A stretch of DNA of 64,000 bases from Candidatus Poribacteria bacterium (GTDB lineage Bacteria; Poribacteria; WGA-4E; WGA-3G): assembly GCA_965198235.1 (NCBI GenBank), contig OZ240248.1, positions 448,001 through 512,000 on the forward strand, read 5' to 3'. The translations under genes and the position numbers were made by a program. The notes beneath the pieces are model-generated. The model had not been told where the DNA came from. It searched no databases and saw only the letters and a list, made by a program, of their open reading frames with translations. Below, in pieces: positions 1-64,000 of this stretch (positions within the stretch are counted from its first letter, which is position 1; the number at the start of each line of letters is the position of its first letter).

Positions 1-1067
1 CCAGCGGGTGTATCGGCGACAAGTAATTCTTCACCGATATCTGCCTCTAACCCCATTGCGCCGACGGAGGTTGTGACGACTGGTACCCCCATTGCCATTG
101 CCTCTAAGTTTTTTGTTTGTATGCCTGACCCGGCACGTAAAGGGGCAACAAAAACAGATGCCTTTTCAAAATAGGGACGGACATCCGGGACATAACCCGT
201 GACGACTACACCGTCCTGTGTTTCAAGCCGCTTTACCTGATCCGATGGATGGTTGCCTACTATATAAAACTGCGCGTTCGGATGATTTTCTCGGATACGT
301 GGAAAAATCTCATTACAAAAATAGATCGCAGCATCCGAGTTCGGAAAATAGTTCATCGTTCCGGTAAAGAGCATCAGCGGTGAGGACTGCGCTATCGGCT
401 TGGGTTGAAAATACCCGAGATCGACCCCCATTGGAACTATCAACAGATTTAGAGTGTCGTCCTGCTTCAGGAGATAGTCTCGATCGAAGCGTGCGACAAC
501 AGTGCCACAGTCAAAAGCCTTCATAATGTTGACTTCGTAACGCCGTACCCGCTTTTCTTCTAATTTTACCAAAAAACGCTTTGGAGTGCAATCTAATTTA
601 ATTTTCGCAAGCCAAGGATTGCTTTCAAGTTCGGCGCGGCGGCTGAGATTCAGTGCCAATGAATCACACAAATCTAAGACTTTGGTGGGACCTTGGACTT
701 CTGTCACGTATTGTCCCATTCGAAATAGTTGTGCGTGAATCAGTTCAAAGTCCTCTTGTTCGAGGAGTTGGTTAATTTTCCGTTGCATCTGGGGTGCGTA
801 CCAGTAATGCAGCTGAAGGGGACGACGCGATAAGCAGTGGATCCCTGTATTCATGAAGGCAAAAGAACGATGGAAACGGACCCACTCTACGCGTTCACAA
901 AAAGGTTCTAAATGCTTCGCGGATTCAATATCGCTTTCAGACTCAGCAAAGTAAACGAGGGTTACGGCATGTTGTTTCGAAAGCTGCTTGATAAAATTGT
1001 AAGACCGGATCCGATCGCCTCGATGCGGTGGATACGGACACCGGAGGCTTAAAAATAGAATTTTCAT
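1..1067 (-). CDS. Glycosyltransferase family 4 (partial, runs off window start)
   Basis: Manual translation from ATG at 1067: MKILFLSLRCPYPPHRGDRIRSYNFIKQLSK...; later LFTGTMNYFPNSDA and VAPLRAGSGIQTKNLEAMAMGVPVVTT, typical GT4 motifs. Confidence 0.9.
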   Translation of the reverse strand, partial: MKILFLSLRCPYPPHRGDRIRSYNFIKQLSKQHAVTLVYFAESESDIESAKHLEPFCERVEWVRFHRSFAFMNTGIHCLSRRPLQLHYWYAPQMQRKINQLLEQEDFELIHAQLFRMGQYVTEVQGPTKVLDLCDSLALNLSRRAELESNPWLAKIKLDCTPKRFLVKLEEKRVRRYEVNIMKAFDCGTVVARFDRDYLLKQDDTLNLLIVPMGVDLGYFQPKPIAQSSPLMLFTGTMNYFPNSDAAIYFCNEIFPRIRENHPNAQFYIVGNHPSDQVKRLETQDGVVVTGYVPDVRPYFEKASVFVAPLRAGSGIQTKNLEAMAMGVPVVTTSVGAMGLEADIGEELLVADTPA

Positions 1068-1194
1068 TCTTTTTTTTTATTATTGGCCTTCGCGCTGCCC
1101 TCCATTACATTTCGGGCAGGTTTCTGATTATCCCAACTACCTTAACCTGAAACCCTCGTAAAACGTAATGGAACAAGGAGCGAAGGTCAATTGT

Positions 1195-1392
1195 TTAAAG
1201 TCCGTCGGGCAATTCCGCTTCATCGATCAGCATTACTGGGATGCCTTCACGGATCGGATAGCGACGCTGACACTCGCCGACACACACCAGTTTCTGTGCT
1301 GCTTCATCGTGTTCTATCTCACCTTTACATGCTGGACATGCGAGAATGTCAAGTAGCGTTTTTGAGAGTGTATATGCGTTTTCCGAGTTCAA
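1195..1392 (-). CDS. Trm112/YcaR-like small zinc-ribbon protein
   Basis: LLDILACPACKG...C...C.RRYPIREGIPVMLIDEA signature; probable TTG start at 1392; the longer ORF start lies in a repeat element. Confidence 0.88.
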   Translation of the reverse strand: MNSENAYTLSKTLLDILACPACKGEIEHDEAAQKLVCVGECQRRYPIREGIPVMLIDEAELPDGL

Positions 1393-1410
1393 ACTTTTAA
1401 TTATTCCTTG

Positions 1411-1645
1411 CGGTTCGGTGAGGTAGGTTGAATGACCAACGATCCTCTCCGTAGATCCGCCCTCCATTTCATTACGGGCTACAACTTTGAACCTTAATCG
1501 ATTGACACAACTCTACGGTTCGGTGAGGTAGGTTGAATGACCAACGATCCTCTCCGTAGATCTGAAGAAACACCCAAGCAAAAACCCCTCCATTTCATTA
1601 CAGGCTACAACTTTGAACCTTAATCGATTGACACAACTCTACGGT
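1411..1645. repeat. Tandem duplication of a 105-bp REP/MITE-like unit; second copy (1516-1641) carries a 23-nt insert
   Basis: CGGTTCGGTGAGGTAGGTTG...CAACTCTA repeated at 1411 and 1516; related inverted copy at 28571-28647. Confidence 0.95.
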
Positions 1646-4466
1646 GTGAAGTCTTAGCCACCGTGGCATCTCTTATATTTCTTGCCGCTCTCTTATATTT
1701 CTTGCCGCTTCCACAAGGACAGGGTGCGTTTCTACCGACCTTAGGCGTGTTCCCCATTGCCTGTTGTGAAGCAAATTCGGCATCATCGCTGGTTGCGGCT
1801 GCGGTGCTGCCTTGAGGGTGCCTCGGCTGTGGTCTACGCTGTCTACCCGTTCGCCGACTGGGGACTCTGCGCGGTGCCTCGGTATTGACGCGAGATTTGA
1901 AGATGAACTCACTGACCTGCTCTTCAATCTGTTGATACATACTTTCAAAGACAGAGAGTGCTTCGTTTTTGAAAACGACGATCGGGTCTTTGCCGCCGTA
2001 TCCTGCGCCGAACCGAATACCTTCCTCAATATAGTCGATGTTATGGAGGTGTTCTTTCCAGTGGTCATCAATTCTATCCAAAAGGAGTAAGCGTTCGAGG
2101 ACGCGCATCATCTCTGGACCCATTTCGGCTTCGCGTTCTTCATAAGCGGCACGCAACGTCTCTAACGTCTGTTCTTGAACTTCCTCTGGACTTGCCTGTG
2201 CCAAGGGCGTTTTCCAAAGTGGCTCGATTGGGAATGTGGTCGTCAACCACTGCTGAAACCTGTCGGGGGTTTCAAGGGGACTTCCTGCTTTTTCTCCCAT
2301 ATTGTCCTCAATTGCATCTCTGACGACCCTCTCAATCATCCCCCAAATTGTCGTTTTCAGGGAGGCAGGAGTTTTAGTGTCCTTTTCAGCGAGTGCGGCG
2401 AGTCCACCATCTTCTGCTGTACCCTCGTGTTCTGGTAATTCGACGACATCTGTGGCGGAAGCGAGGACGGTGTCACGCAAGGTGTAGATGGTGTCGCGCT
2501 GTGTATCCATAACATCATCAAACTTGAGGAGATTTTTGCGGATTTCAAAGTACATCTGTTCAACACGCGTCTGTGCTTTCTCAATGGATTTGGTGACCCA
2601 CGGGTGTTCTAATGGGACATCATCATCCATTCCGACGCGTGTCATTAACCCTTGTAAACGTTCAGAACCGAATTTTCGCATCAATTCGTCTTCAAGGGAG
2701 AGGTAGAATCGAGATGAGCCTGGATCTCCTTGTCTACCGGAGCGTCCACGGAGTTGGTTATCAATACGTCGGGACTCGTGGCGTTCAGTGCCGATAATAT
2801 GGAGACCGCCGGCGGTTAATACCTTCTCTTTGTTTTTGTCGCAAATGGCTTGCGCTTCTGCAAGAGCTGCCTGAAATTCTTCGGACTCCGGGGACAGTGC
2901 CTCTGTCTTCGCTTTCTGTTTCCGCAGCGTTTCGATTGCCATACCTTCGGGGTTACCGCCAAGGAGAATGTCTACACCTCTACCTGCCATATTCGTTGCG
3001 ATTGTTACCGCACCGGGGACACCTGCTTGCGCGATGATATCGGCTTCGCGCGTGTGTTCCTTAGCGTTCAAAACCTGATGTCGGATTTTTCGGTGTTTGG
3101 TTCTGAGCATTTTGCTCAATTTCTCGGAATTTTCAATCGAAATAGTGCCGACAAGGACTGGACATCCCATTTCGGTCTGTTCGACGATATCTTGTAAGAC
3201 GGCGTTGTATTTTGCGTCCTCGGTACTGTAAATTTGGTCGGGATGGTCCATCCGGATCATAGGTTCGTTGGTAGGGATGACAGAGACCTCTAATCCGTAG
3301 ATGTGTGCGAATTCGTTCGCTTCAGTCGCGGCGGTACCCGTCATACCTGCAAGTTTGTCGTACATGCGGAAGTAATTTTGGTAGGTAATCTTAGCACCGG
3401 TTTCACTTTCCTCGACGACTTTAACACGTTCCTTTGCCTCGATTGCTTGATGGAGTCCTTCGCTGAGCCGTCTTCCGATCTGCTTTCGTCCTGTGAATTC
3501 GTCAACGAGAAGGACTTCGCCGTTTTCGACGAGATAATCGACATCGCTTTTATAGAGATGGTGCGCAGTGAGTGCTTGATTGACGTGATGCACCATAGCG
3601 ATGTTGGTATGTTCATAGAGGTTCCCCACGCCGAGACGACGTTCGACTTCCTCAACGCCTTCATCGGTAAGGGTTACACTGCCTCGCGATTTCCCCTCTT
3701 GGTCGATTTGGAAGTGTTCGCTTTCTCGGAGCTGTGCGACGACGCTGTTAATTTGCCTGTAGAGATCAGGGGGTTTACCGGAGGGTTCTGAGATGATGAG
3801 CGGCGTTCGGGATTCATCAATGAGGATGCTGTCAACTTCGTCAAGGATGGCGTAGACATGCCCGCGCTGTACTTTATCTTCAATTGAGAGTGATTTGTTG
3901 TCCCAGAGGTAATCGAATCCAAATTCGCTGTGAACGCCGTAAATGATGTCTGCCTTGTATCCGAGCCTTTTCTGTTCCTTCGGCATTAAGCTGAGCGTCA
4001 ATCCAACAGAGAGTCCGAGGAAGTTGTAAATCTTGCCCATCCATTCGGCATCACGGCGTGCGAGATAGTCATTGACGGTAGCGAGATGCACCCCTTTTCC
4101 AGTCAATGCGTTTAGATAGATGGCGAGGGTTGAGGTGAGCGTTTTGCCTTCACCTGTTCGCATCTCTGCGATGGTACCTTGGTGGAGCGCGATGCCTCCC
4201 ATAATTTGGACATCGTAGTGTCGCTGTTTTAAGGTTCGCACGGCGGCTTCACGGACGACAGCGAAAGCATCAGGTAAGAGATCATCAAGCGATGCACCGG
4301 CATCCAGCTGTCGACGAAATTCGGGGGTTTTGGATTGCAGTTGTGCGTCGGTGAGTTTTTTGTTTTCAGGTTCGCGCTGGTTGACAGCTTCGACGATGTC
4401 ACGAAACTTTTTGACATCGCGGTCCTCTTTACTACCGAAGACTTTAGTTATCATTTTTTGGAACAT
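1620..4466 (-). CDS. secA: Protein translocase subunit SecA (last residues frameshifted by a 20-bp duplication)
   Basis: MRTGEGKT, DEVDSILIDESRTPLIIS, TNMAGRGVDI, RGRSGRQGDPG and KVGRNAPCPCGSGKKYK motifs. Confidence 0.98.
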   Translation of the reverse strand: MFQKMITKVFGSKEDRDVKKFRDIVEAVNQREPENKKLTDAQLQSKTPEFRRQLDAGASLDDLLPDAFAVVREAAVRTLKQRHYDVQIMGGIALHQGTIAEMRTGEGKTLTSTLAIYLNALTGKGVHLATVNDYLARRDAEWMGKIYNFLGLSVGLTLSLMPKEQKRLGYKADIIYGVHSEFGFDYLWDNKSLSIEDKVQRGHVYAILDEVDSILIDESRTPLIISEPSGKPPDLYRQINSVVAQLRESEHFQIDQEGKSRGSVTLTDEGVEEVERRLGVGNLYEHTNIAMVHHVNQALTAHHLYKSDVDYLVENGEVLLVDEFTGRKQIGRRLSEGLHQAIEAKERVKVVEESETGAKITYQNYFRMYDKLAGMTGTAATEANEFAHIYGLEVSVIPTNEPMIRMDHPDQIYSTEDAKYNAVLQDIVEQTEMGCPVLVGTISIENSEKLSKMLRTKHRKIRHQVLNAKEHTREADIIAQAGVPGAVTIATNMAGRGVDILLGGNPEGMAIETLRKQKAKTEALSPESEEFQAALAEAQAICDKNKEKVLTAGGLHIIGTERHESRRIDNQLRGRSGRQGDPGSSRFYLSLEDELMRKFGSERLQGLMTRVGMDDDVPLEHPWVTKSIEKAQTRVEQMYFEIRKNLLKFDDVMDTQRDTIYTLRDTVLASATDVVELPEHEGTAEDGGLAALAEKDTKTPASLKTTIWGMIERVVRDAIEDNMGEKAGSPLETPDRFQQWLTTTFPIEPLWKTPLAQASPEEVQEQTLETLRAAYEEREAEMGPEMMRVLERLLLLDRIDDHWKEHLHNIDYIEEGIRFGAGYGGKDPIVVFKNEALSVFESMYQQIEEQVSEFIFKSRVNTEAPRRVPSRRTGRQRRPQPRHPQGSTAAATSDDAEFASQQAMGNTPKVGRNAPCPCGSGKKYKRAARNIRDATVAKTSHRRVVSID

Positions 4467-4543
4467 TTTTTTACCTATTTGCTCCTTGCCACCTTTCACG
4501 TTGTGAAAGGTGGTATATCTCTAAGTCATGATGGACTTGGTAT

Positions 4544-5671
4544 TTATGCCTCGTTCGTTCCCGTCAATTGCGAGCCGAGTGGCTCTAACAAATTTTGTCC
4601 GTCGAGTTTCTTTCGCACTATCGTATAAATTACCGTGTTTCCGGCGGAGGCGATTGAAAACAGGTATGCAATTACCAACCCTGCACCCATGAGGAGTGTG
4701 ATCGTCAGAAAGATAGCGGTCACTGGAGTCGTAACCGTCGCTATCCCTGTCAGTGTCGGCATTTGATCACTTGTACCGGTGTTGAAGACCCCAAGATTAT
4801 TAATATAGGGCAATGTCGCTATCTTTTCGACAGCTCCGCCGAGCCATAAGTTCGCGTAGCCCATGAATTGCTGCATCGCTTCGGTGTGGAAGAGGCGCGT
4901 CGGGAGCATCACGATTGAAAAACCTGCGAGGCAAAAGAATGCCCAAATGGGCACGAAAATCAATTTGATAAGGAGCAACATCGCCTCATAACACACTAAC
5001 AGCCAAGGTTTGTTCCAAATGATTGCGAATTGCTGATAAATTATTTCAAATGCATCGGCACCTGTCGTTGCGGCAACGGCTGGCACAAAGAGCAAACTGG
5101 CACTGAAAACGATCGCCATGAACGCCATCAGAAGACCGAGGAAAAATCCTATCGGCATGAGCAGTGAGGTGAGCATGAGGAACGGTTTTCCCACTGCTGG
5201 TAACTTCGCGATCCCCGCGATGCCGATAGGGACTATCGCGAGAAATATCTGGATGAGAAGTAAGCCGATGAATGCACCCAAAACGGATTTCCAATGTCCC
5301 TTGAGGAAGGTTAAGGCATCCCCGACCGAAAAGAAGAAATCCCCACGGAGCTGCTCGATGGTGATTTTGGAAGCCACGGTGCTTGCCAAGAAGAAGATGC
5401 ACGCGAAACTGACCATTCCTATCCACATTGCGATTTCAGTTGTCTGCGTAAGTCCTGCATCACCGAAGGGAGGTAGCGGTAGGAGTGCATACTTGTTCCA
5501 AAAGTCCTGCACGCCGGTGCCTCCTACAATGACGAGGCTGAGATATACCAAAGTTTCGTAAATTAAATATGCGAGAACGAGTCCGATGAAATGAACTGCG
5601 ATCTTTCGTCCACTGAATCCGTAGCGGATAACTTGGAAAATATCTCTGAAATCGAAGTAGCGTTTTTTCAT
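4544..5671 (-). CDS. Multi-pass membrane protein, unknown function
   Basis: 375-aa ORF with about 6-7 hydrophobic segments; upstream TTGACA-N18-TATCAT on the minus strand. Confidence 0.75.
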   Translation of the reverse strand: MKKRYFDFRDIFQVIRYGFSGRKIAVHFIGLVLAYLIYETLVYLSLVIVGGTGVQDFWNKYALLPLPPFGDAGLTQTTEIAMWIGMVSFACIFFLASTVASKITIEQLRGDFFFSVGDALTFLKGHWKSVLGAFIGLLLIQIFLAIVPIGIAGIAKLPAVGKPFLMLTSLLMPIGFFLGLLMAFMAIVFSASLLFVPAVAATTGADAFEIIYQQFAIIWNKPWLLVCYEAMLLLIKLIFVPIWAFFCLAGFSIVMLPTRLFHTEAMQQFMGYANLWLGGAVEKIATLPYINNLGVFNTGTSDQMPTLTGIATVTTPVTAIFLTITLLMGAGLVIAYLFSIASAGNTVIYTIVRKKLDGQNLLEPLGSQLTGTNEA

Positions 5672-5761
5672 GAAGGGGTTCTTCTGCTTTTTTGCGTGTT
5701 CTTGTATTTAATGATACGACAATTTGGGGTATTTTGTCAAGTGTTTCTCTGGTTGTTAGTT

Positions 5762-5866
5762 ATCAGAAGAATAGCAGTCAGCCATCAGCAGTCAGCAGAA
5801 TGGCAGTCAGCCATCAGGGTCAGTAAGAGTCGGGATTCGGATATCCCTCCTACCGTTAGCAATCAG
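5762..5866. repeat. Heptamer-repeat tract (GCAGTCA/GCCATCA) plus GTAG-type REP (5829-5853)
   Basis: Reverse strand GTAGGAGGGATATCCGAATCCCGAC; near-identical element at 7942-7996. Confidence 0.85.
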
Positions 5867-6573
5867 TGGGAGACGACTTTGGCGGTAACGGGGAGGGTCA
5901 GTGTTCGCTCGTTAGGAAAAGCCACAGTGAGCAGCGAGGAAAAGAGTCCTCTGTCTTTCAGGGGACCGAGTTGGACTGTAATGAGAGAGGTAGCTGTTCC
6001 CAGATCGGGGGTTATCTCCCATGTGAGTGCTTCATGTCCCGATGGTAGAAGACGGATGTCCGATGTGCGGAGTGGGGCATTCACAGTGAGTTTGATGGTC
6101 TTTTGATGCATCGTTTCGGGTCGGATGTTCCCAAACTCGCAAACGTTCGGAGTGAGTGTCGCAAATCGTTTCGCTGTGGCGACAATTGTAAGATAAACAA
6201 TCGGGGTCTTAGGGCTGTCTGTGAAGATGGTGGCGGTTGCCGAGGTCTCGTCATCGGGCAGGATTTCTGGGTTGAGGACTATTTGGAACGTGCCTTCTGT
6301 ATCCGGTGGGATTACCTCTGGTCCTGTGATTTCGGCGTAACTGCACCCTGTGTGAACTCTTTGGATGTGGAGTGGATGTTTGCCTATGTTTCGTGCTGTT
6401 AGGGATCGTGTTACAGGTCCTTCCCATTCCGGGAGCGTTCCGAAGTGAACCTGTTGCTGCGTCAGGACGAGTTCGGCTGGAGAGGCTTGCCGGTTGTTGA
6501 TGAGGAAAACAATAAGTCCAGAGACCAGCAGTATGGGAACGATGATGGTTGTGAGGATTGTGCGCTTGGACAT
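5863..6573 (-). CDS. DUF1573-type Ig-like domain protein with N-terminal membrane anchor
   Basis: FG.L...TARNIGKHPLHIQRVHTGCS...IPPDTEG pattern typical of DUF1573; N-terminal hydrophobic helix. Confidence 0.75.
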   Translation of the reverse strand: MSKRTILTTIIVPILLVSGLIVFLINNRQASPAELVLTQQQVHFGTLPEWEGPVTRSLTARNIGKHPLHIQRVHTGCSYAEITGPEVIPPDTEGTFQIVLNPEILPDDETSATATIFTDSPKTPIVYLTIVATAKRFATLTPNVCEFGNIRPETMHQKTIKLTVNAPLRTSDIRLLPSGHEALTWEITPDLGTATSLITVQLGPLKDRGLFSSLLTVAFPNERTLTLPVTAKVVSH

Positions 6574-6642
6574 AATTTGGCCTCGTCCTTTTGATGTATG
6601 ATAATATATTTAATCTGAAGATGCAAATTTATTTTTTATTTC

Positions 6643-6912
6643 GGAAACCTCGTCAGCGGCAGGACGCAGGGAAGAGGCGAGGTTGGGGAACCTCGCCAGC
6701 GGGGAGGTAGCGTGTTTTTTGTCTGAATCACGGACTGACGCGGATTACGCAGATTTCGCGGATTTTTTATTAGGCATCAGCGGCCGGTGATGGAATGTGC
6801 GGTGGTTGTCTGAACCAAGATTTACAGGATTTTCGGATTTGCAGGATTATAGAACTTTCTTGATTGAAAATTGTCCTTTATAGGATTACCTAAATATTTT
6901 ATTAAACTTCAT
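6643..6912. repeat. Cluster of small repeats: GCGAGGTT..AACCTCGCCAGC palindrome (6676-6700) and two GTCTGAA-led 9-mer (GGATT-containing) tracts
   Basis: ggcgaggttggggaacctcgccagc; gtctgaatcacggactgacgcggattacgcagatttcgcggatt; gtctgaaccaagatttacaggattttcggatttgcaggatt. Confidence 0.75.
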
Positions 6913-6984
6913 CTGGAGTGCGACTAATCGTTCGTTGGGCGATTCAGGGATGGGAGCGGAGTGTCTGTGAGTTTTGGGTTTTGC

Positions 6985-7013
6985 TTGACTTTGGGTGCGT
7001 TATGTTCTATACT
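6985..7013 (+). promoter_or_regulatory. Sigma70-like promoter with no downstream plus-strand CDS
   Basis: TTGACT-N17-TATACT. Confidence 0.5.
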
Positions 7014-7023
7014 AATGTATAGT

Positions 7024-7183
7024 AGGACTTACGCAATTTTTCTATGAGCACCTCCGTATGACGCGCCGCTGGCGAGGTGTTTTTGCTGGGGGTTTTTGCT
7101 TGGGGTTTTTGCTTGGGTGTTTCTGTGGATTTCTGCGGATTTCCCCTAGAAACCTCGCCAGCAATGGATGTTGCGTAAGCCCT
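7024..7183. mobile_element. MITE-like element with AGGACTTACGCAA/TTGCGTAAGCCCT inverted ends, enclosing a REP palindrome that carries a stuttered insert
   Basis: 13-bp imperfect terminal inverted repeats; internal GCTGGCGAGGT...AAACCTCGCCAGC arms. Confidence 0.7.
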
Positions 7184-7229
7184 GTCAAGCATAAATGTAA
7201 CTCAAATTGACGGTTTGAAGTGGAGGAGG

Positions 7230-7931
7230 TTATCTCTGCTTGAGTTGTCCCCATATTAGGGTTAATCTTATCTCTGAAGAGACGTTCAGTCCGGAGATGG
7301 TGAAGGAATCCGCCCATGCCGCGCCGACCCATTCGTTTGCGATGTTAATACCTTCCATGACGAAACCGAGAATTTCAATCTTATCGAAGTTTGCATCTTG
7401 GAATGCTGTACGGAGTTCGCCGTCTGCGAACAGCACGAAATGCCCTGAATTAAATTGGAGTTCCACCTTTGTGAGGACATCCGTTTCCCAGCGGGTGCGC
7501 GGTTCTCTGGAGAGCCGAGTTCGGAAGGGGTGACTGCTCCCTTTACCGTCGAAACGCCTCGCTCTGATTTCATCTGGGAAAAACACGTAGAAGAACGGAT
7601 CCTCTTCCGGGGTGTCCGGAAAACGGCGTCCCACACAAAAACCGAAACGTGTTTTGTCGCCACCAAAGTCGTTTATCGTGATTGTGAAGTTTCTGTAGGG
7701 TGGTGGGAGCGCGGTGAATTGGTAGAGTTCGTATTGCACATCCCATTCCCGCTTGACTTCTGCGTGTAAGAACCCGTCGCTGATTTTCCAGATGGAATCG
7801 TTTCCGACGACTCGCCACGCTTCGGGTTTTTTCGCATCGAAATCGTCGTGCCAGATCTCGGCGGAGGTGGAAAGGGTGCAGCTAATGAGCGTATAAAGAA
7901 GTATGAGGAGTGTTGTGTTTATGTTTGGCAT
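7230..7931 (-). CDS. Secreted concanavalin/LamG-like beta-sandwich protein with C-terminal LT..WG.LK motif (paralog of 8846-9541)
   Basis: Signal peptide; WHDDF..W....W.I.DG.L start; ends RLTLIWGQLKQR; fold assignment is inference. Confidence 0.7.
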   Translation of the reverse strand: MPNINTTLLILLYTLISCTLSTSAEIWHDDFDAKKPEAWRVVGNDSIWKISDGFLHAEVKREWDVQYELYQFTALPPPYRNFTITINDFGGDKTRFGFCVGRRFPDTPEEDPFFYVFFPDEIRARRFDGKGSSHPFRTRLSREPRTRWETDVLTKVELQFNSGHFVLFADGELRTAFQDANFDKIEILGFVMEGINIANEWVGAAWADSFTISGLNVSSEIRLTLIWGQLKQR

Positions 7932-8006
7932 GGGATAGTTTTCAGCAATCAGCCGTCAGCAATCAGTAAGAGTCGGGATTCGGAGATCCCTCCTACAAGT
8001 TGACGT

Positions 8007-8750
8007 TTAGTTGATTTTTATGCAGTCGTACCACTGTTGTGTTTTCTTTCCTTTTCGACTCAAAATCCCAGGTTTGCGTTCGACTGGGGGACCGAAGTCC
8101 CTATCTTTCTGCTTCAAAACATTCCAGTCGGGTGGAAACCATGTTCTGAGGGTTTTGCAGTTGACCTCAACGGTTTCGCCCTCCCATCCGCCGATTTTGT
8201 AGTACATCGGGCAGACCCATCGTTCTGCGCCGCGGGCATACCGCCGCCAGCCGATGACGAAGGCTTGTGCTCGGATAATATTTCCGTCCCTCCAGTGTCG
8301 TTCGACTCCGCTCCACGGATAGCCCGTTGTTCCGCCTCCTATACTAATTTCATCCCATCCTAAATCGTCGCGGAGCGTAATATAGGAGAAGTTTGTGCCC
8401 CACGGCGTATCGTCTGTGCTGAAATACCACCGCTGCCCACGATACCAATGGAGCGCGCCTCGGATCCGTGAACGGGAAACCGCTGCGCTTTCGATGGTCT
8501 CTACGATGTCGAATCGACCCCTATTGTTATAGGGGTTATGAACACCGGCACAGAGCGTGAGCGAGTTGATTTCAGGTCCGAACCACGTGCCGTTTGAACC
8601 GGGAGTTCTATAATAAAACCCCGAATTCGCGGGTTGGGCGCGTTCCGCAGGGTTCAGCCTTGCTCTGGCGTAGGTGGTCCAAAACGCGATGACGAGAACC
8701 ACTACGAGTAGAAATATATCAAAAATCAGATCCAAGTTTTTTCGTAACAT
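8007..8750 (-). CDS. Secreted/anchored Trp-Gly-rich hypothetical protein (paralog of 9614-10375)
   Basis: N-terminal hydrophobic helix; shares YYRTPG, WFGPEI, DTPWGT, TTG.PWSG.E.HWR.G and WYDC with paralog. Confidence 0.75.
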   Translation of the reverse strand: MLRKNLDLIFDIFLLVVVLVIAFWTTYARARLNPAERAQPANSGFYYRTPGSNGTWFGPEINSLTLCAGVHNPYNNRGRFDIVETIESAAVSRSRIRGALHWYRGQRWYFSTDDTPWGTNFSYITLRDDLGWDEISIGGGTTGYPWSGVERHWRDGNIIRAQAFVIGWRRYARGAERWVCPMYYKIGGWEGETVEVNCKTLRTWFPPDWNVLKQKDRDFGPPVERKPGILSRKGKKTQQWYDCIKIN

Positions 8751-8845
8751 TTATTTTAATAGTTGTCAGTTATCCGTCATCAGTTATCGGTTAAGAGGGT
8801 TATTGTTTAAGAAAAGTTATCTTTTTATTTAATGGTTATCAGTAG

Positions 8846-9541
8846 TCAGGGCTGTTTTTGTTTCAAATTTGCCCATGTGGTTGTTAATTTCCCTTTTGGT
8901 GAGACTGCGAGTCCGTCAATCGTAAACGTGTCTACCCACGCGCTCCCTGTGTTAACGTCCTCTGTGACGAATCCGGCGAGTACAAAGGCGATGATATCAA
9001 TGTGGTCGAAGTTTGCATCCTTGAAATCGAGGCGTGATTCGCCATCCGCATTCAATTGAAATCTGCCGTCCTTGAAGTGGAGTTCCATCTGTTGGAGTTC
9101 GTCGGTGTTCCAGCGTTGTTCGGGTCCGACAAACGCGCCGCCGTCCCTTGAGGCTTGCATATCATTTGTAAAAAAGAGGTAGTAGCCGAATTCCTCTATT
9201 TCGGTCACGGGATTTCGGAAGTGTTTTGCGAGTGCGATGCCGAATCGCGCGCGCGCTGCACCGACGGTTTCAAGGGTGATTATAAAGTCATTATAGGGAC
9301 CGGGATAGGCGATGAGTTGGTAGCGTTCAAATATGACACTCCATTGGTTTTGTGCCTGAATTTCTGCTTTTAAAAATCCATCCTCGACCATCCAGACGGA
9401 ATCGTTTCCCACGTGCTGCCAGTCATCTACTGCCTCTCGTTCAAAGTGGTCTTCCCAAAAAGCGGCGTTCGTGTCCCCTTGCAAAAGGAGGAGGGTATAA
9501 ATGATGATGAAGGCTTTTAGCGTGTGTACGATGTTTTTCAT
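8846..9541 (-). CDS. Secreted concanavalin/LamG-like protein with C-terminal AVSPKGKLTTTWANLK motif
   Basis: Signal peptide; collinear similarity to 7230-7931 (VGNDS.W...DGFL.AE, F.DANFD.I.I..FV..G, AW.D.FTI.GL.VS). Confidence 0.75.
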   Translation of the reverse strand: MKNIVHTLKAFIIIYTLLLLQGDTNAAFWEDHFEREAVDDWQHVGNDSVWMVEDGFLKAEIQAQNQWSVIFERYQLIAYPGPYNDFIITLETVGAARARFGIALAKHFRNPVTEIEEFGYYLFFTNDMQASRDGGAFVGPEQRWNTDELQQMELHFKDGRFQLNADGESRLDFKDANFDHIDIIAFVLAGFVTEDVNTGSAWVDTFTIDGLAVSPKGKLTTTWANLKQKQP

Positions 9542-9613
9542 AGGTTCGACGGGGCGAGGTGTTTTTGCTTGGGTGTTTCCCTTAAGAAACCTCGCCAGTG
9601 AATTATAATCGGG

Positions 9614-10375
9614 TTATTTCAACGGTAGACAGTCGTACCAATTATTTGTGCGTTTTTCGCGACGGCTGAGTTGGTTGGATTTGGAACGAAATACCGGGTC
9701 TGTAAAATGCCCTTCGGTGTGACTCAGTACCTTCATGTTAAGCCGTCCACGCCCAGTCGCACAGATGTACTCCAAAGTTCCACTTTTGTAATACTTCGGA
9801 GCGAGGTATTTCTTGCCAGCGTGCTCGTATGGATAGTAGCCTATTATTTTCGATTTGGATTTTACTATGTCTCCTTCACGCCAGTGTTCCTCGAACCCGC
9901 TCCAAGGGAATCCGGTAGTGCTGTTCCCGGAGTCGATATCTGTCCAACCGATTTCGGATGCGAGGGTGACGCGGACGGTGTCTGTGCCCCAGGGTGTGTC
10001 GGTAGTTGCAAAACGCCACTCCTGTTTCCGATACCACCAGATTCTCCCCGGTCTTGAGGAGGGCCAGACTTTGGCTTCTTCTCTGGTATAGATGATGTCA
10101 AAGAATCCTGCGTCGTTAAATGGGTGCGCAATCCTGTGACAAAGCACTCGACTGTCGATTTCCGGTCCGAACCAGCGATTTTCGTCCTCGGAGGCTATTA
10201 ATTTGCCCGGGGTTCGGTAGTACTCACCCGCGGCTTTAGGAATGGCAATCTCCTGAAGGATAGTTCTCTCACCGTCTTTGTATATGCCGTGCAAGCCAGC
10301 ATTTGCGGGGAGAAGGAGAAATAGGATGGCGATGATTGCCGTTAGTATGAGTGTAAGGATGTGTTTATGTGTCAT
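9614..10375 (-). CDS. Secreted Trp-Gly-rich hypothetical protein (paralog of 8007-8750)
   Basis: Start MTHKHILTLILTAIIAILFLLLPANA signal peptide; the longer ORF start lies in a REP duplication. Confidence 0.75.
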   Translation of the reverse strand: MTHKHILTLILTAIIAILFLLLPANAGLHGIYKDGERTILQEIAIPKAAGEYYRTPGKLIASEDENRWFGPEIDSRVLCHRIAHPFNDAGFFDIIYTREEAKVWPSSRPGRIWWYRKQEWRFATTDTPWGTDTVRVTLASEIGWTDIDSGNSTTGFPWSGFEEHWREGDIVKSKSKIIGYYPYEHAGKKYLAPKYYKSGTLEYICATGRGRLNMKVLSHTEGHFTDPVFRSKSNQLSRREKRTNNWYDCLPLK

Positions 10376-10390
10376 ACGTGGGTGCCATAT

Positions 10391-10465
10391 ATAGTTTGAT
10401 GGCACGCGGTGTATACTTACTGCTTTAGAAATATAGTTTGACGGCACGCGGAGCGTGCCTACTAC
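10391..10465. repeat. Degenerate tandem pair of GTAG-type REP (GTAGTAGGCACGCTCCGCGTGCCGT on minus strand)
   Basis: atagtttgatggcacgcgg and atagtttgacggcacgcgg about 42 bp apart; related copy near 35375-35398. Confidence 0.75.
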
Positions 10466-12009
10466 TTTGCAAAGGGTGTGCCGTCTCGCCTGCCTATGTA
10501 GATGCGATATGCGGTGCTGGAGGCAGGAATTTCAACCTGTTTGTGAATAAGTGTTCGTTGATAACGTTCTGTCGCTGTTTCAAACACAGCGTGAACAGCA
10601 CGGATGTGAAGTTGATAATGAGCTTCTGTTAGGTTGTGGAATTTAAATTCGCCGTGTGCATCCGTTTCCACCTCAAACCGATCCAGCGTCATTGACATGT
10701 CATAGGGCTGTAATTCCCAGGGATACCACGAACGTGAAACGACAGCGTTGTGGACAGGCTTACCTGTATCTGCCCAGAAAACCTGCCCTTGTAGTGTTGT
10801 CGTAGGTTGATCCGCTACAACACGTACCTGTTCGGTATTCATTGATGCGTCCACATCAATTCGGGTCGCCGAGATACCGCTTCCAACGATGTAGAAAATA
10901 TATTTTTCCGCAAAAAGCCCGTCAACGACAAAAGCAGATTCTGCCACAGGAAAGTGTCTTGACAAAATCGGTTTGTGCAACACCAATGGGTTCAGACTTG
11001 GCTCCATCTGTGCATCTATGGGAAACACCTTCACAGTATACTGCCCGTCAGAGAGTATATTCTGCGGGAGGATCACACGTCCTTTAATGCTCGCCCCTTT
11101 CTTTAGTGGTAGAATTGGCGGCATTTTACCGATGTCTACGTTCTCGTATATTCTCGAAAAGTAACCCTTTTTGCTGACTTCAAGTGAAAGTAGTCGTGGT
11201 TCAGCCTCTAAGACCTCCATCTGAAAGTTGCCTGCCTCGTTTGTTTGTGCTGATGAGAGGAGTGCCCCATGTCCGTGAGATGTTTCCGCGTGCCGAGTTG
11301 CGTGGATCTGTGCCCCTGCTATTGGTCGTTCTCGTGCATCGACAACCGTGCCGCGTAACGTCTTCAATTTCGGCAGATGGACAGAAATCTGTGCCTGTTT
11401 TTGTGGATTAATGGACTCTACAAACGCTATGATAAGACCGTTCCGCGAAATTGTCAAGGTGTATTCGATTGGGTAGAGTTCGGTAAAATGGAAATTGCCT
11501 GTGGGACCAGTCTTCACTGCGTGTTCAATTGGTGCGGCGGTGCGAAAAAAGTCCGCCGACTTGTCGTGCATCTTCAGGTTCACAACAAGCCCAGCGACAT
11601 TTTTCTCGCCAGAAACGTTACCTTGTAGGGGTAGTGTCCGCCTCAACGCAATCATTCCCAAATTATATTTGCTTTTACTGGTGGACATTTCCTGCCGTAA
11701 GAGTTTCGCCTGATATTGTGGATGGAGTGCCATGAGTGAGAAGACGTGGTAGATTTGGCTTTCGTTGGGAATGGTCAGCGAAAAAGTGCCTTTCGTATCT
11801 GTTGCTGTTGCGTGTGCGAATTCTCGATCAGGATAGACACGCTCAATTTTTTCAGCAGCAAGGCGCACGAGGACCTCGGCGATAGGATGTCCATCTTCAG
11901 CAGCAACGAACGTGCCGTGGAAGGTGGTGTTATCTGGTGCTTGGCAGATGCCGGAGACGGTGCAGAGAAAGTGCAGCAAGATCAAGTGGATGATAAGTGT
12001 GTTATTCAT
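10462..12009 (-). CDS. Secreted protein with multiple carboxypeptidase-regulatory-like (transthyretin-fold) repeats
   Basis: Repeated G.V....G.PI..A.V / TD..G.F pattern (LRGTVVDARERPIAGAQI, LQGQVFWADTGKPVHNAVV, ETDAHGEFKF). Confidence 0.8.
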   Translation of the reverse strand: MNNTLIIHLILLHFLCTVSGICQAPDNTTFHGTFVAAEDGHPIAEVLVRLAAEKIERVYPDREFAHATATDTKGTFSLTIPNESQIYHVFSLMALHPQYQAKLLRQEMSTSKSKYNLGMIALRRTLPLQGNVSGEKNVAGLVVNLKMHDKSADFFRTAAPIEHAVKTGPTGNFHFTELYPIEYTLTISRNGLIIAFVESINPQKQAQISVHLPKLKTLRGTVVDARERPIAGAQIHATRHAETSHGHGALLSSAQTNEAGNFQMEVLEAEPRLLSLEVSKKGYFSRIYENVDIGKMPPILPLKKGASIKGRVILPQNILSDGQYTVKVFPIDAQMEPSLNPLVLHKPILSRHFPVAESAFVVDGLFAEKYIFYIVGSGISATRIDVDASMNTEQVRVVADQPTTTLQGQVFWADTGKPVHNAVVSRSWYPWELQPYDMSMTLDRFEVETDAHGEFKFHNLTEAHYQLHIRAVHAVFETATERYQRTLIHKQVEIPASSTAYRIYIGRRDGTPFAK

Positions 12010-12082
12010 GTAATAGTTTCCCTGAACTTTTTAACAAGATTGTAGCATAGGACACAAAAGAATTCAGTCTGAGTTTGGTAAC

Positions 12083-12119
12083 AAAAAAACAAGCCCCCTG
12101 GCAACAGAGGCTTGTCTTT
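12083..12119 (-). terminator. Intrinsic terminator downstream of the tRNA pair
   Basis: ACAAGCC-N-GGCTTGT hairpin followed by a T-run on the minus strand. Confidence 0.7.
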
Positions 12120-12155
12120 CTAAAGGAACTATTTTTGCGTTTGCTTTGAGTGAGA

Positions 12156-12230
12156 TACCCCCGACGAGATTTGAACTCGTGTCGCCGCCGTGAAAGGGCG
12201 GTGTCCTTGGCCAGGCTAGACGACGGGGGC
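12156..12230 (-). tRNA. tRNA-Glu (TTC), CCA not encoded
   Basis: GCCCCCGTCGTCTAGCCTGGCCAAGGACACCGCCC-TTTCAC-GGCGGCGACACGAGTTCAAATCTCGTCGGGGGTA cloverleaf. Confidence 0.96.
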
Positions 12231-12239
12231 AGAAAAATG

Positions 12240-12312
12240 TGAGCCGTACAGGGATCGAACCTGTGACCACCTGATTAAAAGTCAGATGCTCTACCAGCTG
12301 AGCTAACGGCTC
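12240..12312 (-). tRNA. tRNA-Lys (TTT), CCA not encoded
   Basis: GAGCCGTTAGCTCAGCTGGTAGAGCATCTGAC-TTT-TAATCAGGTGGTCACAGGTTCGATCCCTGTACGGCTCA. Confidence 0.96.
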
Positions 12313-12328
12313 AAGTTAACAACATTTA

Positions 12329-12357
12329 ATGATACTATACTTTAAGGCGGATGTCAA
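12329..12357 (-). promoter_or_regulatory. Sigma70 promoter of the tRNA-Lys/Glu operon
   Basis: TTGACA-N17-TATCAT on the minus strand. Confidence 0.75.
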
Positions 12358-12420
12358 ATTAAAATTCAGAAATTTTAGAAAGTTTATGGAATATAATAAA
12401 CGACAGATGAGTTGTTTTTG

Positions 12421-12583
12421 TGGTATAATATTACTACATCGTGACGGTGGACTTCACCTCTCGCTTGAGAGTGCCACCGCACCGTTTTCGTAGACTTCAT
12501 CCGAAGTCGGAACCCCACGATCCACACAGAAAAGCGATGGATTCTCTCAGAATCCCACTGCTTTAGCTGTGGGAGTATGTCAA
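12421..12583 (+). mobile_element. IS200/IS605 (TnpB-type) right-end remnant; candidate free-standing omega-RNA
   Basis: Ends GAATCCCACTGCTTTAGCTGTGGGAGTATGTCAA (subterminal hairpin + TCAA); upstream hairpins; TGGTATAAT at 12421; no tnpA/tnpB ORF. Confidence 0.75.
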
Positions 12584-13864
12584 TTACCAAAGGGGACGTC
12601 CGAGCTGCACGATCTGATTTCTGTCGGGTCCGACGGAGATAATCGGAATTGGTACGTCGAGATAATCTGCGACATACGCGACGTAGTCTTTGGTCGGTTG
12701 TGGAATGTCAGCCGCGGTGCGTGCTTCGGTTAAGGATTGCTGCCATCCGGGTAGTGTTTCGTAGACGGGTTCGCATTCCTCTAAGACCTGCAGGCTACTG
12801 GGGAAAGTCGTTGTCTGTTTCCCTTTGTGGCAGTAGGCGACACAGACCTGGAGATCGTTGAGGGTATCAAACACATCCAGTTTCGTCAACGCGATGGCAG
12901 TTAGCCCATTGATTTGTGCGGCATATCGGAGTGCGACCAAATCAAGCCAACCACAACGTCTCGGGCGGCGTGTTGTGGCACCATATTCTTTGCCGATTTC
13001 CCGAATTTCCTCATCCAAGTCAGGTGGCATCTCTGTCGGAAATGGACCACCACCGACGCGTGTGACGTAGGCTTTGGAAACGCCGAGTATCTCTTGAATT
13101 GCTTTGGGTCCTATACCGAGTCCGGTACAGACGGCACCCGCAGTGCAGTTGGAAGAGGTAACGTAGGGATAGGTCCCGAAATCTATATCGAGCATAGTCC
13201 CCTGCGCGCCTTCAAAGAGGATCCGTTTCTCGGAAGCGAGAGCGTCGTGCATGAAAGCGACAGTATCCGTCACATAGGGTGCGATCCGCTGTGCGTAACT
13301 GTGATAAGTTTCGAGAAGGATGTGTCGTTCCGGTCCGCCTATTTGGAGTGCATCTGCCTTGGTTTCGAGGTTGTAATCCAACTTCTTTTGGAACTGGTCA
13401 AACTCAAGGAGGTCCCCCACGCGAATGCCAGCGTGTCGGTTCATCTTGTCAGAGTAGGTGGGACCGATACCGCGGGAGGTGGTGCCGATTTTGGTAGCAC
13501 TCCCCATCTGTTCCCACTGTTCGACAGTCTTGTGGTATGGCATAATGAGATGTGCGCGATCACTGATTTTCAGGTTATCGCTGCTGACTTCAATGTCCTG
13601 CGCCTGTAGCCGATCAATCTCACCGAAAAGTGTCTCCAAATTAATGACGACCCCGTTGCCAATAACGTTGACGGTATCGGGTCGTAGGATGCCAGATGGA
13701 ATCAAATGGAGAATAAACGTCTTTTCTCCGAGAACGATGGTATGCCCTGCGTTATCGCCGCCTTGATACCGTGCGACAATATTCGCATCTGCGGCGAAGA
13801 CATCAGTCAGTTTCCCTTTACTTTCATCGCCCCATTGTGCGCCTAAGATGACAATGTTTGACAT
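12584..13864 (-). CDS. purA: Adenylosuccinate synthetase
   Basis: GAQWGDESKGK, GGDNAGHT, GTTSRGIGPTY, EGAQGTMLDIDFGTYPYVTSS, GATTRRPRRCGWLD. Confidence 0.98.
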   Translation of the reverse strand: MSNIVILGAQWGDESKGKLTDVFAADANIVARYQGGDNAGHTIVLGEKTFILHLIPSGILRPDTVNVIGNGVVINLETLFGEIDRLQAQDIEVSSDNLKISDRAHLIMPYHKTVEQWEQMGSATKIGTTSRGIGPTYSDKMNRHAGIRVGDLLEFDQFQKKLDYNLETKADALQIGGPERHILLETYHSYAQRIAPYVTDTVAFMHDALASEKRILFEGAQGTMLDIDFGTYPYVTSSNCTAGAVCTGLGIGPKAIQEILGVSKAYVTRVGGGPFPTEMPPDLDEEIREIGKEYGATTRRPRRCGWLDLVALRYAAQINGLTAIALTKLDVFDTLNDLQVCVAYCHKGKQTTTFPSSLQVLEECEPVYETLPGWQQSLTEARTAADIPQPTKDYVAYVADYLDVPIPIISVGPDRNQIVQLGRPLW

Positions 13865-14104
13865 ACAAAACCTCTTGCTACTCACAAATGCTTGTAAGCG
13901 CGGTGCCTGCTCGCGCTTGTTTTACAGCCCACGCGTCCTTTTAACATTATAGTAAAACTGATGATTTAACGGTACGCTGTTGCTGGCGGAGAAGGAATGC
14001 GCGTGTGGCATTCCAGAAGGGGTTTCCAAAGAGGGTTGAAACCCTGCCAGCGAGAGATGGAGATTTGCGTTAAATTTTGTAAACGTCCGAAGAACTCGAC
14101 AACT

Positions 14105-14536
14105 CTAACGCTTGGAGAATTGGAAGCGTGCCCGTGCGCCTTTTTGTCCGTACTTCTTCCGCTCGACCATTCTCGAATCGCGTGTTAAAAATCCTGCCTT
14201 TTTCAATGGAGGCTTCAAGGATTCATCCGCTTTGACGAGTGCGCGTGCGAGTCCGTGTGAGATCGCTCCAGCCTGTCCAGTCTTTCCGCCACCTTTTACG
14301 TTGACGTGGACGGCATATTCGCCGACCTTCTCAACATGCTCAATGGGGCGTTGTGCTGCCTGCCAGTGGTCTGCGCGTTCAAAGTACTCTTGAATCGGTT
14401 TTTTGTTAACGGTAACCCCGGCTTCACCCCCCGAAATGATTCGGACACGCGCGACTGAGGTTTTGCGTCTGCCGGTTCCCCAGAATTGTTCAATAGCCAT
14501 ACTGTTCGTACTCTCCGTAGTTGTAGGAGCACCCAC
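14105..14536 (-). CDS. rpsI: 30S ribosomal protein S9
   Basis: GTGRRKTSVARV, GGGKTGQAGAI, ERKKYGQKGARARFQFSKR; start either GTG 14536 or ATG 14500. Confidence 0.98.
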   Translation of the reverse strand: MGAPTTTESTNSMAIEQFWGTGRRKTSVARVRIISGGEAGVTVNKKPIQEYFERADHWQAAQRPIEHVEKVGEYAVHVNVKGGGKTGQAGAISHGLARALVKADESLKPPLKKAGFLTRDSRMVERKKYGQKGARARFQFSKR

Positions 14537-14559
14537 TGCTGACGGCTCCTCAACTTAAC

Positions 14560-14997
14560 TTAAAATGTTAAGACTTCCGGTTCCTGTGCTTGATGCGGGT
14601 GTGTCGGTCCGGTGTAAACCCTGAGTCCCTTCATCAGTTGCCGACCGAGGTGATTCTTTGGGAGCATTCCCTTAACGGCGTTCGTGATAATCACCTCTGG
14701 TTTGCGATTCATTTGTTCATCAAAAGTTCGGTATTTATCACCGCCGGGATAGCCGCTATGCCTAAAGTAGGTTTTCTGTTCCCCTTTATTGCCTGTGACG
14801 ACTACTTTCTCCGCATTCACAACAGCAACGCGAAAACCTAAATCGGCGTGGGGTGTAAACCGCGGGTCATTTTTTCCGCGCAGTACGTGTGCGATACGGG
14901 ATGCTAAGCGCCCGAGCACCTGCCCTTCGGCATCTACCACATACCATTTAATGTCTTTTTCCGTTTTCGGGAAATAGGTTTTCGTTCTCAGTACCAT
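14560..14997 (-). CDS. rplM: 50S ribosomal protein L13
   Basis: WYVVDAEGQVLGRLAS, HSGYPGG, AVKGMLPKN, HPHQAQEP. Confidence 0.98.
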   Translation of the reverse strand: MVLRTKTYFPKTEKDIKWYVVDAEGQVLGRLASRIAHVLRGKNDPRFTPHADLGFRVAVVNAEKVVVTGNKGEQKTYFRHSGYPGGDKYRTFDEQMNRKPEVIITNAVKGMLPKNHLGRQLMKGLRVYTGPTHPHQAQEPEVLTF

Positions 14998-15135
14998 GAT
15001 TTCCTGTCCCTTCAACCGCATTTAGCCCGTGCAAGGGCAAATTTGGCTTTGCGTTACGCTGCTTATTGTAGTTTGTTGTTCGAGTGTGTCTTTCTCAAAA
15101 AGATATTTTCACAATTGCGAACACAACCGAATAGT

Positions 15136-15164
15136 ATTATACTACAAAAGAGAGCGTTTGTCAA
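15136..15164 (-). promoter_or_regulatory. Consensus sigma70 promoter of rplM-rpsI
   Basis: TTGACA-N17-TATAAT on the minus strand. Confidence 0.85.
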
Positions 15165-15480
15165 ATTTTTTACATCTCTCTATCGGAACGTATGGTTGTC
15201 AGTTGCGAATTAGAAGTTTAAAAATTTTCTCGATTGTGTGTTTGAAGGAAGCGTCAAGGAACAAGAATTGTCTATTATGAAGCCAATTTAAGATGCGAAT
15301 TAAGCAAAAATTGATGGCTGAACCGCGAATAGTCATATAAACGCATTATTATTAGAAGTGTAACCTGATTTACTTGGAAAAACGCGTTATTCTGCTTTGC
15401 ATATTTTGCTTTTATTATGTTATACTATGCGCTATAAGAAATCTGGACGAACTGAAAATAAGATACAGGAATTTGAAATA

Positions 15481-16674
15481 ATGCGAATTATTCTTTACAC
15501 AGGTAAAGGGGGTGTCGGCAAAACAACGATTGCCGCTGCTACAGGTATCAAACTCGCAGAACTTGGTTACAAAACTATCGTGATTTCGCTTGACGTGGCG
15601 CATTCGCTCCGAGATGCATTTGATAACCACGAAAAACTCGTTCGCCAGAGTGAAGAGAAACAGATCCAAATCAGAGACAATCTCTGGATACAGGAAATTA
15701 ACGTTCAGGAAGCAATTGTTGAATACTGGAACGATGTGTACGGCTACATCCGTTCGTTGCTTAACCGTTCTGGACTTGACAGCCTCGTTGCTGAGGAGAT
15801 AGCGGTGTTTCCGGGGATGGAGGAGATTTGCGCGCTTCTGTATATCAACCAATATGTCCGGGAAAAAAGTTATGATGTGATTATTCTTGATTGTGCACCG
15901 ACTGGTGAGTCGCTCCGGTTTGTTAGTATACCTACGACGCTGGAGTGGTATATGAGCCATATTTTCAAATTGGAACGCAATCTTGCGAGAGTTGCGGGTC
16001 CGGTCATCGAACGGGTGAGTTCCGTCCCGATTCCACGAGATAATTACTTTCAGAATATTCAAGATTTATTCGATAAATTGGAAGGGATTGATGGTGTTCT
16101 GACGGATCCGAAAATCACGACGGTCCGCTTAGTGACGAATCCGGAAAAAATTGTTATTAAAGAGACGCAGCGGGCATTTATGTATTTTTGCCTTTACGGG
16201 TTGTGTATTGACGCTGTAATTATCAATCGTATCTTCCCCGATGGCGTTGATGCGGCATACTTTGAGACTTGGAAACGGTCCCAACAGCACTATATTGAGG
16301 AGGCAATGGACTATTTTTCGGACGTACCGATTTGGAAGGTGAACCTCTTCACGGAAGAAATTGTGGGAGAACGGGGCCTGCGTCAGTTGTCGGACACGCT
16401 CTATTCAGAGATTAACCCGGCAGATCAGTTCTCTAAAGAACGCCCGTATCAATTCCAAAAAATGGGAGATACCTATCAGTTGTCTATGCGTCTCCCGTTT
16501 CTGAGCAAAGAGGAAATTGGATTGACAAAACATGGCGATGAGTTAATTATCACAGTGGGTGGTTTCAAGCAACATGTCGCGTTGCCGCGGACGCTCTCGA
16601 ACAAAAAAACGACCGGCGCGAAACTCACCGGTGACCAACTCGTGATTAAGTTTGAAGGAGAGAGCCGGACCTGA
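15481..16674 (+). CDS. ArsA/GET3-family ATPase with C-terminal HSP20-like domain
   Basis: YTGKGGVGKTT, SLDVAHSL, PGMEE, DCAPTGE; C-terminal RLPFL..EEI.L...GDELIITVG. Confidence 0.92.
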   Translation: MRIILYTGKGGVGKTTIAAATGIKLAELGYKTIVISLDVAHSLRDAFDNHEKLVRQSEEKQIQIRDNLWIQEINVQEAIVEYWNDVYGYIRSLLNRSGLDSLVAEEIAVFPGMEEICALLYINQYVREKSYDVIILDCAPTGESLRFVSIPTTLEWYMSHIFKLERNLARVAGPVIERVSSVPIPRDNYFQNIQDLFDKLEGIDGVLTDPKITTVRLVTNPEKIVIKETQRAFMYFCLYGLCIDAVIINRIFPDGVDAAYFETWKRSQQHYIEEAMDYFSDVPIWKVNLFTEEIVGERGLRQLSDTLYSEINPADQFSKERPYQFQKMGDTYQLSMRLPFLSKEEIGLTKHGDELIITVGGFKQHVALPRTLSNKKTTGAKLTGDQLVIKFEGESRT

Positions 16675-16679
16675 AGTGT

Positions 16680-17411
16680 ATGGGCATCAAAACGGACAAG
16701 GCGGTTTTTGCTGTAACAGGGACGACGCTTTTAACGTTCTTAATAGCAAGTCGCATCGGGACTATCTGGATACTTTATCCGAACGTATTAATCGCGGCTA
16801 CTTTGTGTGCTTATTATATCTGGCGGACTGACGAAGAAACTTCACTGCTTTCAAGTAGTTCCGTTTTTGGATTTGCAACGACGCTGACATACGTGCCGCT
16901 GGACTGGTTACTCTCGCGAAAAGCGCGTCTAATTTTCTACCTTCGTCCGGATTTTCTGGCGAATCTAACGACCCCGATTGGAATAATCCTGAACTGGATA
17001 GTGTTCGCGACGCTGGCAGCATACTGCTATCTGCGGCTTACAATGATTTTCCGAACCCGTTTCGCGTCTGAGGTTGGCAATCCGAGAATTGGCTTCACGG
17101 GAACTGCGATGTTGGCGGCGGGTGTCACCGGCATCGGTGCGGCGTTGGGAAGTAACATAATTTACGCGCTTGGGGAATCGCATTTGTGGCTGTGGAATGC
17201 AACACAGGTGGATCGGATACCAGAGATTGCATCCGTACCGGTTTTTGTGCCGATTTCTTTCCTTGTTACTTTTCTGCTGTGCCCTTACTTTTTCGGGATA
17301 GCCGGTGGTTTCCTGAGAGAACAACACGCTGGTGTCGCTGGAATACGGTGTGGCATCTTTATGGGATCACTGCAGTTTTTCAGTTTTCTTCTGTTTTATG
17401 TCTGGAAATAG
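16680..17411 (+). CDS. Multi-pass membrane protein, unknown function
   Basis: 243 aa, about 7 hydrophobic segments, 5 bp after the ArsA gene. Confidence 0.7.
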   Translation: MGIKTDKAVFAVTGTTLLTFLIASRIGTIWILYPNVLIAATLCAYYIWRTDEETSLLSSSSVFGFATTLTYVPLDWLLSRKARLIFYLRPDFLANLTTPIGIILNWIVFATLAAYCYLRLTMIFRTRFASEVGNPRIGFTGTAMLAAGVTGIGAALGSNIIYALGESHLWLWNATQVDRIPEIASVPVFVPISFLVTFLLCPYFFGIAGGFLREQHAGVAGIRCGIFMGSLQFFSFLLFYVWK

Positions 17412-17482
17412 GGGCGGATTGATAAGGGGTCGGTTCATTTTGCGACAAAAGCCTTCAATTGTTAGGAAAGGAAATCATAGAC

Positions 17483-18019
17483 ATGCGTATTCGTTCAACA
17501 ACGATCTTAGCCGTTCGCCGCGACGGTGAGGTAGCTATCGGTGGTGATGGTCAAGTCACTTTAGGAGATACGGCGATTAAACACGGTGCCCGCAAAGTAC
17601 GCAAAATTCATAACGACCAGGTATTGATCGGTTTCGCGGGTTCCGCGTCGGATGCGATCACCCTCTATGAAAATTTGGAGAAGAAGCTGGAGCAGTATCG
17701 TGGAAATCTTCAGAAATCTGCGGTGGAACTTGCGCGGGAATGGCGCAGCGATAGGGTGCTAAGACAGGTAGACGCGCTATTAATCGCCGCGGATGTCAGC
17801 GACAGTTACCTCATTTCCGGGAGCGGCGACGTAATTTCCCCGGACGACGATGTTCTGGCAATCGGTTCCGGTGGGTCTATTGCCTTGGCGGCAGCAAAGG
17901 CACTGCTTAAATACTCAGACTTGACTGCAAAAGAGATTATTTCAGAATCACTCCAACTCACGAGTGAAATCTGTATTTACACGAATGCTAAAATTGAAGT
18001 TGACACGATAGAGAGTTAA
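17483..18019 (+). CDS. hslV: ATP-dependent protease subunit HslV
   Basis: STTILAVRR..GGDGQVTLG, GFAGSASDA, AIGSGG, ICIYTN. Confidence 0.97.
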   Translation: MRIRSTTILAVRRDGEVAIGGDGQVTLGDTAIKHGARKVRKIHNDQVLIGFAGSASDAITLYENLEKKLEQYRGNLQKSAVELAREWRSDRVLRQVDALLIAADVSDSYLISGSGDVISPDDDVLAIGSGGSIALAAAKALLKYSDLTAKEIISESLQLTSEICIYTNAKIEVDTIES

Positions 18020-18169
18020 CACGCTTAATGCGGTGCTATCCGAATAACATCGCATTAATTATGGATGACCATCTCATAATAGACAGTTGTAGGAAGAATA
18101 CCGGGCTTCATCCAGGCAAAAAGGTTATGAGATGGCTGGTAGGATTGCTAATTTTACGGAGGTTTACCT

Positions 18170-19660
18170 TTGGAAAAACCGAAAGCAATGCGCGAGGGGA
18201 ACACTCTGGCAGCTGCGCTCACACCGAGGCAGATCGTTGAGGAATTAGATAAGTATATTGTTGGGCAATTTGAGGCGAAACGTTGTGTCGCGATTGCCCT
18301 TCGCAACCGTGCACGGCGGCAGATGCTGGCAGAAGACATGCAGGACGAAGTGTCGCCGAAAAACATAATTATGATAGGTTCAACAGGTGTGGGAAAAACT
18401 GAAATCGCACGTAGGCTCGCGCGCCTCGTTGAAGCACCTTTCATCAAAGTAGAGGCGTCAAAGTATACCGAAATCGGTTACGTGGGTCGAGATGTTGAAT
18501 CCATGATCCGCGATCTCACTGAAACGGCTATTAGCCGCGTTAAAGCCGAGCAAACGGAGGCGGTTGAAGAAAAAGCACGGGAATCGACTGAAGAACGGCT
18601 GCTTGATTGCATTTTTCCGGTTCCACGCTCGCTCCAGAGACAGCCTCGTTTACAAGATGACGATGCGCTTGACGAGCCGGAGGAAGAGGATGATGACGGT
18701 GTCCTGCAACTCCCGTTTGACCTGGGTCCTGACATGGGAGCTGAAGCCGAAGAAGCCAGAGAGAAGGAGCGCGAACGCTATCTCAAGACCCGAGAGAAAT
18801 TCAGAGAGTGGCTAAAAGAAGGTAGACTTGAGGATAAACCGGTTGAAATCAATGTCAAGCATCAGAGCATGCCGTTTGTAGAAATCTTCTCGCCCGGTGG
18901 TATAGAGGAGATGGACATCAATTTCAAGGATATGTTCAGTAACATCCTACCGAATCAGACCAAGAAACGGAGAGTTCCAGTCTCAGAAGCGCGGACTATC
19001 TTGATGCAGGAGGAATCTGAAAAACTCATTGATATGGATGCCGTCATCAGCGAAGCGATTCTACGAGTTGAAAACTCCGGCATCGTTTTTTTGGATGAGA
19101 TTGACAAGATTGCAGGCAGGGAATCCCGGCATGGACCTGACATCTCGCGTGAAGGTGTGCAACGGGATATCCTTCCTATTATCGAAGGTAGCACGGTGAC
19201 CTCGAAATACGGAGCGGTACGTACGCATCACATCCTGTTCATCGCCGCTGGCGCGTTCCACGTCTCAAGCCCGTCTGACCTCATTCCGGAACTACAGGGT
19301 AGGTTTCCGATACGAGTAGAACTGAAAAGTCTGAATAAAGATGACTTTAAATCTATTCTGACGGAACCGAAGAACGCGTTGGTCAAACAATATGCTGCGC
19401 TGCTGAGTACTGAAGGTATTGAGGCGACTATTACCGATGATGCAATTGACGAGATCGCTGTGCTTGCCTTCCAAGTCAATGAGTCGGTTGAGGACATCGG
19501 TGCACGCCGCCTGCACACCATCATGGAAAAACTCTTTGAGAATCTCTTTTTTGACGCGCCTGACTCCGAAAAAAAGCACATCACTATTGATGCGGCGTAC
19601 GTCAGGACGGAATTGTCGAAAATTGTCAAAGACCAGGATCTGAGCAGATATATTCTCTAA
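18170..19660 (+). CDS. hslU: ATP-dependent protease ATPase subunit HslU
   Basis: [52 protein letters not shown]; exact start uncertain. Confidence 0.97.
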
Positions 19661-19771
19661 TCAGCGCGTAGGAGGTGATGTTCCCTACTGCTCAGGAGAT
19701 GCCAGTGGCGAGAAAAGCGGAGCTTTATAAGCGATCCGCTTGTCCAGTGGACAATCGGAAGGGAACTCACC

Positions 19772-20983
19772 GTGAAACACTACCGAATTTTTATCTCTCT
19801 ATTCGTTTGTGCCCTATTTCTACCGAGCAGCGTCGCCCAAGATATAACGCAATGGCGCGTGCTTGAAGGCGACGAGGCACCTCTCGGTCCAACCGTAATA
19901 AACGCTATAGTCTTCTCCCCTGATGGCACACAACTCGCCGTTGCAGGCGTAAAGGGTATCACCGTATATGATACCTATACCGGCGAAGCACTTGCACTGC
20001 TACCTTCATTAATGGGGTACGTGACGGCGTTGGCATTCTCACCCGACAACCGCATCGTCGCAAGCGCGAATGAAGATTCTACCATCCACCTCTGGAACGC
20101 ACACACCGGCGAAAACATAACAGACTTTACAAGCCACACCGATCCGGTCGTAGCGTTAGCATTCTCCCCCGATGGTAACATGCTCGCCAGTGGAAGTTTC
20201 AAGGAGATTCGTTTGTGGGATTTAACCTCAGGGCAGATTACGCATGCTACAGTTCTTCGTGGACATCGGGATATGGTTACCACGTTAGCATTCTCACCAG
20301 ATAGCAAGACCCTTGCGAGTGCGAGCTTTTACGGCACAATTTTGTTATGGGATATAGAAACTTCTCAACTCCGACATAGCTTCTCCGCACATATCGATTC
20401 AATTCAGGCACTCGCATTCTCGCCGGATAATCAAATCTTAGCAAGCGGTGGATATTGGGATTCGGACGCTGAGAGCACAATTCATGTGTGGCATATACAC
20501 ACCGGTCAACTCATGGCGACTTTTGAGAACCACACTGTCCCGGTTTTTGTCTTAGCGTTTGCGCCGGATGTCTATGGCGTTGATGGGAGAACGCTTGCAA
20601 GTGCGGGTTGGGATAACACAATTCGTGTGTGGGATCTACATACCGGGCAATTACAGGCAATTTTTGGAGATAATACCGCACCTATCCTCGCCTTAGCGTT
20701 CCTACCGGCTGCCCATGGTTCTGATGAAAAAGCACTCGCAAGCGCAAGTCTTGATGGTACAATCCACCTGAGACCTCTGACGGCTTCTCTCGCGCGGGTT
20801 CCAAACCAACAGCGGAATGCGCGTGTGGCATTCCGTGGGGATGTCAATAACGATGGTGTCGTGAATATCTTGGATTTGACCTTTATTGCCTCGCGTTTTG
20901 GGCAGAATTCACCCGATCTTAACGGCGACGGTGTTGTCAACGTTTTAGATTTGGTACTCGTTGCACAACATATCGGGCAATAG
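19772..20983 (+). CDS. Secreted WD40-repeat protein with C-terminal dockerin-like domain
   Basis: Signal peptide; about 7 AFSPD..LAS...WD repeats; two DxNxDGVVNxLDL repeats. Confidence 0.92.
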   Translation: MKHYRIFISLFVCALFLPSSVAQDITQWRVLEGDEAPLGPTVINAIVFSPDGTQLAVAGVKGITVYDTYTGEALALLPSLMGYVTALAFSPDNRIVASANEDSTIHLWNAHTGENITDFTSHTDPVVALAFSPDGNMLASGSFKEIRLWDLTSGQITHATVLRGHRDMVTTLAFSPDSKTLASASFYGTILLWDIETSQLRHSFSAHIDSIQALAFSPDNQILASGGYWDSDAESTIHVWHIHTGQLMATFENHTVPVFVLAFAPDVYGVDGRTLASAGWDNTIRVWDLHTGQLQAIFGDNTAPILALAFLPAAHGSDEKALASASLDGTIHLRPLTASLARVPNQQRNARVAFRGDVNNDGVVNILDLTFIASRFGQNSPDLNGDGVVNVLDLVLVAQHIGQ

Positions 20984-20993
20984 GAGTTGAATT

Positions 20994-23267
20994 ATGAAGA
21001 CTACACAATTCCGCTTCCATGTGGGTACGCTTTCCGTGCGTGTACATCTGCGCAGCACTATTCAGACCTATTTTCTCAGTTCGGTTCTCTTGTTAACTGC
21101 CATCCTCTTTCCGCCCAACGTTCATGCGCAAGATTACACCCAATTACAATTACCTGAAGGTGCGAAAGCTCGTATTGGGAAAGGGACTATAAACGATATA
21201 AGGTTTTCACCTGATGAAAGCCTTGTTGCCGTTGCTGGCTCTATCGGTGTTTGGCTCTATAATGCGCACACCGGTGCCGAGGTTGACCTGCTCACGGGGC
21301 ATACGCAGTCGGTTTTGAGCGTGGCGTTCTCGCCGGATAGCAAAACCCTCGCCAGTGGCAGTTGGGACACCACGATCCGTTTGTGGGATGTCCAAACTGG
21401 GCAACATAAAGTTTCCCTTACGCAGCATACGTATGGTATTTGGGCAGTGGCGTTCTCATCGGATGGAAAAACTCTTGCCAGTAGCAGCTATGGATCCGTT
21501 CGTCTGTGGGATATAGAAACCGGGCAGCACAAAGCACTCCTGAAGACACAGACGGGTAGAGCGAAAGCTCTCGCGTTCTCGCCCGATAGCAGAATCCTCG
21601 CGAATGGGGGGCAAGCTGTACCGCTTACAAGTAACAATTATCTGATTCAGTTGTGGGATCCCGATACTGCCCAACACCTTGCGACGCTTGAGGGACACAC
21701 GTCTGAGATTGAGGCGGTAGCGTTTTCATCGGATGGAAAAACACTCGTGAGTGCAAGCTGGGACCGCACAATTCGTTTGTGGGATGTAAGCACTAAAAGC
21801 CAGCTATCAACTTTCATAGGGAGTTCGGATTGGCTCACAGCGGTTGCATTTTCTCCCGATGGCGAAACGCTTGTCAGTGGCAGTCGACGCGGTGAAGTCC
21901 GTTTATGGGGCGCGAGCACTGGGCAACATATCAGAACACTGCGTGCACATACGCAAGAAGTTGCTGATATTGTGTTTTCTCTGGATGGCACAACCTTTAC
22001 CAGTGCAAGTCGTGACGGGACAATTCAGTTGTGGAATGCAAGTGGCGGTCCCCTCCAAGAAGCTACACTAAAAGGGCATACGGATGGGATTACTGCGATG
22101 GCACTCTCTCCGAACGGTCAGACTCTTGCAAGTGGAACTTACGGTCGCAGACTTGCCAATGGAAGTTGGGAAGCCCCGATTCGGTTGTGGAATACAGAGG
22201 CACAACGACCGGAAACAGTGTTAAAAGGGCATACAAAGCAGATTAATGCGTTAGCATTCTCCCCAAATGGAAAAATTTTTGCCAGCGCGAGTAACGACAA
22301 AACAATTCGGTTGTGGGACGTAAATACTGAGCAATCACCATTCGTTATTGATTTCCAACCACAGGCGATTCTTACAGAGCATACTGACGGAGTCCTCGCG
22401 TTGGCATTTTCTCCAGATGGCGGAACCCTCGCCAGCGGCGGTGGAACAGATCCGATTCGGTTATGGGATGCCCACACTGGTCAACAACAAGCAATCCTTG
22501 AAGGTGCCTCAGAAGCCATCTATTCTATGGCGTTTTCACCAGATGGCAGCACCCTTGCCAGTGGTAGTTGGGACGGCGTGATTCGGTTATGGAACGCAGA
22601 GACTGGGGAACTGAAGACCATGCTTAGAGAGATTTCTCGTTCAGGACATCGGGTTAGAACTGTCACTTTCTCACCAAATGGGGAAATCCTCGCCAGTTGT
22701 TCGGACTATTATGGGATTCAATTGTGGGATGCAAATACGGGTATCCGTCTTTTCACGTTCAGTGGTGGGCATACGGATGATGTCTATTCCCTCGCGTTCT
22801 CACCCGACGGTAAAACGCTTGCGAGTGGTGGTAATGACAGGACAATTATTTTCTGGGATGTCGCTACGGGTGGCTACCTGAGTGCCCTTGAAGGACATAC
22901 ACACGGCATCGCTGCCTTAGCGTTTACACCAGATGGTGGGACGCTTGCCAGCGGAAGTTGGGATGGCACGGTTCTTCTATGGGATATCCTATCTGCCGAA
23001 CGTGATCCGTCGTTAATGCCGGTTTCACAAACGCCGTGGGATGTCAACGGCGATGGAGTTGTCAGCGTCCAGGACTTGGCACTCGTTGCCTCTGGTTTCG
23101 GGCAGAATGCTCCCGATGTCAACGGCGATGGAGTCGTGAATATCTTGGATTTGACGCTGGTTGCCTCTCATTTGGATCCAAAGCCTGCTGATGTCAATAG
23201 TGATGGAGTCGTGAATATCTTGGATTTGACGAGCGTGGCGAGCTACCTCGACGAAGAGCAGGAGTAG
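20994..23267 (+). CDS. Secreted WD40-repeat protein (double propeller) with three dockerin-like repeats
   Basis: LPEGAKARIGKG leader, about 14 WD40 repeats, 3 x DVNxDGVV. Confidence 0.92.
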   Translation: MKTTQFRFHVGTLSVRVHLRSTIQTYFLSSVLLLTAILFPPNVHAQDYTQLQLPEGAKARIGKGTINDIRFSPDESLVAVAGSIGVWLYNAHTGAEVDLLTGHTQSVLSVAFSPDSKTLASGSWDTTIRLWDVQTGQHKVSLTQHTYGIWAVAFSSDGKTLASSSYGSVRLWDIETGQHKALLKTQTGRAKALAFSPDSRILANGGQAVPLTSNNYLIQLWDPDTAQHLATLEGHTSEIEAVAFSSDGKTLVSASWDRTIRLWDVSTKSQLSTFIGSSDWLTAVAFSPDGETLVSGSRRGEVRLWGASTGQHIRTLRAHTQEVADIVFSLDGTTFTSASRDGTIQLWNASGGPLQEATLKGHTDGITAMALSPNGQTLASGTYGRRLANGSWEAPIRLWNTEAQRPETVLKGHTKQINALAFSPNGKIFASASNDKTIRLWDVNTEQSPFVIDFQPQAILTEHTDGVLALAFSPDGGTLASGGGTDPIRLWDAHTGQQQAILEGASEAIYSMAFSPDGSTLASGSWDGVIRLWNAETGELKTMLREISRSGHRVRTVTFSPNGEILASCSDYYGIQLWDANTGIRLFTFSGGHTDDVYSLAFSPDGKTLASGGNDRTIIFWDVATGGYLSALEGHTHGIAALAFTPDGGTLASGSWDGTVLLWDILSAERDPSLMPVSQTPWDVNGDGVVSVQDLALVASGFGQNAPDVNGDGVVNILDLTLVASHLDPKPADVNSDGVVNILDLTSVASYLDEEQE

Positions 23268-23270
23268 AAA

Positions 23271-25436
23271 ATGCCAAAACCGCAATTTCTCTTTTTTCTT
23301 CTCTTTCCGTTGTTTGCTTTTGTTCTGTTTCTACACGAAGGTTTCACCGAAGATTCGGCGCGGTGGCGTTTACCCGAAGGTGCGAGTGCGCGGCTTAGTA
23401 AAGGCAGCCCTGCTGATGTCCAGTTCTCACCGGATGGGACCCAAATCGCAGTGGCGAGTTCCATAGGTATCTGGCTTTATGATGCACAGACATACCAAGA
23501 GATTGATCTGCTCACGGATCGAACGCGTGGCACTCGGTCATGTGCGTATTCGCCCGATGGGACGGTCCTTGCCGGTGGTGGGACAGATGGGACGCTTCTC
23601 CTGTGGGATGTCCCTACCAGGCAGCTACGGACGACACTCAAAGGACATGAGCGACCGATCGTAACGCTCGCGTTTTCTCCTGATGGTAGCATGCTTGCGA
23701 GTGGCGCGGATTATGAAGATATCGTTCAGTTGTGGGATGCCACGACTGCCCAACATCATGCGACTTTTACGGGACACACGGAAGGCCTCAGAGCTGTGAA
23801 GTTTTCACCGGATGGTAGAACGCTTGCGAGTGGCAGTCGGGATGGCACGGTTCGGTTATGGGATGTCAATACTGGCGAACACGATATTATTTTTAGGAGA
23901 GCTCGAGTATGGGCTTTGGCATTCTCACCAGATGGTGCAACCCTCGTCAGTGGGGACAGTGCCAATACAATTCGCTTGTGGGATATGGACACGAACCAAC
24001 ATCGCGAGCGTCTGACTGGGCATACACGTCTTGTTTCTGCCGTTGCGTTCTCACCCGACGGCACACTCCTTGCCAGTGGGGGTGGAAACGGCACAATGCG
24101 CTTATGGGATGCAGACACCGGAGAACAACAGGGAACGCTCACAGCACATAGATGGCACATTTATTCCCTTGCGTTCTCGCCGGATGGTAGAACACTTGCC
24201 AGTGTAGGTGATGATATGGTTCGCTTGTGGAATATTGATGCCCAGGGGATCCCAACTGCTATTGATTCAGAACCGAAGGCTACCTTCCATGTCCACCCGA
24301 AGTTTGTTTCTGCCCTTGCGTTCTCACCAGATGGCAACACGCTTGTCAGCGGAAGCGGGGACGGCGTTCTTCGCCTATGGAATGTAGAAACAGCGCAACA
24401 GCAGGAATCCTTCCTCACAGGAGGTAGGGATTGGATTAGGGCAGCGGCGTTCTTATTGGATGGCATAATTTTTATCAGTAGAGGTGATGACGACACGGTT
24501 CGTCTCTGGCATGCAACTGGTGGAGCACAGGTGCTCCTCACTTTGCAAGATTCCTTCAGCACAGCCATGATGTTCTCTCCAGATGGTAGAACCCTTGCAC
24601 GCACGAATAGAAACGATGCTATTCTCTTATGGGATTTAGCAACTGGAGAACGTCGCGCCACCCTTGAAGGACATATACACTGGATTTTTGAATTGGCGTT
24701 TTCACCGGATGGCAAGACATTAGCAAGTGGCGGTGGAGACAGGGCGATTCTCTTGTGGGATGTAGATTCAGGGCAACACCGCGCGACGCTTGACAAACAG
24801 GAATCGGCTGGCGGACGTAGGGATGACGTCTTTGGGTTGGCATTCTCGCCGGATAGTAAAATCTTGGCAAGCAGTGGGGCTTACGGACCGATTCAGTTAT
24901 GGGATGTGAATACCCTACAGCGACTTTCGACGCTCAGAGGGCATACAGGCGAGGTGGGTGCCTTGGCATTTTCGCCGGATGGTGGGACACTTGCGAGTGG
25001 GAGTTGGGATGGCACAATTCTTTTATGGAATGCAGCCACTTTCCGGACGCACGATCCTCAAGAATCACCGACTGCTATTCTGAAAGGGCATACAACAGAG
25101 GTCACACAGTTAACGTTCTCACCCGATAGCGAGACGCTTGCGAGCGGGAGTTGGGACGGCACAATTCTCCTGTGGGAGCTTGCATCGCCACCATCACAGG
25201 TTCCGTGGGATGCCAACGGCGATGGTGTCGTCAATGCCTTAGATTTAACGTTCATCGCTGAGCACTTTGAGGAGAATAAGCGAGTGTCTGCTGATGTAAA
25301 CGCCGACGGTGTCGTAAATATCTTGGATCTGACCTTTATTGCCTCACGTTTTGGACAGAATTCACCAGATCTCAACGGTGACGGGGTCGTCAACATTTTG
25401 GATTTGACGATCGTTGCACAGCGTATTGGAGAGTAA
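23271..25436 (+). CDS. Secreted WD40-repeat protein (double propeller) with three dockerin-like repeats
   Basis: LPEGASARLSKG leader, about 14 WD40 repeats, 3 x DxNxDGVVN. Confidence 0.92.
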   Translation: MPKPQFLFFLLFPLFAFVLFLHEGFTEDSARWRLPEGASARLSKGSPADVQFSPDGTQIAVASSIGIWLYDAQTYQEIDLLTDRTRGTRSCAYSPDGTVLAGGGTDGTLLLWDVPTRQLRTTLKGHERPIVTLAFSPDGSMLASGADYEDIVQLWDATTAQHHATFTGHTEGLRAVKFSPDGRTLASGSRDGTVRLWDVNTGEHDIIFRRARVWALAFSPDGATLVSGDSANTIRLWDMDTNQHRERLTGHTRLVSAVAFSPDGTLLASGGGNGTMRLWDADTGEQQGTLTAHRWHIYSLAFSPDGRTLASVGDDMVRLWNIDAQGIPTAIDSEPKATFHVHPKFVSALAFSPDGNTLVSGSGDGVLRLWNVETAQQQESFLTGGRDWIRAAAFLLDGIIFISRGDDDTVRLWHATGGAQVLLTLQDSFSTAMMFSPDGRTLARTNRNDAILLWDLATGERRATLEGHIHWIFELAFSPDGKTLASGGGDRAILLWDVDSGQHRATLDKQESAGGRRDDVFGLAFSPDSKILASSGAYGPIQLWDVNTLQRLSTLRGHTGEVGALAFSPDGGTLASGSWDGTILLWNAATFRTHDPQESPTAILKGHTTEVTQLTFSPDSETLASGSWDGTILLWELASPPSQVPWDANGDGVVNALDLTFIAEHFEENKRVSADVNADGVVNILDLTFIASRFGQNSPDLNGDGVVNILDLTIVAQRIGE

Positions 25437-25478
25437 GAGGTCTATGGTTACTGATACGTTGTCGCCCGGTGTGCAGTA

Positions 25479-25502
25479 GCGAGGTTAGGAAACCTCGCCA
25501 GC
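25479..25502. repeat. Uninterrupted copy of the GCGAGGTT-AGGA-AACCTCGC palindromic REP
   Basis: gcgaggttaggaaacctcgccagc. Confidence 0.85.
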
Positions 25503-25576
25503 GAGTGCTGTGTCGGTCCGGTGAACACCCACCCACATATTATAAAGTCCTTACGTATGAAGGTGTGTATCGAAGT

Positions 25577-25605
25577 TTGACACGATCCCTGCTTTGTGGT
25601 AAAAT
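25577..25605 (+). promoter_or_regulatory. Sigma70 promoter of sppA
   Basis: TTGACA-N17-TAAAAT. Confidence 0.75.
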
Positions 25606-25644
25606 AGCAATGTTAGTTTGGACACCAAAAAGAAGGAGAAATTG

Positions 25645-27465
25645 ATGAGATTCTTACAAAAATGCGTGTTTCTATTGGCGTTGCTTATCTTCGTTTCCTC
25701 AGTATTTGCTGAGGAACACGCGACGGAAGAAACCGTTCCACCCATTAAAAAATACGTTGAGTTTACATTGGACGGTACCTACACCGATACCAAAACGGTC
25801 AGCACCTTTGGGACCTCCTCAACAAAGACGCTACGAGGGCTCTTTAAAAAATTAGATACACTCAAAACAGATGATGAAATTGCCGGGATTATCTTCAAAA
25901 TAGATAGCGTCAGCGTGGGGTGGGCGACGCTCCAAGAAATTCGCAATAAACTTCATGAATTCCGAGAAACCGAAAAAGAGACAATCGGGTATTTGGAAAG
26001 CGGTGGTAATGCCGAATATCTCCTCGCCGCTGCGATGGAGCGCATTGTCCTGATGCCTACTGGAAGCCTCAATTTAACGGGGTTACGCGCCGAAGTCATC
26101 TTCTATAAAGGGTTGCTGGACAAGTTGGACATCCAAGCCGATATGTTGGCAATGGGAAAATACAAGTCCGGTGTTGAACCCTACATGCGGGACGGTATGT
26201 CGGAGGCATTTCGTGAGTCGATGACTGCGATACTGGACGATTTATACGCCCAATTGTTGGAGGATATCGCTGAGAGCCGAGACGGTATCACCACAGAACG
26301 CGTGTCGGATTTGGTAGATCGCGGACCGTTCACAGCGGAAGAGGCGCAGCAGGAGCAGTTGGTTGATGCGCTGCAATACTACGACGAACTCCTTGATGCC
26401 CTAAAAACAGCGTCTCCAGACGAAGAGGTTCAAGTCGTCAAGCCGGATTACGAGCGCAAGCGAAAAGTGCCGGATATGAATAGTTTCGCCGGGCTTATGC
26501 AGCTGCTGAGTATGTTAAATCCACCGCAGCGCTCTCGGACTGCCACGGCAGAGAATCAGATTGCACTTATCTATGCGAATGGACCCATTTTACCGGATAT
26601 TGATTCGTTATTCCCTTCAACGTCAGTGATTATGCCGAGCGAGTTGAAGAAGGCATTTGAGAAAGCACGCACCGACGATACCATTCAGGCAGTTGTGTTA
26701 CGTGTAAATAGTCCGGGTGGTTCTGCGCTCGCTTCTGACCTAATGTGGCGGGAAGTGATGCTCACGCAACGCGAAAAGCCGGTTGTTGTTTCTATGGGAG
26801 ATGTCGCTGCGTCGGGTGGCTACTATATTGCAATGGCGGCAGGGACAATCGTCGCACACCCAAGTACGCTGACAGGTTCAATCGGTGTGTTCGGTGGTAA
26901 GCTGAACCTGAAGGGGCTTTATAACAAAATCGGTTTGACGAAGGAGATTATTGCACACGGGCAGAACGCGACTCTCTATTCGGACTACGGCGGTTTTACA
27001 CCGACCGAGCGGGAACGCGTCGAAAAGATAATGAAGACGGTCTATAAGGATTTTGTCAGTAAGGCGGCAGCAGGCAGAAGCAAATCATTTGACGAAATTG
27101 ATGAGATCGCGCAAGGGCGTGTCTGGACAGGCACGCAGGCGAAAGCACTCGGACTCGTTGATGAGCTCGGAGGGCTTGATACTGCGCTGTCTATCGCTAA
27201 AGAGCAGGCAGGTTTTGCCGATGATGACAAAGTTAACCTTATTGTGTTACCAGAGCAGAAACCTTTTTTTGAGCAACTCATGGAACGGATGATCGAAGAC
27301 ATGGAGGGTTCGATTCGGATACCGCTCGAATTGACGGCGAGTCACTCTGTGCTATCTATGTTCGGCAATCGGTGGCAGCATATCGTTACATGGTTGAGCC
27401 TGTTTGGTTTTAAAGATGGGACACAAGTGGTAACAATTTTACCTTATGATGTTTTAATCTATTAA
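25645..27465 (+). CDS. sppA: Signal peptide peptidase SppA (67K type)
   Basis: GKYKS, LRVNSPGGSALAS, VSMGDVAASGGYYIA, TGSIGV, AQGRVWTG. Confidence 0.95.
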   Translation: MRFLQKCVFLLALLIFVSSVFAEEHATEETVPPIKKYVEFTLDGTYTDTKTVSTFGTSSTKTLRGLFKKLDTLKTDDEIAGIIFKIDSVSVGWATLQEIRNKLHEFRETEKETIGYLESGGNAEYLLAAAMERIVLMPTGSLNLTGLRAEVIFYKGLLDKLDIQADMLAMGKYKSGVEPYMRDGMSEAFRESMTAILDDLYAQLLEDIAESRDGITTERVSDLVDRGPFTAEEAQQEQLVDALQYYDELLDALKTASPDEEVQVVKPDYERKRKVPDMNSFAGLMQLLSMLNPPQRSRTATAENQIALIYANGPILPDIDSLFPSTSVIMPSELKKAFEKARTDDTIQAVVLRVNSPGGSALASDLMWREVMLTQREKPVVVSMGDVAASGGYYIAMAAGTIVAHPSTLTGSIGVFGGKLNLKGLYNKIGLTKEIIAHGQNATLYSDYGGFTPTERERVEKIMKTVYKDFVSKAAAGRSKSFDEIDEIAQGRVWTGTQAKALGLVDELGGLDTALSIAKEQAGFADDDKVNLIVLPEQKPFFEQLMERMIEDMEGSIRIPLELTASHSVLSMFGNRWQHIVTWLSLFGFKDGTQVVTILPYDVLIY

Positions 27466-27627
27466 GGTTGCACCGTTTCGTTTTTCCTTTCTCGTAATGG
27501 ATGCGGTCCCTGTCTAAAATCGAACGCTTGTTATGCAGCAGTCCGTTTTTAATTCAAGGAACTTTCAATTAATAGACCTTCCATTTTTTGACAACGGAAA
27601 AAATGAGTGAGGATAATCGTTAAAAAA

Positions 27628-28449
27628 ATGAAATCCAACAATGAACTTTCGGCGCAGCTTGCAAGCCGAAACTTGCTTGACAAAAGTCACGTTGATTTAA
27701 CTGACGAACAGATCGCCTTTTTTCAAGCAAACGGATATTTAAGTATTCCACGCATCACGACAGATGAAGAGGTAGAATGGCTTAAAGGCATTTACGATGA
27801 ACTCTTTACGGGACGGACTGGGGAAGCGGAGGGACGCTACTTCGATCTTGCGGGTCCACGCGCGCATAAGGGACGAGAGACGTTGCCGCAGGTGTTAGGT
27901 CCAGAGGCGCAATTCCCGGAACTCCGTGAGACTGTCTATTTCCGAAATGCACAGCGGCTCGCCGCGAAATTGCTCCGTGTAGCAACCGACAAGGTGAGCG
28001 GTGGTGGACACATGATTTTGAAGCCTGCGCACTACGGCAATGAAACACCTTGGCATCAAGATGAGGCGTACTGGAATCCAGAGGTTCTACCTCACAGTTT
28101 GAGTGTTTGGCTTCCGCTTGATAAGGCGACAATTGAGAGTGGCTGCCTTCAATTTATCCCGAAATCACACAAAGGAGAAGTGCGTTGGCATCGCCACATT
28201 GATAACGATCCGCTCGTACACGGGTTGGTAACAGATGATGTTGACGTATCAGAGGCGGTTGCATGCCCAATACCAGCAGGTGGTGCGACTTTCCATCACT
28301 GTCGGACACTGCACTATTCTGCGCCGAACAGTACACCGGAAGCACGCAGAGCGTATATTCTCGTTTTTGGCGGTCCGCCCAAGAAACTGGATAAACCGGC
28401 ACATCGTCCGTGGCAAACAGAGGAACAGGAAGCACTCGCGAATTTTTAA
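27628..28449 (+). CDS. Phytanoyl-CoA dioxygenase (PhyH) family protein
   Basis: TPWHQDEAYW, WLPLD...GCL.FIP.SH, FHH..TLHYSAPN. Confidence 0.92.
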   Translation: MKSNNELSAQLASRNLLDKSHVDLTDEQIAFFQANGYLSIPRITTDEEVEWLKGIYDELFTGRTGEAEGRYFDLAGPRAHKGRETLPQVLGPEAQFPELRETVYFRNAQRLAAKLLRVATDKVSGGGHMILKPAHYGNETPWHQDEAYWNPEVLPHSLSVWLPLDKATIESGCLQFIPKSHKGEVRWHRHIDNDPLVHGLVTDDVDVSEAVACPIPAGGATFHHCRTLHYSAPNSTPEARRAYILVFGGPPKKLDKPAHRPWQTEEQEALANF

Positions 28450-28570
28450 TTTATGGGCCTTGGACTGCGCTCCACTCCGTTACGCGCAGGTTTTTGGTTA
28501 GGTCGCGACTGGATTTGAGAATGCGTACGATAGTAAGAGGATCCTCGTTGTTAAGATAGCCTCAAAGCCC

Positions 28571-28647
28571 GTAGCCCGTAATGAAATGGAGGGCGGATCT
28601 ACGGAGAGGCACGTGAATGTACAAACCTACCTCACCGAACCGCAAGG
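28571..28647. repeat. Dispersed copy (inverted) of the element at 1406-1482
   Basis: GTAGCCCGTAATGAAATGGAGGGCGGATCTACGGAGAGG and AACCTACCTCACCGAACCGCAAGG match the reverse complement of 1406-1482; only the central spacer differs. Confidence 0.92.
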
Positions 28648-28659
28648 TAAACTTAAAAA

Positions 28660-29682
28660 ATGAAAATCATTTGTACTGGCATCAGTTGTTCGGGTCGCAA
28701 AGAACTGATGGCGAATTTTAAAATACTTTGCATGAAAAGAAAGCTGAACATCGGCTTTTTCAACGTCGGCGATGTTATGCACCGCGCCGCCGCGGAGGCT
28801 CGTGTTCATTTTACAGACAAGGTGCTTGATTCGGATCCAGCGGTTTTATCATTGGCGCGACGCACGGCTTTTTATGAAATCGCTCGGCGCGCCGAAGATT
28901 ATGAACATGCTATCATTGGGTTACACGCCTGTTTTCGGTGGCGTGGGAGCCTCATTGAGGGATTTTCCTTCAAAGATATTGACATTCTCCTACCGGATCT
29001 GCTGATTAACGTTGTTGACAACATCACCGATATATCGGAACGGATGGAAAAAACGCCACAATGGGAAGGGATGGGAAAAGCGGCACTCAATGTCTGGCTG
29101 GATGAAGAAGAGTTCCTGACGAAGCAACTCGCATATTTCACAGAGAAGCCGCATTACACGGTTGCCAGACAACACAATCTTGAGAATTTTTATGAACTCC
29201 TCTTTTCACCAAAGCCGAAATTTTACCTCAGCTATCCAATTACGCTCCTAAGAGATACGCCGAAGGAAATTGAGAAGATCCGCAAGATCGGGGAAAAACT
29301 GAGCCGTTCATTTATTGTCTTCGATCCGCTCACTATCAAGGACATGGAACTCGTTACTCCCACGAAAGATGAGGGTGATAACGCACCACGTGTGAGTGAA
29401 ATGGGTCAGGAAGTGATTGAACAGATTCAAACGCGAACAATCTCACGCGATTATCAGTTTGTTCACCAGAGTGATTTCGTGGTTGTCATTTATCCTACAG
29501 ATAAATTATCACCCGGCGTTCTCAGCGAGATGAATTACGCTTCCCGCCATAACAAGCCTGTATATGCGGTTTACCCTGGGACGCGGAGCATCTTCTTTGA
29601 GAACTTGTGTGAACGAATCTTTGATACTTTTGAGGAGTTGGCGGATTTTCTGATTGCGACCTATAAAAGGGATAAGGGTTGA
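28660..29682 (+). CDS. P-loop NMP-kinase-like domain fused to nucleoside 2-deoxyribosyltransferase-like domain
   Basis: ICTGISCSGRK P-loop variant, NVGDVM; C-terminal FYLSYPI...FDP...RDYQFVHQSDFVVV...SPGVLSEMNYA..NKPVYAV. Confidence 0.7.
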   Translation: MKIICTGISCSGRKELMANFKILCMKRKLNIGFFNVGDVMHRAAAEARVHFTDKVLDSDPAVLSLARRTAFYEIARRAEDYEHAIIGLHACFRWRGSLIEGFSFKDIDILLPDLLINVVDNITDISERMEKTPQWEGMGKAALNVWLDEEEFLTKQLAYFTEKPHYTVARQHNLENFYELLFSPKPKFYLSYPITLLRDTPKEIEKIRKIGEKLSRSFIVFDPLTIKDMELVTPTKDEGDNAPRVSEMGQEVIEQIQTRTISRDYQFVHQSDFVVVIYPTDKLSPGVLSEMNYASRHNKPVYAVYPGTRSIFFENLCERIFDTFEELADFLIATYKRDKG

Positions 29683-29837
29683 TACCGAACTGGGCAGCGC
29701 GTTTTCTATAGACATAGCATTTTCTTCGGCTTGCGGGAATCTACTTATCATCAAATCTGTGAGAGATATGCCATATCGTGTTGCATTTGTCTAAATCCTT
29801 AAGTCGAACTGACGTAATTTGTCTAAATTCTGACCGA

Positions 29838-29863
29838 GTGATGCGTCGGCGCATCACCCCTAC
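29838..29863 (-). repeat. GTAG-type REP hairpin
   Basis: GTAGGGGTGATGCGCCGACGCATCAC on the minus strand. Confidence 0.75.
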
Positions 29864-29889
29864 TATAGTTATAGAAAGGCTTTTATCCT

Positions 29890-30423
29890 ATGGTGGATGC
29901 GTATTACACAACTGACGAATCTCATTATAATGAGTGTCTTGAGAAGGGCACTATTGTTCCGACGAAAGATTGGTATGGTAAAAGGTTTTGCATCGAGGAT
30001 TTTTTAGCAGGTGATCACAAGTATATTTTTATGTTTGTCAATGATCTCTATAGTATTTTTGACGACAACGGAAAGGATAAAACTTTCGGTTTTGTCTTGG
30101 ATGCTGAATCATTGGTTACAGAGAGCAATGCCCTTGTAGGACCCGACTTGCTAAACGAGTACCGTTCTCTGATCAACGAGTGCGCAACGTTTTCTGTCCA
30201 ACAGAACCCTGGACTAAAAAATGTCCAATTGATTGTTCGAGGCGTGCTCGCTGGTGCTGTCAGCGAACCGGGGGTTACTGAGACGATGCTGCTTTTCAGA
30301 ACACGTGTATCTGAACTTCAAAACGAGCGTCGGTGTCATGGAGAGGCGGCACTGAAACTTTTGCGAGAATCAACGGAACCGTTGGAGCTGCTCATAGGTG
30401 GGTCTTCACCGTCATCCAGATAG
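29890..30423 (+). CDS. Hypothetical protein, possibly truncated
   Basis: 177-aa ORF with AT-rich 5' half; no family recognised. Confidence 0.5.
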   Translation: MVDAYYTTDESHYNECLEKGTIVPTKDWYGKRFCIEDFLAGDHKYIFMFVNDLYSIFDDNGKDKTFGFVLDAESLVTESNALVGPDLLNEYRSLINECATFSVQQNPGLKNVQLIVRGVLAGAVSEPGVTETMLLFRTRVSELQNERRCHGEAALKLLRESTEPLELLIGGSSPSSR

Positions 30424-30571
30424 CACGATGCCTCCTATTCAAGCAAAGGCAGAAGAACTCGCAGAAGAAAAACTTAAAACCTGGATTAACCCCGAATGAA
30501 AAGATTAGATCTTTTAGCCTTTATTTCCGCGTCCGTTTCATCGGCAGAGAATTTGATTCCGCCACAGTACT

Positions 30572-31471
30572 ATGAAAATCGGTATCCTCTCACGGGGACC
30601 TCAAAACCACTCTACGCGTAGACTTAGCGAAACAGCCCTCACTGCAGGACACGCCGCAGAAATTTTAGATCCCTTCGGTTTCTATCTCCATATTGGTGGC
30701 ACCGGTGACCGCATTACCTATCATGGGAAACCGGCAGAAGACTTTGATGTCATCATGCCACGGCTCAGCCGGACGACAGTGCAGTACGGCGAAGAGGTCT
30801 TGGCACATTTTGAATGGGTCGGCACTCCTGTGGTTAATCGCGCAAAGGCGATTGCGGCGGCACGACACAAATTCCACTCCCTGCGCATCCTTGCGCAGCA
30901 CGGCTTACCTATCCCACCGAGTCTCACCGTCGGTTCCGCCGCGTTTTTAGAGGACGCTGTGGCGGAAGTAGGGAATTATCCGTTTATTTTAAAACCGTTT
31001 CACGGCACACACGGCACGGGCATCATGTTGTTAGATACGCCTACATCGCTTACTTCGGCTGTAGATGCACTGTGTGATCTTCATCAGGACTATGTAATCC
31101 AGTCCTTTATTGCGGAAGCAGGTGGGGTTGACATCCGTGTTCTTGTCGTAGGGGGTGAAGCTGTTGCGGCGATGAAAAGGAGCGCGCCTCCCGGCGAATT
31201 CCGAGCGAATATTCACAAAGGCGCGTCTGGGGAAACGACCACACTGCCAGACGAACACATCCGCTTGGCTGTAGAAGCAGCAACAGCACTTGAATTGGAG
31301 ATAGCGGGGGTCGATCTGCTCCAGACAAACGAGGGACCCGTTGTTTTGGAGGTCAACCCATCGCCGGGATTTGAGGAGTTAGAGTCGGTCACAGGGATCG
31401 ATATCGCTGGTGTGATTATCGAATTTGTGTCGGAATTCGGGCTTACAAAGCCCTCCCACGGACCCCGCTGA
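30572..31471 (+). CDS. rimK: RimK-family alpha-L-glutamate ligase (ATP-grasp)
   Basis: MKIGILSR..STRRL, KP..GT.G.GI, DIRVLVVG..AAMKR...EFRANIH.G, AGVDLL..GPVVLEVNPSPG. Confidence 0.88.
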   Translation: MKIGILSRGPQNHSTRRLSETALTAGHAAEILDPFGFYLHIGGTGDRITYHGKPAEDFDVIMPRLSRTTVQYGEEVLAHFEWVGTPVVNRAKAIAAARHKFHSLRILAQHGLPIPPSLTVGSAAFLEDAVAEVGNYPFILKPFHGTHGTGIMLLDTPTSLTSAVDALCDLHQDYVIQSFIAEAGGVDIRVLVVGGEAVAAMKRSAPPGEFRANIHKGASGETTTLPDEHIRLAVEAATALELEIAGVDLLQTNEGPVVLEVNPSPGFEELESVTGIDIAGVIIEFVSEFGLTKPSHGPR

Positions 31472-31513
31472 TATGGAGGAATTCGGGCTTACAAAGCCCT
31501 CCCACGGACCCCG
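31432..31513. repeat. Exact 36-bp direct duplication of a REP-like hairpin overlapping the rimK 3' end
   Basis: GGAATTCGGGCTTACAAAGCCCTCCCACGGACCCCG at 31432 and 31478. Confidence 0.92.
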
Positions 31514-31522
31514 GTTGTATGT

Positions 31523-32683
31523 ATGGACGATACTCCGAAAAAAATTTTGATGTTCAATCACGAATTTCCACCAATTGGTGGGGGTGGTGGTTGGGTCAGC
31601 TATTTCTTAGGTAAACACTTCGCGGCGGCGGGACATGAAGTGCATCTGATTACCTCTCAGTTTCGTGATTGTCCAATAGATGAGAAAGTGGAGGGTTTTC
31701 ACGTGCATCGCGTGCGTGCGCTTCGGAAGAACCGTGATGTGTGTACAGTCCACGAAATGTTGACTTACGCGGTGAGCTCAAGTCTGTATGGTTTGCGGTT
31801 CGCGAAGCAGTTTCAACCGGACATCGTTCAGGTCTTTTTTGGTATCCCTGCTGGCGGTGGTGCGTATCTCCTGCAGAAACTCCGCAACGTGCCGTATGTC
31901 GTGTTTTTGGGTGGGCGTGACGTGCCGAGCCGTAATCCCGATCCGCCCTATTATCGGTGGTTATACCTGCTCCTGAAGCCGATCATCCGATCGATTTGGG
32001 GCAACGCATCAGCGGTTGTGGCTTGTAGCGACGGTTTACGCGAACTTGCGCGAGAGACGGATATGGCTGTGAAAATGGATGTAATTCCTGATGGTTTGGA
32101 TTTAGGACGCTTTGAGCCGGTTCAACGTGATGCCTGTCCGGAAAAGGTCCGAGTGCTCACAATTGGGAGGCTTATACCGCGCAAAGGTTTCCAATTTCTG
32201 ATTCGCGCGCTTCCGCAAATTATTGAAAACGCGGCACACGACTTTGAAATTGAAATTGTCGGCGATGGACCGTATCAGGCGGAACTCCTAAGATTGTCAG
32301 AAGACCTCGGCATAACGTCACATATCCACTTTGCGGGTTCAGTGCCGTATTCCGAACTGCCACAAAAGTATCGCGACGCTGACGTTTTCATCTTGCCTTC
32401 GCTTGCGGAGGGGATGCCGCTTGTCGTTTTGGAGGCGATGGGAACGGGGTTGCCGATCGTTGCCAGTCGTGTTCAAGGCATTGATGAACTCGTGGTAGAG
32501 AACGTTAACGGTGCGTTGTTCGACGCGGGTGATGTTGATGGACTTGCGCACTCCCTTGTCAAACTGATTAACGCTGGTGAAGGTCGTGTTGAGATGGGCA
32601 AAGCGAGCGTTGAACGTGTTAAGCCTTACGATTGGAAACACATCGCCGACGCTTATTTAACCCTCTATGCCGATATTTTATAG
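31523..32683 (+). CDS. Glycosyltransferase family 4
   Basis: EFPPIGGG, GRLIPRKG, ILPSLAEGMPLVVLEAMGTGLP. Confidence 0.93.
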   Translation: MDDTPKKILMFNHEFPPIGGGGGWVSYFLGKHFAAAGHEVHLITSQFRDCPIDEKVEGFHVHRVRALRKNRDVCTVHEMLTYAVSSSLYGLRFAKQFQPDIVQVFFGIPAGGGAYLLQKLRNVPYVVFLGGRDVPSRNPDPPYYRWLYLLLKPIIRSIWGNASAVVACSDGLRELARETDMAVKMDVIPDGLDLGRFEPVQRDACPEKVRVLTIGRLIPRKGFQFLIRALPQIIENAAHDFEIEIVGDGPYQAELLRLSEDLGITSHIHFAGSVPYSELPQKYRDADVFILPSLAEGMPLVVLEAMGTGLPIVASRVQGIDELVVENVNGALFDAGDVDGLAHSLVKLINAGEGRVEMGKASVERVKPYDWKHIADAYLTLYADIL

Positions 32684-32792
32684 TCTTCAGTCGTCAGTTT
32701 TCAGTCGCCAGCACGAGTTGCTGACGCAACCCTTTCGGCAGTCAGCAAAGAGGGTGTAACTTCACCAGAGAACCTCTTTGCCAATAGCCAAA
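32684..32792. repeat. Heptamer-repeat-ended element with AAAGAGG/CCTCTTT inner inverted repeat
   Basis: cagtcgtcagttttcagtcgccagc...ggcagtcagcaaagagg...cctctttgccaatagcc. Confidence 0.65.
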
Positions 32793-32820
32793 TGGAAAAC
32801 GGAGGTCTAAACGTAAAAAA

Positions 32821-34308
32821 ATGCTGCCAACCAAAATACTTGCTATCGGTGCGGGCGGTTTACAACGCGCCTTAACCCATGAATTTGTCCATATCCTCAA
32901 CCAACGGAACCTCTATGACGGCGGTATCTTTGTCGGTCAGCCGCGCGGCACTGAAAAAGCCGATGCCTTCAACCAACAAGGCGGCGTATACCATGTTGTC
33001 ACGTTCGACATGAGTGGTGTCCATGACATCCAACAGGTCTCAAGCGTCGTTGGTGCGACGACACTCGCCACAGAAGCAGGACGTGAGCAGTTCTACGCAC
33101 AGACGGAAAATCCGTTGGATCTCCTGCTTATCGGTGTAACTGAAGCGGGGATCGCTAAGGGTGAACTGGCGATGGACGTGTTAGAAGAGACTCTCTATCG
33201 CTATTTCTGTCATCACGGTGCGGATGCGACGCTTTGTGTCATCAACACCGATAACCTCCGAAATAATGGCGATATTATTCGCGATATTCTCTGTAATGAG
33301 TATCCGAGACGGAGGGACAATTACGCGGCGTGGTTGGAAACGAACGTCGGATTTCTCAACGAAATGGGTGACCGCCTCGTGCCGCAGGTCTACGCTGTGC
33401 CTGATGAGATTAAAGAGGTGGCGCGTGCACAGATCGAAAGCCAAGATGAATTGATAACCTATGCAGAAACAATGCCGGCGACACCACTTATCCTGGAGGA
33501 TCTGGACGACCTGTTGCGCGTGCCGTTCGGTGAACTTCAAGACTACGGCGTTGTTGTCAGTCGGGAGAGTATTGAACCGTATCACGACTGGAAATTGCTT
33601 TTGGTGAATTCCGTGCATGTGCCTGGGATCACGCACAAAGGAACGCTCTCTGGTATTGAATATGTCAACGAAGCAGCAACACACCCAACGTTTGCCCCAC
33701 ACCTCGAACGTCTGATGAATGGATATGCCGAGATTGTGGAAACAGACATCCCGATAGCCGGGAAAAGCGCGCGTGCATACTCGCTGGAATTCGTTGATCG
33801 TATCCGTAGCGTCAAAGATGACAATGCCCGGATTAACATCATTGAAACCGTGAAACTTCGCGAACGCGCCGCCGACATCGTCCGCTCCCCGAACTATGAT
33901 GCGAGTACAGAACTCTTCAAATCTGACTTCGCGTATTCCTTCGCAACGGTGCTCCGGTTTCTGACACCCCACACAATCTCGTCTCCTGACGACTACAGCG
34001 GCATCACCGATACTGGCGAGGCATACGAAATCCGTGATTCCGACCGGACGATACAGGATGTTCTGAAGGGAGCATTTGGGGCAAGCCGAGTAGATGTAGC
34101 GGAACGAATCGCTACTATTTTCTCAAATGCGGCATTGTGGTCACCTGCTGGCACTGCGTCACCGAGCGGTTTGGACGGGAATCGAGACTTTATGGAACGC
34201 GTCGGAGGATACTATCATCGATTGGTTAACAGAGAGACGTGTCTTGGGGTTTTGGAAAGCATCAATAGCGTATCGGCTGTCAGTAATCGGCAGTCGGCAG
34301 TCGGTTAA
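32821..34308 (+). CDS. Mannitol dehydrogenase-family protein (tagaturonate reductase UxaB-like, divergent)
   Basis: ILAIGAGGLQRA, VTEAGI, TDNLRNNGD, F.N.MGDRLVP, Y..WKLLLVN..H. Confidence 0.7.
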   Translation: MLPTKILAIGAGGLQRALTHEFVHILNQRNLYDGGIFVGQPRGTEKADAFNQQGGVYHVVTFDMSGVHDIQQVSSVVGATTLATEAGREQFYAQTENPLDLLLIGVTEAGIAKGELAMDVLEETLYRYFCHHGADATLCVINTDNLRNNGDIIRDILCNEYPRRRDNYAAWLETNVGFLNEMGDRLVPQVYAVPDEIKEVARAQIESQDELITYAETMPATPLILEDLDDLLRVPFGELQDYGVVVSRESIEPYHDWKLLLVNSVHVPGITHKGTLSGIEYVNEAATHPTFAPHLERLMNGYAEIVETDIPIAGKSARAYSLEFVDRIRSVKDDNARINIIETVKLRERAADIVRSPNYDASTELFKSDFAYSFATVLRFLTPHTISSPDDYSGITDTGEAYEIRDSDRTIQDVLKGAFGASRVDVAERIATIFSNAALWSPAGTASPSGLDGNRDFMERVGGYYHRLVNRETCLGVLESINSVSAVSNRQSAVG

Positions 34309-34407
34309 GAGGCTCTTTGTAACAATCCACAGCAGTTTGGAGTCCTCCCGGAAGAAGTGAATTGTTACTGAACACCTCTTGCTGATAGCCGATGGTTTCC
34401 GATAGCC
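34269..34407. repeat. Heptamer-repeat-ended element with AAGAGG/CCTCTT inverted repeat
   Basis: tatcggctgtcagtaatcggcagtcggcagtcggttaagagg ... cctcttgctgatagccgatggtttccgatagcc. Confidence 0.75.
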
Positions 34408-34408
34408 T

Positions 34409-35356
34409 TTAAAGGGAGATGACCCCTTTTTTGCGTTGAAGGACAGCATCGTAGAACCGCATCGTGCCAACACAGTCGTGTATGCTGGATATTGGCTCTC
34501 GGTCTTCACGAATAGCGTTGACGAACTCGGTGAGACTGATGCCATCGCCTGTTAGTTCCCCGTTACGCTGATCAGAAAAGTTTGAGGTGAAGGTGTTCCC
34601 GGATTCAGTGAAGTGTTGCGCACCCCACAACCCGTCTAAAACGATGTATTCGTGCTGTCCGGTAATCTCGATGTAGTCATAGTTGCGTTGCCATAAGCGT
34701 TGACTGGTTAACTGCAGACTCCCAACCGCGCCGTTCGTGTATTCTACGGAGACAGCAAAGGCACCCTGTCCGTCGACTTCATTGTGAAAGACGCTGAGTT
34801 CCTTCACATCCGCACCGGCGATATGTCTCGCCAAATCGAAATGGTGGATGGCAAAATCGAGAAGATAACTTTTGACGGTTGGGTATTTCCCACTACAGAA
34901 CGAGCAGAAAAGTTGTGTGAGTTGTCCGAAGGATTCGGTTTGCATGATCTGCCTTGCCTCTCGCACCCCGAGGCTGAACCGACGTTGGAAGTTCACCATG
35001 AGTGTCTTACCGTGTTTTTCTGCGGTTTCTGCCAGCGTGATCGTTTCCGCGAGAGAGGGTGCTGGCGGTTTTGGTGTGAATACATGATACCCCGCCGCAA
35101 GCGTTTCAAGGACAAGCGATTGTCTTGGGTCGGGTCCCATGGAGATGATGACTGCTTCCAGGTCTTCCTTTTCAAACATTTCGTGCCGATCGGTATAATA
35201 TCTGCCAGTGCCAAATTTACTGGCAGCGTCCTTTGCACGATTTTCGTCGGCATCACATATGGCTTGCAATGCGACAGGGGCGAGATGTAATGCGGGATAA
35301 ATGGTGTGCCTGGCAAAACCGCCAGCACCGAGAAATCCAATTCGAAGAGGTTCCAT
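34409..35356 (-). CDS. Gfo/Idh/MocA family oxidoreductase
   Basis: LRIGFLGAGGFA, HVFTPKP, LLDFAIHHFD. Confidence 0.9.
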   Translation of the reverse strand: MEPLRIGFLGAGGFARHTIYPALHLAPVALQAICDADENRAKDAASKFGTGRYYTDRHEMFEKEDLEAVIISMGPDPRQSLVLETLAAGYHVFTPKPPAPSLAETITLAETAEKHGKTLMVNFQRRFSLGVREARQIMQTESFGQLTQLFCSFCSGKYPTVKSYLLDFAIHHFDLARHIAGADVKELSVFHNEVDGQGAFAVSVEYTNGAVGSLQLTSQRLWQRNYDYIEITGQHEYIVLDGLWGAQHFTESGNTFTSNFSDQRNGELTGDGISLTEFVNAIREDREPISSIHDCVGTMRFYDAVLQRKKGVISL

Positions 35357-35581
35357 ATCTGTTTCCTTACCGTTAGGCACAATGGAGTGTGCCTACTATT
35401 AAAGTTTGTATGAACTTTAGCACAATCGTGGAGTGCTGTAAAGGAAAATTTTTGGGGTGTCGGGCAAACGATAAAAATTTCAATTCAACCTAATTGCGGA
35501 AATTATGTCAAAAGATAAAGTGCAGGATTTCTGATTGCTGCGGTTATAATATAAAAAATTTGGATAGGAACAAAATAGAGA

Positions 35582-36967
35582 ATGCCTAAAGTAGGAGGGG
35601 TTTCTAACCCCGATACCAATACGCGAAACTTCCGATTTGGGATACTCCAAGGCACCTTCATGCGTATCAACTTCGCGTTTGCGGATTCATCGACGGTGCT
35701 TCCTGCTTTTATCTATAAACTCAGTGGTTCCGATATTCTGGTGGGTTTAACGGGTTCAATGATGACGGCAGGATGGATGTGGCCCCAACTGCTGATGTCG
35801 AACCTGCTTGAACATCGACCGAGAAAAATGCCGTTTTACGCGCTCGGTATGAGCGTTCGTGTTTTGGCGTGGCTTTCTATCTTTTTCTGTACTATCACAA
35901 TCGGTGAGCAGAACCCAATGCTGCTTGCTGCATCCTTTCTGGGTCTCTATTTCATATCCTCCTCCGCCATGGGCGTTTCGACACTTCCGTACATGGATAT
36001 TGTTTCTAAAGCGATAGCACCGCAGCAGCGCGCCCGTTTCTTTAGCCTGCGGCAACTATACGGTGGTTTTTTCGCAATCTGGGTTGGATTTCTTGTTCGT
36101 GCGGTGCTCGGGGACGAATCCGAATTTACCGGTATACTCGGTAGTATTACGCAAACTTTCAAAACGGTCACGATGTATTTTATCGGCTCCGTTTGTCGTC
36201 TGGAGACCGATCTTGGGTTTCCGTATAACTATGCTTTTCTCTTTGTCTGTTCGGTGGCAGCAGCGTTCTTCTCTTTCGTGAGTTTTTTAGGCGTGCGCGA
36301 GCCTATTCATCCTGTCCATCCGAGGCGTCAACCAATATGGCAACATTTAAAGCACGGGGCGTACTTCCTGCGGACAGACGCAAATTATCGGCGTTTCATT
36401 CTCTTCCGCGTTTTTGCACACTTTTCCGGGATGGCAGCCCCTTTCTACATGCCGTATGCATTGAATGAGTTAGGATTTTCAGAAGCGACGATGGGATTTT
36501 TCATCGTCTGTTCTGCGTTGAGTGGTGTGGTTTCAAACGCATTGTGGGGACATATCGGCGAAAAGTATGGTGTTCGATGGTTGCTAATTATCACGGCAGC
36601 ACTGATGGGCATTCCTCCTGCACTCGCCTTTTCTTCGGGCATATTGCCGACTTCATTACAGATGCCTGCCTTCCTCCTGATTTTCATCGTTGGAGGTGTA
36701 TTGTCAAACGGAATGATGGTAGGTTTTATGGCATACATGTTGAATATCGCGCCGCCTCGGAACCGTCCGAGTTACATCGGTTTCATGAACACGCTGCTCA
36801 TGCCTGTGAGTTTTGGGCCTCTTCTTGCTGGACTTCTTGCCCCTCATATCGGTTATCGGTGGTTGTTCGCTATATCGGTAGGTATCTGTCTCGCTGCTTT
36901 CCGTATTGGAACACAGTTAGAGGAAATCATGCACGAAGATGAGATGGCGGAAGAAACTGACGACTAA
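35582..36967 (+). CDS. MFS transporter
   Basis: About 12 TM helices; WGHIGEKYGVR motif A-like loop. Confidence 0.88.
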   Translation: MPKVGGVSNPDTNTRNFRFGILQGTFMRINFAFADSSTVLPAFIYKLSGSDILVGLTGSMMTAGWMWPQLLMSNLLEHRPRKMPFYALGMSVRVLAWLSIFFCTITIGEQNPMLLAASFLGLYFISSSAMGVSTLPYMDIVSKAIAPQQRARFFSLRQLYGGFFAIWVGFLVRAVLGDESEFTGILGSITQTFKTVTMYFIGSVCRLETDLGFPYNYAFLFVCSVAAAFFSFVSFLGVREPIHPVHPRRQPIWQHLKHGAYFLRTDANYRRFILFRVFAHFSGMAAPFYMPYALNELGFSEATMGFFIVCSALSGVVSNALWGHIGEKYGVRWLLIITAALMGIPPALAFSSGILPTSLQMPAFLLIFIVGGVLSNGMMVGFMAYMLNIAPPRNRPSYIGFMNTLLMPVSFGPLLAGLLAPHIGYRWLFAISVGICLAAFRIGTQLEEIMHEDEMAEETDD

Positions 36968-37030
36968 AATATAGCAATTCTGTCTCAATTACTTACGTAG
37001 TAGATTTTAGAATCACTTAGACATTATGAG

Positions 37031-37145
37031 CGGGCACCCACAAGGAGTGCCCCTACAAGATGTTTACTTATCTCTATAATCCAGTATAGTTTTCGGTTTT
37101 CTGTCCGTTTTAGGTGGGGGATCACGACCTGGAGGTCGCTTCTAC
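37031..37145 (-). repeat. Two GTAG-type REP hairpins (37031-37056, 37121-37145)
   Basis: GTAGGGGCACTCCTTGTGGGTGCCCG and GTAGAAGCGACCTCCAGGTCGTGAT on the minus strand. Confidence 0.8.
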
Positions 37146-37220
37146 AGAGATGTGTATTTCTGCGGATTTCCGCCACCTACAGAAGAACTGAATACCTTTA
37201 TTCAAGGAACGGAGGTTTGG

Positions 37221-38234
37221 ATGAAAGTCGTTGCAAAATTCGGTCCCGAAAGTGCGGGCTTAATAGATAAACCTGACCCGGTTGCCAAGGGCGAGTTCGT
37301 TGTCGTCAAAATTCATTCAGCGCCGATGTGTACGGAATACAAAGGCTTCAAAAGCGAGCATAAAGGCGACGGTTTCGGCCACGAAGCCGCTGGTGAAGTG
37401 GTAGAAGTCGCACAGGAAGGCACTGTCAAGGTAGGCGACCGCGTTGTCGTGATGCCACACTACCCGTGTGGAAAGTGTCATCTCTGCTTAGCAGGCGAAT
37501 ATGCCCACTGTCCGGACGACCACAAGATCCTACACGTTACCGAACAGACTGGTGTGACGGCGACCTACGCGCAGTACATTCTTAAACAGGACTGGCTGCT
37601 CGTGCCAATTCCGGAGGAAATCTCCTATCATCACGCTGGAATGGCATGTTGTGGGCTTGGATCGACATCGAATGCCATGCGGTTGATGAATGTCAACGCG
37701 TTTGATACTGTTCTGATTACGGGGATGGGACCTATTGGGCTTGGTGGCGTGATTAACGCAGTGTATAGGGGTGCGCACGTCATCGCTGTTGAGAGCCATC
37801 CGTATCGGGCGGACCTGGCGAAAAAACTCGGTGCGGCGGAAGTCGTCAATCCGCAGGATGAGGATGTCGCCGATCAGATTCGGGATTTGACAGGTGGCAG
37901 GGGTATCGACAAAGGTGTGGAGTGTTCAGCGGCTTCCGCAGCAGTCCGATTATTGATTGACATAACACGCCCAAAAGGACAAATCGCATTGATTGGTGGA
38001 ATTGGTGAAGTGGCAATTCAGGGGAGTGGTATTATCAATAAAGGCTTGACATTACACGGCACGCGGCATTACAACCTCGCAGACGCACCTGCTATGATGC
38101 GGCTGATTGCGCAGATACCGCAACAGTTAGATACATTCATCACACACACCTTCCCTATGAGCAGCATTCAGGAGGCGTGGGCGTTGCAGTGTACACATAA
38201 CTGCGGGAAAGTTGTCCTTGAGGCGTGGGCATAA
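37221..38234 (+). CDS. Zinc-dependent alcohol dehydrogenase (MDR family)
   Basis: GHEAAGEV, CGKCHLC..G...HC, GMGPIGL. Confidence 0.92.
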   Translation: MKVVAKFGPESAGLIDKPDPVAKGEFVVVKIHSAPMCTEYKGFKSEHKGDGFGHEAAGEVVEVAQEGTVKVGDRVVVMPHYPCGKCHLCLAGEYAHCPDDHKILHVTEQTGVTATYAQYILKQDWLLVPIPEEISYHHAGMACCGLGSTSNAMRLMNVNAFDTVLITGMGPIGLGGVINAVYRGAHVIAVESHPYRADLAKKLGAAEVVNPQDEDVADQIRDLTGGRGIDKGVECSAASAAVRLLIDITRPKGQIALIGGIGEVAIQGSGIINKGLTLHGTRHYNLADAPAMMRLIAQIPQQLDTFITHTFPMSSIQEAWALQCTHNCGKVVLEAWA

Positions 38235-38270
38235 AATTAACCGGACCTGCTTCGACGAAGGAAGATTGTT

Positions 38271-39323
38271 ATGAATTCTATGGCAAACAATATGTCTCTA
38301 TCAACACCACTGGACATTCGCCGCGGGGTTACAGATGTGGCAGATGTCGCTTTTCCGTTACGTTGGGGTATCCTCGGTGCTGGTAACATTTCGGCACAGT
38401 GGGTGTGGGCTCTACACGCCTGCGAAGGAGCAACTGTAGCCGCTGTGGCGGCACGGGAAATTGATCGAGCGAAAGAATTCGCGAGGCAGTATGGAGTCGC
38501 TACTGCTTACGGTGACTATAGGGAAATGGTCGCAGCCGATGACGTAGATATTATCTACATCGGCACGATCAACCGACTGCACAAGGAACATACCCTTCTC
38601 GCAATTGCGGCGGGCAAGCATGTGCTTTGCGAGAAGCCACTCACCGAGACCCTCTCCGATGCGCAAGAGATGTATGTAGCAGCCGAGGAGAAGGATGTGA
38701 TGATGCAGGACGGCATGTGGACCCGTTTTTTTCCTGCGGTGGAGCATGCTCGCGCCGCCATTGAGGCAGGCACGATTGGGGAGGTTGTGCTAACACAGTC
38801 CGATTTCTTCGACCCGATCTATACCATCCAAGCGGTACCCCTCGCCTTCGGTGCGTCAGCTGTGCCTGTAGCGATCACTGCCTTGGGCAATAGAGCCGGT
38901 GGCGCGATTGTGGATTACGGGGATGACAAGTACGCTGTACTGACATTTCCGCCGCGCAACTCTGAACTTCCAGAGGTGACAGAACTCGTCGGCACAGAGG
39001 GACGCATCACGCTTGAACGACCCGGACATTGCCCGACGCGTATTTCTATCCGAATTCCACCACCGAATGGCGTGCCTTCGCAATACAGGACACGAAACGC
39101 ACCTGCCCCGCTGCATTACTTTGAGTATCCGTTGCCAGGGTCTGTAGCGATGGCGAGATCCTCTCCCAATCAACACGGCTTTCTCTACCAAGCCGAAGCA
39201 GTCCACCGTTGCCTTGCTGCCGGTTTGCGTCAGTGTCCGCAATACGACAAAGAGGAGTCATTGCATTCGATGAACGTGTTGACGGAGATCAACAAAGCAA
39301 GACAAGTTGCGGCAGATCGTTAA
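38271..39323 (+). CDS. Gfo/Idh/MocA oxidoreductase (dihydrodiol dehydrogenase-like)
   Basis: LRWGILGAGNIS, GKHVLCEKP, MWTRFFP. Confidence 0.9.
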   Translation: MNSMANNMSLSTPLDIRRGVTDVADVAFPLRWGILGAGNISAQWVWALHACEGATVAAVAAREIDRAKEFARQYGVATAYGDYREMVAADDVDIIYIGTINRLHKEHTLLAIAAGKHVLCEKPLTETLSDAQEMYVAAEEKDVMMQDGMWTRFFPAVEHARAAIEAGTIGEVVLTQSDFFDPIYTIQAVPLAFGASAVPVAITALGNRAGGAIVDYGDDKYAVLTFPPRNSELPEVTELVGTEGRITLERPGHCPTRISIRIPPPNGVPSQYRTRNAPAPLHYFEYPLPGSVAMARSSPNQHGFLYQAEAVHRCLAAGLRQCPQYDKEESLHSMNVLTEINKARQVAADR

Positions 39324-39400
39324 TCGGATATCAGGCACCTCTTATGCTGTTTCGGTCTTCTGAGTTTCGTTCAACCCAACCTACGGCACTGATTATTTTT

Positions 39401-39652
39401 CTACCCACGCAGAGATTTTGCCGTCAGCGTGGGTCTCGGGGACCTCTGCCTGAAATCTCGCTTTCCTTGCCTCCCGATCGGTGTCCTCATCGAACAGAGC
39501 AAGTAAACTTTGATCGATTCCCACACATACATGCTTTTTCGTTCGTCGGGATTTTCAACCCATGCCGAAGAAGGCATGCGGGTGCCTCGGTATCTTGCGT
39601 TCGCAAAACTGCCAGCCGACTCCACGAAGGGTAGCGTTTTTCGTTGTGCCAT
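39401..39652 (-). CDS. Small hypothetical ORF or pseudogene
   Basis: AAAGGAGA RBS before ATG GCA CAA; 83 aa, no family recognised. Confidence 0.3.
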   Translation of the reverse strand: MAQRKTLPFVESAGSFANARYRGTRMPSSAWVENPDERKSMYVWESIKVYLLCSMRTPIGRQGKRDFRQRSPRPTLTAKSLRG

Positions 39653-39911
39653 GAGTGTTCTCCTTTGTGTTGGGAGAAAGAAGGGTTTGGTTCCCGGTAA
39701 CACGTTTTCTGACATGATACGATAGTCTCAATTCACTGTCAATAGCGAATTTGATGTAATTTTTGGGGTAGTCAAATCGCCTGAGATAAAAAAATATTGA
39801 CATTTTTGCGAATTTAAAGCATACTGGAGTTATACAAAATTAACCAGATATGCATTGTTTTCCTATTCGCTCTTTGTTTTAGTGGAGCGGCATGTTTATA
39901 GGAGGTGGACC

Positions 39912-40124
39912 ATGTTAAAAATTGTTGAAACAACAATCGATGCGCAGAGCACTGCGAAATTAACTCGACCCAATCGGTTGTCGAAACTCAGACGAGCATT
40001 TGGGACAATTTTCATGGAGGAACTCCGAGTTCCTGAAATCGCCTTGCTAAGTGAATTCGTGCTTACGCAAGACTGGCATTTTTCGGAGGAAGATGCTGCC
40101 CGGGCACACCTCCAGCCGGAATAA
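39912..40124 (+). pseudogene. Orphan/degenerate antitoxin-like protein (type usually upstream of MazF/PemK toxins)
   Basis: AGGAGG RBS; ALLSE..L..DW...EED.A.AHLQ tail; no toxin ORF follows. Confidence 0.55.
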
Positions 40125-40224
40125 CTCCCGGCTTATGCAAAAGAGTTCTCTGTAAATAAAGAAGTATTTTTCAGAATCGGCGCGCTTGCGAAGCGCGCCT
40201 AATTTATATTAAGGGTTCCTATAT

Positions 40225-41553
40225 ATGAGCAAACCAAATATAGTGTACATTCATTCACACGACACAGGTCGATATGTTCAACCTTACGGGCATGCGATCC
40301 CGACTCCGAACATCCAGAAACTTGCGGAAGAGGGTGTTGTATTTCGGAACGCATTTTGTGCAAATCCAACCTGTTCACCATCTCGCGCCGCACTCCTCAC
40401 CGGACAATGGGCACACAGTTGCGGTATGGGTGGTTTGGCAAACCGCGGTTGGAGCCTTCCGGTGCCAGAGCACCTCATCACCTACACCTTGAATCAGGCT
40501 GGATATACTACCGCCTTGGCAGGATTCCAGCATGTCGTCCGAGATCTTAAGGAGACGGGATACCAGCGACTTTTATCCGAAGGCACCGTGCGCGCGGGGG
40601 CAGAAGAACGCGCACGCGACTTCATCGCGGAGAAGCACGATGCTCCTTTCTTCTTAGATGTCGGGTTTGGTGAAACGCATCGCCGAGGGAAAGGGTTCGA
40701 TCCGCCACCGGATGGAGAATCCAAAACCGACCCGCGCTATGTGAAACCGCCTGCCCCGTTCCCCGACACGCCTGTCACCCGACAAGATATGGCGGAATAC
40801 ATAGATGCGGCTCGGACGCTTGATAGAAAAATGGGTGTGGTTTTTGACGCGTTGGAAGAGAATGGACTTGCTGAGAACACGCTTGTGATATGCACGACCG
40901 ATCACGGGCTCGCCTTCCCCCGCATGAAGTGCCATCTCAGCGACCACGGCATTGGTATAATGCTCATTGCCCGTGGTCCCGGTGGCTTTAGCGGAGGACA
41001 AGTTGTGGACGGGTTAGTTAGCCAGATTGACCTTTTCCCAACTATTTGTGAATTGGCAGGAATTGAAGCACCGGCGTGGCTCCAAGGAAATTCTGTTCTC
41101 CCATTAGTTCGCGGTGAGGCGGAAGATATCCGCGATGCTGTTTTCGCTGAAGTCAACTATCATTGCTGTTATGAACCGCAACGCGCGATCCGAACCAAGC
41201 GATGGAAATATATCCGCCGCTATGACGATGCGGAAAAATGGGCACTGCCGAACTGCGATGACAGCATTAGCAAGACTTTTATGCTGGAGCAAGGCTGGGA
41301 CGACCAACCTGTTGAATCAGAGCGGTTATACGATGTCGTGTTTGATTCGTCGGAGGCACATAACCTCGCGGGGAACCCCGATTATGCAGATGTTTTGGTG
41401 GAGATGCGAGATCGTTTGGCGCAGTGGCGGACGGAAACCGATGATCCGGTGAACGAAAATCAGATTATGGTGCCACCGGAAACGGCTGTACTGAACGACC
41501 CGACGGATATATCACCCGGTGATACGCATTATCCGGCACGTGAAATGGTATAG
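40225..41553 (+). CDS. Sulfatase (sulfamidase-like)
   Basis: PNIVYIHSHD, CSPSRAALLTG, TTDHG. Confidence 0.93.
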   Translation: MSKPNIVYIHSHDTGRYVQPYGHAIPTPNIQKLAEEGVVFRNAFCANPTCSPSRAALLTGQWAHSCGMGGLANRGWSLPVPEHLITYTLNQAGYTTALAGFQHVVRDLKETGYQRLLSEGTVRAGAEERARDFIAEKHDAPFFLDVGFGETHRRGKGFDPPPDGESKTDPRYVKPPAPFPDTPVTRQDMAEYIDAARTLDRKMGVVFDALEENGLAENTLVICTTDHGLAFPRMKCHLSDHGIGIMLIARGPGGFSGGQVVDGLVSQIDLFPTICELAGIEAPAWLQGNSVLPLVRGEAEDIRDAVFAEVNYHCCYEPQRAIRTKRWKYIRRYDDAEKWALPNCDDSISKTFMLEQGWDDQPVESERLYDVVFDSSEAHNLAGNPDYADVLVEMRDRLAQWRTETDDPVNENQIMVPPETAVLNDPTDISPGDTHYPAREMV

Positions 41554-41590
41554 GGTTTAGAACCCCGATTAATGTCGTTGGTGAGGTTTC

Positions 41591-41718
41591 ATGAAGATAA
41601 AAAAATAATTCGGTAATTGACGGGAGACCATGAATTGCCCTACTACAAACGAAGTTGCTTGTAGTCGTGCTATTTATAGTACGTTCGGAAATTATCCGAT
41701 TAAATTCTTAAACTTCAT
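41591..41718. mobile_element. 128-bp TIR mini-element inserted in a GCGAGGTTTC/CTAACCTCGC REP and containing two GTAG REPs
   Basis: ATGAAGATAAAAAAATAATTCGGTAATT ... AATTATCCGATTAAATTCTTAAACTTCAT imperfect inverted ends, flanked by GGTGAGGTTTC and CTAACCTCGCCAG. Confidence 0.7.
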
Positions 41719-41825
41719 CTAACCTCGCCAGAATCGAATGTAGGTTGGCTTCAATTAGAAGTGAACTCAACTCGGCACCGATAGAAATCTAAAAACGGAT
41801 GTTTGTATCTGCCCGTTGCTGTTTT

Positions 41826-42461
41826 TCAAATTCGGTTTCCAACCCACAACGCGCCGCGGCAGATAACTTTCTGAAAACTCGGATTCTCAAGAACTGCCAT
41901 ATCGTGTCCAAGAGCGAAGTAGAACACTCTGCCCTCGCCATACGTATGGTGAAATGCCATGACATGCGTCTCATCTTTTGTCTCGTCATACGCGTGCATG
42001 AGATGGTGTGATGTATCGGGATTGTGCTTTAGATAATAGAGTTCATCCGTCACCCCAAAATCGGCTAATCCTTCGGTAATCGGATGCTCGGTATCGCTCA
42101 CATTAACGGTGAAGTCCATATAGGGGCTGTGTCCATCAAAGAACCCGTTGAGCATACCGTGGTAGCCTTCAGCTTCTCTGAATGAAGCAGCTGCAGTGTG
42201 TAATCCAAAAAACCCGCCGCCCGTTTGGATATAGGTAAGTAGACCGGTTTCTTGTGCTCCTGTGAGTTCCCCGACATCGGTGTAGAAGAGCACGGTGTCG
42301 TATCTGTCAAGTCCATTGGCAAGCAGGTCGTAGTCTTGCGAGAAATCGGCTTCAATATTATCGGTGTCATTGAGCATCGCTGTCAAGAATTGTCCGTTCC
42401 CGGCATGATCGTGGTAAATCCCTTCTGTCCCGACAAATATGAGCAGTTTAAGAGTCTCCAT
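41826..42461 (-). CDS. ThuA-like (trehalose utilisation) domain protein
   Basis: YHDH, GGGFFGLHTA, HPITEGL..F...DELY, YGEGRVFYFALGH; alternative TTG start at 42497. Confidence 0.9.
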   Translation of the reverse strand: METLKLLIFVGTEGIYHDHAGNGQFLTAMLNDTDNIEADFSQDYDLLANGLDRYDTVLFYTDVGELTGAQETGLLTYIQTGGGFFGLHTAAASFREAEGYHGMLNGFFDGHSPYMDFTVNVSDTEHPITEGLADFGVTDELYYLKHNPDTSHHLMHAYDETKDETHVMAFHHTYGEGRVFYFALGHDMAVLENPSFQKVICRGALWVGNRI

Positions 42462-42507
42462 TTTGGCGTAGCTTGCAAGCCAAAACTTGCTATGCAAACT
42501 TCCTCCT

Positions 42508-43539
42508 TTAATTGTTAGGTTGCACGAGAACTTTGACAGACCCGTGCTCATCACGACCGGCCGCGACCGCGAACGCTTGTGTAATGTCATCCAGGTTAAA
42601 CCGATGCGTGATCAGTGGATTCGGGTCGAGTTTGCCAGCAGCAAGTAAGTCGATGGCAACTTGGAACTCCGTTTTCCCACCCCGTCTGCCGTAACAGAAC
42701 GACCAGATCACTGTGAGTTCTCTACTCCGTGCGAACCGTTCTGAAAAGGAGAGCGGGGTACGATGCCCGCCTACCATACAAACGCGTCCTCGTTTCGCTG
42801 CGATCTCTGTCGCCTGTCCCAGCGTATTCGCGCTCCCACCAACTGCCTCAAAGACAACATCCGCCCCTCTGCCATCGCTCCAATCCTTGATAGCCTCGAC
42901 AGCATCCGTCTTATCTACGTTGATAGGCACGGCTCCGACTGCCTCGTGTGCGATCTGTATCGGACCCTCCGGCTTGCCCAACATGGCGATGGAGGTCGCC
43001 CCGGCGACATCTGCTACCTGAGCGATCGTCAACCCAACGGGACCGCTTCCGATAATGGCGACATGATCCCCAGGTGATACCATTGCTCTGTTGACGGCAT
43101 GGACTGCGACTGCGTAAACCTCTGCTAATGCGCCACCCTCAGATGATACACTGTCCGGCAATGTGTACACGTTTGGCGTACGGGCGACCATAAACTCCGC
43201 AAAGCCGCCGCCCGCGTGCCGCAGGTTCCCACAGATATTGTAATAGCCATTGAAGCATTCAGGACAGTTGTTACACGGAGTGATCGGTTCAACCGCTACG
43301 CGAGTACCTCTTTCATGCTCTGTAACGCCTCTGCCTATGTCGATAATCTCTCCTGTTAATTCATGTCCACCAATGCGTGGAGATAGAGGCTTCTCTGGTT
43401 GATGATGGTACCCGTGCAGATCGCTACCACAGATCCCTGTTGCTTCTATTTGTACCAACACTTGTCCCTCTTCAGGTGTTGGATCCGGTACCGTTTCGAC
43501 CCTTATGTCTTTTCCACCGTAAAATTGAGCAGCTTTCAC
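42508..43539 (-). CDS. Zinc-dependent alcohol dehydrogenase (MDR family)
   Basis: GICGSDLH, GHELTG, CNNCPEC..G.YNIC, GSGPVGL. Confidence 0.93.
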   Translation of the reverse strand: MKAAQFYGGKDIRVETVPDPTPEEGQVLVQIEATGICGSDLHGYHHQPEKPLSPRIGGHELTGEIIDIGRGVTEHERGTRVAVEPITPCNNCPECFNGYYNICGNLRHAGGGFAEFMVARTPNVYTLPDSVSSEGGALAEVYAVAVHAVNRAMVSPGDHVAIIGSGPVGLTIAQVADVAGATSIAMLGKPEGPIQIAHEAVGAVPINVDKTDAVEAIKDWSDGRGADVVFEAVGGSANTLGQATEIAAKRGRVCMVGGHRTPLSFSERFARSRELTVIWSFCYGRRGGKTEFQVAIDLLAAGKLDPNPLITHRFNLDDITQAFAVAAGRDEHGSVKVLVQPNN

Positions 43540-43800
43540 AATAGTCTCCTCAAATATAATAGTCTGTTTGAAATATAGCACAGAATCGGAATTGTGTCAA
43601 TACCAACTTTGCTGGAGCGTCCTCACTTTGGAGGTTTCCTAACCTTGTCAATCTTCCTTAAAAGATGTATCGAAAGATGTCGTAAGTACAGAGAAAGGTA
43701 AGTCCAATATGTAACCCTATTGGCTGAGAGATTGGAAATTTCGCTTGACTTCTAAAGGAGAAATGGATAAAATCAATAAAATACAATATCTAATGAGGGG

Positions 43801-44865
43801 ATGAAAATGAGAACAATTAAATTAGGTTTGATTGGGGCGGGTGGTATCTCGGGGGCACACTGTCGAACGCTTGCTGAGATTGACGGTGCTGAGATTATCG
43901 CTGCTGCCGACCTTGTCCCTGCAAACCTGGAACGTGCGCAAGAACAGTGGGGCATCAAGCGTACGTTCACTGATTACAACGAAATGCTCAAAATGGACGA
44001 GATTGAGGCGGTGTATGTCTGTACCCCCACTGGCGTGCATGCGGCACCTACCGTCGCCGCGCTGAACGCTGGCAAACATGTTTTCTGCGAGAAGCCGATG
44101 GAAGCGACGTTGGACGCTGCCGCTTCAATGTGGCGTGCCGCAAAAGAAAACGATAAAATCCTCATGGTCGGTTTGAAACTCCGGTATTCACCAGAGGTCG
44201 TTAAAGCGAAAGAGATTGTTGATGCTGGCACCCTTGGTGATATTTACTACGTCGAAACGGTTGCTGATAGACGACGAGGGAATCCGGGTGGCAGTTTTAT
44301 CCGTAAGGCGACAGCCGGTTTAGGCGCGTCTGCAGACATTGGTGTTTACGCACTGGATACCGCTCTCTATCTGATGGGACATCCCAAGCCTGTAGCGGTC
44401 TCTGGTATTACCTCTAACTATCTAAGCCTCCACAACACGTGGAATCCTGCGCTCCGTGAGACCGAAGTTGAAGATTTCGGTGTCGGCTGGGTGGTTTTCG
44501 AGAACGGTGCGCGCATGGTCTTCAAAACGTGCTGGTGCATGAACATGGATTCGCTCGGCGGGACGATTTTCCTTGGTAAAAAAGCAGGACTCCGCCTTGG
44601 TATTGGCGAAGTCCGCGGGCCGCAGGACGGTGTACGCGTCTATGGCGACAAAAACGGTGAAATTTTTGACCAAGAGTTCACCGAGTTTGAATCGGTGAGT
44701 GTATTCCATGAGGAAGATACGGCGTTTATTGACGCTGTCCGTGAAGGAAAACCTGCACCGATCGATCCTTACGGTGTGATGCTCACGAACGTTATCATCC
44801 AAGGCGTTATCGATTCTTCAAATGCCGGCGGACGCGAAGTCGCAGTGAAGGTGCCGACCTTGTAA
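43801..44865 (+). CDS. Gfo/Idh/MocA family oxidoreductase
   Basis: LGLIGAGGIS, GKHVFCEKP, DIGVYALD. Confidence 0.92.
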   Translation: MKMRTIKLGLIGAGGISGAHCRTLAEIDGAEIIAAADLVPANLERAQEQWGIKRTFTDYNEMLKMDEIEAVYVCTPTGVHAAPTVAALNAGKHVFCEKPMEATLDAAASMWRAAKENDKILMVGLKLRYSPEVVKAKEIVDAGTLGDIYYVETVADRRRGNPGGSFIRKATAGLGASADIGVYALDTALYLMGHPKPVAVSGITSNYLSLHNTWNPALRETEVEDFGVGWVVFENGARMVFKTCWCMNMDSLGGTIFLGKKAGLRLGIGEVRGPQDGVRVYGDKNGEIFDQEFTEFESVSVFHEEDTAFIDAVREGKPAPIDPYGVMLTNVIIQGVIDSSNAGGREVAVKVPTL

Positions 44866-45091
44866 TATTGTTGGGCGAGGTCTTCGTGTCTTGCTTCCTC
44901 GTCCGGTATTTGTTGGACTATCCTTTTTCACCCTTGCAGACTCTATATGTACGGATGTACGAAAATAGTGAGACGAGGTTTGCAAGCCGATATTCAACCG
45001 TAACCCACGCTTTGGCGTGGAATACTGCAAGCTTGTTCCTTTTCATGTAACAGGCGAGATATTTCCCGTAGAAGCGCGGAGGTCCTTCAGA

Positions 45092-46183
45092 ATGAAATTT
45101 ATTGAGATTGCAGGTAAGAAAATCAAATTAGGATCTCGACTGGCGCGGTTATACGCGCTCTTCATAGATTTTACCTGCCTATCTGTCATCCAAATAATTT
45201 CGCTCTGTTTGATGCGGCTGATAGCACATATTATTTCTCCGTCAATGTGGGATCGTCCGGAAGGTGCTTGGCAAGGCTTCATATTAGGAACTTTCGTTTT
45301 TAGCAGCTTGGCTTTGTGGGCATTCGGTTTGCTTTTCATAGATGGTTTCAGGAAGGGGCAAGGGTTAGGAAAGAAACTGCTGTCCTTACAGGTGATTCGC
45401 TTGAAAGACGGCAAACCGTGTACTTTCAAAGATGCTTTCATTCGCCGGTTCGCAGGCATCTTTCAACCGCTGGATTTTTTCTGGACCCTCGGTAAAAAAC
45501 GGCAACGGTTGGGTGATAAGTTGGCAGAGACGGTAGTGGTGAAACATGAGCCGGAACTGGAACAGACTGAAGCTGAAACCGAAGATCTTGAGCAGATTTT
45601 AGAAAATACTATCGTTGAGATGAAAAACCGGCTTTCAGAAGCGCGCGGAAAGGTTAATGCTTCTATCAGTGTTGAAAAGCAATTTCAGGATACTTATGAA
45701 AGTGCTGTTTCCCAAGCGGAGCGGTGGCAAGAGCGCGCACTTATTTCCCTTAAAGCCGGACGTGAGGATTTAGCACGCGAAGACTTGGAAAAACGAAACG
45801 AGTACAGGCGGTTAGCAGATAAACACAAAAAGCAATGGGAAGACCAGAAACAGATTGTCCAAGAACTTAGCAACCTTCTTGAGCATTTCCAACAGAAAAT
45901 GATGGAGGCGGAAGGAGAGAAAGCCGCCGTCGTAGCGAAACACAGGAACATTGATGCCGAAGCACATCTCCGCGAGATGCTGAAAGAGATACAGGACAGT
46001 AAAGCATTTGAAACGCTTGCGAAGATGGATCAAGACGCGACTGAGGCAGCCACTTTGGCAAAAACGGCGGCTGAGGTGGATGTCGCATATCAGGATGCGA
46101 AATTGGAGCGCGAATTTTCGAGTTATGCTGAAGAGGCATCGCTTGACAAGGACCTCACTGAATTAAAGGCGAAATTACAGTAG
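45092..46183 (+). CDS. RDD membrane domain fused to PspA/IM30 coiled coil
   Basis: RLYALFIDF, GQGLGKKLL.L.V, A.IR, RQRLGDKLAETVVV; then ED.EQILE..I.EM, W..RA..SL.AGREDLAREDL, LDKDLTELKAKL. Confidence 0.85.
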   Translation: MKFIEIAGKKIKLGSRLARLYALFIDFTCLSVIQIISLCLMRLIAHIISPSMWDRPEGAWQGFILGTFVFSSLALWAFGLLFIDGFRKGQGLGKKLLSLQVIRLKDGKPCTFKDAFIRRFAGIFQPLDFFWTLGKKRQRLGDKLAETVVVKHEPELEQTEAETEDLEQILENTIVEMKNRLSEARGKVNASISVEKQFQDTYESAVSQAERWQERALISLKAGREDLAREDLEKRNEYRRLADKHKKQWEDQKQIVQELSNLLEHFQQKMMEAEGEKAAVVAKHRNIDAEAHLREMLKEIQDSKAFETLAKMDQDATEAATLAKTAAEVDVAYQDAKLEREFSSYAEEASLDKDLTELKAKLQ

Positions 46184-46221
46184 GCGTGATCTATAATCGC
46201 CAGACCCTTTCAGGAATTATA

Positions 46222-47694
46222 ATGGATATATACAGTTCTCCAAATATTGTCTTTATCATGGCAGACGATATGGGATACGGTGATGTCGGTTGCTATAACC
46301 CCGATTCAAAGATTCCGACCCCGAATATGGATAAACTTGCGCAGGAGGGAATCCGCTTCACCGATGCGCACTCCCCCTCTGCAGTCTGTACGCCGACACG
46401 ATACGGGGTTTTAACGGGACGGTACTGCTGGCGAAGCCGCCTCAAACACGGCGTGCTTTACGGGTACGAGACACCCCTTATCGAACCTGACCGCTTAACA
46501 GTTCCTCAATTACTGAAAGATGCGGGTTACAATACTGCATGCGTGGGTAAGTGGCATTTGGGTCTCGGATTTTCGACGGTTCCCGGATACGATTTCGATT
46601 TCAATGCGCCGCTGCCGTGGCAGAACGCAGAACGTGAATTGGAAGAACATATCGACTTCACAGCACCATTAACCGGCGGTCCAGTAGATCTCGGCTTTGA
46701 CTATTTCTATGGAAACGCCGGTTGCCCGACCTGCCAACCCCCTTACGGCTTCATTGAGAACGATACGTTTGTCGAGATTCCGAGCGTCTATCATGAGGTG
46801 CCAGAGTTTACGAGCCGCCGTGGAATGATGGTCCCAGAATGGGAGCACAAAGATGCTGATCCGATTATCGCGCAGAAGGCGGTTGAATATATTGAGAGAC
46901 AATCCGATGCCGACACCCCTTTCTTCCTCTATCTGACTCCGTCCGCGCCACATGAACCTTGTACAGAAGCGGTCGTTCCAGATTTCGCACGTGGCAAAAG
47001 TAGTGCTGGTCCGCGCGGGGATTTGGTGTGGCTTGTCGATTGGATGGTAGGTGAGGTAATGGATGCGTTAGAACGTACCGGTAAAACCGATGAAACGCTT
47101 ATCTTCGTCACAAGTGATAACGGCGCATTGCCCGGCGACCGAATCCAAGGCGACAATAGTCCAATGCCGTATCACCTCTATGACCATAAGTCATGCAGCG
47201 ACTGGCGCGGCTACAAGGCGCATATCTGGGAAGGTGGACATCGTGAACCTTTGATTGCGCGCTGGCCCGGAGTTATCGCACCAAACACGCAAACCGACGC
47301 ATTAACTTGTCTCACGGACCTGATGGCGACGTGTGCCGCTATTGTTGGGACAGAAGTCCCCGACGATGCGGGACAGGACAGTTGTAATGTCTTGCCTGCG
47401 CTGTTAGATGAAAAGACAGAGAACCCCTTGCGGGAGGCTATCGTACATCACTCCAGTACCGGTGTTTTTTCTATCCGTCACGGCGCGTGGAAGTTGATTC
47501 TGGGAACGCAAGGTTCAGGTGGGTGGCCTCCACCGCGCGATGGAGGTCCGAAATCGGATGTCCCAGGGCAATTGTATCAGATTTACGAGGATCCGGGTGA
47601 AGCAAACAATGTATGGGAAATATATCCAGAGATTGTGGAACGCCTGACGGGGTTGCTGGAAAAATTTCAGCGAGATGGACACAGTCGGATGTGA
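46222..47694 (+). CDS. Arylsulfatase
   Basis: PNIVFIMADDMGYGD, CTPTRYGVLTG, GKWHLG, SDNG. Confidence 0.94.
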   Translation: MDIYSSPNIVFIMADDMGYGDVGCYNPDSKIPTPNMDKLAQEGIRFTDAHSPSAVCTPTRYGVLTGRYCWRSRLKHGVLYGYETPLIEPDRLTVPQLLKDAGYNTACVGKWHLGLGFSTVPGYDFDFNAPLPWQNAERELEEHIDFTAPLTGGPVDLGFDYFYGNAGCPTCQPPYGFIENDTFVEIPSVYHEVPEFTSRRGMMVPEWEHKDADPIIAQKAVEYIERQSDADTPFFLYLTPSAPHEPCTEAVVPDFARGKSSAGPRGDLVWLVDWMVGEVMDALERTGKTDETLIFVTSDNGALPGDRIQGDNSPMPYHLYDHKSCSDWRGYKAHIWEGGHREPLIARWPGVIAPNTQTDALTCLTDLMATCAAIVGTEVPDDAGQDSCNVLPALLDEKTENPLREAIVHHSSTGVFSIRHGAWKLILGTQGSGGWPPPRDGGPKSDVPGQLYQIYEDPGEANNVWEIYPEIVERLTGLLEKFQRDGHSRM

Positions 47695-47711
47695 GTATTC
47701 TACACAGATGT

Positions 47712-47811
47712 TGAAGAAATCCACAGAAATACCCAAGCAATACGCAGAAATCCGCAGAAATCCGCAGAAACACCCAAGCAAAAACCCCTATCAAAAACCC
47801 CAAGCAAAAAC
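47712..47811. repeat. 100-bp stuttered array of AGAAATCCGC / CCCAAGCAAAAAC units
   Basis: Same motif as inserts at 1563-1585, 7079-7146 and 9561-9582. Confidence 0.92.
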
Positions 47812-47959
47812 CCCCGCTGGGGCTTAGCGGAATTATACTTTCAAATCAACGAAAAGTCAAACTAAAGTCCAGAGAACGCAACCAAACCCGTATCTATTGG
47901 ACAAGGTCCCCGTGCCTTAGTCCAATAAACTTTATGAGATAGTTTGAGGAACAAAGACT

Positions 47960-48796
47960 ATGGAAACCACTACGACACTTGATTCACTCTTTCGATTATC
48001 TGGTCCGTCGCAGGCGGATATCGATTCTTTTCATAACGATGGCTACATCGCGTATCCAGATGTGTTCACGGACGACGGCAGAGAAGGATTGATTGAGGAA
48101 ATCACACAGCGTTTTGAACCGACACGTCAGTTCATTGAGGCATTGAATAATGGTAACCAACAAGAACGCTCTTATTTTATTCGTCCATGGAACGATCGCG
48201 GTGCCTACAGCGATCAGCTTATCGACGACCCTTTCATTACGGCACTGATACGCGCAACTATCGGTGACGCATACCACTTCTGCCACTCTGCGCTCAACAT
48301 CGCACCCCGTGGTGTCGGTCCACTTGGATACCACCAGGACCATCACCATTGGAAGCATGAGAACCCTGTTAACCTCGTGGAACGCGATAACTACTATATA
48401 CAGATTCTGTACTACCCGAACGGTTTTACACGCGGCGATCGGAATCTCAAAGTTATATCGGGCAGCCATAAGGTTGCTCCGACAAAAGAAGCGACACCCG
48501 AACGGATGCTTGCAGGCGATTTCGACGGAGAAGCTGGACGTAAACTGGAAGAGAAACGGCTTGAATTGCCACCGGGCAGCATGGTCTACATTAATGCCCG
48601 CATCTTCCACGGAGTAGAAACGAAGCCTGTGGACTCACCGCAACTCTATCGTATCTTCGCTATTGACATTTTCAAGGAAGCGGGGCCGCCGCACCGCTAC
48701 ACGCAAGAAATCCCGGCGGAATGGATCGAACGCGCTTCCCCAGAACGTAAGAAGCTGTTTATTCGCGACGCTTATACAGAAGGGTGTTGGAAGTGA
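47960..48796 (+). CDS. PhyH family dioxygenase
   Basis: YHQDH, L.VI.GSH, PGSMV.IN..IFHG. Confidence 0.85.
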   Translation: METTTTLDSLFRLSGPSQADIDSFHNDGYIAYPDVFTDDGREGLIEEITQRFEPTRQFIEALNNGNQQERSYFIRPWNDRGAYSDQLIDDPFITALIRATIGDAYHFCHSALNIAPRGVGPLGYHQDHHHWKHENPVNLVERDNYYIQILYYPNGFTRGDRNLKVISGSHKVAPTKEATPERMLAGDFDGEAGRKLEEKRLELPPGSMVYINARIFHGVETKPVDSPQLYRIFAIDIFKEAGPPHRYTQEIPAEWIERASPERKKLFIRDAYTEGCWK

Positions 48797-48937
48797 TACC
48801 ATCCACTACCTAAAGGTAGGGAATTTGACGGAAAGCGTGTTAAACTCGCTACACAAGATTTTTTTAATGACTCCTGTGATTCTATTGACTTAAATCACTG
48901 TTTGGGGTACAATCGTTGCCAAAAACAGGGAGTCATA

Positions 48938-50548
48938 ATGAGCACACCAGATCGCCCGAACATTCTTTGGATATCTTTAGAGGATACGACCCCACGCTTC
49001 GGTTGTTACGGGGATACGCTTGCGCGGACACCGAATATTGACCGACTTGCTGCTGGCGGCTGTCGGTTTCCGAATGCGTTCTCGACTGCTGGTGTCTGTG
49101 CACCGAGCCGCTCCGCGATCATTACCGGCATGTACCAGACCTCCATTGGTACGCATCACATGCGCACCGCCCATACAAATCAAAACACGCCTGACATGCC
49201 GACCCCATATTCTGCAGTTCCGCCACCCTATGTCAAGACCTTTACTGAATATCTCAGGGGTGCGGGCTATTATTGCACGAACAACAGCAAGACCGATTAT
49301 CAGTTTACACCGCCAATCACGGCTTGGGACGAGTGTAACAACACTGCGCATTGGCGAAATCGTGAAGCGGGGCAATCCTTCTTTTCGGTCTTCAATCCGA
49401 CTGTAACGCACGAGAGCGGTATGTGGGAACGGGAGGATCGCCCGTTGACCACAACTACGAATCCGGATGACGTGCAGTTACCGCCCTATCTACCGGATAC
49501 ACCAAAAGCACGGCAGGCGTTGGCACGTCAATACGATAATCTCGCCACCGCCGATGCCCGCGTCGGTGAGTTGCTTGATCAGTTGGAAGAAGATGGACTT
49601 GCGGAGAACACGATCGTCTTTCTCTGGAGCGATCACGGCGAAGGACTTCCTCGCGGCAAACGGTGGCCCTACGACGCTGGTATTCGTATCCCGTTGATTG
49701 TGCGCGGGCACGATTCGCTTTCTGCTGGCAGTTCCAGTGAGCAGCTCGTGAGTCTGATTGATCTCGGTCCAACGGTGCTATCACTTTGCGGCGTGCAAGC
49801 ACCGGAACACCTACAGGGACAACCCTTCCTCGGACCGGAGAAGATGGAACGCGACTATATCTTCGCGACCCGCGACCGTTACGACGAATCTTATGATATG
49901 GTCCGTGCTGTGCGTGACAAGCGGTATAAATACATCAGAAATTATTATCCTGAAAAACCGTATCTGCTCTGGATTCCCTACCGTAATCGCCACCCGATCA
50001 TGCAGGAGATGTGGCGGTTGTATGCCGCAGGCGAGTTGGAAGGTGATCAGGCAGTCATGTTCCGTTGTCCGCGCCCCGCTGAAGAACTTTACGATGTTGA
50101 AGATGACCGGTATGAACTCAACAATTTAGCAGCGGATGCTGAGCATCAAGATGCCCTGGAACGGATGCGCGGCGCGTTGACGCAGTGGCAGTCCGAATTT
50201 GGAGACATGGGGGATATCCCGGAAGAGCAGATGGTCGCGAAGTGGTATCCTGATGGTACACAGCCACAAACGGCGGCTCCGATTTTTATTCCGATTAACG
50301 CCGAACATCCCGGTATGGAGGTAACCCACGAGGATGGCGAATGGGCGGCTCCGCTTGTTTTACAACTTCACTGCTCCACGCAAGGCGCGTCTATCGCCTA
50401 TACGATGGAGCAAGGGGACGATGCACGTTGGCAACTGTATACCGACCCACTGCGTCTATCGAAAGGCGAAACCGCCGTGCGCGCAAAAGCGATCCGCATC
50501 GGCTATCATGAAAGTGAAGAGAAAACGATTCATCTCAAAGTTTCATAA
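48938..50548 (+). CDS. Sulfatase with C-terminal Fn3-associated/chitobiase-type domain
   Basis: PNILWISLED, CAPSRSAIITG, SDHG; tail L.CSTQGASIAYT...LYT.PL...VRAKAIRIGY. Confidence 0.93.
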   Translation: MSTPDRPNILWISLEDTTPRFGCYGDTLARTPNIDRLAAGGCRFPNAFSTAGVCAPSRSAIITGMYQTSIGTHHMRTAHTNQNTPDMPTPYSAVPPPYVKTFTEYLRGAGYYCTNNSKTDYQFTPPITAWDECNNTAHWRNREAGQSFFSVFNPTVTHESGMWEREDRPLTTTTNPDDVQLPPYLPDTPKARQALARQYDNLATADARVGELLDQLEEDGLAENTIVFLWSDHGEGLPRGKRWPYDAGIRIPLIVRGHDSLSAGSSSEQLVSLIDLGPTVLSLCGVQAPEHLQGQPFLGPEKMERDYIFATRDRYDESYDMVRAVRDKRYKYIRNYYPEKPYLLWIPYRNRHPIMQEMWRLYAAGELEGDQAVMFRCPRPAEELYDVEDDRYELNNLAADAEHQDALERMRGALTQWQSEFGDMGDIPEEQMVAKWYPDGTQPQTAAPIFIPINAEHPGMEVTHEDGEWAAPLVLQLHCSTQGASIAYTMEQGDDARWQLYTDPLRLSKGETAVRAKAIRIGYHESEEKTIHLKVS

Positions 50549-50562
50549 GGAGATTACTAATA

Positions 50563-51657
50563 ATGGCGCAACAGAACAGCCAAGATTATTTCGTTTATGT
50601 CGGGACCTATACACACGGAGATAGCGAAGGGATTTACGTCTACCGCTTAGACGGAGCGACTGGTGCCTTAGCATATAGCAGCAAGATGACAGGCATTGAG
50701 AATCCATCGTTTCTGGAGATACACCCGAGTGGACAGTATCTCTTTGCTGTCAATGAACTGGGCGAGTTTGAGGGTGAAGATAGTGGCGCGGTCACAGCGT
50801 TTTACATTCATAAAGAAACAGGGGAGATTAGTTACCTCAACCAACGTGCTACCGGTGGTGGTGCTCCGTGTCATCTGAGCGTGGACGCTACCGGCAAATG
50901 CCTGCTCGTGGCAAACTACGGAGGTGGAAGCGTTACTGCTTTCCCCATAGCGTCGGATGGCAGGCTCGGTGAAGCCTCGGATTTTGTGCAGCATCAGGGA
51001 TCCAGCATCAATCCGCAACGGCAGATGGAACCTCACGCACACTCAATTATGATCGACCCGGGCAATCGTTATGCCTTTGCACCTGATTTGGGACTTGATA
51101 AAGTTCTCATCTATCAATTAGATGCGGAAAACGGAACGCTCACGCCTAACACGCAACCGTGGGCACGCGTGCAACCGGGCGCGGGACCGCGGCATTTCGA
51201 TTTCCATCCGAACGGACAGTACGCATACGTGATTAACGAGATAGATTCTACTTTCACTGCTTTTCGGTACGACGCGAGCGCGGGAACGCTGGCTGAATTC
51301 CAGACAGTCTCCACGCTTCCCGAGAATTTCGATGGCACCAGTCATTGTGCCGATATCCACGTTCATCCTTCTGGAAAATTCTTGTACGGGTCGAACCGGG
51401 GACATGATAGCATTGCGATTTGCACGATTGATTCAGAGACGGGAATGCTGAGTCCCATCGGTTATGAGTCAACGCAAGGCCAAACACCGCGGAATTTCGG
51501 GTTGAATCCAGAAGGGACGTTCCTTTTTGCCGCTAACCAACAGACCGATACGGTTGTCACGTTCGCAATTGACGCTGAAACTGGCGAATTAAATGCGACA
51601 GGAGACGTAGCAGAGGTGCCGGCACCGGTCTGTTTGAAGATGCTACCGTGTGCTTAG
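50563..51657 (+). CDS. pgl: Lactonase, 7-bladed propeller (6-phosphogluconolactonase family)
   Basis: YVGTYT, ANYGGGSV, PHAH, GAGPRH, SNRGHDSI, PRNF. Confidence 0.9.
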   Translation: MAQQNSQDYFVYVGTYTHGDSEGIYVYRLDGATGALAYSSKMTGIENPSFLEIHPSGQYLFAVNELGEFEGEDSGAVTAFYIHKETGEISYLNQRATGGGAPCHLSVDATGKCLLVANYGGGSVTAFPIASDGRLGEASDFVQHQGSSINPQRQMEPHAHSIMIDPGNRYAFAPDLGLDKVLIYQLDAENGTLTPNTQPWARVQPGAGPRHFDFHPNGQYAYVINEIDSTFTAFRYDASAGTLAEFQTVSTLPENFDGTSHCADIHVHPSGKFLYGSNRGHDSIAICTIDSETGMLSPIGYESTQGQTPRNFGLNPEGTFLFAANQQTDTVVTFAIDAETGELNATGDVAEVPAPVCLKMLPCA

Positions 51658-51668
51658 TTTTTACGACG

Positions 51669-51694
51669 ACGGGCGGCGTTCCCTGCCCGCCCGT
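51669..51694. terminator. Hairpin between convergent genes (probable bidirectional terminator)
   Basis: ACGGGCGG-N10-CCGCCCGT. Confidence 0.6.
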
Positions 51695-51714
51695 TATACA
51701 CGCGGTTTTTTACG

Positions 51715-53313
51715 CTATTGGCGTTGCTGTCTACGTTTCTCTTGAAGCTGATCCCACGGGTAGATGAAACAGCGATCTGTCCAATCTTGATAAAGCCCAA
51801 CGAGCTCCTTTAGTTTTTGTGGATGCTTGGCAGCAAGATTGTTGATTTCTGTCCGTTCGGCTTCCACGTCGTAGAGTTCCCAATCGCCGGGGAACTTGCA
51901 AACCAGTTTCCATTTACCTTGGCGGACTGCACAATTGCCTTCGTGTTCCCAATAAAGAACCTCTTTACCGTTATCCTTCCCATCGAAAATCGGTACTAAG
52001 CTTGTTCCCTCTAACGGCAAAATCGGTTTCCCGTTGTGTTCTTCAGGGTAGGTTGTCCCTGAGACATCAAGGCATGTTGCCATGATGTCCGGTAATTGCC
52101 CGGGTTGATGGCGCAACTCTCCCGCCGATCTTATAGCATCTGGCCAATGTGCAATCAGCGGCGTAGCTATACCGCCTTCATGCACCCAGTGTTTGTATTC
52201 TCGGAACGGTGTATTGGACAGATTTGCCCACGGCACGCCGTAACTCTGATAGGTGGTCTCGGGCCCGGGCATGATGCTGGGATCGTTGCCACGATAGATG
52301 GGTTGTCCGTCGGAGGTCGTCTCAGTACTGATGAGTGAATCGCTGTCGCGTATTGCGGGAGGTCCTCCGATTTCTTCGGCACAACCGCCGTTATCGGCTA
52401 AAAACAGGATGAGTGTGTTGTCGAGCTCGCCGGTCTCTTCCAACGTGTTGATAATTCGTCCAATACCTGCATCCATACGGGTGATTTGCGCTGCGTAAAC
52501 CTCCATACGGCGTTGATTCCATTCCTTGTACTGCACATCGCTCCAAGGTGGCTGTGAGGGATCACGTGCCGTGAGCTGCCATGCTTCGTCTAAAATTTTC
52601 ATTTCCCGCATCCGTGAGAGCCTTTCTTCTCGGAGCTCGTCCCATCCAGCGGCGAAACGTCCATTGTAGTAGGCGATGTCTTCTTCGTGCGCGTGCAGGG
52701 GCCAATGCGGCGCAGTGTAAGCGACGTAGGTGAAAAACGGGCGGTCAGGGTTCTTTTCGGTGTGATTACGGATAAAGGTCGTTGCTTCGTCGCTGATAGC
52801 ATCTGTGAGGAAGTAACCTTCAGGGAGTTCGTCGTGTTGGATACGTGTGTTATCGCGCGTCAGAGTGTTTGGTTTCCAAAAATTTGCAGCACCGGTGATA
52901 ATACCGTAGTACTGGTCGAACCCACGCTGGCAGGGCCAACTATGCTTGGGTCCATCAGCACCGGTATGCCGAGAGATATGCCACTTGCCGCTCATATAGG
53001 TGCCGTAACCTTCTGAACGGACAGCATCAGCAACGGTGATACAGCGATCGTTTAGGTCGCCACGATAGCCTTCTAATCCATCGTCGCCCATCATGTGGCC
53101 TACCCCAGTTTGGTGCGGATGTAGCCCGGTAAGCATGGAGGCACGGGATGGACAACAGCGTGCGGTGTTGTAAAATTGTGTAAACCTCAGCCCACCTGCG
53201 GCAAGCCGATCCAGATTCGGGGTGTGAACTTCGCCGCCGTAGCAACCTAAGTCAGAGAAACCCATATCGTCATTCAGGATGAGGACGATGTTCGGTTTTC
53301 TATTTTCATTCAT
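51715..53313 (-). CDS. Arylsulfatase
   Basis: PNIVLILNDDMGFSD, CCPSRASMLTG, GKWH, APHWPLHA. Confidence 0.94.
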   Translation of the reverse strand: MNENRKPNIVLILNDDMGFSDLGCYGGEVHTPNLDRLAAGGLRFTQFYNTARCCPSRASMLTGLHPHQTGVGHMMGDDGLEGYRGDLNDRCITVADAVRSEGYGTYMSGKWHISRHTGADGPKHSWPCQRGFDQYYGIITGAANFWKPNTLTRDNTRIQHDELPEGYFLTDAISDEATTFIRNHTEKNPDRPFFTYVAYTAPHWPLHAHEEDIAYYNGRFAAGWDELREERLSRMREMKILDEAWQLTARDPSQPPWSDVQYKEWNQRRMEVYAAQITRMDAGIGRIINTLEETGELDNTLILFLADNGGCAEEIGGPPAIRDSDSLISTETTSDGQPIYRGNDPSIMPGPETTYQSYGVPWANLSNTPFREYKHWVHEGGIATPLIAHWPDAIRSAGELRHQPGQLPDIMATCLDVSGTTYPEEHNGKPILPLEGTSLVPIFDGKDNGKEVLYWEHEGNCAVRQGKWKLVCKFPGDWELYDVEAERTEINNLAAKHPQKLKELVGLYQDWTDRCFIYPWDQLQEKRRQQRQ

Positions 53314-53505
53314 CGAATAAGTACCCTTTTGTTTGCAAAATTGGTGTTGCTTTTGGTGATACAGTATGTTACTATAAATTGGAAGAAATCCACTTAAAAA
53401 AAGATATCTAACCTGAAAATACACAGTAGCCATAAAAGCGTAAACGCTTTATTAAACAGAGCGTTGCAAGACTCATAAATGCCTCACAGATTTCCGGAGG
53501 TAAAA

Positions 53506-54108
53506 ATGATTGCAAATATGATTACACTCTTCCGTCTGATACTGGTTTTTGTTGTGATCTCCCTTTTTGGAGTTCATGTCTACTTAGACATTCTGCTTGT
53601 GGGACTAATAGGTTTAATCCTATTTCTTGACGCAGTTGACGGTTACGTTGCTCGACGACTGAACCAGGCTTCTGCTTTCGGTGCGTTGTTCGACATAGTT
53701 GGCGATCGGATTGTCGAATGTATCTTCTGGGTATACTTTGCCGTTATTGGATTGATTCCGTTCTGGATTCCAGTTATCGTAATTGCTCGCGGTTTTTTCA
53801 CAGATGGTTTGCGAAGCGCCGCTTTTGCGCAAGGCAAAACCGCTTTTGGTGAAAACACGATGATGTCCTCGAAATGGACCCGTGCGCTCACCAGTTCACG
53901 AGCGAGCCGTAGTATCTATGGTATCACGAAAACCCTCGCCTTTCTTTATCTCGGTGGTGTCATTGCACTCAAAAACTCAGGTGCCTTTCCCGAATTGGTC
54001 ATCGGGCTGGAATTGGCAGGCGTGATTCTATCTACCGTGGTTGTTGCCATGTGCCTAATTCGCGGGCTCCCTGTTTTGGTTGATGGCTGGAAATACGTCA
54101 AGGGTTGA
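53506..54108 (+). CDS. CDP-alcohol phosphatidyltransferase
   Basis: DAVDGYVARR....SAFGALFDIVGDR signature. Confidence 0.92.
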   Translation: MIANMITLFRLILVFVVISLFGVHVYLDILLVGLIGLILFLDAVDGYVARRLNQASAFGALFDIVGDRIVECIFWVYFAVIGLIPFWIPVIVIARGFFTDGLRSAAFAQGKTAFGENTMMSSKWTRALTSSRASRSIYGITKTLAFLYLGGVIALKNSGAFPELVIGLELAGVILSTVVVAMCLIRGLPVLVDGWKYVKG

Positions 54109-54186
54109 CGCTATTTTACTGTATCGTTTCTTAAGCCCATTTTCTTGTGATAAGGACGATCCAGAACGCTGAAGATCAGAGAGTTG

Positions 54187-56916
54187 TCATCGCCTTGACA
54201 TGCGACTGTAGCTACCCATATTTAGCAACAAATGACTTCCATCTTCACTCGCAAGTGAAATAAAAAGCAATTTTGCCGCTGGATATGCAACTGCTGGGAG
54301 TATCTTATTTTTAAGGGTAAACATAAGTCGATAGGTGATGGTATTCTCAACCTGCCTATACTGTCGAGTAAATTCTGCGCTCTCCATGGTATGATGGCTG
54401 TCTTCCGGTAGAGCGGCGCTCCATCCGTCTGGAATCTGAATACGAATCGTTTTCTCAACTTGCGTTGGATAACCGAAGTCCAATGAATAGACGCGTTGGT
54501 CGTGAGCGAACGCTTCAGCGTACTCCCCAAATTCATCAATTGGTAAAGGCATCAACATGTTGTTGCTTAAAGGTGTTGCGTAATTCTCAACGCGAAAACC
54601 GAGTCTAATTTCCACCGGCACATTGAGTTCATTGAGGTCCGACATCTCGTGCCATACTATCTGAATACCGGGAAATTGTTGGCTGAGTTCAGTCGCCAAA
54701 GTGGCTTTCACCGCACGAGGCTGTATTTGTTGATATGCCCACCGCGTATTTAGATCGTATTGACCGCTTGTCTGAATGTGGAGTGTCCCTTCTACAGTGC
54801 CTTGATTGTTTAGGGTCAAATCTGTCGTGCTCACAAGCCTATTAGATTCGGATGGGAAAACAGGTGTTTTCACAAATTCACCGTGCGTATCGGAAATGAG
54901 AAATCCTGTGCGTTCTTGCGTGTTATAAGGTAGGTCCCCGTAACTACAAGTCGCCGAGGTGGGATCTAACCAAATATAGGTATTTGCTCCAGTAGGGATT
55001 GCGGCGATCATGTGATTAAATTGGCTAAGTGCCGGGAGTGCCGTGTCAATCCGCTCGTAGGGTGCGAGGCTAATCAAAACCGGATAAGCCTTGATCCCGA
55101 CCAGATCCAACATTGAAATCAGGAGTGTCGTTTTATCCTTGCAGTCGCCGTATTGCATTTGAAAGACTTCAGCGGCAGGTGAGGGTTGATAAGCACTCTG
55201 CCCAAGTTCAATACCAACGTACCGGATATTTGTAGCGACAAAATGGTAGATGGCGCGTATCTTTGCCTCTTCTGTCGTCAGATTTTGGGTTAACTGTTGG
55301 ACTTTTTCCTCAATTTTAGCATCCGGTGTGTATCTCCCTTTCGCGAGTTCTTTATACCACATGTAAACATCGTTCCAGCCGGCAATTGAAGAATAGCGCA
55401 AGCGTGGGACGATGTCATTAACATGTGGCATGCCTTCCTCTATTGTCAGTGCGGGTGTTTCGCCATACCTCCAAATATACACAACGGTGTCGTTTTCAGT
55501 GTAGGACACCTCAGGTTCTTGCGCGTTTGTGTTTGAGGTGTCGTTAGCAATTTTCCATTGAAGATGCCATGCCTTGGGTATTTGAAGGGCGTAACTCGTC
55601 TCAAGTGTAGCTTCTGTTGCTTGGAAATTGTATCCCCCTGTGATCCATGTCTCGCCTCCAGGGACTTTATCTTCAAGTGTTACCTGATACTCAACGCAGA
55701 CTCCCGGTGCGAGACCGACCATGGAGATGACCTTCCACATCGCATCGGAATAAAGGTTTTGGGACAAGAGTCCAGGTGGTGTTGCATCGTTAAACGCCTC
55801 ATCGGGAGGGTGCAACACCGTGCCGTCCGCTGTAATTGTTCTTGCTATATTAACACCGATGTTTTGCGCGGTGGGTTGGTAAGGAATGGCAATATCGCCG
55901 TATTTTTGTATACCTCTTTCGGTGAGGATTTTAACGACTTGATGCGTTGTATAACGCGACTGCCCTGTCGGCAGGACATCGTGGCTAAAATGGCTGAAAA
56001 GGACTAAGGTATCGGCATCAGGATAATCGCTTGCGTCTGAGGCATTCGCGATAATACGCTCAACATCCGGATTGAGAAGCGTAACGGGCGGCACATCAAC
56101 AATTTCTGTCGGCCCGAAGTCTTGTCGTGCGAGGGCTTGGAGCCGCGTTAAGGCAAGGAGATTGTCTGGGTCAATTTCCAAAATCTGCTGGTATTGGAGC
56201 TGCGCCTCAAAATAACGCTGCTGATTCTCATAAAGTGTGGCGAGTTGTTCCCTTGCCCAATTGTCGTTTGGGAATAACCGAATCGATTCCCGTAGTTCTG
56301 CGATAGCTTCACCTATTTCACCGCGCTCTAAGTAAATTAATCCCAAGTAGTTGTGCAAATTTTCGCTTTCGGGACGTTCACATCTCGGATCAAAAGACAA
56401 TGCCGTGTGGAGCACCTCAATTGCTTCGTCGAAACGTTGCAGCTGCTTATAGGCTAAACCGAGATGGTTTAAGGCATAGAGATTATCCACCGATATATTG
56501 AGAACTCGCTCGTAGTATTCAGAGGCGGCTATATAGTCATGCAATTTTTCAGAGATGTATCCGGCGTAGTTTAGAGCCGTGATATTATTCGGTTCCAGTG
56601 CTAAAAATGCTACAAATGCATCTCGCGCGTTTTCGTACTCCTCAAGTTGGAAATATATCTCTGCGATTTTGCGTTGTACTTCGCTTGAGTCCGGACGAAT
56701 TGCAACAGCGGTTTCGTAAGCGGTAAGCGCGGCTCGCAAGTTTTTGCGTTGTAGTTCAGCATTGCCAATCTCAACCTGCTCGTGCCACTCGCGATTCCGT
56801 TCGACAAGTGGATCGACTACTAACGGAGTAGACGAGATTTTTGGGAAAATTGCACATCCACCGATGATAAAAAGCAGACTTAAGACTAAAAGTGTGTTGC
56901 CTCTATGGAGCATCAT
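54187..56916 (-). CDS. Lipoprotein with TPR repeats, DUF3857 and transglutaminase-like domain
   Basis: Lipobox IIGGC; about 6 TPRs; IRYVG, GDCKDKT, FNHMI, WLDPT triad. Confidence 0.88.
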   Translation of the reverse strand: MMLHRGNTLLVLSLLFIIGGCAIFPKISSTPLVVDPLVERNREWHEQVEIGNAELQRKNLRAALTAYETAVAIRPDSSEVQRKIAEIYFQLEEYENARDAFVAFLALEPNNITALNYAGYISEKLHDYIAASEYYERVLNISVDNLYALNHLGLAYKQLQRFDEAIEVLHTALSFDPRCERPESENLHNYLGLIYLERGEIGEAIAELRESIRLFPNDNWAREQLATLYENQQRYFEAQLQYQQILEIDPDNLLALTRLQALARQDFGPTEIVDVPPVTLLNPDVERIIANASDASDYPDADTLVLFSHFSHDVLPTGQSRYTTHQVVKILTERGIQKYGDIAIPYQPTAQNIGVNIARTITADGTVLHPPDEAFNDATPPGLLSQNLYSDAMWKVISMVGLAPGVCVEYQVTLEDKVPGGETWITGGYNFQATEATLETSYALQIPKAWHLQWKIANDTSNTNAQEPEVSYTENDTVVYIWRYGETPALTIEEGMPHVNDIVPRLRYSSIAGWNDVYMWYKELAKGRYTPDAKIEEKVQQLTQNLTTEEAKIRAIYHFVATNIRYVGIELGQSAYQPSPAAEVFQMQYGDCKDKTTLLISMLDLVGIKAYPVLISLAPYERIDTALPALSQFNHMIAAIPTGANTYIWLDPTSATCSYGDLPYNTQERTGFLISDTHGEFVKTPVFPSESNRLVSTTDLTLNNQGTVEGTLHIQTSGQYDLNTRWAYQQIQPRAVKATLATELSQQFPGIQIVWHEMSDLNELNVPVEIRLGFRVENYATPLSNNMLMPLPIDEFGEYAEAFAHDQRVYSLDFGYPTQVEKTIRIQIPDGWSAALPEDSHHTMESAEFTRQYRQVENTITYRLMFTLKNKILPAVAYPAAKLLFISLASEDGSHLLLNMGSYSRMSRR

Positions 56917-56935
56917 TGTCCATCTCCTTCGGCGG

Positions 56936-57289
56936 TTAGGTGTCTGATCCTCGGTTTCTCAAAAGCTTAGGGTTTTCGCTGTGACGTTTTTTATCTCGGC
57001 GCGTCTTTTTTTCGATTGACTTTTTGAATGCATCCTCAAGTTTGATGCCTGTTTGATTCGCGAGACAGATAAGTACGAAAAGGATATCAGCCATTTCTTC
57101 ACCAAGGTCCAAGTCTTTCTCATTCTCCTTGAAACTCTGTTCCCCATACTGGCGTGCCATAATCCGCGCTAATTCGCCGACTTCTTCCATAAGGATGGTG
57201 GTATTGGTTAACTCTGAAAAATAGCGGACCCCAAAGGTGTGAACCCAGTCGTCTACAAGTTTTTGGCAATTCTCAAGTGTATAGTCCAT
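56936..57289 (-). CDS. MazG-like nucleotide pyrophosphohydrolase
   Basis: LMEEVGELAR, EEMADILFVLICLANQ. Confidence 0.92.
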   Translation of the reverse strand: MDYTLENCQKLVDDWVHTFGVRYFSELTNTTILMEEVGELARIMARQYGEQSFKENEKDLDLGEEMADILFVLICLANQTGIKLEDAFKKSIEKKTRRDKKRHSENPKLLRNRGSDT

Positions 57290-57482
57290 ATCAGTTTCGG
57301 CTCCATTGATGACTTATACTCAGGATTTACGGGGCGCGACAATAGAGTGCCTTGGAGGCATAGTAGTGCCCTCAAAGCGGTTAGGCGCAAAATCCAATTT
57401 TTAATATTTTAACAAGGTTTGCAAGATAAGTAAACCTTTTTTTCTCGGAGCGCGTTTAACCAGACAGTCAGGTGAAAATCCC

Positions 57483-57511
57483 TTGATTTTTCCGAACACT
57501 TGGTGTATACT
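57483..57511 (+). promoter_or_regulatory. Sigma70-like promoter
   Basis: TTGATT-N17-TATACT. Confidence 0.6.
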
Positions 57512-57612
57512 TTAATAGCATAATTTATTGGGGAGGCGAAATCGGTACCATTTAGTTTGGTGAGCCCAAGCCTGAGGTTATGGCGTGCTAAATGGAACTA
57601 AGGAGAAATTGT

Positions 57613-58353
57613 ATGGGACTTACGAGCAAAGAACAGCAATTTTACGTGGAAAACGGCTATTTCCTGAAAAAGGGGCTTGTCTCTTTAGAAGACATCGCGC
57701 GAATTCAGGAGGAGATTGAAGATATACACAACCGTATGGCAGAACAACCTGCTGATGGCATCGGTATTTCTTGGGAAGTCTACGATTCGGAGGACTATCC
57801 GCCGCGTATCAAACAGTTGATGCACAGTGAGTTGGTGAGCCCGACGCTGAACCGTCTGCTTCGTTCTGACGAAGTGTTGGATATATTGGAAGTGTTGATG
57901 GGTGAAAACATATCGCTCTATCATAGCAAATTACTTCCAAAAGCAGGTGGCGATGGGACGGCTATCCCGTGGCATCAGGACTACGCCTATTGGAAAAATG
58001 ATAACAACAAACCGGTTATGATTAATTGTCAATTGGCTATCAACGAGGCGAACCTTGAGAATGGGTGCATTCAGTTTGTACCCGGTAGCCATAATTGGGG
58101 TTTACAAGAGCATGAACGGAAACATCAGACCTTTGGAGTGTTTCTACCCGGTCACTATCAAGAACGGGAAGACGCTGTTGCTGTCGAGATGGAACCGGGG
58201 GACGCGGTCTTTTTTAATGCCCTGGTTATTCATGGATCTGCCCCAAATAATTCGGCGAACGACCGGCTGATGAACACGTTCGCTTACAATGTAACTGGAA
58301 ACGGTGAGACCCAATCTCGGGAAGTCTTGCGTGGGAAACCTCTTAGCGCATGA
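57613..58353 (+). CDS. PhyH family dioxygenase
   Basis: PWHQDYAYW, ENGCIQFVPGSH, IHGSAPN. Confidence 0.92.
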   Translation: MGLTSKEQQFYVENGYFLKKGLVSLEDIARIQEEIEDIHNRMAEQPADGIGISWEVYDSEDYPPRIKQLMHSELVSPTLNRLLRSDEVLDILEVLMGENISLYHSKLLPKAGGDGTAIPWHQDYAYWKNDNNKPVMINCQLAINEANLENGCIQFVPGSHNWGLQEHERKHQTFGVFLPGHYQEREDAVAVEMEPGDAVFFNALVIHGSAPNNSANDRLMNTFAYNVTGNGETQSREVLRGKPLSA

Positions 58354-59354
58354 AAAAAGTAATGGATGTCTGGAAAATTCTTTGGTTCTTGCTTATTGGT
58401 GTTGCGGTAGGTTGCGGTGGTGATGAAACCAGCAGTAGAAACGTTGCACCGCACATTCTGGTGTTTGAAGCAGAATCAAATATAGTTTCGCCAGGGGCAG
58501 AGGTGCCGATTCGTCTGGAAACTGGTGACCTTGAAGGGCACTCCCTATCATATACGTGGACGGTTACGGGTGGCGACCTAACGGAGAACGCTTCTGGTGC
58601 ACTCTGGCACGCTCCTCAAACTGAACGGAAATACCAGATTGAAGTTACGGTAAGCGATGGGGAAAATGCTACGAGAAGTACACTTGATATCCAAGTGTGG
58701 CGGATCCGTCCTGGAGACTATTATCCGTTGGCTGTAGGGAATGTTTGGCATTACCGCGACGCAAGCGGTGCTGAGATTACTTTTGAAATTGTGGATACCA
58801 TCCAGATTCAACGCGCAGGTGGGGAAGCCATTGAGAGTTTTGTCCTCCAGAAATCGAATAAGGCTGAAGGTTTAGAGAACGTTGTGAACTACTCTTACCT
58901 CGGAACAAGCCTTGATGAAAAGGGTGAAGTTTCAGTGATTGTACAGCACGCACAGAATACCACATCCGGCACAGGTGATACGATTCTGTTTGTGCCGTAT
59001 CTCCCACTATACCAATTCCCACTCATTCCGGGCGAGAGGTGGGAGGTTAACTTTCAGGCACAATTAGTTCCTGAACTCTTTCCGATTGGCGGTGGGCTCG
59101 ACGAATTTGAGGTGATTTCAGAAGAGACTATGACCGTGCCAGCTGGAACTTTTGAACATGTCTTCCAGGTTCAGGAATCCTTTCGGTGGGGATTTGACAT
59201 TGAAAATCAGAATGTTCCACTTGACATCACTGTCGTAAAAAAATGGGTTGCACCGGATGTCGGGATTATCAAATTTACACAATCACAGACTCGGGGTGGT
59301 GTGACTGTCGACACGGTCTTTGAACTTGGGTCCTTTGAGTTAGTCCAAAATTAA
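58350..59354 (+). CDS. Lipoprotein with Ig/PKD-like domain and beta-rich C-terminal domain
   Basis: Lipobox VAVGC; LSYTW...VTVSDG; YYPLAVGNVWHY, TVPAGTF, WVAPDVGIIK. Confidence 0.8.
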   Translation: MKKVMDVWKILWFLLIGVAVGCGGDETSSRNVAPHILVFEAESNIVSPGAEVPIRLETGDLEGHSLSYTWTVTGGDLTENASGALWHAPQTERKYQIEVTVSDGENATRSTLDIQVWRIRPGDYYPLAVGNVWHYRDASGAEITFEIVDTIQIQRAGGEAIESFVLQKSNKAEGLENVVNYSYLGTSLDEKGEVSVIVQHAQNTTSGTGDTILFVPYLPLYQFPLIPGERWEVNFQAQLVPELFPIGGGLDEFEVISEETMTVPAGTFEHVFQVQESFRWGFDIENQNVPLDITVVKKWVAPDVGIIKFTQSQTRGGVTVDTVFELGSFELVQN

Positions 59355-59358
59355 ATCT

Positions 59359-60378
59359 GTGAAGAATACAACAAAAAAACCAGAAATTTTAACCACGACT
59401 GTGGGTTCTTATCCTGTACCGGCATGGCTCCTGTCAACGCCAACAGAGCAGACGCTGCTTGATGCGACACGGGTTGTCGTAGATGTCCAGCGGCAACGGG
59501 GTATTGACCTGCCGACGGATGGCGAACTCTACCGCTTTGATGCCAATCACCCAGATACCAACGGAATGATTGATTATTTTATCCGTCCGCTTTCTGGTGT
59601 GAGGGCGGAAGTGGGGCGGCAGGAATGGCATGAATTTCGGCAGATGCAGACGATGTCGTTCCGTGCGAAACCGGCAGGGGTTGTTGAGAGTGCCCTGGGA
59701 GAAGGCACGTTAAATCTCGTTTCTGATTGCGAGCGCGCAGTGAGTGTATCTGGAAAGGATATCAAATTTACGGTAACGAGTCCTTACATGCTCGCACGGA
59801 CGCTGTTGGACAAATATTACGGCGACTTTGATACCTTGCTGACCGCTTTGGCAGAAGTGTTAGCGACACAGGTCCGTGAACTGGATTGTGCCTGTCTTCA
59901 AATTGATGAGGCGAATATACCGGGTAATCCACAAGATGGACCTCGCGCTGCGGAGGCGATTAATATTGTCCTTGATGCATTTGGTGGGGAGAAAGCGGTC
60001 CATTTCTGCTTTGGCAACTATGGCGGTCAGGTGATCCAAAGAGGGAACTGGGGTGCTCTGGTGGACTTCTTGAACATGCTCCGGTGCGACCACTTGGTTT
60101 TGGAACTGAAACACCGCCCTGAGGCAGATCTTGAGGCACTCAGGGAAGTTACATCAGACATTGTCCTCGGTATTGGGGTGATTGATGTGAAGGTCAATCC
60201 GATTGAGACACCGGATGACGTGGCAGCCAGTATCGAAACAGCGGAAAAGATGTTGGGTGCTGGACGGATTGGCTGGGTGCATCCGGACTGTGGCTTTTGG
60301 ATGCTCCAACGCTCTGTGGTAGACCGAAAGATAGAGGCACTTGTACAAGGCAGAGATAAGTATTTGGGGCTTACCTAA
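59359..60378 (+). CDS. Cobalamin-independent methionine synthase II family protein
   Basis: TTTVGSYPVP, TDGE, QIDEA, HFCFGN, PDCG. Confidence 0.9.
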   Translation: MKNTTKKPEILTTTVGSYPVPAWLLSTPTEQTLLDATRVVVDVQRQRGIDLPTDGELYRFDANHPDTNGMIDYFIRPLSGVRAEVGRQEWHEFRQMQTMSFRAKPAGVVESALGEGTLNLVSDCERAVSVSGKDIKFTVTSPYMLARTLLDKYYGDFDTLLTALAEVLATQVRELDCACLQIDEANIPGNPQDGPRAAEAINIVLDAFGGEKAVHFCFGNYGGQVIQRGNWGALVDFLNMLRCDHLVLELKHRPEADLEALREVTSDIVLGIGVIDVKVNPIETPDDVAASIETAEKMLGAGRIGWVHPDCGFWMLQRSVVDRKIEALVQGRDKYLGLT

Positions 60379-60430
60379 CGAAAATACGGACTCTGTTGTG
60401 CCTATACAAATAGGTATAGAAAAGGGACAA

Positions 60431-60709
60431 ATGTTTGAAATTCAGCTGCCGGCGTTTAAAAAAATTCAAACAATCTCCGCAGTAGCTGCCTGTGTTGGTT
60501 TTGTGATCGGGGTGCTGATTCCTGCCCGAGCCATTTTTGCCAATAACTGGCCATGTCCATTTGGAAATGGACCAATTCAGGTTTGTGGATTCTTGGGCAT
60601 CACAGGGATCGGAAGCGGAATTGTTGCGGGGAACCTTGCTGCCCTTGTCTTAATGGGTCTTGCGAAATACCGCCGGATGTTATCCAATTCATCGAGAAAA
60701 AGGAAGTAA
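60431..60709 (+). CDS. Small membrane protein, unknown function
   Basis: 92 aa with two hydrophobic helices. Confidence 0.55.
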   Translation: MFEIQLPAFKKIQTISAVAACVGFVIGVLIPARAIFANNWPCPFGNGPIQVCGFLGITGIGSGIVAGNLAALVLMGLAKYRRMLSNSSRKRK

Positions 60710-60827
60710 CAGAAGCCTGAAACGGAGAAACCTTAAAAGGAACGCCACGGTTCTTTATGCTGTGAGAATTCGACGAACACCATCGTGAAACGAAGTGGAA
60801 CGATGCCCAGGAGCAATCATTTAAAAA

Positions 60828-61598
60828 ATGGAATTTAACTTTTTACATGTCCTCTTGCTGTTTGGTACAGGTATTGCCGCGGGTTTCTTAAATACAGTTG
60901 CTTTCGGTGGCTCGCTGCTTGCCCTACCGGTGCTCATCTTCCTTGGACTTCCTACTGCAGTAGCAAACGGGACCAACAGAATAGCTATTTTCTGCCAAAA
61001 TTTCAGTGCCATTATAGGATTTCGCCGTAAGGGGGTCTCTGACTTTGGCTACAGCATCCTACTCGCCATACCAGCGGTTATCGGTGCCGTAATAGGTGCT
61101 ATAATCGCGGTTGACATCAGGGACGCAGTATTCAACCTAATTCTTGCTGTTGTGATGATCACTATGCTGGTTTTAACACTGATCAACCCAACGGAGCGGT
61201 TGAAGGAAAGGATTGAGAGCAGAGACAAGCGTTCCCAAATCATCGCAATGGTTGTTTTCTTTTTTATCGGAATTTACGGTGGGTTCATCCAAGCCGGTGT
61301 AGGCTTGCTTGTTATAACTGCTTTGCGTCTTCTTACCGGTATAGACTTAGTTCGGACGAATGCGATTAAAGTTTTTGTTATCTTCTTTTATACCGTGGTT
61401 GCACTCGGTATTTTTATCATAAAAGACAAAGTCAATTGGTATTTAGGACCAACACTGGCAATTGGTAACGCGTGTGGTGCATGGCTTGGAAGCCATTGGG
61501 CAGTCGAAAAAGGCGATAAATGGATTAAAGTGGTGCTGATTGTCGCTGTTCTGGCTTTTGCCATCCGTCTCGTTTGGCTGAGCGTGGGTGGAGGCTAA
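60828..61598 (+). CDS. TauE/SafE family sulfite exporter
   Basis: AGFLN..FGGSL, ANGTNR, GIYGGFIQAGVG. Confidence 0.9.
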   Translation: MEFNFLHVLLLFGTGIAAGFLNTVAFGGSLLALPVLIFLGLPTAVANGTNRIAIFCQNFSAIIGFRRKGVSDFGYSILLAIPAVIGAVIGAIIAVDIRDAVFNLILAVVMITMLVLTLINPTERLKERIESRDKRSQIIAMVVFFFIGIYGGFIQAGVGLLVITALRLLTGIDLVRTNAIKVFVIFFYTVVALGIFIIKDKVNWYLGPTLAIGNACGAWLGSHWAVEKGDKWIKVVLIVAVLAFAIRLVWLSVGGG

Positions 61599-62218
61599 CG
61601 ACTCAATTCTTGATACGAAAAGATGAGGCGGTGGATAGCGGTAATGTGTGAGGTGAGAGTGAGTATACCGAGTGTACAGAGAAGAATCATTCCTGTACTT
61701 TGGAGGAAGGGAAACTTGTGCAAGAGTGCCCCTTGTAGCACAGTTCCAGCACCGAGTAAAATAATGCGTTCTGGTCGTTGCATGAGTCCGACCTTGCAGG
61801 TCACCTGAAGTCCTTCCGCTCTTGCCCTTACGTAACTAACGAGTATTGAACCGAACCATGCGCTGAACGCGAGGATTATCCCGAGTAGACTTTCCAAACT
61901 GTAAAAGTAGATGAGGGCTCCAAGGAGAAGAAAGCCTTCCGAGTATCGATCAATGACGGAGTCCAAGAGTGCGCCCGATGCGCGTGGATTTCTCTGTGCG
62001 CGTGCCACTGCCCCGTCTATCATATCAAAACTGCCCCCAAACAGAATCAAGATCCCACCGGTGACGAGACGACCTGTTGCAAAGTAAAAGGTCGCGATGA
62101 GGTTCACGACGAACCCGAAGAATGTCACCATATTCGCTGTAATACCGATGGCAACCATCTTATTTGCCACGACAGATAGGATCACTTCAAGCCGGGGTTT
62201 TAATTTCGCTTCAAACAT
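61595..62218 (-). CDS. CDP-alcohol phosphatidyltransferase (phosphatidylinositol-phosphate synthase-like)
   Basis: DMIDGAVARA...GALLDSVIDRYSE, VSYVRARAEGL, GLMQRPER. Confidence 0.9.
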   Translation of the reverse strand: MFEAKLKPRLEVILSVVANKMVAIGITANMVTFFGFVVNLIATFYFATGRLVTGGILILFGGSFDMIDGAVARAQRNPRASGALLDSVIDRYSEGFLLLGALIYFYSLESLLGIILAFSAWFGSILVSYVRARAEGLQVTCKVGLMQRPERIILLGAGTVLQGALLHKFPFLQSTGMILLCTLGILTLTSHITAIHRLIFSYQELSR

Positions 62219-62232
62219 TCGGTTTCTCCTCA

Positions 62233-62853
62233 CTATAGGGACGAGTTTGAAGATAACTCCGTTCTGCTTTTCGCCGCGAATCGTAACGATTCTTGCCGAT
62301 TTTTGATTAATTCTGTGGTAGGAACCGCTCCCGCTTGACAGAGGAGTTCCAAAATTGCGGATGCAATGTCCGTTGGGTGCCGCGCTATTTTCACTTTTTC
62401 GTGCTCAGAAAACTGTGCATCCGGTGGCATCACGAGTACAACCCCGTCGTTCCATATGAGTTCCGGATACGCGTAAGTGCTGTCATAAGCTTCGTCGAAA
62501 ACCGTGATGATAGGGTATGGCAATTTTAGCAGTTCCAATTCAGCGTTCTGAATTGCTTGTGCACAATCTAACGAGGTTCGACGTTGGACTGTAGCGATAT
62601 GTACAACGGGCAGATTCCACAAAACAACAGGCTTTTTGAGACGATGCGCCAGTGTCGTTAGCCGTAGAAAACATCGCCACTCCGCAGCACCGTTCAGGCT
62701 TTGGGCATTGCCTTGTACAAGGATGACTTTGGTGTCCTGTATCCATGCGAGGCCAGCGAATCTGAATGTTCCCTTACTTCCCGCTCTATCACCGTAAAGT
62801 TTGATTGCCTGAGTGAAGGGTGGCTGAGGATATTTAGCGATATTTGATGACAT
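62233..62853 (-). CDS. Degenerate acetyl-CoA carboxylase carboxyltransferase alpha (AccA)-like protein
   Basis: IKLYGDRA, LRLTTLAHRLKKPVV, AQAIQ....LLKLPYPIITV resemble AccA landmarks; DTPGA and GEGGSGG are missing. Confidence 0.55.
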   Translation of the reverse strand: MSSNIAKYPQPPFTQAIKLYGDRAGSKGTFRFAGLAWIQDTKVILVQGNAQSLNGAAEWRCFLRLTTLAHRLKKPVVLWNLPVVHIATVQRRTSLDCAQAIQNAELELLKLPYPIITVFDEAYDSTYAYPELIWNDGVVLVMPPDAQFSEHEKVKIARHPTDIASAILELLCQAGAVPTTELIKNRQESLRFAAKSRTELSSNSSL

Positions 62854-62887
62854 ATACCCAGGACCTTTGATCAGTAGCGAATTCTAT

Positions 62888-62929
62888 AAAAAAGGCAGGG
62901 AGGTGCTTGAACACCTTCCCTGCCTAAAA
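62888..62929 (-). terminator. Intrinsic terminator after the LysM gene
   Basis: AGGCAGGGAGGTG-loop-CACCTTCCCTGCCT, followed by a T-run on the minus strand. Confidence 0.75.
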
Positions 62930-62944
62930 GGTGATGGGTTTTGC

Positions 62945-63808
62945 TTATTCGCCGCTACGTCCACCCATAGCGTTGATAGCAAACAAGCCGACACCTGCTG
63001 CTACAGTGGTCAGAAACACCAAAGCGCGCTTGGATGAGGAGAGTTCCTCGTGGACACCTTTGGCATCCTCAAGCATCATCTTGACTTCGTTGATTGCCTT
63101 TTGGTTGGCTTCAACGCTCGCCAAAAACATCTTCACGTTCTCTTCGATTGATTCAACGAGTTCGTGCGTTGCCTTCGCCTGCATTTTTTGTGCTTCAAGC
63201 ATTTTAGCTGCTTCTTCAAGATGCATGTCGAGGTGGGCAATCTGGTCAATGATAGCCGCTTTGTTCGCTGCCAAGGCTTCTTTGATACTGGAAGAGACTG
63301 CGTCACTAGATTGACTCACAGCAGCCATTAACTTTTCTTGTGATTTTAGGCTTGCCCCAAGAGCTTCGATTTGTGCCCTGAGTTCGTCCATACTCTTGTT
63401 GAGTCCGTTAATTTCTGCTTCGAGTTTATCCCGCGTTGCTTCAGATTCGGCTAATTCCGCCTTTAACTTTTCAAGCTCCTCCTGCTGCATGGCAAGTTCT
63501 TCTTCAGCTTCCTCAACGACCTCTTTTGCCATAGCGACCGGAATACGTAATTCTTCGTCGGGATAGATGAGGTGTGGATTGGTGAAGTCGTTATACTTGC
63601 TCAATTCGCGCCACCGGAGTGGATCCTTGAGATGCGTTTGGCAGAGATCCCAGAGGGTATCACCTTTTACAATGGTGATGAGCATAGTGCCGTCATCTCC
63701 GTCGTGCGGTGTGATTTTCGCAGATGCGGATAACACATAAACTCCACTGAGTGCTGCGCAAATGTACAGAACCAGTGCCAACTTCAGTGTGCCTCTTATC
63801 ATTTTCAT
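62945..63808 (-). CDS. LysM domain protein with long coiled coil and C-terminal TM helix
   Basis: Signal peptide; IVKGDTLWDL...W.EL..N...NPHLIYPDEELRIP; heptad-rich middle; hydrophobic tail. Confidence 0.88.
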   Translation of the reverse strand: MKMIRGTLKLALVLYICAALSGVYVLSASAKITPHDGDDGTMLITIVKGDTLWDLCQTHLKDPLRWRELSKYNDFTNPHLIYPDEELRIPVAMAKEVVEEAEEELAMQQEELEKLKAELAESEATRDKLEAEINGLNKSMDELRAQIEALGASLKSQEKLMAAVSQSSDAVSSSIKEALAANKAAIIDQIAHLDMHLEEAAKMLEAQKMQAKATHELVESIEENVKMFLASVEANQKAINEVKMMLEDAKGVHEELSSSKRALVFLTTVAAGVGLFAINAMGGRSGE

Positions 63809-63820
63809 CAGTTATCTCCT

Positions 63821-64000
63821 TTAAAATCTATAAGAGAGGGACGCAAAGTGAGTCGATCCGACACCGTTAATTTCACTTGCCATACCATCTTGAATGGCAT
63901 AGTCAATCTGCAGACCGCCGATGTTCACGCCAAATCCTCCGAAGAGGTTTTGGGTGTCGCGTGATGCTCTGATCCCGCCTCGAATGGCAAAGGCAGTGGA
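63821..64000 (-). CDS. C-terminus of an outer-membrane beta-barrel (PorV/PorQ-like), partial
   Basis: Manual translation STAFAIRGGIRASRDTQNLFGGFGVNIGGLQIDYAIQDGMASEINGVGSTHFASLSYRF*, amphipathic strands ending in Y-x-F. Confidence 0.65.
   Translation of the reverse strand, partial: STAFAIRGGIRASRDTQNLFGGFGVNIGGLQIDYAIQDGMASEINGVGSTHFASLSYRF

Follow-up and report, generated by a model that had tools for sequence, protein, structure and literature searches.

How does a sequence of 21 nucleotides (nt) come to sit in one member of a tandem pair and to be absent, at the same point, from the other? The locus that raises this question lies in a stretch of 64,000 nt, here called the window, which corresponds to positions 448001 to 512000 of contig C1 in the 5.17-Mb genome (G000, two contigs) of a poribacterial sponge symbiont. 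The chromosome is a single 5.1-Mb contig. The pair is located between the stop codon of secA, a minus-strand gene, and the start of a Trm112-like small gene, and its two copies are arranged head to tail. Copy 1 (1411 to 1515, 105 nt, minus strand) is empty: it combines a part belonging to a dispersed element that we call H1 (about 1385 to 1486) with about 30 nt of unique spacer, and it has CG at 1458-1459. Copy 2 (1516 to 1641, 126 nt, minus strand) is filled.

In place of CG, copy 2 has 23 nt (1563 to 1585, minus strand), which hold a 21-nt cassette unit at 1565 to 1585 (GTTTTTGCTTGGGTGTTTCTT on the minus strand) and show a junction change from C to T at 1563. Direct reading and a global alignment agreed on an insertion of 21 nt, AAGAAACACCCAAGCAAAAAC, at 1565 to 1585. 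The alignment gave two substitutions, C1458/T1563 and G1476/A1602, and the A at 1602 in copy 2 is the sole difference from copy 1 outside the insertion and its junction. The remaining 103 of the 105 unit positions are identical, and chance is therefore ruled out. The first 4 nt of the unit, CGGT, are repeated 3' of copy 2 (1642 to 1645) as a microhomology at the duplication junction. Because the duplicated unit starts at CGGT, copy 2 lacks the part of H1 that carries the ribosome-binding site (RBS) and start codon. The tandem is absent from the TRF listing and rests on direct alignment. An earlier note on this DNA had described two tandem copies of a 105-nt unit in which 23 nt replace CG and one more base is substituted. 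Reading and alignment confirmed this observation at the level of the sequence. The note had also pointed to a third, empty copy of the host element. We found that copy at 28571 to 28659 on the plus strand; it is identical across 39 nt around the site and runs directly into the ATG of the following open reading frame (ORF).

H1 is a dispersed element of about 94 nt. Iterated nhmmer searches starting from copy 1 found 156, then 237, and then 241 genomic copies. The 3' end of the element reads AAGGA...AATTAAAAAATG. An ORF of at least 80 codons begins at this end in 148 of the 233 copies that reach it, compared with 492 of 2000 random positions, and the offset of the ORF start is the same in 85 of those 148 copies. 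H1 is a dispersed leader that supplies an RBS and a start codon, i.e., a repeated, movable translation-start leader. In the tandem pair, the H1 of copy 1 supplies the RBS and start of the Trm112-like gene (1195 to 1394, minus strand), whose start codon is deduced from the sequence. A structured RNA with a conserved fold was considered for H1 and was not supported. The consensus fold is weak (-2.9 kcal/mol), the middle region has a mean z of -0.5 over 224 copies, and a search of Rfam 15 at E-values up to 1 found no match in 1150 to 1800. At gathering thresholds, Rfam 15 reported two tRNAs only in the whole window. In its length and its copy number of about 241, H1 resembles the MITEs of 5' untranslated regions (Correia/NEMIS, ERIC, and RUP) that are named in an excerpt of PMC3733652. 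It also resembles the elements of that excerpt in adjoining coding sequences and in its strain-variable presence. Unlike them, H1 shows no terminal inverted repeats, and it ends in the RBS and start codon itself, with the fixed offset in 85 copies.

The earlier note had proposed that all genomic copies of the host be scored at the insertion site. An insertion of at least 8 nt follows H1 model position 24 (GGAGGG^CGGATC) in 43 of the 241 copies. In 40 of these the insert is the cassette, in one orientation, and 17 of the 40 inserts are exactly 21 nt long. The insert of copy 2 is the commonest cassette variant and is found in 7 of these 17. Three H1 inserts hold a foreign hairpin between the two ends of the cassette. 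A second H1 site follows position 55, where 9 of the 241 copies have the cassette, all in the opposite orientation. The bases around the first site differ sharply between the two states. Of the filled copies, 39 of 40 have A at position 26, where 147 of 148 empty copies have G. Positions 23 and 24 are both G in every one of the 40 filled copies; among the empty copies, G is found there in 105 and 133 of 148. Position 22 is polymorphic in both states alike (17 A and 23 G when filled, 77 A and 69 G when empty). In the filled state, the neighbouring bases are constant, with GG on one side and CA on the other. The insertion event replaces about 2 nt and its ends are fixed within 2 nt, and the tandem pair shows exactly that.

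The filled copies are scattered among several H1 subfamilies. The nearest H1 relative is empty for 26 of 38 filled copies, and the filled state does not cluster significantly (12 observed versus 7.7 expected; permutation p = 0.11). These patterns read as recurrent gain of the cassette, which would argue against the spread of one H1 subfamily. We also asked how the site folds. The filled H1 site folds no better than shuffled sequences (z of +1.1 and +1.2), and the empty site has a z of -0.2 to -0.5. The H1 site is unfolded; therefore, a hairpin loop is not required for the cassette.

Hairpins are nonetheless among its hosts. In the window, a 68-nt composite array at 7076 to 7143 (plus strand) lies in a GGCGAGG...CCTCGCC hairpin, and a unit cassette at 9558 to 9579 (plus strand) lies in the loop side of another hairpin of this type. 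A 101-nt composite array at 47714 to 47814 (minus strand) separates a hairpin of the CCCCAGCGGGG type from its conserved tail. Empty loops dominate the GGCGAGG...CCTCGCC family, with 7 to 8 nt between the two words in 167 of 268 strand-wise matches. The hairpin at 9558 gives a second empty/filled pair: its orthologue in the sister genome G014 is an empty GCGAGGT-TAG-AAACCTCGC, and the insertion of 21 to 22 nt in G000 comes directly after GGCGAGGT. Among 116 matches fetched from public genomes, the cassette occupies the same host classes. A test of whether the flanks of arrays form stems was set aside: the flanks beside arrays pair no better than random ones (3.67 versus 3.60), and the array boundaries swallow part of the stems. 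Because this test was poorly posed, the hairpin context is shown instead by the loop-spacing and folding analyses. The window is also variable around one of these hairpins: about 650 nt at 6580 to 7230, which include the array at 7076 to 7143, correspond to a place where all four sister genomes fetched have 4 to 6 kb of extra DNA.

Across hosts, a purine-rich RRGK pattern stands just before the cassette, whose last bases are TTCA or CCCA. Two claims of the earlier note need to be qualified in this light. It had taken the host of the tandem pair for a REP family different from that at 7079 and 9561. The hosts do differ, the latter two being GGCGAGG...CCTCGCC hairpins, but H1 is not a REP family. 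We rejected H1 as a REP hairpin because it ends in an RBS and start codon; its insertion spot is unfolded (z about 0). The note had also held that targeting is not tied to one sequence. Different hosts are indeed occupied, but targeting is not loose: site and orientation are fixed in H1 (40 of 40 at one site and 9 of 9 at the other), and the flanks follow RRGK.

The cassette core is GTTTTTGCTTGGGTGTTTC followed by TT or CC. A genome-wide search for an 18-nt core of the insert, allowing 2 mismatches at most, gave 264 matches, and 96 of these are exact. A k-mer scan of the genome found 321 cassette arrays totalling 12,347 nt, of which 206 are at most 29 nt long; the longest is 200 nt. The longer arrays are composed of sub-units, either 13 nt (GTTTTTGCTTGGG or GTTTTTGATAGGG) or 10 nt (TGCGGATTTC), and their varying number is probably explained most simply by replication slippage. 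The arrays avoid coding DNA, with 98 of 317 inside stop-to-stop frames of at least 150 codons, versus 86.6% of the genome. Unit cassettes are 93% identical to one another and host elements 67%. The cassette is not palindromic. No inverted repeats are formed by its two ends, GTTTTTGC and GGTGTTTC, and it is accompanied by no target-site duplication, the 2-nt replacement standing in its place. Between GTTTTTGC and GGTGTTTC, at one fixed spot of the cassette, lies a 45-nt hairpin element at about 10 of its 14 loci. This element begins with AATGTAATACAAGG and forms a perfect 11-bp hairpin, the halves of which are sometimes duplicated internally (e.g., at C1 753,065-753,219, 4,225,8xx, and 4,068,9xx). 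Cassettes show a weak strand bias, 171 to 146 (p = 0.18), and the cumulative GC skew is without clear turning points.

The direction of the change at the tandem pair can be read from related genomes. Synteny of the secA-trm112 spacer is kept throughout the genus. In three sister genomes (G006, G014, and G018), the H1 next to trm112 is empty and has the identical CG. Beyond it, the same three genomes have a second, different H1, which has the cassette in G006 but not in G014 or G018. In the spacer of a fourth sister genome (G004), the cassette is in another hairpin instead. None of these four genomes has the 105-nt tandem. The spacers extracted from more distant species (L007 to L009 and L019) are 91 to 98 nt long, and no H1 was seen in them on reading. 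The three sister orthologues are empty; therefore, the empty state is ancestral, the duplication is lineage specific, and copy 2 gained the cassette afterwards. The earlier note had judged the insertion to be recent and to post-date or accompany the duplication. The single other base that differs between the copies, the empty orthologues, and the lack of a tandem in the sister genomes bear this out.

The cassette is confined to a narrow lineage and varies within it. Allowing at most 1 mismatch, a 19-mer of the cassette gave 9 to 179 matches in each of the 18 genomes examined from one Poribacteria genus. Another 7 genera of the order, represented by 12 genomes, had no match, and a control with the pattern reversed had none in any genome. 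Coding DNA is 74 to 90% identical between these species, yet the consensus of the cassette is unchanged. Such exact conservation of the 19-mer could also reflect a selected function, for example as a site bound by a protein or an RNA, and not mobility alone. In public data, 77 of the 80 exact matches listed are from Poribacteria metagenome-assembled genomes (MAGs), and no cyanobacterium is among the matches listed. A match in a MAG labelled Pyrinomonadales (L095), in seemingly ordinary sequence, was set aside, as about 4 chance matches to a 19-mer are expected in 596 Gb. Along about 20 kb of conserved synteny, five species have 8 arrays (3, 3, 1, 1, and 0), with no position in common. The cassette thus behaves, as far as these sequences indicate, like an element that turns over quickly between species.

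Strains differ as well. Contig C2 (43.9 kb) is a second haplotype of C1:775,767-815,774, with 99.3 to 100% identity, and the sample is multi-strain. Two structural differences between C2 and C1 were examined. One is a 230-nt segment that contains a whole H1 and two cassettes; it lies between two ORFs that run together in C1. The other is a small element of about 39 nt inserted in another H1-like copy.

Small dispersed repeats, SDR1 to SDR8, were reportedly described by Elhai et al. in 2008 in Nostoc punctiforme and its relatives, and are said to be highly repeated, presumably mobile units of about 20 to 27 nt that encode nothing, have no known mechanism, and insert at short, defined sites, some of them inside other repeats. 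The cassette is like the SDRs in its size (21 nt, or 23 with the junction bases) and in its many dispersed copies (321 arrays). It also shares presence or absence with exact boundaries, as in the tandem pair, in the hairpin at 9558 of G000 versus G014, and in filled versus empty H1. Further likenesses are nesting (the cassette in H1 and in hairpins, the 45-nt element inside the cassette), restriction to a narrow lineage, and the lack of coding capacity. An excerpt of PMC2884548 describes small dispersed repeats of the Nostocaceae, about 20 bp long, as possibly mobile. According to excerpts of PMC5861425, SDR5 uses HIP1 as its insertion site, and among HIP1-rich cyanobacteria SDR-like repeats were not found outside the Nostocaceae. 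The Nostoc SDRs are also mentioned in PMC3116915. Unlike the SDRs, to which it is likened by their description, the cassette occurs in Poribacteria rather than Nostocaceae and has no hairpin of its own. It also forms modular arrays of 10- and 13-nt sub-units and replaces 2 nt at its site. A literature search found no paper on such repeats in Poribacteria. By analogy, the cassette appears to behave like the SDRs of Nostoc, as a near-minimal mobile DNA that would be moved in trans, which would rank it with the smallest such units known.

The reading we favour, which we hold to be probable with clear reserve, is that the cassette is an SDR-like micro mobile element that inserts at fixed sites and is moved in trans by a putative enzyme. 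In this scenario, slipped-strand duplication at the 4-nt microhomology would have copied the 105-nt unit, consisting of most of H1 and about 30 nt of spacer, and one copy would afterwards have received the commonest 21-nt cassette unit. The putative enzyme may read a short purine-rich target (RRGK^) and join a copy of the cassette there. VNTR slippage explains the 105-nt duplication at CGGT, and probably also the number of 10- and 13-nt sub-units, but it cannot put one 21-nt sequence into unrelated dispersed sites. The cassette fits no described transposition chemistry, as it has no hairpin, no terminal inverted repeats, and no target duplication, and 2 bases are replaced. Our commitment is limited to an enzyme-defined, sequence-specific insertion in trans, which we infer. 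As to the reaction itself, cut-and-join on single-stranded DNA of the HUH/Y1 type is our preferred guess, a tentative one that is more likely wrong than right.

Could copy 2 instead have copied the cassette from a filled H1 elsewhere? By short-patch ectopic conversion or replication template switching through the flanking conserved blocks, the cassette would be no more than a converting variant. There are 40 filled H1 copies as possible donors, the filled state always brings the same neighbours (GG and CA), and hairpin-rich repeats favour template switching. However, the tract ends vary by no more than 2 nt among 40 copies, and conversion has not reached the nearest polymorphic position of the host. 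By eye, none of the printed flanks of filled H1 copies shows a donor with the flanks of copy 2 or its T variant, and the cassette also occupies hosts that have no homology to H1. Homologous conversion fits poorly with such fixed ends and unrelated hosts, and we regard this account as improbable, though deserving of some weight. The assembly could also have joined filled and empty strain haplotypes into a false tandem. More than one strain is present in the sample, as seen from C2 and from the several haplotypes visible in the flanks of the tandem in public run contigs. The four public read runs consist of short contigs that end inside repeats, and none spans 1411 to 1645 or a second small tandem duplication, of 20 bp, that lies 25 bp away in secA. 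Against such an artefact, the copies meet in a clean microhomology of 4 nt, the junction takes in unique spacer, and the chromosome was assembled as one 5.1-Mb contig. Tandems of similar size also occur elsewhere on the chromosome (34 TRF rows with a period of at least 60 nt, some overlapping one array), and several are built of H1 copies. An artefact is thus quite unlikely, and even a true one would leave a filled/empty polymorphism.

RNA-templated synthesis, in the manner of telomerase, retrons, or DGRs, would use a master RNA to write both the cassette and the sub-repeats of 10 and 13 nt. The arrays do consist of few exact sub-units in variable number, and 18 species have retained the identical 19-mer although their genes are just 74 to 90% identical. 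However, ordinary replication slippage also varies the number of sub-units. A search for the reverse transcriptase domain RVT_1 (PF00078), which scored in three control genomes, gave no match in G000, a genome that is 96.3% complete; therefore, reverse transcription is unlikely. No master locus was found around the longest arrays, which lie between ordinary genes. We consider such synthesis very unlikely, and the word "templated," which the earlier note had applied to the insertion, is unproven. Least credible of all is that the filled form is ancestral and that, once the unit had been duplicated, the cassette was excised precisely from copy 1. What is seen is two states side by side, and precise excision is possible for cut-and-paste elements. 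However, a loss would have to restore the CG dinucleotide exactly, and three sister species are empty with the identical CG.

A master locus was sought at the two longest arrays. The genes there encode PhyH, AAA_21 with DUF4276, a sulfatase, and a GHMP kinase, none of which is an obvious candidate. At C1:1,321,5xx-1,326,1xx (L147), two arrays that are among the longest (111 and 200 nt) bracket a gene block that contains the AAA_21 ATPase and DUF4276 pair, the sulfatase, and the GHMP kinase. The genome has six Y1 genes of the IS200/IS605 type. Three of them are divergent, RAYT-like, and flanked by REP hairpins, and they score below the NCBIfam cut-off for RAYT. These three (C1:606,918-607,262, 1,898,775-1,899,119, and 3,853,757-3,854,101) have on both flanks abundant hairpins with a CTATAGACAT-type tail, in a REPtron-like arrangement, and a tandem array of such hairpins (121 nt x 4) adjoins one of them. 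None of the six Y1 genes has a cassette array at its flank: the shortest distance is 1.3 kb, and for four of the six there is no array within 2.5 kb. The RAYT-like Y1 gene occurs in 13 of the 18 genomes that have the cassette and in 6 of the 12 that do not. With this distribution and no adjacency, we rejected the RAYT-like Y1 protein as the enzyme.

REP, BIME, and REPIN elements with their RAYT (Y1 HUH) transposases are treated in excerpts of PMC3116915, PMC6006769, and PMC3733652, and the last of these attributes to Di Nocera et al. REP dimers inserted within palindromes. The cassette is like such elements in being short, intergenic, very abundant, and nested, and some cassettes lie within such hairpins. 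Unlike them, it is not palindromic, does not flank Y1 genes, and does not co-occur with the RAYT-like gene.

Ever since the Nostoc SDRs were described, it has been a puzzle how units of about 20 nt spread, being too small for recognisable transposon ends. A second, unrelated lineage with a nonpalindromic element and an exact target narrows the possible chemistries. These features speak against reverse transcription, transposition by inverted repeats, and homologous conversion of the ordinary kind. The empty site, the filled site, and the genus-wide contrast of presence and absence are a substrate for an enzyme hunt. H1 supplies the RBS and start codon of many genes; therefore, insertions in it may alter expression. 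A bolder proposal, which we regard as unlikely, is that in this one genus an undescribed trans-acting DNA-writing activity without reverse transcriptase stamps the unstructured 21-nt sequence at purine-rich targets in leaders and hairpin repeats. It would thereby re-tune translation via about 150 H1 leaders at gene starts, and the cassette would be a heritable regulatory "stamp" and not selfish DNA.

Two minor features of the window remain. The 3' end of secA (1620 to 4499, minus strand) has a 20-bp tandem duplication (1669 to 1709), which is exact and falls in the last codons. Because it shifts the frame, secA remains open into the copy 2 spacer. The shift, which comes after ...CPCGSGKKYKR, removes the last Cys-His from the C-terminal zinc motif and lengthens the ORF by 22 codons. 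In the sister species, secA ends in KRCHGG-stop and has no 20-bp duplication. The duplication could be real or a consensus error. Finally, a 75-nt in-frame tandem repeat of 2.6 copies is found at 23040 to 23231, and we take its translation to resemble dockerin-type calcium-binding repeats.

Follow-up and report, generated by a model that had tools for sequence, protein, structure and literature searches.

The window, a stretch of 64,000 nt of Candidatus Poribacteria DNA, contains four sites with a short sequence unit, one strand of which is rich in G and T. A unit measures 22-25 nt; a constant core of 19 nt comes first, and 2-6 variable bases follow. It begins with a 13-nt head (GTTTTTGCTTGGG or GTTTTTGATAGGG), continues with a tail (T/C)(G/A)TTTC and ends with the 2-6 mostly pyrimidine bases, of which the last is frequently an A. 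On re-reading, sites A (minus strand), B (plus), C (plus) and D (minus) were as the original prediction had described them, and the empty targets that it had named exist. The features are:

1441-1470, minus strand: paralogue of the site A target in the adjacent repeat copy, empty (..GGAGGG-CG-GATCTACGG)
1563-1585, minus strand: site A, with one unit, GTTTTTGCTTGGGTGTTTCTTCA; the host is a dispersed repeat of about 120 nt that is present as two tandem copies, and the unit lies in the second; CG is replaced
6676-6700, plus strand: empty hairpin GGCGAGGTTGGGGAACCTCGCCAG of the site B/C host family (GCGAGGT..ACCTCGCCAG)
7069-7078, plus strand: 5' arm CTGGCGAGGT of the site B host hairpin
7079-7148 (motif 7079-7146), plus strand: site B array inside the host hairpin, with the heads GTTTTTGCTGGGG and twice GTTTTTGCTTGGG and the tails TGTTTCTGTGGA, TTTCTGCGGA and TTTCCCCTA
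7149-7161, plus strand: 3' arm GAAACCTCGCCAG of the site B host hairpin
9551-9598, plus strand: host hairpin of site C including the insert (GGGGCGAGGT ... AGAAACCTCGCCAG), -10.6 kcal/mol, z -3.1
9561-9584 (motif 9561-9582), plus strand: site C, with one unit, GTTTTTGCTTGGGTGTTTCCCTTA; its hairpin takes up the whole 72-nt spacer between two conserved genes
25479-25502, plus strand: empty hairpin GCGAGGTTAGGAAACCTCGCCAG of the site B/C host family (GCGAGGT..ACCTCGCCAG)
28571-28610, plus strand: copy of the host repeat of site A without an insert (..AATGGAGGG-CG-GATCTACGG..)
47712-47811, minus strand: site D array of 3 heads, 3 tails, a partial head TTGCTTGGG after TGCGTA and 2 further tails

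The insert at site B folds as a large loop that is closed by the host stem. Its host family has the form CTGGCGAGGTT-loop-AACCTCGCCAG and is represented by 186 seeds of CTGGCGAGG on both strands. At site D, the 3' arm of a CCCCAGCGGGG hairpin is immediately followed by the array, and TRF reported a 13-nt array of 3.8 copies and a 10-nt array of 5.5 copies there. When the window was scanned with GTTTTTGCTTGGG at up to 2 mismatches, 11 matches were obtained compared with 2.17 expected, and 0 of 100 shuffles reached 11. Rfam at the gathering threshold returned two tRNAs from the window and nothing else. Contigs from public runs (X16, X18, X19 and X20) are interrupted at the repeats and do not span site B; pieces stop, for example, at 6921 and restart at 7226.

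The motif was then searched for in the whole genome and in related genomes, as had been suggested with the original prediction; the source genome is labelled G000 and the other genomes of the genus carry further G numbers. In the 5.17 Mb of G000, the 13-mer GTTTTTGCTTGGG has 256 exact copies in 198 clusters, which places its family first among the 12-mer families by frequency, and the head variant GTTTTTGATAGGG, here called the GATA variant, has 112 exact copies. These heads form 291 arrays with a median length of 22 nt, which fall into 189 left-flank clusters, 160 of them singletons. The 13-mer was detected in 40 of the 41 sampled genomes of the genus and the GATA variant was unchanged in 37 of 41 species, whereas the intergenic DNA around the copies cannot be aligned between species. 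A Poribacteria title was found on 77 of the 80 public matches listed for the motif, and both short-read MAGs and chromosome-level assemblies are represented. The motif is essentially confined to one Poribacteria genus. It is not an assembly artefact, an alternative considered earlier, because 40 of 41 genomes of the genus carry it and the public matches come from both types of assembly. Among the 17 genus genomes in 3 contigs or fewer, the number of heads ranges from 0 to 368, the latter in G000. The complete congener G052 has no head of either variant, yet it contains 61 host hairpin seeds.

No bias towards a replication strand was observed in G000, neither by replichore nor relative to the local GC skew or the gene-strand majority at 10-100 kb (all p > 0.27). 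Between co-directional gene pairs of G000, 113 copies lie in sense and 82 in antisense orientation, a weak difference that is based on crude ORF calls. In G018 and G024 the orientation of the motif is biased by region, and G000 is without such a bias. A connection to HIP1 was dropped, since GCGATCGC has only 137 occurrences. In the literature that we searched, such units are described neither for Poribacteria nor for the loops of REPs.

The unit enters its target directly 3' of R-G-G-(T/G), and the left junction, ..G(G/T)|GTTTTTG, is exact. In the target logo of the 189 contexts, position -2 is G in 87%, position -1 is T in 63% and G in 29%, and position -3 is G in 67% and A in 25%. The predicted fixed start after a G-rich end is borne out by the GG, GGT or AGT that precedes 251 of the 291 arrays. 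The right junction is variable; among 90 cases the TTTC core was followed by CCC in 35, TTC in 15, CCT in 12 and CTC in 7. The unit alone folds at 0 to -1.9 kcal/mol and its sole pairing is a 3-bp GGG/CCC. Inverted self-insertions at ATACC^C, found in 13 of the 291 arrays, do not obey the G-rich target rule. The 4-mer complementarity between the terminal pyrimidines and the left flank of the host was observed 29 times against 27 +/- 4. The terminal pyrimidines are thus without specific complementarity to the left flank, so that stem microhomology is no general rule. A loop-cassette exchange via stem microhomology was likewise rejected, as the closing complement was no better than the permutation for 4- and 5-mers.

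Filled and empty sites were compared between the genomes. Site C is occupied in G000 only. The corresponding spacer of G020 has 49 nt and is empty, G014 has an empty hairpin of the same kind, and the element was present in none of the 8 short alignable spacers of other species. Since other species carry the same or a related hairpin without the unit, the insertion at site C is the derived state. A metagenome scan for strain alleles of site C, with two anchors and a gap, gave 0 matches. Eight more filled/empty pairs were found between species or strains (L011, L031, L103, L016/L184, L274, L219 and the G000 loci #181 and #4). In all of these pairs the insert starts with GTTTTTG after a G or T and replaces 1-7 target bases. 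With site C included, eight of the 9 inserts had a length of 22-25 nt, and the one in #4 had 18 nt. Because the loci of other species were retrieved with the canonical 19-mer, the statement that all events are canonical units is biased by ascertainment. These pairs confirm real insertions with a variable far end. Neither inverted ends nor a target-site duplication is present in any pair examined, in agreement with the original prediction; a correction to its description is that the target does not stay intact, as 1-7 bases are replaced. One exact and one variable junction, where inverted ends and duplications are both missing, are what synthesis primed from the 3' end of a target leaves behind, unlike a two-ended transposase.

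The hosts of the unit are diverse and include hairpin loops, hairpin feet, other dispersed repeats, earlier copies of the element and one coding gene, in which the copy lies in frame. Flank-to-flank stems of at least 6 bp were observed for 38 of the 291 arrays compared with 4.8% of 3000 controls. Hairpins confined to the left flank were not enriched (33 of 291 arrays versus 12.9% of the controls). The left flank was repeated elsewhere in the genome for 166 of 291 arrays and for 140 of 600 controls. Repeats and hairpins are overrepresented as hosts, though they are not exclusive hosts. The claim that the units are written into REP elements holds for a part of the family only. In some REP-type hosts the unit follows directly after the 3' arm (CCCCAGCGGGG^ and CCCCGTAGGG(G/T)^). 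Host family 5 has 21 empty and 16 filled copies with an identical junction, and the filled flank subtypes also occur empty. The element is not intrinsic to the host hairpins, as G052 keeps its 61 hairpin seeds with zero heads.

We considered whether the copies could have spread by descent only, with the end or the loop of a MITE or REP amplified together with its host and the arrays made by microsatellite slippage. As this would have it, half of the left flanks recur in the genome and the unit numbers behave like those of tandem repeats. Such an origin is nevertheless highly improbable and is contradicted by the diversity of the flanks, by the polarity at site C and by orthologous sites that are empty in other species. 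In addition, the same host families contain many empty copies, one copy lies in a coding gene, and inverted ends and duplications are missing. With 189 left-flank clusters, 160 of them singletons, and with filled and empty copies on the same flank subtypes, the insertions are shown to have arisen many times independently. Of 73 syntenic sites, only 1 contained the unit in both species. A master copy at this shared site was rejected because only ordinary convergent genes are found around it.

The arrays were analysed for the way in which they grow. The alleles of the pair L221/L236 differ by a canonical 25-nt unit, which takes the place of TG within a degenerate older unit. Of the 40 arrays with partial heads 31 also contain a GT stub, and 37 of 46 partial heads come after TGCGTA. 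The pairing of GT stub and partial head was observed 32 times compared with 26.3 +/- 1.9 in length-matched shuffles (17 of 5000 shuffles). Identical composite arrays are present in unrelated hosts, and the G000 loci #296 and #185 have the same composite array where other species have one unit. This shows that whole composite arrays are copied between unrelated loci, and that arrays grow at least partly by whole canonical units that re-insert into older copies, not by stutter alone. In two single anecdotes the donor flank seems to have been transferred as well. At L031 the bases left of the junction are also altered, to the flank typical of other copies (AGCGGT), and at L011 the insert ends with TAG, which is the loop of a different host family.

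Tandem slippage was tested in the same arrays. A canonical unit stands beside a degenerate neighbour in L221/L236, the junction counts are as the array length predicts, and the TRF arrays are clean. The counts of 13-nt head junctions and GCGGA|TTTC junctions were equal in 24 arrays where 30 were expected, so that the two counts are no more closely linked than array length predicts. A pairing of each extra head with one GCGGA|TTTC junction therefore had no support beyond array length and was discarded. Plain slippage of the 13-nt and 10-nt units may be the source of a part of the array growth. Of the stutter proposed originally, this slippage is compatible with the data, whereas stutter as the sole source of the arrays is at odds with L221/L236, the stub pairing and the recurring composites.

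A telomerase-like reverse transcriptase that adds stuttered repeats at nicks from a small RNA template is strongly disfavoured. The head ends with GGG, like many targets, so that a realignment would be possible, and the numbers of the 13-nt and 10-nt units vary as tandem units do. However, a realignment at GGG leaves unexplained why a head spacing of 15 nt is common and one of 14 nt almost missing (47 versus 1), and a canonical beside a degenerate unit indicates separate events, not one stuttered synthesis. The distribution of reverse transcriptases speaks against it as well. RVT_1 had 0 matches in G000 and was missing from 17 of the 41 genus genomes, including G000, G014, G018 and G024, which are the four richest in copies of all 17 assemblies with at most 3 contigs. 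It was also not found in G006 and G004; together with G014, G018 and G024 these are genomes of 1-2 contigs with 110-255 heads each. G016 and G047, with 2 and 3 RVT_1 matches, are poor in copies (10 and 18 heads), and copy number correlated with the RT count at rho -0.08, where the survey covers the families that RVT_1 can detect. Prim-Pol, Ku and IS110 DEDD were each found in 0 of 5 genomes tested. A canonical reverse transcriptase or a Prim-Pol, the candidates named at first, is very unlikely as the writer.

The involvement of an HUH enzyme was tested with Y1_Tnp. An HUH nickase is possible as a factor. A RAYT or the TnpA of IS200/IS605 acting in trans would work on single-stranded DNA at hairpins or close to them, nick it after the G-rich target and transfer or copy the unit. 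G000 has six Y1_Tnp genes, 3 RAYT-like ones flanked by inverted REPs and 3 IS200/605-like ones with a TnpB-like ORF, and some hosts are REPs with the unit right after the 3' arm. IS200/IS605 elements also have the habit of inserting 3' of a short motif, with neither inverted ends nor a duplication. According to one study, recombinant RAYT cuts single-stranded REP DNA at the GTAG tag (PMC3733652). Against this, the unit has no hairpin of its own, its right end varies and it costs the target some bases. Hairpins of the left flank are not enriched, and no unit adjoins the six Y1 genes of G000 within the 420-470 nt inspected per side. The co-occurrence expected for TnpA-REP was not informative of the motif either: Y1_Tnp, with the RAYT subfamilies pooled, is present in 41 of 41 genomes, including the motif-free G052 with 5 genes, and its count correlates with copy number at rho 0.16. 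Y2_Tnp gave no matches, nor did its own control. On balance, this route as a whole appears improbable to us. None of the known enzymes explains the insertion family.

A dedicated, so far unrecognised enzyme that uses a conserved template or recognition site to write the 19-nt core on G-rich 3' ends, and that is no canonical RT or Prim-Pol, is unlikely; this is the original prediction with those two enzymes taken out. It would agree with the fixed start and the variable stop, and with a core and second variant that are constant over 40 and 37 of 41 species despite flanks that cannot be aligned. It would also agree with head numbers from 0 to 368 across the genomes of 3 contigs or fewer and with G052, which has the targets and not the element. 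On the other hand, no candidate gene emerged from the RVT_1, Prim-Pol, Ku and IS110 DEDD searches, ordinary convergent genes surround the only site that is filled in two species, and dispersed copies seem to be the source from which the composites and flank bases were copied. In its strongest form, this would be an undescribed RT-free system for writing DNA, in which a nickase/polymerase, or a nickase recruiting a host polymerase, with a conserved short template adds the 19-nt core to G-rich 3' ends in hairpins and elsewhere. It would have the smallest autonomous-looking insertion footprint known, and we regard this too as unlikely.

The explanation that we tentatively prefer, at somewhat less than an even chance, is a copy-in reaction that is primed at the target and templated by other copies of the element. 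The unit would be copied in rather than excised and moved. Behind the G-rich target, an exposed 3' end would prime a DNA polymerase on another copy of the element, which would give the fixed start. The synthesis would halt or switch back at varying points of the pyrimidine tail, and the far end would be sealed imprecisely. Templating by donor copies is suggested by the recurring composites in different hosts and by the flank bases in L031 and L011. Copying from any copy is hard to square with the 13-mer and the GATA variant being unchanged in 40 and 37 of 41 species, and these invariant head variants point to a dedicated recognition factor or a conserved master template. The copy-in reaction also does not account for the regional orientation bias in G018 and G024 and for the inverted self-insertions at ATACC^C. 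Taken together, the motif is a genus-specific family of ultra-small, non-autonomous insertion units that rank among the smallest pieces of mobile DNA observed.

Since 2008, mobile repeats in the range of about 20-27 nt have been on record for one cyanobacterial lineage, with no mechanism given. The units of Poribacteria, an uncultured phylum of sponge symbionts, are a second, unrelated case. Here the mechanism becomes tractable through the sharp target rule, the exact and ragged junctions and the orthologous filled and empty sites. The copy range from 0 to about 370 in near-complete congeners and G052 as a natural negative control with target hairpins help with this question, and the factor could be named by gene association across the genomes of the genus. 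The gene of a dedicated nickase/polymerase would be expected to be discoverable because G052 is complete and has all targets and no copy. If an RT-free nickase/polymerase does write a defined short sequence at defined 3' ends, this would be a new kind of mobile-DNA chemistry. In practice, the arrays fragment short-read assemblies of Poribacteria, and the units can add in-frame peptides to proteins.

The unit differs from MITEs of the DDE type, as terminal inverted repeats and target-site duplications are missing in the filled/empty pairs. Insertion sequences that target REPs, such as IS1397, are kilobase-sized, code for proteins and have inverted ends and duplications; they share the REP hairpins as insertion targets with the Poribacteria unit, which has 22-25 nt and neither inverted ends nor duplication. 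IS200/IS605 elements enter immediately 3' of a short target, show neither inverted ends nor a duplication, and have subterminal hairpins and two exact ends. The Poribacteria unit likewise enters 3' of R-G-G-(T/G)^ with no inverted ends or duplication, but it lacks subterminal hairpins and its right end is variable. Telomerase, non-LTR retrotransposons and insertions of the polymerase-theta type leave one primed or microhomology junction, another variable one, a small target loss and repeated short templated stretches. One fixed and one variable junction and the small target deletions resemble such target-primed synthesis. In contrast to it, an RT was not found in the richest genomes with RVT_1, and Prim-Pol and Ku were found in 0 of 5. 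Unlike sporadic repair scars, the same 19-nt core is found at hundreds of sites in 40 species.

REPs and REPINs with their RAYT, an HUH enzyme of the Y1 type, form a GTAG-tagged superfamily and can lie in frame inside genes, as the respective papers state (PMC3733652 and PMC3116915 for the superfamily, PMC3733652 for the genes). Some of the hosts belong to these hairpins, G000 contains RAYT-like genes with inverted REPs on their flanks, and one Poribacteria unit is located in frame in a gene. The unit differs from their imperfect, often GTAG-tagged palindromes in being non-palindromic, G/T-rich on one strand and a guest in REPs and other repeats (palindromes in 38 of 291 arrays). Its presence is not tied to Y1_Tnp, as it is missing in G052 despite hairpins and Y1 genes.

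The original prediction knew of no described element with this behaviour, but the small dispersed repeats of cyanobacteria appear to be a close parallel and the closest one known. SDR1-8 of Nostoc and its relatives, described by Elhai et al. in 2008, are reportedly non-coding, about 21-27 nt long, embedded in other repeats and nested within their own copies, and SDR4-6 are said to share a secondary structure. We know of no mechanism that mobilises them. The Poribacteria unit is similarly a dispersed non-coding unit of 22-25 nt with a high copy number (256 + 112 heads). It is likewise embedded in repeats and nested in itself, as seen in the repeated left flanks (166 of 291 versus 140 of 600), in L221/L236 and in the inverted self-insertions. 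SDR5 is inserted precisely between bases 3 and 4 of HIP1 (PMC4390886) and no SDR was found outside Nostocaceae (PMC5861425). Precise positions and the confinement to one lineage are thus common to both. The Poribacteria unit has no fold of its own (0 and -1.9 kcal/mol), in contrast to the shared fold reported for SDR4-6. With its unrelated sequence in another phylum, it is an analogue of the SDRs and not a member. In conclusion, set beside the SDRs, the Poribacteria unit is distinguished by one exact and one ragged junction, the loss of target bases and its arrays of heads and tails.

The four window sites A, B, C and D had exactly the sequence transcribed in the original prediction, and the empty targets it had named were present in the window. 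With up to two mismatches the 13-nt head of the unit, GTTTTTGCTTGGG, matched 11 times in the window, where 2.17 matches were expected and 0 of 100 shuffles attained 11. At site D, TRF resolved two arrays, one of 3.8 copies of a 13-nt unit and one of 5.5 copies of a 10-nt unit. The source genome G000 (5.17 Mb, two contigs, 48% G+C) contains the window at C1:448001-512000. In this whole genome, 256 exact copies of GTTTTTGCTTGGG were found in 198 clusters, and no other 12-mers of the genome are as frequent as those within it. At gathering threshold, the sole Rfam matches in the window were two tRNA genes (12156-12312, minus strand). Outside the window, G000 has a 36-nt CRISPR-like repeat, CTTGAAACGAAAAGCATCTCGATTACGAGATTGAAA, whose k-mers occur 56-58 times. 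An artefact was ruled against, because short-read MAGs and chromosome-level assemblies alike carry the motif. Public short-read contigs from four runs break at the repeat cluster at window 6921-7226, so such arrays fragment Poribacteria assemblies.

Seeds of four unit types were merged into 332 regions of G000, 291 of which start with a head. These arrays comprise 178 distinct strings with a median length of 22 nt and a maximum of 195 nt. Clustering of their left flanks gave 189 groups, of which 160 have a single member, and a paralogous empty copy was found for 108 of the 291. In host family 5, 21 copies are empty (CACGAG-TT-GATGG) and 16 are filled at one shared junction (CACGAG-T[unit(s)]C-GATGG), the filled copies lying on flank subtypes that are also known empty. 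The units are insertions, and insertion has occurred many times.

Comparison between species gave the same picture. Among 73 motif sites of other Poribacteria placed syntenically in G000, one was filled in both species, three were empty in G000 (L011, L031, L103), one was odd and for 68 the host flank was not found. All-against-all mapping yielded the further allele pairs L016/L184, L274/G000, L219/G000, G000 #181/L278 and G000 #4/L025. Two conserved genes flank site C, and the 72 nt that separate them are filled by a hairpin. In G020 the orthologous spacer has 49 nt and the same hairpin empty, in G014 a hairpin of this kind is likewise empty, other empty hairpins stand in G012, G024, G056, G054 and G045, and in G046, G001, G013 and G005 the spacer has just 12-15 nt; the insertion at site C is thus a derived state of the G000 lineage. 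At L031 (minus strand, 442-464; G000:C1 counterpart near 988,100-988,590) the unit falls within a coding gene, where 22 bases replaced 7 (net +15 nt, in frame) and EPIV became GKHPSKNTA.

Each of the nine filled/empty pairs has an insert that begins with GTTTTTG immediately after a G or T. The insert consists of a core, GTTTTTGCTTGGG(T)GTTT(C), followed by 0-6 variable bases, and replaces 1-7 target bases, e.g. CG, T, CGA, TGTAA or TGGCTCC. The loci of other species had been fetched with the canonical 19-mer, so the constancy of the core from one event to the next is partly a selection effect. The fixed start, variable end and lack of terminal repeats noticed in the window are thus also seen in these pairs. 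Since such a footprint, with one exact and one ragged junction, a few target bases lost and no terminal repeats, fits target priming better than two-ended transposition, we tentatively favour a copy-in event primed at the target.

The left neighbours of the 291 arrays were GGG (73), xGGT (56), AGT (51), GGGGT (35), xGGGT (21), xGG (15) and others (40). With one representative per left-flank cluster (n=189), the target logo reads R-R-G-G-(T/G)^, with G at -2 in 87%, T (63%) or G (29%) at -1 and G (67%) or A (25%) at -3. The three bases after the TTTC of the first unit, scorable in 90 cases, were CCC in 35, TTC in 15, CCT in 12 and CTC in 7. By itself the unit is unstructured (predicted folds of 0 and -1.9 kcal/mol), and host and insert together are predicted to fold into a stem with a large loop. 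The units had been described as written into REP elements. REP-like hairpins do host some of them, but other repeats and older copies are hosts as well:

REP-like hairpin, CTGGCGAGGTT-loop-AACCTCGCC(AG), with 186 copies of its seed CTGGCGAGG in G000
Dispersed repeat of ~120 nt, whose 36 filled copies make up the largest flank cluster
Long hairpin with its 3' arm split by the unit
Hairpins of the type flanking RAYT genes, with the unit directly after the 3' arm
The element's own older copies, entered in either orientation

A forward unit follows 18 of the 186 CTGGCGAGG seeds and a reverse-orientation unit about two dozen; empty short-loop hairpins number roughly 100-130, as judged by eye. The ~120-nt repeat (TTCCTTGCGGTTCGG.. 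to ..CATTTCATTACGGGCTAC), whose 12-mer CGAACCGCAAGG occurs 81 times in G000, stands twice in tandem at window 1400-1640, the first copy empty and the second filled. Flank-to-flank stems of at least 6 bp surround 38 of the 291 arrays (13%) versus 4.8% of 3000 intergenic control positions after GGG, GGT or AGT, and hairpins in the left flank only were not enriched (33/291 versus 12.9% of controls). For 166 of the 291 arrays (57%) the 40-nt left flank has further copies elsewhere, versus 140 of 600 controls (23%). Of 327 chromosomal regions, 266 fall between genes by crude ORF calling. In 13 of the 291 arrays a unit in inverted orientation interrupts an older head at ATACC^C-AAGCAAAAAC (G000:C1 353620, 3568974, 4518194, 2703546 and others), forming a perfect 10-bp palindrome, GTTTTTGCTT...AAGCAAAAAC. 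These self-insertions do not fit the G-rich target rule.

Arrays had been thought to arise by stutter. Internal branch points are few (after ..GGG, GGGTGTTT, TTTCTGCG and TTTC), and in 87 multi-unit arrays head and tail numbers correlate with rho 0.52 (mean difference 0.06, sd 1.28). Heads are spaced by 13 nt in 76 cases, by 15 nt in 47 and by 14 nt in one. The 15-nt spacing can be read as a head broken after its first two bases (GT), with the remainder, TTGCTTGGG, recurring downstream. TGCGTA precedes 37 of 46 partial heads, and of the 40 arrays that contain a partial head 31 also have a GT stub. Stub and partial head co-occurred 32 times versus 26.3 +/- 1.9 in length-matched shuffles, 17 of 5000 of which reached 32, in arrays that are related by descent and hence are not independent trials. 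Against this reading, 24 of 55 stub-bearing arrays have no partial head. The rule of 13 or 15 but not 14 is accounted for only in part. The linked expectation of one GCGGA|TTTC junction for every 13-nt junction was not borne out, counts being equal in 24 arrays versus 30 expected; simple slippage of the 13-nt and 10-nt units is therefore likely to contribute too. The alleles L236 (..TTTATTTGCTTGGG-TG-TTTCTTA..) and L221 (..TTTATTTGCTTGGG-GTTTTTGCTTGGGTGTTTCTGCGGA-TTTCTTCA.., with GTTTTTGCTTGGGTGTTTCTGCGGA inserted) show directly a growth step, the entry of a complete canonical unit into an older unit that had degenerated; the new head thus did not arise by slippage from the adjacent one. Descent plus slippage as the whole explanation is very improbable. 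Identical composite arrays were found in unrelated hosts, and two G000 loci share one composite at places where a single unit stands in other species; whole arrays are therefore also copied or converted between loci.

The motif was found in 24/24 genomes of a first genus sample (5 to 183 copies each) and in 40/41 of a second draw. Other genera of the same order had it in 3/16 genomes with 1-2 matches each, which is chance level. The second head variant, GTTTTTGATAGGG, occurs in 37/41 genus genomes in very different proportions. A public scan at one genome per species gave at least 113 stretches with the motif, and a metagenome scan at least 120 more. Among the 80 public matches listed, 77 were titled Candidatus or uncultured Poribacteria, two were untitled 'uncultured bacterium' MAGs and one was Pyrinomonadales. 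This last (L073), a single exact 19-mer match in a MAG assigned by its label to Pyrinomonadales (Acidobacteriota), could reflect chance or mis-binning of the contig. The sole motif-free genome of the 41, G052 (one contig, 96% complete), has 61 host-hairpin seeds (G024 has 65) and 5 Y1 genes, and neither head variant nor any exact tail unit was found in it by genome search. G052 is a natural negative control.

The enzymes proposed for the insertion were compared with this distribution. RVT_1 had no match in G000 and was present in 24/41 genus genomes, with rho -0.08 against the copy number of the motif. The 17 genomes free of it include G006, G004 and also G000, G014, G018 and G024, the four assemblies richest in heads (224-368) of the 17 with at most 3 contigs. 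The expected co-occurrence of the motif with a reverse transcriptase of the RVT_1 family was thus not borne out, and a telomerase-like mechanism is hardly credible. The primase-polymerase candidate fared no better, as Prim-Pol, like Ku and IS110 DEDD, was found in 0/5 genomes (G000, G024, G014, G052, G016). A search for Y2_Tnp gave 0/5 as well, but its control also gave no match, so that result carries no weight. Y1_Tnp occurs in 41/41 genus genomes including the motif-free G052 (rho 0.16 against the copy number of the motif), so its presence does not set motif-bearing genomes apart. G000 has three RAYT-like and three IS200/605-like Y1_Tnp genes:

G000:C1 near 606918, 1898775 and 3853757, RAYT-like Y1 genes with inverted REP hairpins on both sides (GCACCCCGTAGGGGTGC / GCACTCCAGCGGAGTGC, then TATGTCTATAGA)
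G000:C1 119838, 4381488 and 4792784, other Y1 genes, each followed by a TnpB-like ORF

A dedicated enzyme and an HUH nickase are each unlikely, yet both are live rivals of the copy-in reading. The core and its variant are unchanged across the genus and G052 is empty; these two points speak for a dedicated recognition factor or a conserved template, and for these reasons the copy-in reading is held only tentatively.

If the unit is copied in at a primed target, the template may be another genomic copy of the element. The shared composite arrays suggest this, together with two single cases: at L031 flank bases were altered along with the insert, and the insert of L011 ends in the TAG typical of another host's loop. 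In two single-contig relatives the units are regionally biased in orientation, in G018:C1 with 57+/12- in 0.6-4.17 Mb and 8+/21- elsewhere (boundaries picked post hoc) and in G024:C1 with 11+/35-, 18+/9- and 8+/19- in three successive regions (first 100 of 124 matches). No such regional bias was found in G000.

Full-text literature searches gave no account of units of this kind, either in Poribacteria or in the loops of REPs. The small dispersed repeats of Nostocaceae come closest. They reportedly match the Poribacteria unit in size, lie within other repeats and within copies of themselves, are confined to a single lineage and likewise have an unexplained mechanism. The Poribacteria unit differs from them in its sequence, its phylum, the lack of structure in the unit and its asymmetric junctions.

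Follow-up and report, generated by a model that had tools for sequence, protein, structure and literature searches.

Element E, the repeat described here, forms a 100-nt array at positions 47712-47811 of the 64,000-nucleotide stretch of Poribacteria DNA analyzed in this study (the window), with its motif on the − strand and between CCCCGCTGGGG and TCTACACAGATGT. A sulfatase-family gene on the + strand (46186..47694; Pfam PF00884, 1.2e-49; stop codon at 47692-47694) ends 17 nt short of the array, and a PhyH-family gene, also on the + strand (47960..48796; Pfam PF05721), lies downstream. The array is enclosed by the two parts of a REP-like host element: an arm tTCTACACAGATGT / TTCTACACAGATGT at 47698..47711 (on the − strand ACATCTGTGTAGAA, with GTAG), recognized from sequence and host family search, and a hairpin CCCCGCTGGGG at 47812..47822, from a host family that has empty members. 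Read on the − strand, the array stands between CCCCAGCGGGG and ACATCTGTGTAGAA, and its E starts immediately past the GGGG of the hairpin; hairpin and T-run of E together give a terminator-like score on this strand. A sigma-70-like promoter (TTGACT-17-TATAAT, 11/12) at 47832..47860 on the − strand points into hairpin and array, and the same promoter sequence is found at locus L065 of a related genome, where it precedes a DUF433 gene absent from the window. The window is otherwise ordinary chromosome, with SecA, PurA, L13 and HslVU-like genes, sulfatases and WD40 proteins. Among the 48 window ORFs scanned (8 of which have no Pfam match), no reverse transcriptase, transposase or integrase was detected, nor any RAYT (Y1/HUH) transposase gene. 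No Rfam family matched in 47400-48100, one sub-threshold snoRNA hit was attributed to chance, and the array had no match in phage or plasmid collections.

Read along the − strand, the array opens with three 13-mers (GTTTTTGCTTGGG at 47811-47799, GTTTTTGATAGGG at 47798-47786 and GTTTTTGCTTGGG again at 47785-47773), followed by TG and three 10-mers (TTTCTGCGGA at 47770-47761 and at 47760-47751, TTTCTGCGTA at 47750-47741). There follow an 11-nt, 13-mer-like piece, TTGCTTGGGTA (47740-47730), at which the motif returns to an earlier part of itself (the “restart”), the 10-mer TTTCTGTGGA right after it (47729-47720) and the terminal piece TTTCTTCA (47719-47712). TTGCTTGGGTA and TTTCTGTGGA form a second, diverged 13-mer + 10-mer module, and the composition overall is 4 units like the 13-mer (A) and 5 like the 10-mer (B), including an A-B-A-B stretch. 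The array lies inside the interval 47698..47830 given by the initial annotation, whose account of 13-mers, 10-mer units and a back-jump proved accurate. Tandem Repeats Finder called both sub-arrays (period 10, 5.5 copies; period 13, 3.8 copies). Matches to the 13-mer with ≤2 mismatches numbered 11 in the window against a shuffle mean of 2.17 (0 of 100 shuffles reached 11), and those to the 12-mer junction TTGGGTGTTTCT with ≤1 mismatch numbered 6 against 0.45 (0 of 100 reached 6); the 10-mer alone gave a weaker signal (12 matches, a shuffle mean of 5.13 and 12 reached in 2 of 100 shuffles). A template-path alignment fits the array to a single 35-nt template by the path (0-12)(0-12)(0-26)(17-26)(17-24)(4-34). 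It had been called the longest array, and it does stand at the top of all 177 motif sites parsed (102 nt by alignment; the next are 74, 65 and 64 nt).

Besides the array, the window holds three full motif loci and one truncated one. The basic 23-nt form, GTTTTTGCTTGGGTGTTTCTTCA, lies at 1563..1585 on the − strand within a duplicated ~80-nt repeat; the two adjacent copies differ at one base apart from these 23 nt, and the empty twin, 105 nt away, has CG (1458-1459) in their place. A second array (three 13-mers, TG, two 10-mers and TTTCCCC; 7079..7146, + strand) is set inside a hairpin GGCGAGGT...AAACCTCGCC, a family of which empty hairpins exist, and a single E consisting of the 19-mer core and CC (9561..9581, + strand) sits in a hairpin of the same kind; at the spot orthologous to the latter, L025 has a different, empty hairpin. 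The truncated piece, TTTCTGCGGATTTC (37156..37169, + strand), stands beside ...CCACCTACAGAAG, a host end found elsewhere with full E. In its basic form E comprises a 19-base core, GTTTTTGCTTGGGTGTTTC, and a short tail, ~23 bases in total, and can be divided into one 13-mer (GTTTTTGCTTGGG), TG, and TTTC with a short tail that is mostly TTCA or CCCA; basic inserts range from 21 to 24 nt. With GTTTTTGC and TTTCTTCA at its ends, neither an inverted copy of the other, it lacks a terminal inverted repeat; E has no inverted repeat of its own, and inverted repeats are found only in its hosts.

The core GTTTTTGCTTGGGTGTTTC, a 19-mer common to all four full window loci, served as the query of a genome scan of 596 Gb, which returned exact matches in at least 116 places and about 42 assemblies, nearly all of them Candidatus Poribacteria. 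By hand count among the matches listed, 39 of 42 assemblies are Candidatus or uncultured Poribacteria and 2 are labeled “uncultured bacterium”, with host repeats of the same kinds. One is a Pyrinomonadales MAG, whose match falls, in sense orientation, within a reading frame and is about what chance would yield (~4 matches expected for a 19-mer in 596 Gb). The set of loci drawn from the matches listed comprises 114 loci (1.48 Mb; L080-L114 with 300-nt flanks), excludes the window's own genome and, with the window, contains the 177 parsed sites. Among these loci, the closest relatives of the window are L065, with genes 87-90% identical across window 38.6-51.9 kb, and L025. In sponge-symbiont Poribacteria this small mobile repeat, E, has become dispersed among repeat hairpins and has even entered genes. 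A replication-strand bias was rejected, local GC skew on the E-forward strand being positive at 38 sites and negative at 40, and the idea that the tail type (TTCA or CCCA) is genome-specific was likewise rejected, both types being present in OX638352 and in CBDFHD.

E is genuinely inserted DNA: it comes and goes as a whole, resolved to the single base, and copies nest in one another. An empty paralogue of the same host repeat was found for 32 of 124 exact-core sites among the loci listed, and, when stricter, further-out anchors were used, for 23 of 155 sites. Across these 23 filled/empty pairs the net length change was +21 in 12, +22 in 3, +10 in one, +12 in one and +32 to +68 in six multi-unit cases. 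Host bases replaced by E numbered 0 to 15, mostly about 2-3, a length that is uncertain because the empty sites are paralogues. In one orthologous pair, L091 and L093, whose two flanking genes are conserved at ~88% identity, E occupies a position that is empty, to the base, in the counterpart (GGTGAGGTGAGT[GTTTTTGCTTGGGTGTTTCCCCAA]GGATTTTC versus GGTGAGGTGGGT[CT]GGATTTTC), and at L007, L077 and L059 E is inserted into a reverse-complement E. Many seemingly independent sites may represent one event that was multiplied along with its host repeat. Orthologous E loci shared across genomes were few among the 114 loci listed.

For the window array itself, it had been proposed that the flanks rejoin as a REP from which a dinucleotide was lost, as at 1563. 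A mismatch-tolerant search for the host CCCCAGCGGGG...ACATCTGTGTAGAA gave 7 rows, two of them irrelevant and one the window copy with its 100 nt. Three empty versions of the flanks were present in other Poribacteria genomes, as CCCCAGCGGGG-cg-ACAGGTGTATAGAA in L038, TCCCAGCGGGG-ca-ACATCTATGTAGAA in L095 and CCCGAGCGGGG-tg-ATATGTGTGTAGAA in L024, which upholds the proposal with spacers of cg, ca and tg; another host member in L095 carries a plain 23-nt E in place of the 2-nt spacer. As the initial annotation had also noted, there is no empty copy of this host element in the window. Nor is the locus a conserved master copy, since the orthologous intergenic regions of L065 and L058 have no array: the gap in L065 (genes about 88% identical) contains the DUF433 gene on the − strand and no E, that in L058 is only ~110 nt long and has no E, and the region matching 47698 is unrelated sequence in both.

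E inserts beside purine-G-(G/T), where it replaces about two bases of the host. It starts with GTTTTTGC, and in 93 distinct left flanks the three preceding bases follow R-G-(G/T), with A or G at −3 in 87, G at −2 in 81, and T in 52 and G in 35 at −1; these bases belong to the host, because they are present in the empty sites. The 3' end is less fixed than the start, GTTTC being followed by TTCA (15), CCCA (8), TTCT (6), TGCG (5), CCCT (4), CTCA (3) and many sequences seen once. The target is not duplicated, and host bases are lost. Microhomology between TTTC and the host was tried as the determinant of the 3' junction and rejected: it fits the loci at 7079 and 9561 and fails at L024, where CAC lies between. 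Most copies of E lie in REP-like hairpin repeats, and an occasional one in a gene. Its repeat hosts fall into at least 10 unrelated hairpin families and are called REP-like because many of these families carry GTAG.

Six of the 176 Poribacteria sites lie inside long open frames, and in all six E is antisense to the gene. In the L019 protein it encodes seven extra residues, LGKHPSK, where the 73%-identical L045 orthologue has nothing. The gene carrying E at L032 encodes a GH2 glycosidase, and among its closest 120 homologues 108 have no insert and 12 do, 10 with 4-5 extra residues (GKHPSKN) and 2 with 13 extra residues (GKSAENTQAKTPSKKN), which read like a multi-unit array; the common GH2 insert adds just 4-5 residues over most homologues, not 7. 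In a FastTree phylogeny of 50 GH2 proteins (insert masked, midpoint root, read without supports) the carriers did not form one clade.

Sites of at least 40 nt make up 21 of the 177. Counts per site of 13-mers (A) and TTTC-units (B) gave raw A,B values of 1,1 at 132 sites, 2,2 at 11, 3,3 at 4, 1,2 at 5, 1,3 at 2, 2,1 at 4, 2,3 at 2, 3,1 at 1, 3,4 at 1, 4,5 at 1 (the window array) and 1,0 at 8. With six obvious miscounts corrected by eye for a 2×2 table, 18 sites had at least two of both units, 3 and 5 had at least two of one type alone, and 145 had neither (Fisher P = 4e-17 on the hand-corrected table). The 13-mer and 10-mer counts are coupled, which independent stuttering or slippage at two places would not produce. 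Units also differ by position within an array. The outer 13-mer and outer tail together make up the single E typical of the host family, and the inner units are of other subtypes, as seen in the gtaggagcgagt host (arrays L021 and L101 versus single forms L016, L028, L035 and L094), the GTTTATTTGC host (L036, L070) and the reverse-complement-E host (L007, L077). Among the matches listed, the gtaggagcgagt host has single forms in 8 assemblies and arrays in 1. By inspection of the unit list, mixed 13-mer variants were present in 16 of the 21 multi-13-mer arrays; identical neighboring 13-mers were present in 5. The short form does not contain the letters TGCGGA, so the 10-mers cannot grow by slippage alone, and the center of E, TTGGG^TG^TTTC, fits the target rule. 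Taken together, the coupled counts, the outer and inner subtypes, the mixed variants, the missing TGCGGA, the fitting center and the 8-versus-1 distribution over assemblies favor a model in which A-TG-TTTCTGCGGA inserts secondarily into resident copies. In every inner unit the end is TG(C/T)GGA, and a complete TTCA or CCCA tail followed by TTTC occurred in 0 of 177 sites.

At its restart the window array reads TTTCTGCG and then TA-TTGCTTGGG-TA-TTTCTGTGGA. At the same point L085, which belongs to another genome and another host repeat, reads TTTCTGCG-TA-TTGATAGGG-TA-TTTCTGCGGA, the junction common to both being TTTCTGCG-TATTG...GGGTA-TTTCTG, and L056 has a third A-B-A-B junction, in which the restart is also at TTGCTTGGG. 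The restart module of the window array has GGGTA and TGTGGA variants that are typical of another subfamily. Because it recurs in L085, the junction is inherited or site-preferred and not a one-off accident of the window locus. Three readings suit it equally: another E module that landed in the 10-mer block, a duplication of higher order, or a preferred template jump at the T-run. The initial annotation had taken the back-jump to call for dissociation and re-priming on a template at this locus, a claim that is not supported as stated, given the recurrence in L085, the coupled counts and a second copy that belongs to another subfamily. Re-priming stands as one of several readings; no reverse transcriptase, template gene or conserved master was found in the window or the 114 loci listed.

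The reading we favor, with confidence and doubt in about equal parts, treats the array as a compound copy of E, a non-coding mobile repeat of very small size and specific to Poribacteria, the copy having grown by insertion into its own center. A resident E would first have settled in the 2-nt spacer of a CCCCAGCGGGG-NN-ACATCTGTGTAGAA element at this locus. With its center, TTGGG^TG^TTTC, serving as a target site, further A-TG-TTTCTGCGGA copies could land inside resident copies, and repeated secondary insertions of this kind would yield arrays shaped A..A-TG-B..B-tail; one more diverged module, placed in the 10-mer block of the window array, would appear as the restart. We conjecture that a G-rich 3' end at a break would prime the synthesis of new copies, rather than a cut-and-paste transposase being at work, because the left flank matches the ends of E units, the 3' tails and the target loss vary, and the element has no transposon-like ends. 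The simple version of this account, nesting with fixed ends, does not explain the missing TTCA or CCCA tails of the inner units, and the window array itself is not a clean nest. As for a linked enzyme or master copy, the recurrent families among 1,041 ORFs within ≤3 kb of the listed sites, which the annotation of these ORFs covered, were ordinary paralogues (GFO/IDH/MocA, Laminin_G_3, WD40, sulfatase and ADH) and were not at conserved positions.

An explanation along the lines of the initial annotation, which we consider unlikely, is that a reverse-transcriptase- or telomerase-like polymerase with a ~35-nt template adds the motif at a break in a REP in one event, stuttering at GGG and TTTCT, and that at this locus it fell off and re-primed further back. 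It would account for an array that is a path on one 35-nt template with jumps at the short repeats of that template, for heterogeneous 3' tails, and for a small target loss like that of R2 and other target-primed retroelements; within arrays, moreover, GTTT is preceded by the same R-G-(G/T) as in the left flank, as expected of priming microhomology. However, unit numbers are coupled rather than independent, the same restart junction occurs again in L085, outer units match resident single forms, and different arrays repeat the same order of variants (GATAGGG then GCTTGGG in window 47786, L025 and L002; GCTGGGG then GCTTGGG in window 7079, L007 and L077). Neither the 48 window ORFs nor the families recurring near the listed sites include a reverse transcriptase, and the 114 listed loci include no conserved master. 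It is rather more doubtful that the long arrays are young and primary and the 23-nt form a leftover after deletions between direct repeats (GGG...GGG, TTTC...TTTC), the window copy being simply the least decayed one. Such deletions are easy and would always end in the same irreducible 23-nt form, and the coupling of counts could also reflect age: if long copies are young and decay to the short form, age differences alone would couple both units. Intermediates are seen (A-TG-B-tail at 3 sites, A-A-TG-tail at 2-3), and in the GH2 gene short and long forms occupy one site in close relatives. Two independent deletion steps nevertheless predict more intermediates than the ~8 observed against 18 arrays, and neither the spread of single forms of the gtaggagcgagt host over 8 assemblies, with arrays in one, nor the different subtypes of outer and inner 13-mers fits decay.

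Growth without further insertions, by local slippage, unequal exchange and gene conversion after a single insertion of E, would be favored by the three similar 10-13 nt units of the motif, which make misalignment easy, and both the identical neighboring 13-mers in 5 of the 21 multi-unit arrays and the adjacent identical 10-mers of the window array look like its products. We nonetheless hold it to be very unlikely, as slippage predicts identical neighbors and uncoupled counts where 16 of 21 arrays are mixed and counts are coupled, the 23-nt copy holds no TGCGGA to expand, and the restart copy differs from its neighbor at 2 positions. It is extremely improbable that the motif is immobile and that selection preserves or regenerates it within repeats for a function, such as binding a protein or serving as a terminator's T-run. 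Its exact 19-mer does occur in about 42 assemblies among the matches listed, it scores as terminator-like when placed after G-rich hairpins, and the RNA fold of the − strand has z = −2.75; yet it lies in frame inside at least 4 genes, always antisense, interrupts hairpin stems, keeps no fixed position or orientation relative to genes, is imperfect in 55 of ~64 secondary copies in unselected flanks, and is present or absent at orthologous sites.

The motif strings of E were not found in any paper of the literature searched, which also contained no discussion of REPs in Poribacteria, the sole paper with both terms being an unrelated review. SDR1-8, dispersed repeats of Nostocaceae thought to be mobile, were reportedly described by Elhai and colleagues in 2008. 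These small dispersed repeats of cyanobacteria are the closest known kind of element. In papers citing that work, SDR5 is described as 21 nt long and of unknown function (PMC13756078), with precise insertion between bases 3 and 4 of HIP1 (PMC4390886); SDRs occur in tandem in various copy numbers (PMC2884548), SDR-like repeats were reported to be missing from HIP1-enriched cyanobacterial genomes outside Nostocaceae (PMC5861425), and REPINs have been proposed as building blocks of more complex repeats and a route to understanding SDRs (PMC3116915). By these descriptions, E is like the SDRs in size class, dispersal, mobility, a precise short target and the absence of a known enzyme. An SDR-type unit of ~21-27 nt has its counterpart in inserts of 21-24 nt, dispersal with presence and absence in at least 116 places, the L091/L093 pair and 12 of 120 homologues, and a precise preferred target in the G at −2 in 81 of 93 flanks. 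E differs in belonging to another phylum and in its sequence, which is probably unrelated. It also differs, by the same descriptions, in its target, R-G-(G/T) with a replaced dinucleotide, mostly in REP-like hairpins, and in its coupled A..A-B..B arrays.

The hosts of E resemble REP/REPIN (RAYT) repeats in being short, G+C-rich, intergenic GTAG hairpins of many families. BIMEs of E. coli likewise combine palindromic units with other short motifs. E itself, in contrast, is not an imperfect palindrome as a REP is; it lies inside hairpins and breaks them, and it moves between unrelated REP families. Rickettsia palindromic elements are palindromic MITEs of ~100-150 bp that lie in frame in genes, and E is like them as a non-coding repeat tolerated in protein genes as extra residues, but it is 23 nt long and has neither inverted repeats nor target duplication. 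The terminal inverted repeats and fixed target-site duplication of MITEs and DNA transposons are likewise absent from E. Target-primed reverse transcription by R2, and telomerase, combine G-rich-end priming, a variable far junction, a small target deletion and realignment repeats. E resembles them in priming context, variable junction, target loss and unit repetition, and in resemblance only, as no reverse transcriptase or template RNA was found near the sites and coupled counts are unlike repeat addition. BOX elements of Streptococcus pneumoniae are modular (boxA-boxB(n)-boxC), with modules of 45-60 nt in one structured unit. Like them, E forms modular dispersed repeats with a variable internal unit number; for BOX elements we know of no evidence of insertion into other repeats at single-base resolution. 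Slippage-grown VNTRs would have identical neighbors and independent counts, in place of the 16 of 21 mixed arrays and the coupling (P = 4e-17) found here, and the units of E abut head to tail without the spacers of a CRISPR array.

To our knowledge, no transposition machinery is understood to act on mobile DNA anywhere near as small as ~20 nt. The cyanobacterial SDRs (2008) are the only described case we have traced, still without a mechanism, and no other “very small mobile” bacterial element turned up in the literature searched. A bolder version, which we regard as quite unlikely, is that Poribacteria possess a dedicated, template-bearing polymerase that extends the G-rich 3' ends of breaks, mainly in REP hairpins, by a fixed sequence of 23-35 nt. 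If that were true, the break would be resealed with a loss of ~2 nt, the arrays would record repeated rounds at the center of E, and bacteria would have an equivalent of healing in the manner of telomerase, or of target-primed reverse transcription carried out by a non-coding element. On the reading favored here, E represents an SDR-like kind of ultra-small mobile DNA in a second phylum. The material that it offers is unusually good, with dozens of species, several complete chromosomes, filled and empty pairs at single-base resolution and a clear target rule, and the coupling within arrays constrains its mechanism. For annotators, short in-frame inserts of E origin, such as GKHPSKN, are to be expected in Poribacteria proteins. 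For the symbionts themselves, it means that the REP-like repeats of Poribacteria are broken and remodeled by a second layer of selfish DNA.

Beside the array, the compound copy of the dispersed mobile repeat E, a strong sigma-70-like promoter (TTGACT-17-TATAAT, 11/12) was predicted on the minus strand at 47832 to 47860 of the window, directed from the side of the PhyH-family gene toward the hairpin and the array. In L065, a locus from a related genome, the same promoter sequence lies upstream of an 86-aa DUF433 gene (15625 to 15885, minus strand; Pfam, 7e-25) that is absent from the window. The occurrence of the promoter sequence in both, with the gene only in L065, suggests that the window may have lost a small DUF433 gene and retained its promoter.

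Other repeats were found in the window. A repeat of ∼100 to 110 nt (GTAGCCCGTAATGAAATGGAGGG-CG-GATCTACGG...CCGAACCGCAAGGAAAATTAAAAA) at 1440 to 1627 recurs at many loci (e.g., L029, L033, L079, and L099); it terminates in a Shine-Dalgarno-like AAGGA a few bases upstream of ATG starts, and the genes that begin just after repeats of this type are mutually unrelated. From these sequence features, it looks like a dispersed 5′-UTR/RBS-bearing repeat family. A perfect 20-nt tandem duplication (TCTCTTATATTTCTTGCCGC × 2; 1669 to 1709) lies close to the 3′ end of a SecA-like open reading frame (ORF) (1620 to 4499, minus strand), and a WD40-repeat ORF (20994 to 23267) has 75-nt tandem repeats (2.6 copies; 23040 to 23231), presumably similar to dockerin-type repeats, at its end.

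Some of the hairpins hosting E (L034, flanks of 2336 to 2354; L046, L105, L111, and L026) have arms composed of runs of 7-nt tandem repeats (GGCTGTC..., CAGTTTC..., ACTGATA...), which we take to be similar to cyanobacterial heptamer repeats. Among the matches listed, the only one outside Poribacteria (L074, 10001 to 10019, from a Pyrinomonadales MAG) is sense-oriented inside a long open reading frame (..MVVFAWVFPEN..) and probably arose by chance.

Among homologues P0001 to P0120 of the L032 GH2 glycosidase, some contain a second in-frame insertion (GSPPAYGRGNLAPTGKG or a shorter GSPPV..TGKG), sited just past the E site and missing from most of these proteins, which may be a REP-like repeat translated as part of the protein. 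Relative to its orthologue L091, L093 (reverse complement) has gained an extra whole repeat of ∼110 nt (alignment A2, columns about 299 to 410) containing its own E. Judged from this alignment, turnover between close species affects the host repeats as well as E.
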